Assembly: GCF_000002075.1 (NCBI RefSeq)
Contig: NW_004797546.1
Location: forward strand, 618,939 to 682,900
Reading direction: 5' to 3'
Source of the DNA: Aplysia californica
Lineage: Eukaryota
DNA: 63,962 bases
Numbering within the stretch: position 1 is the first letter of the stretch; each line of letters starts with the position of its first letter. The notes below the pieces were generated by a model. That model was not told the DNA's origin. It searched no databases and worked only from the letters and a program-made list of their open reading frames with translations. Below, one piece after another: positions 1 to 63,962 of this stretch. The position numbers and the translations under genes were made by a program.

Positions 1-7
1 GACAGAC

Positions 8-89
<82 letters not shown>
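1..89. repeat. (GATA)n tetranucleotide microsatellite, truncated by the window edge
   Basis: Direct reading: GACAGACA followed by about 20 GATA units. Confidence 0.98.
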
Positions 90-90
<1 letters not shown>

Positions 91-1057
91 GTGGGGAGGA
101 TGGGGGCCTTTAGATATACAGTCAAACCTCGTTGTACCGCTTCCTGTTGTACTGCCAGCCCAGCTTACCGTCAGGTTTTACCAATGTACGAAACGGGTCG
201 CGTATTAAAACATAGCTTGCGCCTATACACTGCCATCCGCCACCTGCCATCCACCAACTGTCTGCGTTGTACGGTCCTCGTCATACATGTATGAATGTAA
301 ATTTGCCCCGCTCTACCGCCAGCGAATTGGCTGCCAGAGGTACACACTTCACACGACGCCCGGCACTCACTTGGTGGCTGATTGATAATCTCTGTCTTAC
401 CGACGTCTCTGCGAGTTCGATCTATTTCTCGCATAAAATTTTTCACCGATTTGATCCTGATTTACACTGATTGTGAAAATACTACTAGTTTTAGGCTTTT
501 ATCAATATTTCATTTAGAAATTGGAAATGAATCTTAAAACCGCCTGGAGAAACTTCAAGGTAAGTGCACCACCTCGGCCTGTCGGTAAAATATCTGGATT
601 TGCCAGATATCAGCTGGCGGGCACCCGTGAGCATTTTATATTGTGAGGACTCACAATGCTGCTTGAAAGGTCTGAAGCGACCCGAGGACGAAGGGAAAAA
701 ATACATCTACAGGGCCATTGACACATATAATAGCCTAGCTTCTGATTCCGTAGACATTTTTAATTTGAATTTACACAAAGTTCAGCGTGAGCTGTACATG
801 AAGTTGGTTGCTATTCGTTTTTCCCCAGTGCAAAGCAATCGCACCTGACAGATTTATCATCTAGATGAGTCCAAGACTGGCCACAATTTGTATCTAGTCT
901 CTTTCACTATTCAAGATGACTATCGGTGTTATTTCGGGATGGGACACATAATAAACTATAATTAGAAGAAATAGGTCTACGTACGTGACGTTGTTATACC
1001 GCCAGCCTCGCTGTACAGCCAGCTTCAAGCTCGTCTCAATGTAGGTAGTGCAACGGG

Positions 1058-1325
1058 GTTTAGTTAGTTTTAGTAAGGTTTTTAGTGCGCTCTCAACTGC
1101 ATAAGATCATATGAGCGTCAAGGGGTGGAGGTCAATAGAGAAGTCCAAACGGGGAATCAGGCTTATTCTGCTCACCTCTCTAGCCTCAACAGCACGAAGT
1201 TTGCTTCGTCTATCAAGGCACCCCGGAAATAGCAGTTCACAAGAGAACAACAAACATACAAAAGAAGTAAGGTAAAAATGACGATAGTAAGGATGAGGAA
1301 AGAAGAAGCAGCTGTTCCCCCAATA
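1058..1325 (-). mobile_element. 3'-end fragment of a non-LTR retroelement (LINE/SINE tail), copy 1
   Basis: Similar to 12226-12410 and 61834-62018. The minus strand ends in a GACGCTC..GAGAGCGC stem-loop and an (AAACT)n-like tail, resembling I/Nimb-type 3' ends. Confidence 0.65.
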
Positions 1326-1479
1326 TGTTGTTCCGGCACAATATGAGCATGACATTGATAAATCAGCTCATACAATTCTACTGGGCATAAGAACATGTTA
1401 ATATACCCCCTTTGGGAATGGCCTAAAGACAACTTCAGCCCGTAGCACTGCCCTGGGGGGGGGGGCATTGGGGTTTGAT

Positions 1480-1482
<3 letters not shown>

Positions 1483-1527
<45 letters not shown>
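1483..1527. repeat. (AG)n microsatellite
   Basis: Direct reading. Confidence 0.97.
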
Positions 1528-1531
<4 letters not shown>

Positions 1532-1642
1532 AGCAGTTTTTAGAAAAAGGATGAAGGTGGAATAGATAAGAAAGTAGGACAAACAACAATCTAAAGACAT
1601 GTACATGTATTACGCTGACACCGATTTGTCATTTTTGACCAT

Positions 1643-1663
1643 ATCATCGTCATCATCATCATT

Positions 1664-1716
<53 letters not shown>

Positions 1717-1724
1717 TATCATCA
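1643..1724. repeat. (ATC)n microsatellite
   Basis: Direct reading, a few interruptions. Confidence 0.96.
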
Positions 1725-2867
1725 AACGCCAGATCTGAAATAGACTTCAGCAACCATAGTTCCTAATTCATTTTTCTACCTGGATGCTCTAAAAAAAATC
1801 TGATTACCCTCGTCTTACCGCGTCATTCGTCTTTAAAAGTTTTCCAATCAGGTTGTTCCTTGTCTACGCCCTTGTCTTGTTTGCTTTCAACTATTGTTTT
1901 TCTTTTTCAGTGACAACAAGATGTTCAAGAATACAAATTGTCGGTTCATGTGTCCCACAAACTGCGTTTTGTCTCTTACTAATTGCTTTAAAGAGTGAGT
2001 GGCTAACTTGGATTTCAGTACAATTCAATTGAGTTCTTTTCCTTCCTTGGAATTTTTGACAGCCTTATAAGAAAACACTATTTATAAGACCCATCAGTTG
2101 CTTGTACTGGTATATCTTATTTTCGCTGTTATAATGCTATAACTTTCTGATATTCACAGCCGTATAGAGCACACATTATCGCTATTAATTTAGACAACCC
2201 CCCCCCCCAAAAAAAAACCCCAAAAAAATCACCCCCACCCCCCCAAATCAGTCTCAATAGCCTCAGGCCTCATATAGTCATGGTCACATAATACTTATTC
2301 CAGCCTGTCATTCACCCTCGAGTAGGTAGATCTACACCAAGGAGATTAAAAGTAAGTAAATGAACTCCTTGATCTACACATATTTTATTTATAGTGCCTA
2401 TTATTTCGCCTTCAAACTTAAAGACCTGAAAAAGAAACATTGAACCTCAAACAAAACAAAACTCATGGGGGGGGGGGGGTACTACTAACAATAAAATGCC
2501 ATGTAGGCAAAGATTCTCTACTGGTATACACCATCTTTGATGCAGGCCTATATAATTGGCATTTATCTTCGCAGCTCTGTTCAAAGAAAGTCACCGGGCG
2601 GAGAAAAAGAAATTCACAGCAAAACACCGAAAAGAAAATAAGACGAACACTTCAATTGGGCTGCGGACTTATTTTTATGCAAGCTTTTCAAAGATTCAAT
2701 CTTTTTAAATCAAAATCAACACAAAATGGCTTAAATAATGCCAAAATTATGTTTTTGTTATTACAAAATGGTCAAATAATTTTTTAAACTAGCAATTTTA
2801 ATGTTTCATATTTTTAGCTAATCACATTTTAAGTAGTTTTCAGTTTGTGATCAATATTGATAACGCG

Positions 2868-2880
2868 GTTGCCTAGTGAT
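2868..2880 (+). promoter_or_regulatory. RFX X-box-like site in the probable MEIG1 promoter/first-exon region
   Basis: GTTGCCTAGTGAT matches GTTGCCTAGCAAC at 10/13. Consensus donors GTAAGT follow at 2918 and 3086. The MEIG1 coding exon starts with an acceptor at 7060, so an upstream non-coding exon is required. Confidence 0.45.
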
Positions 2881-5800
2881 TCGCATAACTTTTTCTACAA
2901 TTTCCTGTCCGTTTGGCGTAAGTATTGCAATGGTTTCTATTTCTCAGCCACACTCAGTGTTATATCATTTACTTTGTTTGTTACAACTCTCACACGGTGT
3001 TTAGACAATGAAATGAAATTTTGACTTTGTTTGTTTATTTGGGAATTTTGTTGTTTGTGACAATCTGAAAGGAATAGTTCGTGTGGTAAGTTAACGGGGG
3101 CAGTTACCAACGGACCAACGCCAACTGCTGATGAATGATTATGCCTATCCTATACTATCGGAGTCACTCCGATTAGTGATTATAGTCTAGATCTAGACTA
3201 GATCTAGTCTTTCAGAGATTTAATTCGAGTTAGGCAGGGGTATATGAGTATAGCTATGATCGTATTTAAGAAAGGAAAGGGTAATATTTATGGTCTTTGT
3301 TGATCTTAGTTGTCTTTTAAAAAATAGGCTACATTTATCCTTAAAACTTAAGCAATCAAACCCAAAATTTAAGCTCCCAAAATGATTGAAGTGAAGGCTG
3401 AAAGAGAATGAACTAACTCATCAATGACTCATACGATACAGATGAGTCCTAGACCCATCCAAAATGACACTAGTACCAATGATTCAGTCGAAACAGCTAT
3501 AATACTTTGTACAATATGAACATATGGCAATGAATTATTTCATTTACTCTTCAGCTTTTGACCTCGGAATTAATTCCTATATTTTGAAGGAATTTTTTCC
3601 ATATCTCGTGAAACAAGTAATGGAGGATACACGCTAAATGGCTAAAACTGTGCCCAAGGAAAGAGTTTATACACATGATTTATCTAACACTTCAAATCGC
3701 TAAGTCAAAATAAAATGTAAATGGATTCGTAGAGATTGCATTAGCAGCAGTGTAATTTGTGATGCTTCATGCACTCTGTACTTACCGGATGCTGGGACTA
3801 TCCACTCGAAGACTGGGCTTCCATCTCATTCACTCGTAGAGTTAAATAATGACTGTTGTGGAAAGATTTCTTGGTTGAAGCCCAAAGTTCATGGACAGTC
3901 TGCTTTAAAAGTTTGTTGAAATCCCAGCAGGGCATCTTGAAAGTTGAGCTGTGTTATATATGTTTTGCTGATCTTGGCCAAAAGCTTTTTTTGTTTAATC
4001 CACAACATGAAAGTTTTGAAATGCTCTCTAGAGTGAGAGAAACGTATTATTGCTTTCTCTCTGACTGAGAAAACGAAACACGTAATTGATGAAAGCCCTT
4101 GAACTGAAGCAGCAGTTGAAGACCATCATGTTATTTATGATGCTCAACAGACGTAAAACAGAAGAATATTATGCTACCCGTCAGACACGTTTTTTTACCT
4201 TTCTTAAAGGCACTATGAAAAAAAGGCTAATATGATGGAACACAAATATCCTGCTGTAGTAATTTGACCTCACGACCCCCCTTTTCCCTCTTCATATTCT
4301 GCTGACATAATTTTTTATGGAAGGGCTTTTCAAATTGATGGGTCATTTTAAAGACCACTGCTATTGTTGCTTGAGTGCTCTTACCCATTCCGTAACCAAT
4401 CTCTTGCCAAGTGCTCAAGCCCTCTACCATAGCCTTACGTAAGTGTATCATATTGACCTTGCCTTACCCAATATACTTTATTAGCAAATGAGAATTTATG
4501 TAGAATCACAACAACACTTTTGTTTGCTCCAATCACATCTTTAGTGTTTGTAGATCTAGGTATCATCAAGGGCCATGCAGGGACTGCAGTAACCTTCTTT
4601 TAGACACTCATTCTTAAAGGAGAGCAAACTTTCATGTTCCATTTTACAATGCAGTTAAGGGTTGCTCTCATCACTTTCATAAGGGAGCCGTGGTCCTTCG
4701 CTATTTTATTTTGAACTTGATGTCCTGATGTAAATTGAGATTTACGTATGAAGAGGTCAAGAGTTTTGTTCTCAGTTCCTTTAAACCCATTACTTTGACA
4801 GGGTAATAGATGCTCCACTTTTGAAATAACCTGTCTGTGTGTGGTATGGTGTAAACTACTGAGCAATAAAAATTCATTTAAAAAACCTTTCATTGAGGAA
4901 TTTCCCACAATGGGTACTGTATATATTCATGTCAATTGTTTAATGGAGTACCCTGAATACACATGACTCTGGATCCACCAGAACAGACAAAAAAAAACTG
5001 ATGTCTTTAGGGTCCTTTACAAGTAATGAAGTTAAAAATTGAGCGTATGCTTCAAGTGAAAATAGTGCTTGAAGACTTTTCTTTATTGATTTTCCTTTTC
5101 TAGTACTCACTTCAAATTTCTACAACTCCGTAAGTATTCCAGCCAACCGAATCTCGCATATATTCTAAGATGGGTTTCTTCAGCCGTTTCCTATTGTTTA
5201 ACGGTGATTTTTTTTTTTTTCTCCATTGTTTAACGGTGATGACATGGGATCAGCTGGGATCAATAAGGGAAATGGCTTTATGAAAAGAAAGTTCTGTTTA
5301 AGGTACCAAAGAATGAAAGTGGAGTCACTAATCTCCCTTTACTAGATTGGTTTTACAAATGATCTGGCTATATGACCCGGGAAACATATCTTAGAATAAA
5401 ATGACCTTCTGAACTTCACATTTTATTATTAAAAAATCTGCCCATCTTTCTTGTTCTGATTTTCACAAAGAGACCTGTCTTCATTTTACATCACTATTCT
5501 TTTTGCTATGGTGTTCATTAGAACTCATCACTTGCTGCATCGGGTGTTTGCTGTGGATTTCAGTTGAGATCTAGGGAAATTGTTATACACTGCTCCTACC
5601 TGTTACCTTATTAGTGAACAATTGAATAATCTGTTGTCTGAGCTGGAAGAAGAAGATGGGTCAGTTCTGGAAACAATTATTTTAGGTTGATTTGAAATCA
5701 GTTTTTCAGCGTCTATTGTGTAACGCTGAGGTGCTTTGCCGTCACACCCACAAGACCCAAGTTGGATTTCTGTGTTTGAAGAATTTGTATTGAGTATCTT

Positions 5801-7062
5801 GGTGTTTCTGTTGGGACTTTGCATCACTCTTTGACCAAGTAGCCCTGACAGTACAGACAGGTCAAAGCCAACCCCCTAAGTGATCCTTGATTTTAAAAAC
5901 AATGACAAGGTTGCGTTACTTCCATGGGTTTTTTTCCTTGTGGTAGTGATAAGATTTTTGAATAGAGGATAGGATGAGATTTGACCAACAAACATAATTA
6001 TGTTACCCCAGAATGTAGAAAGACAGAAAAATAGTCTTTTGTGTATACTTATGGAGGCAGATCACAACAGACTAAGTAATTAATGTATGGCAGTAGGTTT
6101 GAGATGAATGCTTTTCAAGGTTTGTTCAAAGTCAAAAGAAATTTCTTCTATCCATTAGCATTACTACCAAAATACTGTGATTCACCTTTACCTTTCATTA
6201 CACTTATTATAGCTTTTTTTTCCATAATGTATGATGTGATTGTGGTACCTGCTAAATATATCATGCGTCTGAAGTTTTGTTTGTTTCCTGCTAATAATTT
6301 TATTATAATAAATCAATAAAGAGTGCATAAAGTTTAGGCCCGTACTAATTCTTGTATGTCATTCTTGAACAACAGACCTCAAGATCAGGGAATCTGTTGG
6401 CCTATAATAGACCTATTTTTTTACATTTTGGAGGCCAAGAAAATAAAAGAACTTCATTATTGGAATGATTTTAAATAAAATGTAAGGTTTTATGAGCGGC
6501 GATTTAAATTTCTCCTTAGCAACAGAAAATTCCTCATATTTTATATGTATGCCTTCTAGCTGCTAGGGGCATATTGTATTTTGTATAATACTTTTAGATG
6601 ACAGAGTGTTAATTTTATTAAGTAAATGCAGTCAATTTTAAAAGTACATTCATGCTCATTTGAAAATGCTATAGTTGATATATGGAAAAATGTTGTGCAT
6701 AATTTATATTGCTTCTGTCTGGTGAGGTTTACCTAATTCTACATACACTTTTAATCATGAGCAAAGACAAGTTTAGGCTGATTATTGTTGATTGCTACTC
6801 CAACTTTATATGTGGCCAGTCTCAGTTCATGGGTTTATATGAGTCAAGACCGTTCTTCTTCTACAGCTAGAAAATGATAATGTTACTGAGATAATCTTAC
6901 AACTTCAACAGAATAGATATTTGAGTCTGTCTTAAGCCAGCTTTGCCGTAACTTGCTTGTATTGACTATGAAAACAAAATGAACAGGGGCCAAGACTTTT
7001 AAATACTTTAGTTTTAATGTCCTGGTTTTAGAACATAAAATTCCTTTGTTCTGTTTCCAGTA

Positions 7063-8201
7063 ATGGCTGCAGCTGTCAGTATGCCATCAGTAAGTCAACC
7101 AAAGTCCATGAAGCGTCCAACACACTGGAGTGAAGAAGTTGAGGAAGCCTACAGATTTCAGTTGGCTGGATACAGAGATGAAATTGAGTACCGTGAGGTG
7201 CAGAGAACAGATCATGTAAGTGTTTTGTTTTTTTACAATAAAAAACCAGCCTGTAAGTTGTGACAAACTGCAGTCAAGGAGAGACTGCATTCTAAAAGGA
7301 CAGTTGCAGAATTTTATATCTTTATATCATCCCTTTCAACATAGTAAGATTATTTAAGAGGTGAGATCTATTTTAATTTAATGCTCATCTCTGATGATAC
7401 CAAGCCAAAAGGGAATATTGGTGTGAAGTACCCTTGCCAAAGACAAAGAGCTGAGTCTCGTTCGCCCCTCCAACCCACAATCTCACAAATTACAGTGATT
7501 TGTGAATTGATGGGGGAGTTTTTAAAGTTTTTTTCTTCAAAAATGGGTGGAGGCCAAATCATGATTTTATTCTCTTTTGTCTTTAGGGTAGATAAGTATG
7601 ACATCTGTCTTCTTGAATAAAAGAATGAAACTCTTAAAATCCCAGTGCACACTTTGTGAATGTTCAAGATACTTTAGGAAAGAACATAAGAACAGACCTA
7701 TTGTTTGGGTTGGCTGTCGTGCTTCAATTTAAATTAATACCTCAGGAATAATAGGATAAACATGAAATTTAATGTTATAACATTCCATTTATTTGAATCT
7801 TTGGATACATCATTGAATGTTATACCATATTATGGTGGATCACGTTATGTATTTCCATACCTCATGAAAGGATAATTTAAGAAAAGCTTGATAATTTGGC
7901 GGAGCTGATGCAAACGCAGAAAAGCAGAATGTCATTCTTGAGTCTTGAGTGTCATGTCATTCTTGAGTCTTGAGTGTCATATTTTGATTTTAAAGTTTCA
8001 GTCTTATGAACGTTTTATGTTATTTCAAAATGCTATGGCACTCTTATCTCAAGCCATACTACGTCATTTCAGATCGACAGATGGCCTCACAATGGATTTG
8101 TAAAGAAACTGGTGCGCCGGGATGGATGCTTCTATTACTACAACAAAACAAGAGAGTGCCCAGATAAACAAATTAACAAAACAAAGTTGTACGCATATTG
8201 A
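7063..8201 (+). CDS. MEIG1: Meiosis-expressed gene 1 protein homolog (93 aa); coding exons 7063-7215 and 8073-8201
   Basis: Spliced product: [93 protein letters not shown]. It has the MEIG1 signatures YRFQxAGYRDExEY, RWP..G.VKKL and FYYYNK.REC. The intron is phase 0, GT-AG (GTAAGT 7216, TTTCAG 8072). Confidence 0.95.
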
Positions 8202-10397
8202 TGCAATCAACCCTCTAGTCTGTAAATCAAAAGCCTTTGTTCACATTTTTTGCCCCTAAAAAGCCTGTCCAGGAGTTGCTCCCTTGTGAGAGATGTTTCT
8301 GCTTATAGCTATGTCCGCATGCCTGTTTGCATATTTTTTCCTTTATACTCATGAAAGTCTCTTCAGTTTCCTGTTTCTGATTTTCAAAAAAGTGGAGGAG
8401 TTGAAGCGCTTCGAGTTTGATTCTGATTGGTCTTTGTGGACAGATGTCGGGGAACCGATTTTCAAATACTTGTATACGAGTTTCAACAGACTTTGGAATC
8501 ATATAGAATCTTATGTCAAGTGATTTTTTTTCTCTATGACATTGTTTTTGCCAAAAGAATGGGGAGTAAGGATATGTATACCGTATGAAAAGAAATTCAG
8601 CTATGACCAATATTTAGCAGCTTGACTTGTGTAACATTACATACCATATGTCCTTTTGGTGTGAAGTTAACAAGTGTGGAATAACATATTTTAAGGGAAC
8701 TCCATCCCAATCTCTGTTTCTGTCCTCTTCTTTTTGAGTGAAGTGCCCCTTGTGGTTTTAAACTTTCATTGTCTGTGAGTGATCTCCCATCGATGATTGA
8801 ATGCCCTAACATTTTTTTCACGTTATCACATTTTAGATGTTCCTTTATAAAGTGGAGAAATAGAGTTGGAATTCTCAGAGTGCCACTATTGAGGGTATAT
8901 GAGATTGACAGAGTTATGGAGTGACCCAGACGGTCATAAAGGGAAAGGAAAAGGGGACAAAAGGGTAATTCTATCTCACTTGTGTGTGAGGTACTTACTG
9001 TTTGCTCCTTTGAGTACAAATCTGAGTGTGTTTGTCTGCGAGTATGTGGGTGGAGGTGTGCCTGACAAATACTTGATTCCTTTATGTGGAAAGTAAGAGT
9101 GTGATTGAAAGAGTAAAAGGATATGACAAGGTGCTCATGAACGGGAGTATAAGAAGGATAAAGATGTTTGTGAAAGTTAAAATTGTTATCACATATTTCA
9201 AGAATTTCTTGCTATAGTTATGTTCAACTGAGAGCATTTATGAGCATCTTGTTTGGTGACGGGATGAGTATTTTGGAATCTCGTTTTAGAGTCTGCTTTT
9301 TACACAAATAAATTTGGATTGAAATTTTTATATTTTTTATAGTTTGTTCATAGTGTAGTGTCCATCTCGTCTCAGTACTATTGTTGTTGTTGTTGTCATA
9401 GATAAGAGGTTTATTAATATTAGACACAGCTACTCTGAGCCATTCTCTTCAACATAAATCAAAGTCAATGACTTCCTTTCTAAAACAAATAATGATTGTG
9501 GAAGAAAACTCATGGGGCGAGCAGACAGTAGGAGATCTTCAAAGAAAGAACCCACTTAAAGCAGGTGTTTCTGCCCTAACTACTTGACACTCTAAGGAGG
9601 CGGGGCCTCAATTAAGTCATGACTCCCAAGTGCTCACCTGTCGCTTTCTTTTTTCTTGGCAAAGTCAATGGTCCAGGATCGAACCCTAATGGTTAGGGGG
9701 GAATATCCAGTTAGACTTTTTGGGGAGTTCCCCACCTGTTTTCTGTTCTATTTTTTTTTAATGCCCAGTTTTAATTCCGTTCCATCCCCAGCTAGGTCAA
9801 ATTTTTTAATGCCAATTCTGAAATGCACTTGATGGCTGCCCTTTAAAAAAATGAATGTTCATGACTTGACTGGGTAGTTGAGAGATGCAACTAGCAACTG
9901 ACTGGTAGATTCCACGTCATCACTTTTCTGTCAACGCATCTTTCTTTTCCCTATCACTAAAAGACCTTTACTGCATTGATTTGCTTCCCTTTCCTCAAGT
10001 GAAATTTCTGAATGTGTAACAAAGTTACCACACTTGTTTTCCAAGTCAACTCAAGAACTGGATATTGCATTTTAAAATAAAATAAATAAAGCAATATTGG
10101 AACAGAATGCACATTATCTGTTTTGTGGAAGTCGGAAGACTTGTCTCGCATATTAAGATATTATTTGACATCGAAAACTCATCAAGAACTACTGTGAATT
10201 CATCACAACTATATGATATCAGTGCATCAGTTAACTTTGACAAGTCACATCGCATCCTCCATTCACCACCTATTGAAATGTGAAACGGTAAATAATATAT
10301 GTTTAATGCTCCTATCAACACTATGGAGTCAATTGTGAGGCGGAACCTCCGAGTTAAACGTCCTCTGAAAAAAAACAAGCTAAATGGAAAATTCATG

Positions 10398-10460
10398 TAA
10401 AATGCCTTTCCCAAGGGCACAACGTCGGACCGAAGTGAGGCTTAAACCCCTTTATGACCA
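10398..10460 (-). mobile_element. Degenerate tRNA-derived SINE fragment
   Basis: AAATGCCTTTCCCAAGGGCACAAC plus a B-box-like remnant, resembling the antisense of a common SINE head/core. Similar remnants near 54470-54590 and 59200-59345. Confidence 0.4.
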
Positions 10461-11072
10461 TAACAAAATTTGCAACAACAGTTTCCTTCAGTTTTCTCAC
10501 AGGCATTTTAATAGCACTGACCATCATAAAGCATGAACTCAAAGACAAAATGGCCACCTTTTTCATGAGCATGAAAGTGATACCAGTACTGTGCAAAGTT
10601 AGAACTGGTGCAGCATAATATTATGGAATCAAAGGGAGGAATGCTGCAGATGAGGTTCAAAATCATTGAATGGATGCATTCTATGGTATATGAACACGTT
10701 GGTTGTTGTATAGCTTTCTTTTACTTAACATTGCACTGTGTTGCATACGACAACTATCCATGCAAAAGAGAAAAGAGATACACCAAGCACCAATCATTGG
10801 AAAGAAACTTCATGATCCTGAAGTTTTCTTTGTAAGATAAGGATTGAAAACTGAAATCAAATAATTAGACCTAAATTTCAATCCACAGAAATGACTTCTT
10901 TTTAACTCTTTTCTGATTAGACCATTCCCCTAAGCTTTCAATATTTTCTAACACCTGAGTACCAGAACCAGTGCGAATAATTCTTTTCTTCCTAATTAAC
11001 CAAAATCTGCGTTACCTTTAAGCCGACTTTCAGACAATGACTCATATACATACATGCGAGTGGTTGTACATA

Positions 11073-11667
11073 CAGTAGATTCTGTTCAACAAGAGCCTGT
11101 TTGACATGAAATTCCTGTTAATACAAAAGGATTACAAATCCCAGTTTTTTTTCCCTCTCTTTATTTTATGCATTATATCTTCCCATAACAGGGTAAAAAA
11201 TTACAGCAGAATTGGATACCATGAATTCATTTTGGGCAGTTTCATCATATCTCCCAGCAGCCTATCCCTCTTTCCTTTTTTTTCTGTACTGACAACAGTA
11301 GCCTACCTTTGTCAAAATATGTCACACAACATGTGTCTTGATTGTGTCTTTTGTTATTTGTTTTAAAACTGAATAGTAGCTTGGAATATCATGAAGTACA
11401 CACCTACAACCTCTATTGAACCCCATTCTGTGCAGCCAAGACAACCATCTGAGGCTGAAAATTAGGTTTTCCTTTTTTCAAGTTCCAAAAATTGGCAAAT
11501 CTGCATGTGTCATATATAACTAAAAATATATTACACAGGCAACAAACATTCAGAAAGGGGTCGCCTCCCCTTTTTTGATATACATCAGCACTCTACCTAA
11601 AACAAAATCTTTTTGACATGATCATATTTTTCAGTTCAATGAAGTTCATGTTATCAAGGTTTTACTG
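11073..11667. mobile_element. Old pogo/Tigger-like MITE
   Basis: TA|CAGTAGATTCTG ... GGTTTTACTG|TA: imperfect TIRs and a TA target duplication. Confidence 0.45.
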
Positions 11668-12225
11668 TAATTTCATGTAATAATGTTACTACAGAAGTAA
11701 ATGCTACATAAACTCTGAGTATGAATCAGGTTCAAGAAAGAACATACAAAACCTATCAACAGTGACTCAACTTAAAACAAAAAAGCTACATCATTGAGGA
11801 AAACTATAATATTATTTGAAAACTAATAATTCAAGATAATTACTGAGTAATGAAATCATACAAAATGTTTTCTTTATCTTATAATAGATTTACAATTTGA
11901 GTAAAAGGTATATGTGTATATATATATATGAGTGAAAATAATGGTATAAACCACAGGGTAGTATATAATGAAAAAAAAAAAAAAACAAGCTCCAACCAGA
12001 GGTTACCAGACAAAACAGGAGAGATAAAGATACACACAGAGAAAGAGACAGAGACAGAGGAAAAAAGTGATGCCATTCAAAGAAACACACAAAAAAAAGA
12101 ATATATTCATAGAAATGTCATGTTAATGATTCTTGAGTAATTAATATTAATCTTAAATAACAATGGCTTTGAATTGCATCCGATTTAATTTCTACCCAAG
12201 AACTTAAGCAAAAATAGTTTTTTGG

Positions 12226-12410
12226 GGTTTTTTTAGTAGAGGATTTTACGGTGCTCTCAACTACATAAGGTCATATGAGCGCCAGAAGATTTAGAGGTGT
12301 TACAAGAGAGTAACAAACATAAAAAAGATGAAATGGAGATAAGGACGATAGATGTTTGATAGGAAAGAAGAAGCAAACCACACTAGAGCACCCGCCAACC
12401 ACCCACAGCA
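12226..12410 (-). mobile_element. 3'-end fragment of a non-LTR retroelement, copy 2
   Basis: High similarity to 61834-62018 over about 185 bp. Confidence 0.7.
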
Positions 12411-12739
12411 AAAATAGACTGAAGAAATATTCTAATAAACCAAAAAAGCAACATGGCAAAATCTCTACAACATATTTACCCACCCAAGCGTCACTAACAA
12501 ATAACCTGTGGTATCAAGAGAAATTACACGATTTCACCACACAATGTTGAAAAAGGCTTGAAAACAGGCAAATAAAGCAAGCAAAGGCCATATATACATT
12601 TTCAGAAAGTAGACCATGAATAGGAAGTAGAGCTCATTTGTGAAAGAGTAAAAATGTCCTACGATACAAAAACAGAATAAACGAACCAAAACACCAATTC
12701 AAGTTACAGCCAATTAAATCAGCTGAAATACCACAGAAC

Positions 12740-13963
12740 GAAACTGGATTTTTTAAATAAAAATTAAAAAATAGATTTTTAAAATTTAAATCAGATTTTT
12801 TTTATTTAAATCGGATTTTTTAAATTTTTTATATTTTTTTAAAAATGTCGACACAGTTTGGGATTTTTGGTCGCTAAAAGTATGTTCTTTTAGTGCAAAA
12901 TGCATTGTCTTTATTTTAACTAATGATTAATTTAAACAACTGCAATTTTAGAAAGCCTTAATCTGCTATCAGTGAATTATGGCTACAGACAAAAAATGAA
13001 GAAAATGTCAGTCTAAAAGGAAGGGGGGGGGGGGGGGGTAATTATGCATAGATAAACTTGCATTTTATTTTTATTACAGTGTGTGTGTGAGCACGCGCTT
13101 GTGTTTGTCTAGAAAGAAAAAGAAAATGCTAATTTCAATAATGAAAAAAAAGTAAATTGAATACTGTATTATTTTACTACTTACAGTGACAGGGGGGGAA
13201 AGCAGACTTTTAAGCAATTTTAGTCAACTAAGCCTTATCTTATATCTGTTTTATAAAACCCAGGAAAGGAATTCTGAATGTTTAAAGATGTAAAAACAGA
13301 AAACATTTTTAAAGTGATTTAAATCACTGAGTTTTATTTTTTAAATCAAGTTGATTTAAATTTTAAAAAATCAACTGATTTAAATCGACCCGATTTAAAT
13401 CAACCCAACCCTGGTTTTCAATTATGAAAAAAAAGTAAATTGAGAACTGTATTATTTTACAGTGACAGGGGGGAAAGCAGACTTTTAAGCATGATTATAT
13501 TAGTCTACTAAACCTTATATCCGTTTAAAATAAAACCAAGGAAAGGAATTCTGAAAGTATAAATATGTAAAAACTGAATACATTTTTTTGAAAAGTGATT
13601 TAAATCACTGATTTTTATTTTTAAAATCAAATTGATTTAAATTTTTTTTTAATCAACTGATTTAAATCAACCCAGCTCTGGTTTCAATTATGGAAAAAAA
13701 AGTAAATTGAATACTGTATTATTTTACAGTGAAAGGGGGGAAATCAGACTTTTAAGCATGATTATATTAGTCTACTGAACCTTATATCTGTTTTATGAAA
13801 CCAAGGAAAGGAATTCTGAATGTTGAAATGTGTAAAAACCGAATAAAAATTATTTTTAAAAAAAGTGATTTAAATCACCGATTTTTATTTTAAAAATCAA
13901 GTTGATTTAAATTTAAAAAATCAACTGATTTAAATCAACCTGATTTAAATCAACCCAACCCTG
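12740..13963. repeat. hAT-like element whose terminal ~270-280 bp is triplicated in tandem (about 13131-13413, 13414-13680, 13681-13963)
   Basis: Each unit ends in GATTTAAATCAACCCA(AC/GCT)CTG, with many GATTTAAATC subterminal palindromes. The left end is degenerate. Confidence 0.7.
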
Positions 13964-14012
13964 ACTAATTGTCCTTCATCTGTAACAGGGTTAAAACCAT
14001 ATTTTGCCACTA

Positions 14013-15018
14013 CAGTAGTCTCCGTCTAAACGCACACCATACAAAAGCACGCTCCGCTCAAACGCACGCTTTCGTCATATGACGGGTTTTTTACTATATA
14101 ATATAGACGTACAAACGCACAGTCACTCCCTCTAAACGCACGCTCCGATCCGCGAAACACGCCGACAAGTTAAGCTTGGCAAGGGAAAATTTTCACTACA
14201 ACCTGCACAAACTGCATACGGCAAGCCTAGAATTTACTAGAAAACCGGATATTTGGTGACAGTGCCCCTCGCGCCGGACAAAGAGAGTGATAGACAGCGT
14301 TTACACACCCTACTTTCCACTGACGCATAGGTCTCGGTCTCGGGCTGGTCGGTTAAATGTTGGGGGGACTGAAATGTTTTTTGATTGGTTACTGGAAATG
14401 TATCTTTGAGAGAAGGTTTCTGACTGGTGTTTGAGTTTGAGTGACTGCGTGTAATGTTTAGTTAGATCTAGGCCTGGTGCGAAATGCGTAAAAGCCGTAA
14501 AACACTAGACACGCTTATATAGGATTAAAGATTAGCCAAGTAAGCCTAATAATAAGCTGCGCTCAAAGAACTTATAACTTACTTGTTCAACGAATCACAA
14601 GAGAAAATGTTTCTCGAGGATGATTCTGCATGAATTTACGGTCGGGGACGGTCGCTTGGAAAGCCACGTGGCTGGTCCGTCGACTCTATGACTATCACCA
14701 ACCGTTTCCTCATTGGCTATCTGTTCCCGACGTTTATAGTATATTAAATATATTCATTACTTTGAGTTTGTTTCCTCCCCCCCCCCCCCCGCCTTTGTAT
14801 TCTTAACCCCTGTCGGGGAATCCTTCACAAAACAGTCACGTGTCGTCACCTTATCTGCCAAAATGACCCCCTCCTCCAAGGGAGGTCACTAGAGTAATAA
14901 GGAATTGAGATGACTGCGTCCCTTCCTCCCCTTGCAAAGGTTCATGTAAACGCACGCTCCGTGTAAACACACGCTCAGGAGCCCTCCTGAGCACCATGCG
15001 TTTAGGCGGAGACTACTG
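14013..15018. mobile_element. Non-autonomous Tc1/mariner-pogo-type element (MITE), 1006 bp
   Basis: 22-bp TIRs CAGTAGTCTCCG(T/C)CTAAACGCA with 1 mismatch, TA on both flanks, and repeated AAACGCACGCTCCG subterminal motifs. A related TIR end lies near 59675-59690. Confidence 0.9.
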
Positions 15019-18000
15019 TATTGAAAAAAAAGTAGAGAGAAACGCCATACCTTTTTTTACTTTACTGTAAAGCAGGATAAAACAGATTTAGGCTTTTTAC
15101 TTGTGACAACAACAATATGCGTAAAAATCCGATTAAATGAGTTGCTTTTTGGAGTCTTAGCACGTTTTATGGACTGGTAGCAAGTGTATTCACAAAGAAA
15201 CTCCCTTACATCAGTGGTAACGTCACAAATTAAAATAAATAGATGACTGAGTACATGAGTGGTAAAGACACACTGACTTGAGGTATTAGGCAACAGAATA
15301 ATAGATACTTTAAAAACCTATTTCTATGCAAAGAAACACTCCTCTACCTGGAAATAAGTAAATGCAGATACAAAAATAAAATATGGCACACAGAGTACCC
15401 CACCCTCCAAGAAAAATAATAGAGCAAAAGTTCAGCACAGACCCCCATCCCCCAATTCCTTAAAAATCAGTAGGTCTATTAGGGGATCTGTTGTTCATTG
15501 TTGCCTTTATCACAGCTGTTGTCAAAACACATTTAATATGTCGCATTGTGGAAGAGCCTAGGAGAATAATTATAAACTATAATATCAAATGGATGAGGTA
15601 AACATCAAACATCTAAAACATCGCTTACAGCTGTGAACAAGATGATATTGCTGAACACATTTATCCCAGAAGCTCAGTGAGATGAAAATGCTTAACCTTC
15701 AAACATTTCTGAATGAGATGTTTTGAGAGGATCATTCACATAAAAGCTGAATAAATGTGAATATATTTATATATTTTGATTTATCTGAATTCAACTTTGC
15801 ATTTGTCATTGCAATCCATACTAGCAAGATTATTTTTTAAAGTTCACTTTGTATCTAAGATTTTTAACATCAAAGCAAATTCACATCTTCGAGCTCTTTT
15901 TAGGAAAATGGTGCTTCTTGTAGCACAAGGGAATAACCCAGCTGTAAAGTCAATGAAGAAAATAAAGTCAAGGCTATCTGATTTCCCTCCATGAAAGTTT
16001 GAGCCAACAGACATCAGAAATGAGACAGAAAAAGGATTAACTTAAATCTATATAAAAGAGTTGAAACTCTTTTAAGACTTTTATTTTTTAAATCTACACA
16101 GGACAACAGGAGTGAAAACATTCAGAGGGTTCAGAAAAAGTCTCCTCTATTTTTTAAGCTTTTCCTTAAACTTTAAAAGAGGGTTCTTCTTGCCATGTGC
16201 CTTTGTATAATTTCTCAAACATAGTAGGCTACATTTTTACTGAATTAAAACATTTTTGGTAGACTGTCATTTAGACAGAGTGGTGCTGTTAATTTTTTAC
16301 ACCACATTCACAGCAAGTAAATCACTCTGTCTACATTTTCTGTGTCACAAACAGAGGACCTCTCACTACTCCCTGAAAAACATAAGATTAGCAAACTTAA
16401 AATATGGATAAGGTGTAAGCTAATTTTTGCATAAATATTTAGCGTTACGAAACATTGCTCAGCCTAGTACATGTAGGCCTACAGTAAGAGCGGAAAATAC
16501 AACCAGCAAGACCAGTACATTTCACAGCCACGTTGTATGACAACAACTTTTCAATCAGCAAATAAATTGATAAAAAAGAATACCACAGTTATACATAAAT
16601 GTGTTGCTAGGTTTGTATATTGGTAAGTTCAACCCACACTATTAGGAAAACCAATTTGCATCATGGTTGTATTTAGAAATTCATATCTGTTCATCAAACC
16701 CAGAGAGCAAGATATACAAACAAGAAAGGAATTCCACAATCTAAAAAAAATCTTTGTTATTATGACAAACATGTGCATATCTAGGACAGAAAACAACATT
16801 CTTTCAAGTAAATATCCTCTTTGTCAACACTAATAATGCACTGTGAAACAGCATTACCCTGACAGCCAGTTCTGCTTCAAACATCCTTTGGCGAACACAC
16901 ATCATGAAAAAATGATAGATTGCAAACTGCCCATTAAGAAAACCTGAAAATCTTAAGTTAAAACGTTAAAATCAACACACAGTTATTTCTTTTGTCCCTG
17001 GCAGATAATTCATTAACAGAAAATGCATTATTGTCAACGTGTTATTCCAGTACAACCTAAAGGCCCATTCTGACATTCTGAAATTTTGTATAAACAATCA
17101 TTTTGATCAACTTTGACTACAAAAAACTGCACACCTTTCTTAAATAGTTTTATTTAAAAAATCATGAGGTAGAGTACTTTCCTCTCTAATTTTAGCAGTT
17201 TTCACTTCATTTACTCATGGGCTTGTAATTTCACTCAACAATACATGGAGAACTTCATTATAGTTGTCGGTATTACCAAACTTACTCGCCCTTTGAGAGC
17301 AAAATTCTTTAAGTTAAGGTTATAAAAAAACCCAGAGTAACAAGGTTAACTTCTTGGGTCCCAAAGATTTAATTAGAGTACAAGAGAGCAGATTGGATGC
17401 TGTATATTACCTCCGATCAGGTGATGACAACTTTGTCTATAATTGTCAAAATTTCGAGAAAAAAATGTACAAAATTAGTGTTCAAAACCAAGATGCATGT
17501 CTGTGAAAACACAAAGGAATTTAAACCATCCTCATTTAGAAAGACCCCTGAAATAGCCAGACCAAAACCTGGTTGTGAAAGGAGGAGGATTGGGCACAGT
17601 TCAACTCCGCCTTGTGACACAAAGCTAGGGATAATAGAAATAAATATTTTTTTAAATTTCAACATCTGAGAAAGATAAAATAAATGTACAAATTAAGACT
17701 TTGATTAACAATTGTAAAGATATTATCACCAGTTTTTACATACATATAAAATATACTCTTGAAGCATAACATAGTCCCTATAATTTTCAAATACGCACTT
17801 AGATATACAAAATAAGCATGGGATAAAGACCTCTCAGTATACTTTTCTAAAGCACAAAATCTCTGATTACATAGCCCATCTCTAATACGATGACGTTACA
17901 GTACCGGCTGGAAAGCCAATTAAAACCACCCGAAAACAACCAATGTAAAAAAATGCTACATTGAGAACAGCCATCCACACTGCAGTTCTGTATGATACCT

Positions 18001-18178
18001 ACTAGCAAAAAGTCACAACCGTCGAATATGGTTGTATTCCTGTAAGAACACTGCTTGACTTCAAATACAAAATGTTGTTTTATTTATCTTTTATGCCATT
18101 TGAGCGGCATTTAACAAAGATATCACAGAATACTCCACTCATAAGGCAAGAAAAATGAGAGCACCGACTTCAGTCTCA

Positions 18179-21100
18179 TTAATCCACATCATCAAAGTGA
18201 TCTGATCCAACCAGGAGGATTTCTCCATGTTTGACTGTGAAGAAAGACGAAGGTTTCATGTTGCGGTTTTGCACCTCTGTTCCCAGTAACTCCTTTGGCT
18301 CCAAATAAGGCTGTTAAAAGAGTGTAGAATTGAAACATTATATGAAAAGAGAGCATTTGAATTAAATAATAAGTAGAAACAACGAGCGCAAAAGAAGATT
18401 AAAGATAAACCTTCAAAAAATGAATCTACAAAAAAAAGTACAAAAGATAATTATTTTCATCATCCTAGTTGACAGCTTCTGTTCTATGACGTTTCTCACT
18501 AAACTTTTCTAAAATAAGATTTTTAACAAAAAAGCAACCCTTCATCCCTAATATCATCCTGACTGTTTCCAACACTCACTCAGGTAACAAACTACAAAGA
18601 CATCTATGCTCTAAAACATAATATAAGCCCTCATGGCCACTAAAATATACATTTTTAAAAGACAAACAAAGTAACGGTTACCGGAAAGATCGAAAGTAAA
18701 ATTATACAGCATTATTGTCCTAAAACCATTGTACAATGTTAACACTTGAGAAACCAAAATCATCTTAATTCATTCGTGTTTTCAAAAAATACCACACATG
18801 TAGGCCTACAACGGATGAAGTAAAATATAACAAATGAGATCTAAAATATGTAGCCAGAAGCCATTTTTTCCTAGTAAAGAGAAAACCATAAAAAAAAAAA
18901 AAACAATATCAAAAGAAGCAAAACAATTTTCTCAAATTAGCAAATTTACAAGGATTGTTAGAGAAAAAGACCATGTTTTTTGGGGGGGGTCTTTTTAATC
19001 ACTGCATGGAGCTGTCAATGAGATGTCAAGTGTAAACATCATAGGAGAAATTAAGCAAAGCTTATAGTCACACCATAGAGGTATCATCTGCTAACATTTC
19101 TATGACATTACCAAAGATCACGAGTCATGCTTCCTACTTACGGTTACGTAGAGTATATTTAATAATAAAATCTACGACTTGGTTCCAAATTAAACATATC
19201 TGATACAAACTCCTCCACCCCTCCCATTTTCAACCAGCTCTCAAACATAATCTGAATACTCAATTAAATAAGATAAACAAAGGTAGATCACCATATGGTT
19301 CTATGCATCCCAAATCTAAAGCAAAATGGAAAGCTTGTTAAAATCCACCCCTAAGATATTGTCTTATGAATAAAAACACAAGTACTATGAAGAATACAAT
19401 AGGGCTTTCTGTAAGTTTACTTTAAAAAACAACGAAAAAAAGACTTACCTCATTGGTAAGTGCAAAAGTCCCCCAGTGGATTCCTATTGATGCTTGTGAC
19501 TTAATGTCATGATGAACGTTGACTGCATTTGCTGGATCTATGTGCATATTGGACATCAAATGTCTGAAATGCATTGAATACACATAAAAATACATGAAAA
19601 AATATATGTCTGTATCAAACCCCCCAAGCGATACTCGAGAGAAAGAAAACTTCTACCCTGCTAACAATAATGTTTCTTACATATAAAAAAAAGATGAATC
19701 TTTAAAAATCCATTGAAAGAACAGATATCTTCAACATGGTTATTACCCGTAATGTAGCAATGACTCATGAAACTCATTCACCCTAACAAATATGACCAGC
19801 TTACTGAAAATATTCACTAAAACATATTTTAAAAAAACAAAAAAGGGTACAGTAGAACACGGATAGGTAAAACTCAGAAGACTCGAAATCACACATCCGT
19901 CAAACTGTGCCTGCGGTCCCCGATTTTTCTCTCTTCATCTTTGTAAGAAAATTACCCGAACCTCAAACACAAACATGGAATAGTTGAACTAATTGCACCG
20001 CCGTAGAGGTCTAAACTCAATGTCCTTTAAGGTGCAATAAGGACGAGACTTCTAGACCCTTCTTGTGACAAGACCACACCAGAAGAAATCCTCAGAGCTA
20101 GTGCCCTGGAGACAGAGGACTCATATGCTGAAACTCCAATTCATGCATTCACAGATGGGTCAGCAACAAAAGCTACACAGAATGCTGGATACGGATCTAT
20201 CATCAAATATCGAAACAACCTTGGAGAGAAGAAGCAGACCCAACTATTTGGCCCATGTGGAACATACAGCTCCAGCTATGACGCAGAGAGAGTTGCCATA
20301 GTAAAGACCCCGGAGCAGATCACCCAAGACTTTTTTGAAGGCACAGGGAATGTTGTTGTCTTCTCTGACTCAATGTCAGTACTTCCAGTCTTCGAGGCAG
20401 GAGGAGACTACAGAGGTGACAGGAACATTTTCAGCCTTGTAAAACAAATGGGCACTTCCTATGGCGTCCGGGTCACATTGCCTGGCCATTCTGCAGTACC
20501 AGGGAATGAGACTGAGGACCAGCTATCAAAGACTGGAGCTAGCCAGCCCCAGACAGACACAGCTGCCTCTTTACAGACCTGCAGAGGGATCATCAAAGCC
20601 AAAAGCAGAGATGAGTGGCTAAACAGATGGGCCAACGCAGAAACAGGAAGATCTCTCTTCGGGTACATGAACAAACCCAACCCCAAAGACCCTTCAAATT
20701 TTTTATGTAGAGCCGATCAGACATTGATCTTCAGAGCCTGCACAGGACACTTACACACCAACAAGCACATAAACAGAATTAACCCCATGTGGGAACCCCA
20801 TTGCAGACACTGTGACTACCCTGAGGAGACCGTTGAACATCTCCTTCACTGCCCAAACCTGGCAGTTCTTCGACGCAGGCTCCTACACACACCTACAGAC
20901 TTACAAAGCCTACTCTACTCTGGCGTTGACCAGATGACAAGGACATTTAGTAACATGAGGGAGGCATTGCGCTACCAAGAGCGAAATGCTAGCAGCTAGA
21001 GGGATTTGAAAACAACAACAAGGTGCACTTGAGAAAAAATTATAATTATAAAAATGATATTAAAGAACAGAAAAAGGCACGGTCAGTATAATACCACCTT

Positions 21101-21836
21101 CCCCTCACCACAGAAGCAACTAGCTTTGTTGCTTTTAGCACGCTGCTTGACACACGCACCCCATTATTATCTAGCTAGGCTGGTGTGGAGAGGGCGAGAG
21201 GAAAGGATGTGCATCATATGACCTATTGTTTTGCCCCTAAAGTAGCAAACATTGTTGCTTTCCTTGATTCTCTGACACAGCCGATGCCATGACACTGTTC
21301 AAGTACCCCTTTAACTACAGATCCCTCGAACTACCGAGACCGGTCCCGAAGAATTCGAGCTATCTGTGTTGTACTGTATACATGTATATATATATATATG
21401 TGTGTGTCACGACGCGGTGGAATCAGGCGCCAGTCAATTTTTTGGCATGTGGAGTTATTGGTATCATTTCAAAGCTGATTTATTTGCCTTGCTTTGAATG
21501 AAATAAAAGTCCAGTTATCTTGAATAGAACTCAAGATATTTGCGATAGAAGGAGGTGAGGTTGCCATTTTTCAGTGTTGAAATTAGCGAGAAAATGGTCG
21601 CCAAAGTTTGGTAACTTCAATAGCTAAAGAGTCTTTGAAAACTGAAAAATGACACATTTCAAGTTTTTAATCAATGTTTTTCAGTAAAATTCAGTTGGAA
21701 ATGTGTTTTTATATGGACATAAAAGAGTTTAAACCAAAAAATAAAAATTTGATTAAAATTTCCTAACTGGCGGAAAAATGACTGTTTCTCTGATTTCGTT
21801 ATTTTGATGAGCGCCTGATTTCACCACGCTGCCTCA

Positions 21837-21904
<68 letters not shown>

Positions 21905-24900
21905 TTTTAAACCTTTTTATATTGGACACTAGCTTGAGGCAGACAAAGAACCATGTCACCTTAGATGTCCTACATTCATGATGCCGTCTTATAAAAATAT
22001 CAAAGTATATTCTAAAACTTTGTTTTATTGATTACTTATATTGAACCAAGCTGGTAAAATGACAAGCCCTCCTTCAGACATCAGTACTTTATAAAGACTT
22101 TGCCTTCAGTAATTCAAAACAGTTTCTGCCAAAATGTTTTGATCAAGTAATGGCAATCTCAACACAAGACATTACAAAAACATTAAAAATAGTAAACTAT
22201 CATTATTTTCTCAGAAAAAAAAAAGAAAAATAGATATACCTAGGGCTGTAAGCTCCTATAGGTATTGTAGACAAAGTAAATGGACCATATCTCTTTCCAA
22301 TCTGAGTATGCCCTTCACAGTATCCAGTGTCTCCACAGAAATGGAAGTTGTGTTTGGGCCCAACAACACACCAGCTGCACCATAGCACCTGAGGAGGAAC
22401 AAAAACATGTCTCTGAGGCTAAGTTTCGCACTCCTCTCCCAACAATGGTCTGCAGGTAGCAGGGTCTCAAACTTAAATCAAGTTGAAGAATGTATATTTG
22501 GAGAAAAAAATTAGCTCATTAAAACAACAATGACATGGTAAAACTGCACAAGTGATGAGTCTGTTCTGAATTTGAGTGAGTGGTCAGAGTGCCAGTGACT
22601 ATTTACGTACTATTTTGAAGAAGAATAGTATTCATTAATAGTGGAAATTACCATAACAGCTCTCTGTACTCTGGAAGATTTCGTAACAATCTTAACTCTT
22701 ATCCTGCGTCTGTGCCCAGATGCGTATCTTATCAGCAACCGATTACGTCGGACTCGCCGGGCAGGCCGCCGGGGTCACTCGGTGTGTACTGTTGGTGAAC
22801 AGCGCGCGCGCCGGGAAACGCGTGTTTTCGCCATGAATACCGCGGGAGTGTGTTAACTGATGATGAAATAACGCTCTATCCTTCATAGCATTCTATTTAT
22901 AAAGTGTTACAAACACATGAATAACCCCCTCTCACAAACTGATAAGACATTACGAGTAGTTACGCCCATTTGAATAACCTTTCTGGACGCTCTTGTTGTT
23001 ATGAATGACCTGAGGTTCGAAAAGGGATAATTTAGGTCAATTTCCGAATGTTTTACACTCAAATTGTTCTTTGTACCTGCACAAGGGTATTCAAAACTAT
23101 TAAACAAGCTCATCTTTTATCAGGTAGTATCATTTCATACAAAATCAAGCTCATTTGAAATATTTTGTATAGAAAAATGGAAGTCTTGTTTCCTGACTAT
23201 CCTTTCGAGCTCCTCATGTCTAAGTGGGTCAATTTCTTCTATAATTTCATTGGACGAACATCTAGAGCTATCAACTTGGCATGTTTTGAATGAGACGTAT
23301 GCCTCGATTACGAACCAACGCAGGTGGTTCTAAAAGAAGGCCACAAACGCACACAAACTCAAGCAGACTGACGCACACACACTTGACCTGCGTGAATGGG
23401 GATCCGACTCGGGACCCGAATGACACGTAAGAGGATGCGCGTGCGCTGAGCCAGGAGCTACACTGACTCGGGACCAGAACGCAGGCGAGGTGCCGAAATA
23501 GGCTTATCGGGCTACATAAACCCGGCTCCCGCAGGATGAGGGTTAACAAGTGTTTCGAATCAGTAACCTTGGTGCAAGTCAGGTTACTCAAGTATGATGA
23601 AAATTTAAGACGAATAGAAGAGAACAGGCAACATGTCACATTGAAATTTATAAATGTTAAAAATCACAGGGAAACAAAAAAATTGAAAAAAAAAGGTCAT
23701 TTCTACTCTCAATACTTGTGAAAAGGCAATATTCAAAATCACACCACCTCGGAGTACCTTATTTTCATCACTTCCTGTTCTTCTGCTCCAATGCTGAGAC
23801 GGAGTGCACGCTACTTTCACATTGAGGTTTTCGTTGAACACATTCTCCTGCCACCAAGTCATCTCCACCACATTGTCACAACCGCGTTCATTCATCCATT
23901 TTTTTAGTCCACTTGGAACATACCATCGGAGGCTTATACCAAATCTGCCAAAGAAAAGGAAACAAACAGATTTCAGTTTGATTTCAAAGTGCTCTTTTCA
24001 TAAATAATCCTCAGAGAAAGACTAACACAAGTTTAAATATCCATGTCAGAGGAAAATGAAATATTAAAATATCCCCCCTCTGGTATTTTGTTCGTACTTT
24101 TCAAAGAAAGATCTTATTATTTCAACCTTTTCTATAAATATTAAAAAATGATAACCTTTGACTTTCCAAATGCATACACAAATGTTTACTAATGTATGTA
24201 AAAAAAAGAAATATTGGACAACTTTTCCCTCTAGAGTTGGGACCATGCTGCCGTAAAGTCCTGCCCACAAGAATGTTCCAATTATGAAATATCATTTCTA
24301 TTATAAGACTCTGTCTGCAAAGAAAACGATTGACTGAAATGATTCTGAAAATTTGCAGTAACAGGAAAGAAATTATTACCAATATGGGCCAGTGTATCCT
24401 CATCTTTCAATATGTGACATTTTAACACGTGAAAAAATGGACTACCGCAATCATTTATGCTAGTGTTACCATTTCAAAAACACTATACCTTTGATTTAAG
24501 GCAACAACAGTATTATGGTCCAAGTGGTCGTAATGTGAGTGACTGATAAGTACAAAATCCACCAGAGGAAGCTCTTCCACAGAGCAAGGTGTTGGTCGAT
24601 ACCGCTTTATGCCCACGAATTGGACAGGGGAGCACCTTTCACTGAATATAGGGTCTGTGAGAAATGTTACACCATCAAACTGAACAAGAGATGATGCATG
24701 GCCGATCCACATATGCCGAATTCCAGAGACAGGAGCTTCAGAGAACTCTGTCAAATCAGGCTGAAGGACAGGAAGGGTCCTGTCCAGTTCCTGTAATAAT
24801 ACAAAGAAATTAGTTCCCCCAACTACAACAAATTATTTACTTCAGTTCCTGTAATAATAGAAAGAGATTAGTTCCTTTAATTACAGAAAATTCTTAACAT

Positions 24901-26140
24901 CAAGTTCTCGTAGCAATAGGCTATAAGTTAACGAAATTAGTTGCTTCAGTTATGAAAAAGTCTTTTCGTCACATATCACACTAAAAAGAAACAGGTGATA
25001 AAAACACATCAGCAGATATTTTCAAAATATTTGAGCTGACAGGAAACAGTGAGTATCAACAAAAAATGACATGAGGGAAAAGTTCATGACATTTGCTCAT
25101 ATTTTAAGCCAAAATGTTGATTTTTTGTTAAATTGTTGGTAATCACATTTGAAAAATAAACCCTGTATTCATTGTGCTTATCAGTAAGACATAATATTCA
25201 AAGATCACATGAGAAAGTAAAATTCAGAACAACAAAAGCACCATGGTCCAAGGTACCANNNNNNNNNNNNNNNNNNNNNNNNNNNNNNNNNNNNNNNNNN
25301 NNNNNNNNNNNNNNNNNNNNNNNNNNNNNNNNNNNNNNNNNNNNNNNNNNNNNNNNNNNNNNNNNNNNNNNNNNNNNNNNNNNNNNNAGACCCATGCCTC
25401 AGCAAATAAATCAATTAAATTAAAAAAGTCAAGAAAAAGAAAACATCAAACATGTTATTGAGGATAAACTTTGGCCTTCGCTGGTCTGTAATCTCCTCCT
25501 CACATTCAGTTAGATGTATATTAAGCCTACAGGGGTTTCAAAATAGCTTAAATCAATAGTTTAAACATGGCCTCAACTGTCTATATCAAATTGATAGCTG
25601 AATGTCAATATAATCACTGCAGGCATCATTTCAACTTTCTTGTCATTATGGAAAACATGGATACACTTGACTGTTTTCACAAAAAAACAAATTTTTTTAA
25701 AGTTGGAAAGTACATTCAACACTAATGAACTTCATATGAACACAACTTAAATTAAAGAAAAAAAACATGTGACTATACTGTGTTTTAAAACCTCTGAACA
25801 CACATTTCAAGACAGAAGCTGTGTTAATACTTACAGCTTTTTTAGGAACTCGGCCCTCATCTCTTGAGCAAAATATGAATCTGAACAAATTCGTTATTTT
25901 CGTGCGAGTCAAAGATTTCCAGGGGTTTCTAAATCGACCATTTTCAAACACTGGCATGGTGTACTCTTGTTCGCTTTCTCGTCTGTCCCCCAGTTCAGTC
26001 TCGTGTCCTATACTCTGAGATCCACTTGCTCCTTCCACAATCTGCTCTCCTGCTGGTTCACTTTCAACATCTCCATCATCACAGACTTCCATAAACATTT
26101 CATCTCCAGAGTTTCCTTCATCTTGGTCCATTGACTCCAT
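18179..26140 (-). CDS. NAPEPLD: N-acyl-phosphatidylethanolamine-hydrolysing phospholipase D (396 aa); coding exons 26140-25835, 24790-24489, 23944-23758, 22388-22240, 19563-19449, 18310-18179
   Basis: All introns are GT-AG with consistent phases (0,2,0,2,0). Motifs: [25 protein letters not shown], metallo-beta-lactamase [38 protein letters not shown]. An acceptor at 26182-26183 shows that the ATG exon is not the first exon. Confidence 0.95.
19850..21376. mobile_element. pogo/Tigger-like MITE interrupted by a LINE insertion
   Basis: TIR CAGTAGAACACGGATAG versus the reverse complement of CTATCTGTGTTGTACTG (15/17); TA on both flanks. Confidence 0.8.
20037..21019 (+). mobile_element. 5'-truncated I-group (Ingi/Nimb/I-like) LINE encoding RNase H and a C-terminal CCHC knuckle
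   Basis: Frame open 20037-20999 with [31 protein letters not shown] and CRHC...ETVEHLLHC. It has an (ACA)n tail and an 8-bp TSD AAGGTGCA (20029-20036 and 21020-21027). Confidence 0.9.
21399..21838. mobile_element. Non-autonomous TIR element inserted in a (TA)n tract; second copy inverted at 50481-50885
   Basis: Imperfect TIRs (..GACGCGGTGGAATCAGGCGC / GCGCCTGATTTCACCACGC..) and end-to-end similarity to the reverse complement of 50481-50885. Confidence 0.75.
21839..21900. repeat. (TA)n microsatellite
   Basis: Direct reading. Confidence 0.97.
22696..23542. mobile_element. Non-autonomous piggyBac-like element, 847 bp
   Basis: TTAA on both flanks (22692-22695, 23543-23546). TIR CTCTTATCCTGCG versus CCCTCATCCTGCG (11/13). 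GC-rich subterminal regions. Confidence 0.8.
25259..25387. other. Assembly gap (N run) in a NAPEPLD intron
   Basis: Direct reading. Confidence 0.99.
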
Positions 26141-27038
26141 GATGAGTGAAGTGGGATGCACAGCCAGAAAAGCTTTGATGGCTAGAATAGAAATAAACCC
26201 CCCAAAAAAATAAAAATGAAACATATCCCCGATTGCTGGGAGGAAATCATGAATTGACTTTAGAAACCCTCTAATACACATACCTTCCGACTATTGTAAT
26301 GTCTTCAGACTGGTGTGTCAAAGACCTCGACAATATGAAGTCAAATACCTTGACCATACTTTCCTCAGCAAATATTCAACAGTATAAGAGTTTAAAACTC
26401 GACCATTCAACTAAGAACAAACACTGGGAACACAAAATTGGTCGACATACAAGCGCTCCGCTATTCCTCACAAGGGGACACTCAGTATAACTATAAGCTC
26501 ATCTTCTGTGGCAACTGGTAAGACATGCCCAAACCACGCAACCACAAGCCATTAAGAACTACTGCCCTTGCACTACAAAATAGTTCTTTCATGACGCCCA
26601 CTTGTATAATAAGGCCATCTTTACAAACGGCCACTTTCTATTTCCCCCCTTGCCTTTTCTCATGTCTAATGTGGCCACGGCCACCAGCTATTTTATCAAT
26701 CCATGGCCAAATTTACCTGCCTAAGATATCCAAGCTTTGTAAAAAATTATGCATTTTACCCTGACACTGTGGAAAAGCTGTCATAATTTATTCACCTGTC
26801 GTTGTTGTCAGTCCCTCCAGTGGATGAAACGGTCATGTTGCTTTGGTCGCTCCCAATCTTTACTCAAATTGACCAATGGGTAGCCTAACAACAAATTTTC
26901 AGCTGCTGGTAAGGGAAGCGTATGATCCGTCATAACCTATAAGGCCCGCCCCCAACTCACTCCGTAAACCCAATCCATAACAACAGAAGTCAACACAAAC
27001 TCGCGCAGAGTAGTGGCGACTCATTAAGTCTTACTCTT

Positions 27039-27535
27039 GACACTTGGCCTTCCTCATCTGACACATTTTGTTTTGTTTTGATCTTTCCTGAAACTATAAT
27101 TAAAAGAAAAAAAATATCTACTAACAACAAAAAGTCCCACAAAAACTATCCTATCCTCTCCCCCTTTCGATAGAAATAAAACAAAAACAAATTTTAATCA
27201 GCCCTAGGGCAGTCTTAAGCCTGCGACCATATCCAGTTGGGACGTCAGAAGTAAACGCTTTGCTTGCTTCATTTTGATTGGTTTGTTGTACTATGACACT
27301 TGGCCTTCCTCGTCAGACACATTTCGTTTTGTTTTGACCTTTCCCGAAACCAAAATTTAAAAATTAAAACTAAAAACAAAAGGTCCCACAAAAACCTTTC
27401 TATCATCTCCTCCCCTTTCGAAAGAATAAAATAACCACAACAACAAATTTTTATCAGCCCTAGGGTAGTCCAAAGCCTGCGACCACCCCCAGTTGCAACT
27501 TCAGAAGTAAACGGTTTGTTTTCTTCATTTTGATC
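27039..27535. repeat. Diverged two-copy tandem duplication, unit about 256 bp
   Basis: GACACTTGGCCTTCCTC begins at both 27039 and 27295, with collinear similarity through to CTTCATTTTGAT. Confidence 0.85.
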
Positions 27536-27704
27536 AGTCCTGTGTATGACAACCACCCGTCTTATATGGCCTCTTTTTTCCTCGACAATGCGTGGCTGGC
27601 TTACACAGGTCCGACGGTACCAACATTTACAGAACATGAAATCAGTAGGTTATTTCCAGCTGAGACCCACCTTAATAAGAGCATTGATTTGTAAACGTAT
27701 TTTG

Positions 27705-27862
27705 NNNNNNNNNNNNNNNNNNNNNNNNNNNNNNNNNNNNNNNNNNNNNNNNNNNNNNNNNNNNNNNNNNNNNNNNNNNNNNNNNNNNNNNNNNNNNNNN
27801 NNNNNNNNNNNNNNNNNNNNNNNNNNNNNNNNNNNNNNNNNNNNNNNNNNNNNNNNNNNNNN
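27705..27862. other. Assembly gap (N run)
   Basis: Direct reading. Confidence 0.99.
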
Positions 27863-28399
27863 TAAATGAGACACTTGTGAAGTCATGCTGGCAAGATGAA
27901 TTACCTCTCGCAATCCACAAAAGGAGATGTTGGCCAAAAAATACCATTATATTAGGGACAAATTTGTAGATTTTCTATTGATGCCATTAATCTTTAACTA
28001 TAACTTTTCTTTTATTATTTCATACTTATAAATTGTAAAAACTTCATCTATAAGCTTGATGTATTTATTTCCATAAAAAAGGCTTGAACCCGAGAAATAA
28101 CTCATTTTGTCAGCATGCTTTACAATTACTTTTCAAAGTATTATAACGCACATGATTTTATACACATTAACTATATTTCCAATAACATTTCGGAGCAGTA
28201 TTAACTAGAATGTATAGTCATTTGGCTACTTTTTAAGGAGTGGGAACGTACTAAAAATTGTCAAGAGTGCAGCTTGATTATCTGTAATAATTAAAGTGGT
28301 AAAACAATCTCTACTAGAACCTTTCTTGTTTCTTGTCTGACAGTGTAATATATTATCTTTTATGTTCAATCCTTTAAAGGTGTAATAACTATTGAATAA

Positions 28400-28649
28400 T
28401 GTAGCTGTATTATTAGTGTTATTCATCAGTTCATGCCCTATCATCATCATCATCACTCTGCTCCCCTCGGGGACTCATGCATGCAGATCTAGATTCATTT
28501 GTCAGTGCGATCACTCATCATTTCATTCCATTCTACATCACCGTCTTGTGTTTTCCATTTCATTTCAGTTGATGTCGTCATCACTTGTAACCCGGTTGAA
28601 TTATTAAAAGTTCATTGATGTTATCCGACAAGTGATGAGTCATTCTTTA
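28400..28649 (+). repeat. 5' LTR (250 bp, TG...TA)
   Basis: Matches 33482-33736 with 2 substitutions and one 5-bp indel. Inr-like TCAGTT at 28565-28570 and ATTAAA at 28603-28608. Confidence 0.95.
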
Positions 28650-28668
28650 TGACAACATCAAATCAACT
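28650..28668 (+). promoter_or_regulatory. Atypical primer-binding site complementary to the element's own R region (putative self-priming PBS)
   Basis: TGACAACATCAA lacks the TGG expected for tRNA CCA pairing and pairs 11/12 with TTGATGTCGTCA at 28569-28580. Confidence 0.7.
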
Positions 28669-28807
28669 TCGTTAGCCTTTCCGTTTATACCTGAATCCGC
28701 CATTCTCCTGCACGTATATCCGCCGTCCGTCGTTTCGCCACCGCCGAAATACTGAGTGCCGAGGTACGCTTGTCGCCGACTCCACAAACCATGCCTTACC
28801 CTCCACA

Positions 28808-31800
28808 ATGGTCATTGTCTCTTGCCCTGCGCCTGGCAGCATGTATACAACGCCGGACGAGGACCCTGCCGTGGTCTCTGCATTACTGAACATACATGCT
28901 TTCTCCCATCAAAATCAAACTGCAGCTTCCTCAAGAGGGCCGAAACTCGAGAGGCCAAGGATTGATATTGGCGTCAACCAAGAAACGTGGAATGCCTTTG
29001 GCCGGAGATGGGAAGCCTTCAGGAATGGATCTGCCATCAGCGACTCTTCCGCCCCAACCCAACTCTTCCAATGTGCCAGCGAAACTCTGGGTGACCTACT
29101 GCTCAAAGCAGACCCCGGTATCACCTCTCGCAGTCTCAACGAAGTCCTGGAGGCGATGCGGAAGCTCGCTGTCATTCCTACAGCCAAAGGAGTTCTACGA
29201 GCTGAGCTAATGCAGATGAAGCAAAGCCCGGACGAAAACTTCCGTACGTTTGCTGCAAGGGTGAGGGGCAAAGCGGAGACCTGTGCATTCACAGTCTTCA
29301 CTCAGTGCCAGTGTAGCAAGTCCGTCTATGCTGACTACACAGAGGACGCCTCCCGAGACGTCTTACTGGCAGGAATTGCCAACATTGATATTCATCGAGA
29401 AGCCCTCAGTGCAGATGGCATCCAGTCCAAGTCGGTGAATGATTTCATCGCCTTCGTTGAAAGCCGAGAGATGGCCCGCAATGCCACCCCACTGCCCACG
29501 TTCTCTGCAATGTCTAGCTTCAAGAAGAGCATGGCCCAGGCACCAGCAACAGATGAGCGGACACAGACCATCCCATGCCCTGACTGCGAACAGAAGTTCC
29601 GCCCCTACAAACAGAAGAGTGGCGTGTGGAACACGAAGCCCCACAAACTATGCCTAGACTACTGGCGTGGGAAGCGCCGCCGCCCTGCACAGCCCCGGGA
29701 GAAACCTACTGGATCGAACACTTTGGTCTCTATGGGTGATCAGATCTCCCAGGTGTCGGCCGTCACCCTGCAACACAAGATCTTCACCAAGGGCGAGTGG
29801 CGGCGGGCCCAGTTCTCAAAACACCCTACAGTACAGTTTGAACTTGGGATCCATCAGCGTAAACCCATCCAGACTTCCACAGTGGTAGGGCTAGCAGACA
29901 CCGGGGCCCAGTCCAACCTGTGGGGTCTGCAGGACTTCCAGAGAGCGGGCTTTGCTGTCAAGTCAAGGATCTTCACACTGTCCGCATGGATATCAGGGCC
30001 GCCAACAAAAACCCAATTAACATCATTGGTGCGTTCCCTGGGCACTTTTCAGGGCAATCCACATCTGGACAAAGAGTTACCTGCCAGTCAATGGTGTACG
30101 TCAGCGATTCGGTCTCAAGCTTCTTCCTGTCATATGACACTATGATAGACCTTGGGATCATTGATAACACTTCCCAACAATCGGAGGCTACGATAGCGAC
30201 AGTGCCATGGACTTCTGGGACAGCCCCATTTCCAGTGGTCAGAACCAGTACAGCAAAAAAGTCAGCCATGCTAGGTCCCTCAACGCTGGCTGCACAGATC
30301 AGCAGGTCACGGAAGGTTCACCTTCCTGCAGCTGCCCCCAGAGGTCATCCATTCCCGATCATCCCCCATAGCTCCCATTCGCTCCCACCGTGGACAACAA
30401 CGAGAAAATGCGGGAATGGTTATTGAAGATGTATGCAAACTCCACATTTAATACCTGCTCCCATCGTCCCCTTACCTGCATGACAGGTCCCCCCATTGAG
30501 ATCCATATAGATGATTCAGCCACCCCACGCACATGTAACACTGCAGCACCAGTCCCAATGCACTGGCAAAGGCGTGTGTATGAGGACCTCCTACGTGATG
30601 AGGTCCTGGGCGTCATTGAGAGGGTCCCCTACGGTGAACCAGTGACTTGGTGTCATGGCATGGTTGTTACCAGGAAACATGATGGGTCCCCGAGGCGTAC
30701 AGTGGACCTCTCTCCACTCAACAAATTCTGTAAACGGAAGACCTTTGCCGCTGAGGCCTTGTTCCTCCTAGCTCGACGTGTGCCAGGGAACACATGGAAG
30801 ACAGTTACAGATGCATGGAATGGGTACCACAGTGTTCCATTGACAGAATCTGACCGCCACTTGACCACCTTTATTACACCTTTAGGCCGGTGGCGGTATA
30901 CCCGTGCCCCTCAGGGCTACCTGTCGTCAGGTGACGGGTACAATTGCCGCTTTGACCAGATATTGGCTGATTTCGAGCGAAAGGAGAGGTGCGTTGACGA
31001 TACTATTCACTATGACGAAGATCTGGAGGAGCATTGGTGGAGGACCATCGACTTTCTGATACTGGTGGGCAGAGCAGGTATTGTTCTGAATCCAGACAAA
31101 TTTCAGTTTGCTCGACGAGATGTCGAATTTGCAGGGTTCCATGTCTCAGAACACACTATAAAGCCCCTCCCAAAATACTTGGAAGCCATTCAATCCTTCC
31201 CCACCCCAAAGAATACCACTGACATCCGTAGCTGGTTTGGCCTTGTGAACCAAGTGGCTAACTATGCTCAACTACGAGACGTCATAGCTCCCTTTCGACC
31301 CTTTCTGAGCCCAAAGTACAAGTTCTTCTGGACTCCTGTGTTGGACCAGGCCTTCAGTGATTCCAAGCAAGCCATCGTAGATGCAATCCGCCTGGGCGTC
31401 GAGATATTCGACACCTCCAAACCTACTTGCCTCCGCCCAGATTGGTCTTCACGAGAAATTGTCTATTTCCTCCTCCAGGAGCATTGTTCTTGCACCACTG
31501 GTATGCCAGACTGTTGCCAAGATGGCCGGAAGATCACACTGGCAGGAACCCGCTTCCTTAACGGCGCTGAACAGCGCTAACCACCCATTGAAGGCGAGGC
31601 GTTAGCGATTGCCTGGGGCCTAGAGCAGACACGGTACTTCACCCAAGGCTGCCCCAACCTCATCGTGATCACGGACCATAAGCCGCTCTCAAAGATCTTC
31701 AGAGATCGCACCCTTGATGAGATCTCAAACTCCCGCCTCTTCCGCCAGAAGCAGCGCACGCTGCCTTGGTATTTTCGCATCGCCCACTTACCGGGAAAAA

Positions 31801-33464
31801 CAAACTCTGCAGCAGACACCACTTCTTGTCATCCCTGCGCATATACAGAGGCATCACCCGAGGACTGCTCTGAATCCTTATTAATTGCATCCATATGTCA
31901 GAACGCAGAGGAGCTAACCTCCATCCCCTGGTCTCGGCTGACACAGGAGACAAAAGCGAACTCTGTCCTGTCCCAAGTGATGACAGCAATATCGGAGGGA
32001 TTTGTAGACGACAACCCATCAATCTCATCCTTGATGAGATACAAGGACTCCCTGTACATCCTAGATGGTGTCCGTGTGGTGGTGCCATCGTCCCTTCGAC
32101 CGTCGATCCTTGAGGGACTGCATTCAGCACATCAGGGCGTATCAGCAATGGAACTACGGGCCCAAGCCATCGTCTTCTGGCCGGGTATCACCAACGACAT
32201 CCAATCCACAAGGACAAAATGTCGTGAGTGCAATCGGAATGCTCCATCCCAGGCTCCACTGCCGACTGAACCAGCATTCCCGCCATGCACCCCTTTCGAA
32301 AAAATCTTCACTGACTTCTTCGAGTTCAGTGGCCACCACAACCTCATTGTTGGTGACCGTCTTTCCGGATGGTCAGAAATATTTTCTACACCCTCAGGAA
32401 GCCCTCACTCAGGGGCCCGAGGCCTGATAGCATGTCTCAGATCGTTCTTCACCTCCTTCGGCGTCCCTGAGGAGCTCTCCAGTGACAGGGGCCCTGAGTT
32501 CACAGCAAGCGCTACCGGTGAATTCCTTCAGCATTGGGGAGTGAGGCATCGCCTGTCCTCCGCGTACCATCCCCAATCTAATGGCTGTGCCGAGGTTGCT
32601 GTGAAGAGTGCCAAGAGGCTTCTCCGATGTAATGTGGGCCCAACAGGGACATTGAACAACGACCGCCAACTCCATGCCATGCTTCAGCTGCGCAATACTC
32701 CCAATCCCGACTGCAATGTGTCACCAGCCCAGATCATCTTCGGATGCCCCATCCGTGATGTCTTTTCCTTCACTAACAGATTGGAAAAGTTCTCTAATCC
32801 GTCCATCAATCCCCTATGGCGAGAGGCCTGGGCATTAAAAGAGGCTGCTCTCCGAACACGTTACACCAGGACGGCAGAGACATTGAATGAGCATGTTAAA
32901 GCTCTCCCACCCCTGTCCCCAGGTGACAGATGCTTCGAGCAAAACCAAACTGGGAATGCGCCTAAAAAATGGGACCGCACAGGGCTGGTGACGGAAGTGC
33001 TGGACCACAACCAGTACATTGTCAAGATTGATGGCTCTGGACGCGTCACAAGACGCAACAGACGCTTTCTCAGAGCCTTCAAACCGGCAACAACTGCAAC
33101 CGAACGAGCCCCTCCTAGGCCTCACCCACCATTCAACAGACGGCACCAGATCCCTCTCCATATATCCCACCCCCCCAGCCCCATCGCCACTCACGTTGCA
33201 TCCGATGTGACACAAGAGGGCACCCCATGCCCCCCTTCCGCACCCTTTCCTGAAACCGTTATTCCAGATCCCTCATCGTCTTCTTCTACCATGTCAGAAG
33301 CACCGACCACCCCTGTCGTGCCAGAAGTGACTACCCCCACCGGGCAAGAAGCAGCCCCTTCCAGAACCCACAGGGCCTTGCAACATCTCATGCCACACAA
33401 TAAGCCAGGACTCAAAGAGACTGTGACCCCTCAGCGGCGAAGAAAGCCTCTTGAGAGGCCATGA
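28808..33464 (+). pseudogene. Disrupted single gag-pol reading frame of the LTR element
   Basis: Gag from 28808, protease LADTGAQS, RT DAWNGYHS/APQG/CVDD, RNase H IEGEALA/TDHKPL, integrase HHCC and D-D-E (FTDFF, SSDRGPEF, NGCAE). Lesions: 5-bp duplication frameshift at 29957-29966, 1-bp frameshift near 30168, in-frame stops at 30369-30371 and 31578-31580. Confidence 0.93.
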
Positions 33465-33468
33465 ACTT

Positions 33469-33481
33469 GGGGGGGGGGGGA
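33469..33481 (+). promoter_or_regulatory. Polypurine tract (G12A)
   Basis: Immediately 5' of the 3' LTR. Confidence 0.9.
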
Positions 33482-33736
33482 TGTAGCTGTATTATTAGTG
33501 TTATTCATCAGTTCATGCCCTATCATCATCATCATCACTCTGCTCCCCTCGGGGACTCATGCATGCAGATCTAGATTCATTTGTCAGTGCGATCACTCAT
33601 CATTTCATTTCATTCTACATCACCGTCTTGTGTTTTCCATTTCATTTCAGTTGATGTCGTCATCACTTGTAACCCCGTTGAATTATTAAAAGTTCATTGA
33701 TGTTATTAAATCCGACAAGTGATGAGTCATTCTTTA
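33482..33736 (+). repeat. 3' LTR (255 bp)
   Basis: Direct repeat of 28400-28649, followed by the TSD AATAA. Confidence 0.95.
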
Positions 33737-34608
33737 AATAATATATGAAAGCTGTGGTAAGTTGTATGCTGATTAGTCCTTTAGCAACCCACGGTTTTGA
33801 TGTGAAAATAATAATGTGCACAGCTAAAATTATCTCAGTACAAAAACATCTTTTCTGACTTTTCATGGAATGATTTAGGCATTCCAATGATTTATACCTC
33901 AACTACAGATAATGCCATTACCTCCTAGCCTTTTATTATGTTTTGAAGTATACATATGTATAATCTTTGTAAAGAATGAATGAAACAAGTGGGGGGGTTT
34001 TCTCTCTCCTGAAAAAGTTTGTTTTTACAGCTTGTGAAATTTTAACAGCTGGTCAACGACATATATAAAGAACATTCAAAGATCATTTTTTGCTGTTGGC
34101 AAGTCTTGTACTTGTAGAGAAGTATCAGAGGTTGATATAACTGCTTTTTATGATCATTCCTTGTTCTTTATGAGTGATTGTTGATCATGCCTTGTTCTTT
34201 GTGAGTGATTGTGAAGAATGAGAATGGTTCAGTCAGCGAGGTGCAACAATAACAATTACAATCGCATGACCTAAAAAGATGTTCAATAGTCTTTTTCTTT
34301 TAAATTGTGCAAAAGAGGTGCTATCTATTTAACGATTTTTTATTTGCAAACATAATGAAACAACTTTGCAAGTGAACCAAAAATTAATAGAAAACGAGCG
34401 GATGATAGACCTCTAACTCAATTTATAAGGCAACTATGTCTGTGTAACTTCTAAAGTTGGACTATATAGCAAGTAGCGGAGATCGATAAAATAGCGATGA
34501 AAGATTTTTAAAATGAAAAGATATGGAGATCCATACAAAAATATACCTTATTTATCCATTGTGAAGAAGAAAACGTTTTGCTGCCTCAAGCTGTCGGTAA
34601 AAACTTAC

Positions 34609-34788
34609 TATCTCTCGACCCATTCCCTTCCAATGTGTAATGGCTGTTGTTTGAACAAACTGTTGTATAACCCATAACAAAACCATAACCATCTTGTTTC
34701 GTAAAGATCTGGTCTGCGCGAGGTGATTTTATAATCACTTGGATCTACTTCCGGTAGCGCATGCATTTTTCATGTCTCTTTCGGAAAG

Positions 34789-34793
<5 letters not shown>
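34609..34793. promoter_or_regulatory. Probable bidirectional promoter for NAPEPLD (non-coding exon 1, minus) and PMPCB (plus)
   Basis: Minus-strand donor GTAAGT at 34608-34603. ETS/GABP ACTTCCGG at 34747-34754, NRF1-like GCGCATGC at 34757-34764, YY1-like AAGATGGC at 34786-34793 overlapping the PMPCB ATG. Confidence 0.6.
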
Positions 34794-48210
<13,417 letters not shown>

Positions 48211-49040
48211 GGATGCACATGTGTTAGTTCGGAAATCTAATAATAGACAATAAATTGTGGGGAGTGTTTCTGTCGTAGACGCAGTCCTCCGTGATGTACA
48301 TTGGATAAAGAGGTGTCTATTGTGTGGTGCACAGCTAGTGGAAAAGAAAAAAAAACTACTGCCATTTCTGAAGAAGAGACTGAGTTGATGAGACTAAGTA
48401 AGAAATCATATACCAGCAATTTCTTTTTTTGTATGATGATGATTATAGACAATGAGTATTCAGTGATACTTGGGGAGTCAGTTTCGACTGACATAAGCTT
48501 CAGACGGGAATCTGCATCTGTTGGCTGTTTTGACCAGAAGTGGCAGTGCGTAGTAGTATCTGGTATGTTTGTTGAAATTGAGAAGCCAGTTTGTTTGACA
48601 AGTTGTCTGAATGATGTGAATGTTCCATTAAACTTATTTTGTACAGTGAAATGGGATTTCTTTTGTTGTTATTCAGCATGGTGCAATTATTATATGTTTA
48701 CATTCTGTTGTTCAAATATTCTTGTCCTAAGCTGTTCATTTCATGCACACATAACTTGGGAGAGCATTTTTTTCAAAAAAAATGTTGAACAGTGCTAAAA
48801 GAGTTTCTTTATTTGGGCCCTATATTATACGCTGCCCTTTGTGTGCATAGTAATAATATTAGATTGCATAGTGCATACACAGGATCACTACAGTGATTTA
48901 CAGTAACTTAGCCTACATACTGCTCATTTTGAGACTGGAAAAGTAAGACCGACAGACAGAAACAATGGAGTAAAGAAGTAGGACCTACCGGCAGCGACCT
49001 CAAACTGAACCACCCGCTGGGAAAGAGAGTTTTTAAAGTA

Positions 49041-50423
49041 CAGGGTGATAAAAAAAAAAATTTACAACTTTTTTTCTGAATATCTTCCGCAAAAATTGTT
49101 CTGGAAAGCTGTAATTTGAAATGGACATAATTCATTCAAAAGGAATTTGTTTGATATAGAATCCACAAAGAAGATACATGTTTTGAAAATGGAAACGGCT
49201 AAAAGAAAAAAGCACCCAAAAACGCAAAGTTCACCAATTTTTATAAATTTTGTAAAGGAAGTCGTGAAAAGATTAGTTGACTTTTTTCTTTATTTTCTCT
49301 TTGGCATTTAATTTTCCATACCTGTGACATTTAAACAATATGTGATTTCTTTTACAGAGTTTAAAAAACCTAATGATTTCATTCTGAAATTCCTAGAAGC
49401 AGTGCTCCACATTCCCTCCTTTGGACTCGACACATTTTTAATGCGTCGTTCGAAATGTTCAATGGCGCCCAAACACAAGGACCTGCTAAACCATGAGTGT
49501 TTAAAGCCACATACACTGTACATGTTCAGTATGAAGTGGCTTCTAGAGACAATAGGGAGTGGGATGCCCTCTAGACAGCATTTTTGGAGTCAACATATCC
49601 CGCAGGGTGAAAATGGGCTTTGCACAAAACCAAATGTCATCGAGGAAATGATCCCTCTTTACAAGACAATCAAGGAATCATGAACACATTGCCATGCTCT
49701 GATCTATGTCACCTCGGCCTAGCGAAGGTGAACATGGTATAGTCGTAGGTTAAGATCTGCCATGAGAATGCAGACTGTTGTGTAGGATCGTCTACAGACA
49801 GACGTGTCATGGGACTTCACAACTGAAATCTGCACTCTGGTGACGTTTAAAGGGCTGCGCATGATGCGTGGTCGACCTAAAGTGGTCATTTTTTAAAGAC
49901 ATTTTTATTTCTGCTTCGCTATAGATCCAAACTGACGGAACTTCTCTACTCAAGACACAAACGGTCTTGAGGGCATCTAAAGCATTCTCTCCATGCCGTA
50001 CGCAAAACTCACGAAATGTCTGGAATGGTGAGTTTGTGGAGAGGTAATGTTCAATACAAAAAGCTCTCTGCTCTTTACGAAACGTAACCATGATCTCAGC
50101 AGGCAAACGAAATTTGTAAAAAAAAAAAAAAAAATATCTGTAGACTTCTGTTGACTTGTTAGACTGCTGTAGCTTGCAATATGGCGCGATTGCTTCAACT
50201 TTAGTTGTAGGCCTAATGCGAACTGGTGCATCATGCTATGAAAATGGCTTGTTTTTTTTAATGCGCTATATAAAGTAAAACCATTCAATGAACTTATTTA
50301 AAATACATATCAGAAAAATTCCTTTTGGCTTCCAAACGTTATGTTCAAATTTGAAACGCAAAACTTCAGTATGGAGGAAGATATTTACAAAACAAGTAGT
50401 AAAGTTTTTTTTTGATCACCCTG
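49041..50423 (-). mobile_element. Degenerate Tc1/mariner-superfamily transposon, 1383 bp
   Basis: TA|CAGGGTGAT ... ATCACCCTG|TA TIRs. Minus-strand transposase remnants: an N-terminal HTH-like EQRAFCIEHY..., a frameshifted DLNPxDY-like motif near 49740-49760, and a C-terminal AIEHFERRI. Confidence 0.85.
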
Positions 50424-50480
50424 TATGTGAGCATGCAGTCTAGATGATAAATACTTTCTGTCAAAACATTTTCGCTACTA

Positions 50481-50885
50481 AATGTGAGGCATCGTGGTGA
50501 AATCAGGCTCATCGTCATATGAAATCAAAGAAATCTGCATTTTTTTGGCCTCTATGGAAAATGTTTTTGGTTCTACATCTTTTATTTTTATGTCCATTTA
50601 AAAACACATTTTTGTATGGATTTTACTTAAAAACATTGATTAAGGCACAAAAAATGTAAATTTTCAGTTTCCAAGGACTCTCAGGTTATGGAAGTTACCA
50701 AACTTTGGCAGCCATTTCCTCACTAATTTGACCTCTGAAACCAGGCGACCCTGACCCCCTTCAATCGAAAATATTTTGACTTCTATGCAACATAGATATA
50801 ATACAGGCTTTATTAAGATTATATCAATTACCCCATATGCCCAAAAATTGACGAGCGTCTGATTCCATCACGTCTTGACACAAAT
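50481..50885. mobile_element. Non-autonomous TIR element, same family as 21399-21838 (opposite orientation)
   Basis: Reverse-complement similarity along the whole length; imperfect TIRs. Confidence 0.75.
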
Positions 50886-50958
50886 GCAGTAAATGTGCAT
50901 GGCCCATTGGCAAGCAGCATTTGTTGTAGAAAAGGAAGACCTCATCTCAAGTCCACAT

Positions 50959-51568
50959 ATGTGTGTGTGCCTAAAGAAAGGTACAAAAAGTCGCCACAGA
51001 GAATTTTGAGCTACAGGCTAATAATGACAAAAAATCACTTCTTTAACCAAAATGTGTTTCTATTATAAAAAATGAAAAGTTCCTCCATTTTTTAACAATG
51101 TGTTAAAAGGGTTTTCATTGATTTGACTTCTGAATATTTTATTTAGAATAATTTTGAGACTAGGGTATTTTTTAAAGATATAACCAAAACTGCTTTTAGA
51201 AGGTGTTAAAATCGATTCTTGAAGCATGTTTTCTCTTCCCTGCTATTGAATAATAATGATGATATTGATGTCAACTGAATTCCAAATTGGAAATGAATTT
51301 TCCATGAAAAAAAATACATAGAAACAATTGAATTATTGGGGTTTTTTTTCAAGTTTGTAAGATAAGTTTGTCCTAAACTGAAAAGCTAATTTTCTCAAAA
51401 TTAGATCTTTATACCCTACCTCACAAAATGTGCAATATCTCAAAAACTACTACTCAAAAATTCAACAAACGGCACCGTGTTCAGCCCTGAATTTTCTACA
51501 AGGTGCAAGCCTTAACTCAAAATGGTCAAAATCCGACTTTTTGTACATTTCTTTAGGCACACACACAT
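50959..51568. mobile_element. Non-autonomous TIR element, about 610 bp
   Basis: 35-bp TIRs ATGTGTGTGTGCCTAAAGAAA(G/T)GTACAAAAAGTCG with 1 mismatch. TSD not clearly resolved. Confidence 0.85.
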
Positions 51569-51879
51569 GTGATAGGATTGAGCTCAAAAGATGGGAGTCT
51601 TGAAATTTTGGAAAACCAAAGTTCAAGTAACTTCAAAAACACTCTGTTAGAGGGTCATGCCATAAGTTGTGAGAGAAGAAGAAGAGGGCACAATTTTTTT
51701 GAATGCCCTGTATCTTTTAGAAGTCAATAGACAAGGAGAAAAGTTGGGAAAGAAACAGTTTATCCAGTGAATGCTTCTGGATCGATAACAACAACATCCA
51801 ATGAATGCTTCAGACACTCCTTTCATTCATTCCAAGTTGTAAGAAACATTCAAGAATGCAGAGTATGTTCACAGAATCA

Positions 51880-51885
51880 TTTATT
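51880..51885 (-). terminator. Candidate polyadenylation signal of CELSR (would imply a ~4.2-kb 3' UTR)
   Basis: AATAAA on the minus strand at the end of a long UGUA-rich, TE-poor tract, just before a transposon cluster begins. Confidence 0.4.
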
Positions 51886-52564
51886 TCGAGATGCATCAGA
51901 TCTTTTATAAGGAAAACAATCATTTGTACAAAATAGTTTGGAAATAAAAGGCTTTAAAACTGCATAAATAAAATAGGTGTATAAAAAAGCATTGTATTGT
52001 AATTAGTATTGTTGTTCCATATCGCATGTGGCAACTCAGCATTTACAACAAGAACGGAGACATAACATACATATATTATATATATATATTTGTGGACATG
52101 GATTTTTTTCTCCAAGAGCTGCAAGGTAAATAATGTACAATGTAAAAGAAAGGCCAACTTACAATGGTTACCTTCGGCTGTATGCAAGTCATGGATTAAC
52201 TACCCAGGAGATTTACATTACATGAGGCAAATAAGAATATGAAAAAAGAAAATTTAAGTAGGAATGTTGAACTGAAACAAGCAAAGCACTTGACAATCAA
52301 TCTTAGTTCAGTGGAGAGCTCCTATCTACCAATGTTCCCATACAAGAGGTACTTTAAAAAAAAATTCTAAATGGAAGAACATGTTGATTTGTGTGTCTTG
52401 CACATATTGTGAGAAATTGGTCCTCGTTGTTGACTAAATAATTTCAAATATAAAAAAAAGGACAATAACTAAAGAAATGCATTAGACCTATGCAATTATT
52501 ATTCATTTAGTATAGTTTAAACCCTCGTTTCTATTTATGTGAATCAAGATGTATCATACATGAG

Positions 52565-52810
52565 GAGCCCAGGGGAAAAACAGGCAGTCAGAAACTGGAA
52601 ATTGTGGGTGCATCAATTTTAAACGCTTTTGGACTCGAAGACTTCATATTTGTTTGACTGGTGGTTTATTGCTATGATTATTGAATGGGAAATCTAACAC
52701 AATAATGAACCAACAGTTGAACAGAATTACAGTTATGAGTCAACAAGCGTTTAAAATTGATACTCTCATGATTTTCAGTTTGTGCCTATTCTCATTTTTC
52801 ATGTGTTCTC
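52565..52810. mobile_element. Short fold-back element with ~70-bp imperfect inverted repeats
   Basis: ..ATCAATTTTAAACGCTT..GACTC mirrors GAGTC..AAGCGTTTAAAATTGAT.. Confidence 0.55.
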
Positions 52811-53014
52811 ATATGTTTATAATGTAGTCTAAAGATAACACTTTGAACCCCTGCCATTCTAAATCATATCTCATGGTACCCGGAACATGACTACGTTTTA
52901 ACACTACAATTCTACTGAAACTGGCAGAGATGAGAAGAACTCTCTCAGCGGACAATAGCATTGCTCAACATGCCACATACATTTTTATTCTTAATACACA
53001 GTCACATTAGTTGT

Positions 53015-53017
<3 letters not shown>

Positions 53018-53048
<31 letters not shown>
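53018..53048. repeat. (CA)n microsatellite
   Basis: Direct reading. Confidence 0.95.
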
Positions 53049-53053
<5 letters not shown>

Positions 53054-56000
53054 AACATACCAGTAGAAGTCAGAGCACTGCTCAAACATGCTCACATCAC
53101 TTTAAATTCATCACACAACATATAATTTAATATAAACAAAAGGCCGACAGATGCACAAAATAAAATATAGACGGACAAAAAAAATGCTCTGTACAATTAC
53201 AGGACAACTGACAACTGGTGGCTTTCCAAGGCAAACAGTAGGCCTACAACATATTCAAATCTTGTATGTATATATAACAAATTTTTTAACAACAAGCAGA
53301 ATCGACATACTCTTGTGCATACAACATTTATCATAATATCCTACTTTGTAATTCTTTAAAAAGACAAACAGAAAAAACCCAAGAACGATATACCGGTAGT
53401 AATCAAGAGCTCACACTGAGGTACGTAAAGTCTAGGCAGCTCAACAGGAATACAAAGACAAATAAAACGCGCAAAATTAAGGGACAATGATTCCTTACAC
53501 TTATCAGCCAGGATCATAAATCTACATTCCACAGAATAAAATAAACATAAAGGAGTGAGAGATGCAAAGTTGGCACTAAATAAAAATTATTGGTCTTGTC
53601 CCTTGAGTAGACAGTCTTTTTACTTAACAATGCCAGTTCACATTCTCACAGTGTTCCTCATCTTTCCGCACACTTCAATTTACACACATAACAAAATCAT
53701 GCATTTGTGACTCATTAATAGGCAAATGTATACAATGCTAAAGTAGAATGCTGGATTTATTGTATGAGAGTGAAAATAATGAACTTGTGAGATGATGGTT
53801 TATGAGTCAAGAATCAAATGGTATTGAGTACATTGTTTTTGTAGCTAATAAAACATTACGACGTTATGCCTGCAAGTCTTCACTGCTATTACAAACTCAG
53901 TCTGATGATAGCTAAAAGGGTGTAAGCTGGGGAGGGGGGGGGGTGTTTCAGAGAGATATAAATGATGCTGTTTGCACTGTAACAGAATCATAGAGACTGA
54001 AATGTGATTCTTCAGGACAATAAAAATTAAGAGATCCATGCAGCTGAACAGAGGATGAGCTGTCAATTTTGTCAAACAGGTCACCGTATTCTAAAATCTT
54101 TGCACTACATGAAATGTTCTGCACACATTTACAATAGTATTACAAGTTGACAAAACAAGCATAACTATGAAGTTTGTTACAAAGGATATTGTAATCTACA
54201 TTATGGGTTCCACCTAGAGCACAGCAAAAAAGTGGCAGTATACCGGCTGAATTACTCCTGTAATAGACCAGCCAAAAAGGTAGGATCAGAACCTGACAAT
54301 TTATTTAGAGGCTAGCACCCATATACTGGACAAACTTCTAATTTTGTAAAAATTGCAACTTTTCCACATAGAGCTTATAAATGAGTACAATTAGGATCCT
54401 TTAAAAAATTTTACTCTACTTTATCAACAAAATTTAGACTATTAATGAGGTGGTCTTTTTCGATCCTGCCTGTCCGTGCCAATCGAGGCTGAGTGAGACT
54501 CAGAATCCCATCAGAAACACGACTTCCCCAAACTGGAATCAAATTCATATACTGTGCATGCAAGGAGAGAGGACTAACCATTACACCATAGACTCCGGTA
54601 AGCAAATTTATTAACCATTAGATCTAACTCTTGTAACGACATAGAAAAAAATGAACTCTATAACCCGGAGTGGACGTCCCAGCGTCCAGTCAGATTATGG
54701 AGTGCATGAAGCATTACTGCTAATGCAATCTCTTACAAATCTGAATAGGTTTATTTTGACTCGGAAGTGTTAGATAAATGTATAAACTACTTCCTTTTTC
54801 ACTTTGACACAATTTTAGATATTTTAAAAATATTTTTCGTGAATGCCTCGTTATGTGTTTCACAATATCTGGAACAAATTCTGCCAAAATGTGGAAAATA
54901 ATTCTGGAGCTAAAGAGTCAAGCAATAGCCAAGTTGCTAAGCAAAGTTGAAAGTGGTAAACAAAATTCTTCTACTACAAAGTAACAGTTCAGCAACACAC
55001 AATCTGATACTGTTAAGACAGGAGTATTTACTGTATGCAGAGGTGGGCGATTACGCCGTCAGTTCACGTGGCAATACATTTAGGTATCACAGAAACACAA
55101 AAATTAAAGAAACTCTGAGGTTCTTAGAATAACGTCGAGGTCTGCACCGAGCCCGTCAGATTGAGATGTTACTCTTCCTAAAACTAAAAGTGAAAGGGCA
55201 GAGTTTTGATGAGGATACAATGTTTCCTTTCTGCACACTAAAGCAAGTGCATTGTACATCACTTTCACCTGAAAATCTCTTGATCATGCACAATTCATAT
55301 TTACTATTGAGCACGAACATACAATTTCCTCTGTGATTTTTAGACTTCCACTTTTAACAGTGCTGCATCGCATTGACTTGATAGTTTTCTCATTCATAAC
55401 ACCAACAGGTCTCACAGATCTGAACTATTTCTCAGCTCCAAGGTACTTATCCTGATGATAAAGCATTCTTGTACTTCTGTACACTAGATCTCAACTTCCA
55501 ATAGAAAAATAAAATCTCATCAGTGTCGAAATCTGACATCTCAAATGCATCAGAGTAATGAGGATACATTGAGCAATCTTACATTAAAGGAATACATAGG
55601 CCTACTCCGTATATGAAAAGGAATGAGTCTTGATGAGGACAGGAAGTTTACGGTGTCAGTGATGTGACATTATGATTCTACATCAATGTACAAATATCAT
55701 GAAGCATGAATAATGTAAGTTTACTGAAAATGCTCATACAACTCAGTTATTGCAGGTGGCTCTTGTATTCTATTAGACCTCAAAACTGCTTTATCATAAA
55801 CAGATGCAAAAGGTTCTTTCCATATGCAATGGGAGAGGTGTAGCAGTTTACCATCTATAAAGTTGGGACAGTATGCATGCACATATATACCATATATTAT
55901 GTATATAGAGGCCCAGCCAACTTTCCTGGATATTCACTTCATCAAAGCTTCTCCACAGGAGCACAAAGACAGACAGATGGGAGCACTGTGGTTCTTTCCA

Positions 56001-56137
56001 TGCTTGAGGCTGCCTCTCTTACTAGAACTTCGCATCATGTACAGAACACACACACATAAACAGTGTACGGTAGGGGGTCAAGGGAAGGAGACAGAAAAGT
56101 CACAACATTGAGCCTGGGAAGAATTTAGTGACCGTCT

Positions 56138-59100
56138 TCAAGCCGTTGTCTCACTTGATCTGAATGGGGGGAAGAGAGAAAATAAACAAACAAATGCACC
56201 TAAAAGTAGGACTTTGATTTTAATGCACTTCTCGACGACCAAAACGAAAAAACGATCAATGTTTGGAGTTTCCAGATTTAGAGAACACCATATTTTCAAG
56301 TTTTAAACACACTGGAATTTGATTGTATTTTATATTACTACACCTACATTCTCACAAAAAATAATGTAAATCATAGAAGTAAGTACTGTAGTGCATTCGC
56401 TAAAAGGAAATACGTCAAGAGTTTCAAGTTTGTGACTTTAGATAATTTTTCTACTGTGGTCTTCCTGTGGGGACGGAAAAATATGCCCACAGTTTGTAGA
56501 GCAAAAGACAACTTTCTATGTACCTGATCAGATTACCGCTGTCACAAGAAAAACGAAGAGCTCAAATTTTTTTGCAACAGGGTAAGAGTTGAGCATTTTC
56601 ACTGCAAGAGCAACAAAAGGTTGTTTCACATTGCCCATGTTTTGAGGAATCATTTATTTTCCCATATTGACCACACGACACTTTTTTTTAAAATGTCAAC
56701 ATTTACACCTACATCATTTTCTTTCTTCTTTCTTTCTTTTACTTGTATTCCTTTCCTCATAAAACCAAGAGACAGGAAGCTGTTTGTGTATTTAGTTCAC
56801 ATCATTCATGTAAAAGCTGGATAATATCAGAATGACTCGTGAAGACTACATAAGTTTTACAAGTTCTATTCCACAACCTCAATGACAGCAAGATTGTGCC
56901 AGAGTCATAGCTCTATTTTCACCAAAAGTCTGAGCCTTAACATTCTCTTTAAAAAATCCAAAGCACAAATCAAACTGCAGACCTCAAACCCAGCGGGTGA
57001 GCACACTACAACTACACCATACAGAAGTGTAGAAATATCACACCTCCCTCCTTACCCATACCCCTGTAAAAATGTTAAGGTGAGTATTTTCTTATGTACC
57101 TATATACGTAAATCTACGCACGGGTAGGAAGACAATTGTCTGACATGACATTCCTGTGGCCCCCAAAAAATGAAAAGTCTCACCACATTACTCCCAAGCC
57201 CAAAAATTGATATATAATAAATATCCATGCATCAGACCCATTTTGGCAATGTTATTTCTAATGGGCATACAATATCCTTACACATTAATCCTTAATCAAC
57301 ATTTCTGTCACATCTTACTGCTCTTACGAACTTGAAATCTTACAAAGAGAATCTGAACAGGAAAAGCATAACGACAAAACAACAAAGAAAACTAATAATT
57401 AAAAAAGCACAAAGCAATGAAATATAAAAATCTCAATATTTGTCTCCACCAACGCCAGAAGAGAGTATAAATCTAAAACTAGTATTGTTTGAAAGAAACA
57501 CTACATTGATCAGATGAGACAGAAAGAGTTAAAAAACAATGTCAGAAAGTTAGTATCCTTTATCATATGGGGCTTTGGCACACTCATTAATCAATGTGAC
57601 AAAAAGATAACTAACTGAAGCATGGAAAATACTTTACAAGAAAAAATATTGTTTTCAATCCGATAAAATAAAATTAAACATGTTACAATACATTTACATT
57701 GATTTAGACTGTACAATTGGACTGCATTTTAAACATTTATTTCACTGCCAAATGACTGAACTCAGAAACATTATTATATATAACAGATAAGTTGGACTCC
57801 TATTGTTTTGCTAATTGTCATAATCACAATTTGTCAAAAACTTGTGTAGTATGACAATAAAAGATCTAGTCTTTATAACATCCTAAAAAATGAAGCACAC
57901 CACATTCAAGGCTGTGTGTCTTACAGTCAAATGCCTATAAACACAGTAGTAAAAACTATGTCTTTGCACGATACTTATTAGACCAAATTGAACTTGGGCT
58001 AAGAGTACGAGTAATTTTTTTAAAACCTAAGCAAAACAGCATACTGGTAAAGCAATACAAAATTGAGGTATCTTATTGAAGCAATGTGCTCAAGAATTTT
58101 GATACAATATTTTACTCAATGCATGCTGCCTTTTTAGAAAACAAATAGTGGTAAACAAAGGGACACAACTGAGAAGCACCACATGTGAAGGTCTTGCCTT
58201 ATGGTGAAAAAAAAACACCCACAGAAAACAAAGAATAACTTTATCTTTTAAAAAAAAAGGTGAAAATGTTCATAACTACTCAAGAGCCCAGCGGAAACAA
58301 TTAGCATAATAGAGAGTAGCAGTGCCCAAAGTCTGTGTACAAGAGAAGGTGAGAGAAATCCTAAATACTGCTACAAGACCTAATCTTTTTGAACTACAGA
58401 TGTACAAATTAGAGTTAATGTTAATCTCAATAAAAATTCTCTTTGTAATAAGAAGCAGAAACTCAACACTGAACCATACAAATGCAGTGCGGCACAGATA
58501 TAAGAAGGCACCAGTAAATCAAAGTGGGTTGACTACACATTCCCAAACATTTCAGAATTGACAGCACACTAAGCAAGGCCTCCCACAACCATAAAAGCAT
58601 TGCACACAAACAAGTTAGTATGTCAGATGAAAGCATATCATATTTGAATGAATTAAGCGATTAACAAATAGTATCATAAATAAACATTTTAATAAACCAA
58701 AACATGGAAAGTGGGTGAAGTGAAGTTTACAATTCTTGCCCCCTCCATAAAAATACCCAACCTGGAAGGAGGCTGCTTTTTGCACTCCTGGTTACAACTC
58801 CACAGAAAGCAATGAAACAGACTATGTCTGTGAGGAGCAAAACAGCACATTAACTCCTTATCTCTGGTAAGCCACTCGGGCATATTCCTAAACGACGACT
58901 TCAACATCAAATTACTTTTCATCAATTGCTAAAAACCGATCTCTTTTACCAGGCGTTCATTCATTAAATGAAGAACTATCAAAATAAGTCTACTTGTTTT
59001 GATTTAATGACCAATTTAGTGACGTTTTTGTCATTTTTAGACTTAGTACCAATTAGTACCAAGAAAGGGACCCGGCGTGGTAGGTTTACCCCCACCACCA

Positions 59101-62100
59101 CCACCACCTACCGAGATAAAAACTGCTCACAAACTAACTCGGACCTTAAGATTTCAGATTCTATTACAATTTACAAGTCAAAACCAAGGCAATCACTATG
59201 AAGCTCCCTGTGGTTGAGTGATTTTTTATCATCGAATCACAAGCAAAGTCAAGCAATGCTGGCAATTTAGTATGTAAATGGGTGGTCTTTGTGGGTGTGT
59301 GTACTTGAGCAAGACAAGTTAATCCTAGCTTTTAAATCAGGGCATTGTAGTCTGGTGATCATCAAAAGGTGATAGTGCGATTGAACTGAACGTACTTTGG
59401 AGAGAGAAAATGAATGATCAGGATGTTTAAGTATTTATCCTTGTTACAGTTACCAAATTCTCCACCAGAATAAAAGAAGTCATCTTTCACTTATAAAAAA
59501 ATCTTATTGACCTGTAAGACATTAAAACTTGTGAAATGCGGGATCTTAGCCAAATGTAGACCTTCAGGGTCAATCAGAGCGGGATCTTAGGGGTGACTTT
59601 TGTATAGAAAAAATTCTGTTTTCTTAAAACAGCGGGATCTTAAGCGAACCAGGATCGTAAGCGGTGGGATCTTTGGCGGAGACTACTACATTACATTTTT
59701 CAGCAAATAAATGAAAAGACACATAAAATATAAAGCTTGGCACACGATAAAAATCTTGCTGGCACACTCAACAAATATTTGCAGCAGCAGCAACAATCCT
59801 TTTTATTTGCCAGCAGTCAAATATCAAAGTCCAGAAACACAGCTGAATATAATTCTGTCCATTTAAGTTACAAATCAAGAGTGTGTGTGTGCTCAAATTA
59901 AGCCAAATATAGACAGAAATACAATTTTGTCTTCTCTATGTTATGGTAATACAATTCGAACTGAAGTAAAGATTAACAATAAGCAAAGTTACCAATGTCA
60001 CAAGTGTACAGACTAAACACACATTTCCTTGGATCTATGCTCTTCCATTGATTAATAATAAGTATTTTAAACATCACACCTCAAAGAACATAGATGGGGA
60101 TATTTTTCCTTTACGTAACCATTATAAAATTTATTTCACTGTAACAGAGCCAGCAACAGTGGAAATACAAACTTTTTAGGAATTCCTACTTCTTTACAGT
60201 TCCTACACCATGAAAAATCAATAATAGATTAAGTAAGGTTTACAAAAAAAAAGCAAAAGAAAGGAAAAAAATTGAATCATTCCAAATATTTAATAATAAC
60301 TAGCAATAAACTTTCAGCAAATAAGCTATCAGCAACCTCGACTGCATCATGTTCCATTGACTATTTCATTACTACAGTTCTTAGAGAGTACGAAGCATAG
60401 CAAAGAGCCAAGACAGCAGCAGAGTGAAGCTTTGGTCTACTTGTCTAGAGTTATTACAAGTGCAGCTAATTGCAGGATAAGAAGCCATTTAAATGGTGCA
60501 CACTACAGCCCATATACATCTCCTATGTGCGATGTGTGATATCAAGCCAATTGATCGCAACCATCACCAAGAAAGATAATGTCTTTAAAACTAATGATTT
60601 ATACCAAAGATAGTACAAGACAAGATGGGCCACTTCTCTCTTTGAGCCAATTAAAAAAGTGTCCTCAAAATTTGGTGGCGCCCTCTTCACAAAAACGCAC
60701 TCTTTGCGAACAGAGTTACCCTACTTGAGTTTTAAAAAATCAAAGTGAAACTAGCAAGTTTTGGGATAAATTTCAGAAGAACGCTTTTTAAAAATGGTTA
60801 CGCTGACAAAAAACCTCTTCCGGAGGAAAAGGAGATGGTTTTCTTCGTTTAATTTGACTTTAGAATGAAGGGCGAGAGGTCATTAAAATTTTAAAAACCT
60901 AAAACTCCGCACTGAACATACCCGAACTGCTGATGAACAGCAGTCGATCTGCGCACGCAAGGAGGTGCTATTCCTATTCTTCTTCTGGAAAAACGAAAGA
61001 GAGCTTCAAAACAGACTGCAGCGCCATCTGAAGCAAAGAGCATACTTCCTGAGGACACTTTTTAGGCTGAGTGGCCCATCTTGTCTTGTACTATCTTTGT
61101 TTATATACAATGACTATGAGGGTATTGGACATGAGATATCACCACTATGGGTTGGAGGACAGGGGGGAGGGCAATATGATTCAAGTTCACATGCACCCCA
61201 TGTGTGATGTGCAATGCAAATGGGAGAGACGATGAAGCAAGCGAGGATGAAGACGACTGTTTTGAGCTGTGAACGTTTCATCGACGACGAACATCACAAT
61301 GAATAATGCAGGCACGGCCGTCACCAAAGTTAATAATGACGTTGATGACGATGACGAAGATGATTTTGATGAGGGTGATGAATTTTGTTGACATCTGCCT
61401 TGAAGAGGTTGATGCCTGTTCCAATACAACCTGTTCCCAAAGGATATGACGCTGAATCTCAAAGAACGATGATAACGATGATGATGATGATGATGATAAT
61501 GACGAAGATGGCAACACCGACAATCCTTCAAGATGACTTTGGCAAAGATGATTGCGATGGCACAGTAGCTCACAGATGAAGAAAAAAATGACTGTTCATG
61601 ATTTGAGAGTCCCGACTTACTCCGAGTCTGAGGATATGCTGCCGTTGTGTGTGAGGACCTGCACTGTGTTGGACGGCTGTCGTGGGCTGCTCGCCGGTGG
61701 TGGGTACGGCAGGCTGTCCGACCTCACTGGGGGCAGCACCGGACGACCTGAACAAACAACATATATATATGTAACACATAAACAGTGTCTTTTTTAAGTT
61801 TGGTAGACCTAATCAAACAAAACGGATATATACTTTTAGTTTAGTTTTAGTAGAGGTTTTATGGCGCTCCCAACTGCATACGATCATAAGAGCGTCAAAA
61901 GATTACAGGTGTTACAAGAGAATAACAGACATAAAAAAGAAGGGAAGATAAGGACGATAGATGTTTCATAGGAAAGAAGAAGCAAACCACACCAGAGCAC
62001 CCGCCTACCACCCACAGATATATACTTACAAAGTCACTGGACGACCAAAGCAAAAATAATCAAACCTAAAAAATATCTTTTAGTGCCGTACGACCAAAGC

Positions 62101-63885
62101 AAACACAACATAATTACAAAAAAAAAGCTCTTTCACATCAATTTTTTTTAAGGGGAGGAGGGTGGATATCAATACAAAAGATCAAAACTGCAGCATTTAC
62201 CATCATTCACAATCGTACATAGTACAACTAGCTTCTATAGTTAACTGCTAATTAAAGATGTGATTTCTCCATTTATACTTAGCAGTCTCAATCGAATGTC
62301 TGGCTATTTTCACAGGGAGCCACTATTCTCTCCCCGTTGTTTGATAATACTTTTTAAAAAATATTTAAAACTCAGTACCTGTTGTCTAAAGACCAAGCAA
62401 AAGTATCTTCTTTTTCAAACATCTATGACAAAGACTCAAGTCTGAATCTGAGACATTAGCCTTGATGGAGATAAAAGGGTAAAAAAATAATCAAGTAATA
62501 AACTTTAAAAGTTGAGAAGACATTTTTATGCTTCTAAGAAGTCTATTGTCTCTTCCTCCAAGGCATGAAAAAGGCAGGCTCACTGTGTAAAGTAGACAGA
62601 GTGACATCAGGAGGGTTGGGACCCAGTGGGGGTGGTGGGATCATCCTCCTGCCTCCAGGACTCTCGTTGCCATGGTATTCCTCCAGTGGGACATCTGGGG
62701 GATGATAAACAAAATGAATGAATAGATTTCAGCTATATAGCGCAAGTCCACTAGGACTAGGAAAATGCTCAAAATGTTTTATATAATGAGACAAAGAACA
62801 TGTGCCCGGTGCTGTTCCAGTTCCAATAGTGATCTTTTCTCTCCATCTCTTTCTCTCTCTCTCTCTCTTTCTGTCTTGCTTTCTCTCCAGTACATGATTG
62901 AATACAGACAGTCCCAATTAAAAGGTAAGAAGATTAACAATGTGAACATTGAGTAAAATACCAATATCACCCACAATCCTTTACGAGAGATATAGGCAAA
63001 TAGCCTACAGTCAAACCTACCCAGACCTTCACTAATTGGGACTTCAGAAGGAAACGATTTTTATTTTTTATTTAATCAGTCCTGCCTACGATGGCCACCT
63101 GTTTAATACCACCACTTTTCTCCAAAACAATGGGTGGCCGTCGAAGACAATTTCAACTGTATTTCAACAGCAGAAGCAAAAAGTACAAATCATCCACCAA
63201 CTTCTCATCCAAAAAACACAATCCAGAAAAGAAATCACATGATCCTTAAAACAAATAAAAGAGCAGCACCTACCCTCAGCATTATTCCCAAGTCGTTCTC
63301 TCTCTTTGTCTTTTTTCATCTTTTCTATCTGCTCTAAGGCTTGCTCTGAAATTAAAAAAAAAAAAATTCTGTATCAATAAATTATCATCTAAAATTTGGT
63401 GTAGGTGAAGTCCATTAACAGGATAACAGTCATTTCAACAGAGGAAAGCAAGACAGATGGAGAGACAGAAACTGAAAAAGAATATGTAAAAGTGGAACCC
63501 TCATTAAACAACAAAATTCTAAAAACTTCAAACCAGATTTAGAAAAAAAAAATTCCTGAGAAAACAATGGGAAAACTCTTTCAATTTCGGAACATACAAA
63601 AATATCATGAACAACAAACTCACACAAAAAGTCCAAATCAACAGTTAAAACAAAGGAGCAAATGACACCACAGCACCCGCCAACCACCCAGCTCAAATAT
63701 CGGGGTGTAAAACTGACCAACAGCCTTGCTTTTGGGGACCTGGTTCTCCCAGCCCGGGTTGAGGTCAAACTCGTCGTCTTCGTCGGACGAGTGACTGGAG
63801 GCCAGCTCCAGGCTGTTCCTGTCCATGCTGGCGTCGCTGTCAGAGTCCGAGTCATTGCCAGGTTTTCCTGTGCCATCACCCATCT
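56138..63885 (-). CDS. CELSR: Cytoplasmic tail of a CELSR/flamingo (starry night) adhesion GPCR, 5'-partial; exons 63885-63718, 63345-63274, 62694-62584, 61747-61621, 56159-56138
   Basis: Phase-consistent GT-AG exons. The conserved flamingo SE/D block DSDSDSDASMDRNSLELASSHSSDEDDE is present. The C-terminus ..NGSISSDSE/SSETTA* resembles flamingo/CELSR ..DSE..ETTV/ETSI ends. Confidence 0.85.
57344..57352 (-). CDS. Candidate 9-nt microexon / alternative penultimate exon of CELSR
   Basis: Long U-rich tract ..TATGCTTTTCCTGTTCAG|ATTCTCTTT|GTAAGA, frame-preserving in the phase-2 last intron. Further donors at 57327 and 57318. Confidence 0.5.
60605..61099. mobile_element. Non-autonomous P-element-like transposon, 495 bp
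   Basis: Perfect 30-bp TIRs CAAAGATAGTACAAGACAAGATGGGCCACT. Flanks TTTATAC / TTTATAT fit a 7-bp TSD with 1 mismatch. Confidence 0.85.
61215..61590. repeat. Degenerate (GAT/GAC)n low-complexity tract
   Basis: Imperfect trinucleotide repeats in the CELSR last intron. Confidence 0.7.
61834..62018 (-). mobile_element. 3'-end fragment of a non-LTR retroelement, copy 3
   Basis: Similar to 12226-12410. (TTTAG)n on plus is an (CTAAA)n tail on minus; stem GACGCTC/GAGCGCC. Confidence 0.7.
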
Positions 63886-63962
63886 CTGCCGAGAAATAAA
63901 ACAGGACGGTATGAGTTTGAATAAAGAGAACTTTAATAGCACAGTAACAGCCATTTTGTACA

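What the first reader, a model, noticed from the sequence alone, without database searches (positions are those of the whole stretch)
28565..28668. Candidate tRNA-independent, self-priming LTR retrotransposon without a chromodomain
Seen: the sequence right after the 5' LTR is TGACAACATCAA(ATCAA)CT, without the TGG of a tRNA PBS. The LTR end (28649) is fixed independently by LTR-LTR identity and the TSD. An initiator TCAGTT predicts +1 at A28567, giving an RNA that starts AGUUGAUGUCGUCA (28567-28580). This pairs with the PBS at 11/12 positions, or 13/14 right up to +1 if the duplicated ATCAA is bulged out. The single A:C mismatch (28654) is what CpG decay of TGACGAC would give. The next 8 nt, UCACUUGU (28581-28588), pair perfectly with ACAAGUGA in U5 (28628-28635) and loop out the last 14 nt of U5. 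The primer 3' end (A28580) pairs with the first base after the LTR, so DNA synthesis would start exactly at the LTR edge. Known: this PBS duplex plus R-U5 duplex plus looped U5 end is the architecture used by S. pombe Tf1 and Tf1/sushi-type chromoviruses, where RNase H cuts the 5' end of the mRNA to make the primer. Inference: this element has CVDD RT, a Pro/Ser/Thr-rich integrase tail and no visible chromodomain, and looks Mag-related, so it could be an independent origin of self-priming. I cannot exclude that such families are already catalogued.
Basis: partly seen in the sequence, partly recalled or inferred. Interest (0 to 1): 0.85.

Follow-up and report, generated by a model that had tools for sequence, protein, structure and literature searches.

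The report
Self-priming retrotransposon clade in animals
This sea-hare jumping gene, like its relatives in fish, sea anemones and other marine samples, seems to start copying itself into DNA with the first letters of its own RNA instead of a host transfer RNA, a trick so far described mainly for an unrelated yeast and vertebrate group.

Summary
The 12 letters right after the 5' LTR (28650-28661) are the reverse complement of 28569-28580 inside the LTR at 11/12 positions. All 11 other genomic copies with this junction read G where the window has A28654; seven of them match 12/12.

The decisive evidence is covariation. In 15 independent LTR-PBS units, the 10-13 letters directly after the LTR are complementary to one LTR stretch 42-69 nt before the LTR end. 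These units are five Aplysia families, an Antarctic fish copy, and eight units on seven contigs from other public assemblies. The letters differ between units, and 164 of 165 cells are Watson-Crick pairs. One public contig starts exactly at the first primer letter, but its library type is unknown.

This is best read as Tf1-like self-priming. The transcription start and the RNase H cut are inferred, not shown.

The clade has no chromodomain. Its RT is only 24-33% identical to the in-genome Mag C-clade (tRNA-Leu PBS), and it lacks the CsRn1 hallmarks. "Mag-related" and the "ATCAA bulge" are therefore not supported. An independent origin remains open.

I found no report of self-priming for such animal elements in the papers I could search. 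First readers of this scan noted two other self-priming Gypsy candidates elsewhere in this genome (unchecked).

The parts
28395..28399 (+). Target-site duplication AATAA, left copy
   Evidence: Same 5 letters at 33737-33741
28400..28649 (+). 5' LTR (250 nt, TG...TA)
   Evidence: LTR-LTR alignment
28565..28570 (+). Initiator-like TCAGTT; predicted +1 at A28567 (inferred)
   Evidence: A YCAG-type motif lies 0-5 nt before the paired stretch in most lineages. Contig L086 begins with AG at the first paired letter.
28569..28580 (+). Self-primer: 12 nt complementary to the PBS
   Evidence: 11/12 in the window and 12/12 in seven other copies; shuffle test
28581..28581 (+). T after the primer, able to pair with the last LTR letter A28649; proposed RNase H cut lies between 28580 and 28581 (inferred)
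   Evidence: T:A at this place in all 15 units compared
28579..28588 (+). 5' arm of the R-U5 helix
   Evidence: MFE fold
28603..28608 (+). Polyadenylation-signal-like ATTAAA, which would make R about 55-60 nt (inferred)
   Evidence: AATAAA, ATTAAA or a close variant lies about 10-30 nt after the primer in most lineages
28628..28637 (+). 3' arm of the R-U5 helix
28650..28661 (+). Primer-binding site, not tRNA-like (no TGG); A28654 differs from all other copies
28808..30142 (+). Gag and the start of protease. Start codon at 28808 (conserved N-terminus MV..CP.PG). Cys/His motif C-X2-C-X18-H-X3-C at 29576-29653. DTG at about 29897-29905.
29863..30423 (+). Rest of the protease region, in a second reading frame (the frame is broken in this copy)
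   Evidence: relatives have one ORF of about 1600 aa
30372..31577 (+). Reverse transcriptase (CVDD at 30990-31001), third frame; in-frame TAA at 31578-31580
   Evidence: Pfam RVT_1
31581..33461 (+). RNase H, integrase (H2C2, DDE) and a Pro/Ser/Thr-rich tail; no chromodomain
33469..33481 (+). Polypurine tract (12 G plus A)
33482..33736 (+). 3' LTR (255 nt)
33737..33741 (+). Target-site duplication AATAA, right copy

Best explanation
The window holds a degenerate copy of a Ty3/gypsy-type LTR retrotransposon from a large clade without a chromodomain. The clade occurs in molluscs, teleost fish, sea anemones and many contigs of unknown source. It appears to prime minus-strand DNA synthesis with the 5' end of its own RNA, as Tf1 of fission yeast does.

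Proposed steps:
1. Transcription starts at the A of an initiator-like CAG (A28567). This is inferred.
2. The first 10-14 letters of R fold back onto the site directly 3' of the LTR. The complementarity is shown; the fold-back itself is inferred.
3. The element's RNase H cuts after the last paired primer letter (between 28580 and 28581). One further U:A pair lies past the cut. This is inferred by analogy with Tf1.
4. The freed 3' end, paired with the first letter after the LTR, is extended through U5 and R. This sets the LTR edge.

Because plus-strand strong-stop DNA copies the primer RNA, primer and PBS are re-matched at each cycle. That would explain their fast joint change (inference).
For: 1. 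All 11 other copies of the window's family have G at the place of A28654. Seven are 12/12 complementary, and the four that carry a single change keep a G:U pair.
2. In 15 independent LTR-PBS units, the first 10-13 letters after the LTR edge are complementary to a stretch 42-69 nt before the LTR end. Match lengths are 10/10 to 13/13, with one 10/11. The units come from Aplysia loci L002, L061, L065, L067 and L069; the fish Trematomus locus L074; and L071, L072, L073, L075, L078 (two units), L080, L086 and L087. Shuffled LTRs reach the observed match in 0-18 of 20000 trials for exact matches and 3 of 2000 for the one-mismatch cases.
3. The letters differ between units. 164 of 165 cells are Watson-Crick, and positions 3-10 each show 2-5 pair types. 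Two units in contig L078, whose LTRs are 88% alike, differ by a double change in the primer that is matched in the PBS.
4. Complementarity always starts exactly at the LTR edge, plus one conserved U:A pair.
5. An initiator-like YCAG lies just upstream, and a poly(A) signal lies about 10-30 nt downstream in most units.
6. Contig L086 (4964 nt) begins exactly at the first primer letter and ends inside U3, as a transcript contig would.
7. The unconstrained MFE fold contains the full primer:PBS duplex in 9 of 11 leaders.
8. No PBS begins with TGG, and the PBSs share no common core.
Against: No RNA evidence for this genome. All runs offered were contigs and looked like DNA, so neither the transcription start nor a cleavage end could be seen. 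The library type of L086 is unknown.

In the window's family the MFE fold keeps only 7-8 of 12 primer:PBS pairs, because a local hairpin competes. Forcing the duplex costs 2.4-4.8 kcal/mol.

The accessory helices are not conserved across lineages. In a few lineages the initiator-like motif lies 5-13 nt before the paired stretch, so the primer may carry an unpaired 5' tail there.
Confidence: 0.8

Rival explanations
1. The LTR-PBS complementarity forms a leader stem with another role, such as packaging, dimerisation or control of gag translation. The real primer would then be some other RNA.
For: In several lineages the paired site directly abuts the gag start codon, so a stem there could affect translation. 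The stem closes a multi-branch leader fold.
Against: A purely structural stem has no reason to begin exactly at the LTR edge in all 15 units. No alternative PBS is present: no TGG and no shared core. A primer must anneal exactly there to produce the observed LTR end.
Confidence: 0.09
2. Priming occurs in trans. A short 5' fragment, or an LTR-derived small RNA from another copy of the element, anneals to the PBS, rather than the same molecule folding back.
For: It needs the same complementarity. The primer sequence is present in every LTR, including solo LTRs (at least 40 LTR matches).
Against: The leaders fold so that primer and PBS of one molecule close the structure. In Tf1 the reaction is described as a fold-back followed by an RNase H cut (PMC10085805, PMC7175516). 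The sequence data cannot separate cis from trans.
Confidence: 0.07
3. A host tRNA, tRNA half or other cellular RNA is the primer, and the LTR match is incidental.
For: Most LTR retrotransposons use tRNA. Elements of this same genome do so: 118 sites carry the tRNA-Leu type PBS.
Against: None of the PBSs starts with TGG, and they differ from lineage to lineage. Each matches its own LTR instead. No tRNA gene and no Rfam family above threshold lies at the site.
Confidence: 0.02

Closest known systems
Tf1/Tf2 of Schizosaccharomyces pombe and the Tf1/sushi group of chromoviruses (Tj1, Tosmo, Maggy, Skippy, sushi-ichi)
   Same: There is no tRNA-type PBS. About 10-13 nt directly after the 5' LTR are complementary to the start of the element's own RNA. 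The primer 3' end abuts the LTR edge. Leader helices surround the duplex. Relatives have a single ORF and a 5-bp TSD. The mechanism as described in PMC10085805, PMC7175516 and PMC4600332 fits.
   Different: No chromodomain. No Pfam hit for gag, protease or the Tf2-type SH3 domain. The RT is divergent: CVDD motif, and only 99 bits to Ty3 RT against 180 bits for a Mag C-clade RT. The LTR ends in TA in several lineages, not always CA. The three-duplex 'pretzel' is not conserved; only the central duplex is. The hosts are invertebrates, fish and cnidarians.
Tcn1 clade (fungi and non-seed plants) and the plant TAR lineage of Ty1/copia, both predicted self-primers (PMC6317226)
   Same: Self-priming is predicted from the same kind of LTR/PBS complementarity.
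   Different: Tcn1 elements are chromoviruses allied to Tf1/sushi, and TAR elements are copia-type. Neither is reported from animals.
Steamer and other Mag C-clade elements of molluscs
   Same: They share the host phylum, a size of about 5 kb, short LTRs, a single gag-pol ORF and suspected cross-phylum transfer.
   Different: C-clade elements use a tRNA-Leu PBS right after an ...ACA LTR end (PMC8905726). In this genome such sites lie 1.25-1.6 kb upstream of RT matches that are only 27-31% identical to the window's RT.
CsRn1 clade
   Same: It is another Ty3/gypsy clade without a chromodomain, reported in Aplysia (PMC6238403 supplement).
   Different: CsRn1 elements have a tRNA-Trp PBS, a 4-bp TSD and a CHCC Gag motif (PMC2582038). 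The window element has none of these.

Membership tests
Self-primed LTR retrotransposons (mechanistic class, Tf1 type) | No tRNA-type PBS after the 5' LTR | tested here: met
   No TGG start in any of the 15 units; the PBS letters differ between lineages
Self-primed LTR retrotransposons (mechanistic class, Tf1 type) | About 11 nt directly 3' of the LTR are complementary to a stretch in the LTR, kept by compensatory change | tested here: met
   10-13 nt in 15 units; 164/165 cells Watson-Crick; shuffle tests
Self-primed LTR retrotransposons (mechanistic class, Tf1 type) | The complementary stretch is the very 5' end of the mRNA | tested here: inconclusive
   There is an initiator-like motif and a downstream poly(A) signal. 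One contig starts at the first primer letter, but its library type is unknown. No RNA reads were available for this genome.
Self-primed LTR retrotransposons (mechanistic class, Tf1 type) | RNase H of the element cuts the RNA duplex after the primer | not testable with these tools
   Only indirect: a conserved YCA|T at the proposed cut and one conserved pair beyond it
Self-primed LTR retrotransposons (mechanistic class, Tf1 type) | Three-duplex 'pretzel' leader structure | tested here: inconclusive
   The central duplex is in the MFE fold of 9 of 11 leaders. A helix next to the primer and a U5-end hairpin occur in many lineages but not all. No duplex downstream of the PBS was found.
Tf1/sushi group of chromoviruses (phylogenetic family) | Chromodomain at the integrase C-terminus | tested here: not met
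   No Chromo hit at E<=0.01 in the window or at E<=1 in four full-length relatives. None of the 240 rows listed carries PF00385.
Tf1/sushi group of chromoviruses (phylogenetic family) | RT/IN groups with Tf1, sushi-ichi and similar elements in a tree | not tested
   No named reference sequences could be obtained. Indirectly, the RT is much further from Ty3 RT than a Mag C-clade RT is.
Mag lineage, C-clade (Steamer, SURL) | tRNA-Leu PBS after an ...ACA LTR end; RT close to C-clade RTs | tested here: not met
   The PBS differs, and RT identity to in-genome C-clade copies is 24-33%
CsRn1 clade | tRNA-Trp PBS, 4-bp TSD, CHCC Gag motif | tested here: not met
   5-bp TSD, no tRNA-type PBS, and a Gag motif C-X2-C-X18-H-X3-C. 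The tRNA-Trp type sites in the genome lie elsewhere (the pattern was recalled from memory).
Ty3/gypsy (Metaviridae) LTR retrotransposons | LTRs, TSD and PPT; order PR-RT-RNase H-IN; gypsy-type RT_RNaseH and Integrase_H2C2 domains | tested here: met

The most novel reading that the evidence does not exclude
Self-priming arose independently of Tf1/sushi, or was retained from a very deep ancestor, in a divergent Ty3/gypsy clade without a chromodomain. This clade is widespread in marine animals and moves between phyla: a fish copy and a sea-anemone copy are 87% identical in protein. The primer/PBS pair is free to drift because each replication cycle re-matches it.
Probability: 0.35. Interest if true: 0.65.

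Novelty: new variant of a known kind. Interest (0 to 1): 0.55.

Why it matters
Self-primed reverse transcription is treated in the literature as a hallmark of one chromovirus group (Tf1/sushi, with Tcn1) plus one plant copia lineage. Finding it across a large animal clade that lacks a chromodomain has three consequences:
- The trait can no longer be used as a marker of that chromovirus group.
- It provides a natural set of more than a dozen co-varying primer/PBS pairs for studying how RNase H chooses its cut.
- LTR annotation pipelines that look only for tRNA-type PBSs will mislabel this common marine clade as having no PBS.

It also bears on whether tRNA priming or self-priming is the older state.

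Tried and rejected
- RNA evidence. The look-up of sequencing runs listed only contig-type runs of guessed kind. Laying four of them on 28300-33800 (5501 letters) showed repeat-like depth and no starts or ends, so nothing can be said about the transcription start.
- Library type of the three Logan runs. It could not be found in the papers.
- Clade naming. Names of homologues, the protein atlas and PDB hits for gag and protease (none) gave no clade. The Aplysia table in the PMC6238403 supplement lists families without sequences.
- In-genome chromovirus reference. The genome has only 12 chromodomain matches, and the one in a long frame is a CHD helicase gene.
- PBS type of the C493 and C1039 groups. 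It could not be set without their 3' LTRs.
- Whole-element fetch.
- Rejected ideas. The bulged ATCAA; a tRNA or tRNA-half primer; membership in the Mag C-clade or CsRn1 clade. A DPE-like GGTTG at +28 occurs only in the window's 5' LTR and not in other copies, so I give it no weight.
- Frame breaks. I did not work out or state how the window copy's broken frames relate to intact relatives.

Full report
**Observation.** The element is bounded by a 250-nt 5' LTR (28400-28649) and a 255-nt 3' LTR (33482-33736). The two LTRs differ by two substitutions and one 5-nt insertion. The stretch 28569-28580 is the reverse complement of 28650-28661 at 11 of 12 positions, and only 3 of 2000 shuffled LTRs did as well. 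TCAGTT sits at 28565-28570. The 28581-88 / 28628-35 duplex exists, and the minimum-energy fold extends it to 10 bp.

**The element.** Gag starts at 28808, with a Cys/His motif at 29576-29653 and a protease DTG near 29897. Pfam finds RVT_1, Integrase_H2C2 and rve, but no chromodomain. This copy is degenerate: its coding region runs through three reading frames and has an in-frame TAA at 31578. Relatives encode a single polyprotein of about 1600 aa.

**Copies of the same family.** The genome is 927 Mb. It holds at least 40 LTR matches and 11 further 5' LTR-PBS junctions. All 11 have G where the window has A28654. Seven of them are 12/12 complementary to the LTR stretch. A group of four copies carries one change in the PBS; two further copies each carry one change in the primer (L011 also has a changed PBS first letter). 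Each of these changes still allows a G:U pair.

**Covariation in other lineages.** A search with the RT found related families in the same genome at 73-75%, 53%, 49% and 46% identity. I defined their LTRs by comparing the 5' and 3' copies. In each family the letters directly after the LTR are a perfect reverse complement of an internal LTR stretch: 13/13 for C68, 13/13 for C261, 10/10 for C490 and 10/10 for C66. None of these letters are shared with the window.

Homologues at 55-66% identity over RNase H-integrase occur in notothenioid fish, a sea anemone and many short public contigs. The contigs I could fetch show the same arrangement:
- L071: 10/10
- L072: 10/11
- L073: 10/10
- L074 (Trematomus bernacchii): 10/10
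- L075: 11/11
- L078: two units, both 13/13
- L080: 10/10
- L086: 10/10
- L087: 10/10

Shuffled LTRs reach the observed anchored match in 0-18 of 20000 trials per lineage.

I laid the last ten primer letters against the first ten PBS letters, plus the neighbouring pair, for 15 units. Of 165 cells, 164 are Watson-Crick, and positions 3-10 each show two to five different pair types. The two units in L078 have LTRs 88% alike and differ by two adjacent letters in the primer that are matched in the PBS. L074 and L086 share alignable R-U5 sequence but differ at seven of ten primer positions, each compensated in the PBS.

**Position of the paired stretch.**
- In every unit the primer's 3' end lies 42-69 nt before the LTR end.
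- The complementarity begins exactly at the LTR edge.
- One extra pair is invariant: the letter after the primer is T and the last LTR letter is A. This fits a cut made inside a duplex.
- A YCAG-type motif lies 0-5 nt upstream of the paired stretch in most units.
- An AATAAA- or ATTAAA-like signal (or a close variant) lies about 10-30 nt downstream in most units. R would therefore be short and would begin at the primer.
- Contig L086 (Logan, SRR19345898) starts with AG at the first paired letter and ends within U3. That is the shape expected of a transcript contig and not of a DNA contig, which in these data breaks at LTR edges (L071, L073). Its library type could not be established.
- The last 16 or so LTR letters are similar across phyla.

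**Folding.** I folded each leader from the primer to six letters past the PBS, without constraints. The MFE structure contains the whole primer:PBS duplex in 9 of 11 leaders (z -2 to -5.3). In the window's family a local hairpin competes for five PBS letters, and forcing the duplex costs 2.4-4.8 kcal/mol. A helix starting right after the primer and a small hairpin at the U5 end recur, but not in all lineages. I found no counterpart of the Tf1 duplex downstream of the PBS. The structure is therefore Tf1-like in its core only.

**What it is not.**
- There is no tRNA gene in the window and no Rfam family above threshold at the site.
- The tRNA-Leu PBS described for Steamer and the Mag C-clade (PMC8905726) occurs 118 times in this genome. 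It lies 1.25-1.6 kb upstream of the RT matches that are only 27-31% identical to the window's RT.
- In a pairwise matrix the self-priming lineages form two sub-groups. One is 66-90% identical within itself, apart from one full-length pair at about 60%. The other is 54-67% identical within itself. The two are 41-58% identical to each other.
- All self-priming lineages are 24-33% identical to C-clade copies and to a further group, which is itself 48-50% identical to the C-clade. "Mag-related" is thus not supported.
- The CsRn1 hallmarks (tRNA-Trp PBS, 4-bp TSD, CHCC Gag motif; PMC2582038) are absent.
- Four full-length relatives have no chromodomain even at E<=1, and no Pfam gag, protease or Tf2-type SH3 hit.
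- The RT scores 99 bits against Ty3 RT, where a C-clade RT scores 180.
- The genome's 12 chromodomain matches look like host genes.
- Deep placement remains unresolved because no named references could be brought in.

**Literature.** In the papers I could search, self-priming is a stated common feature of the Tf1/sushi chromoviruses. There the first 11 bases pair with the PBS and RNase H cuts between bases 11 and 12, within a three-duplex "pretzel" (PMC10085805, PMC7175516, PMC4600332). It is also predicted for the Tcn1 clade and the plant TAR copia lineage (PMC6317226). The mollusc LTR surveys do not discuss it (PMC6238403, PMC8905726). Searches combining self-priming with mollusc, cnidarian or fish terms, or with Mag, CsRn1 or SURL, found nothing relevant. 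Subscription papers such as Butler et al. 2001, and Repbase, could not be read, so prior description cannot be excluded.

**Mechanism, shown versus inferred.**
- Shown: exact, edge-anchored, co-varying complementarity between the PBS and one LTR stretch across a clade spanning several phyla; absence of any tRNA-type PBS; thermodynamic plausibility of the fold-back.
- Inferred: the transcript starts at or within a few letters of the paired stretch; the RNase H cut after the primer; cis rather than trans action; re-matching of primer and PBS through plus-strand strong-stop synthesis.

**Limits.** No contig that I took for human was met. The reads tool was given 5501 letters, under the 6000-letter limit.

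Noticed in passing
L074 (Trematomus bernacchii) and proteins P0206, P0207, P0221, P0235: Over 761 aa of RT-RNase H-IN, the fish element's polyprotein is 87% identical to a Nematostella vectensis protein. It is 87% identical to a pipefish protein, 86% to an eel protein and 80% to an Actinostola protein. That is far too close for vertical descent between cnidarians and teleosts and suggests horizontal transfer among marine phyla.
   Followed up: partly
L080:3549-3654: One relative, from a JGI metagenome contig, has an LTR of only about 105 nt. It leaves some 45 nt for U3, yet it keeps the primer, the poly(A)-like signal, the conserved LTR end and a matching PBS.
   Followed up: no
window 28634-28649 and the last 16 nt of the LTRs of L061, L071-L074, L080: The last 16 or so letters of the LTR are similar across lineages from different phyla (purine-rich, then GTCTTTCTTCA-like). 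They often form a small hairpin just before the PBS. This may be an integrase end-recognition or U5-IR-like element.
   Followed up: partly
window 28808-28837; L073, L074, L075, L086 just after the PBS: The Gag N-terminus (MV..CP.PG) is conserved. In several lineages the start codon follows the PBS directly, whereas the window's family has a 146-nt spacer.
   Followed up: no
window 29993-30221 and 31101-31353: Contigs in three public runs join across these points, skipping 227 and 251 letters. This suggests internally deleted copies of the family (table 5).
   Followed up: no
G000, 118 sites (for example C133:169906, C213:1094559): Steamer-type (Mag C-clade) elements with the tRNA-Leu PBS are abundant in this genome. 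Many have long open frames.
   Followed up: partly
L013/L014 (G000:C40:1118627-1119295): Two LTR matches of the window's family lie 524 nt apart on the same strand. This could be a tandem or internally deleted arrangement.
   Followed up: no
L078: One metagenome contig runs from pol through an LTR into a second PBS and gag. This is either a tandem arrangement of two diverged elements sharing an LTR, or an assembly join.
   Followed up: no
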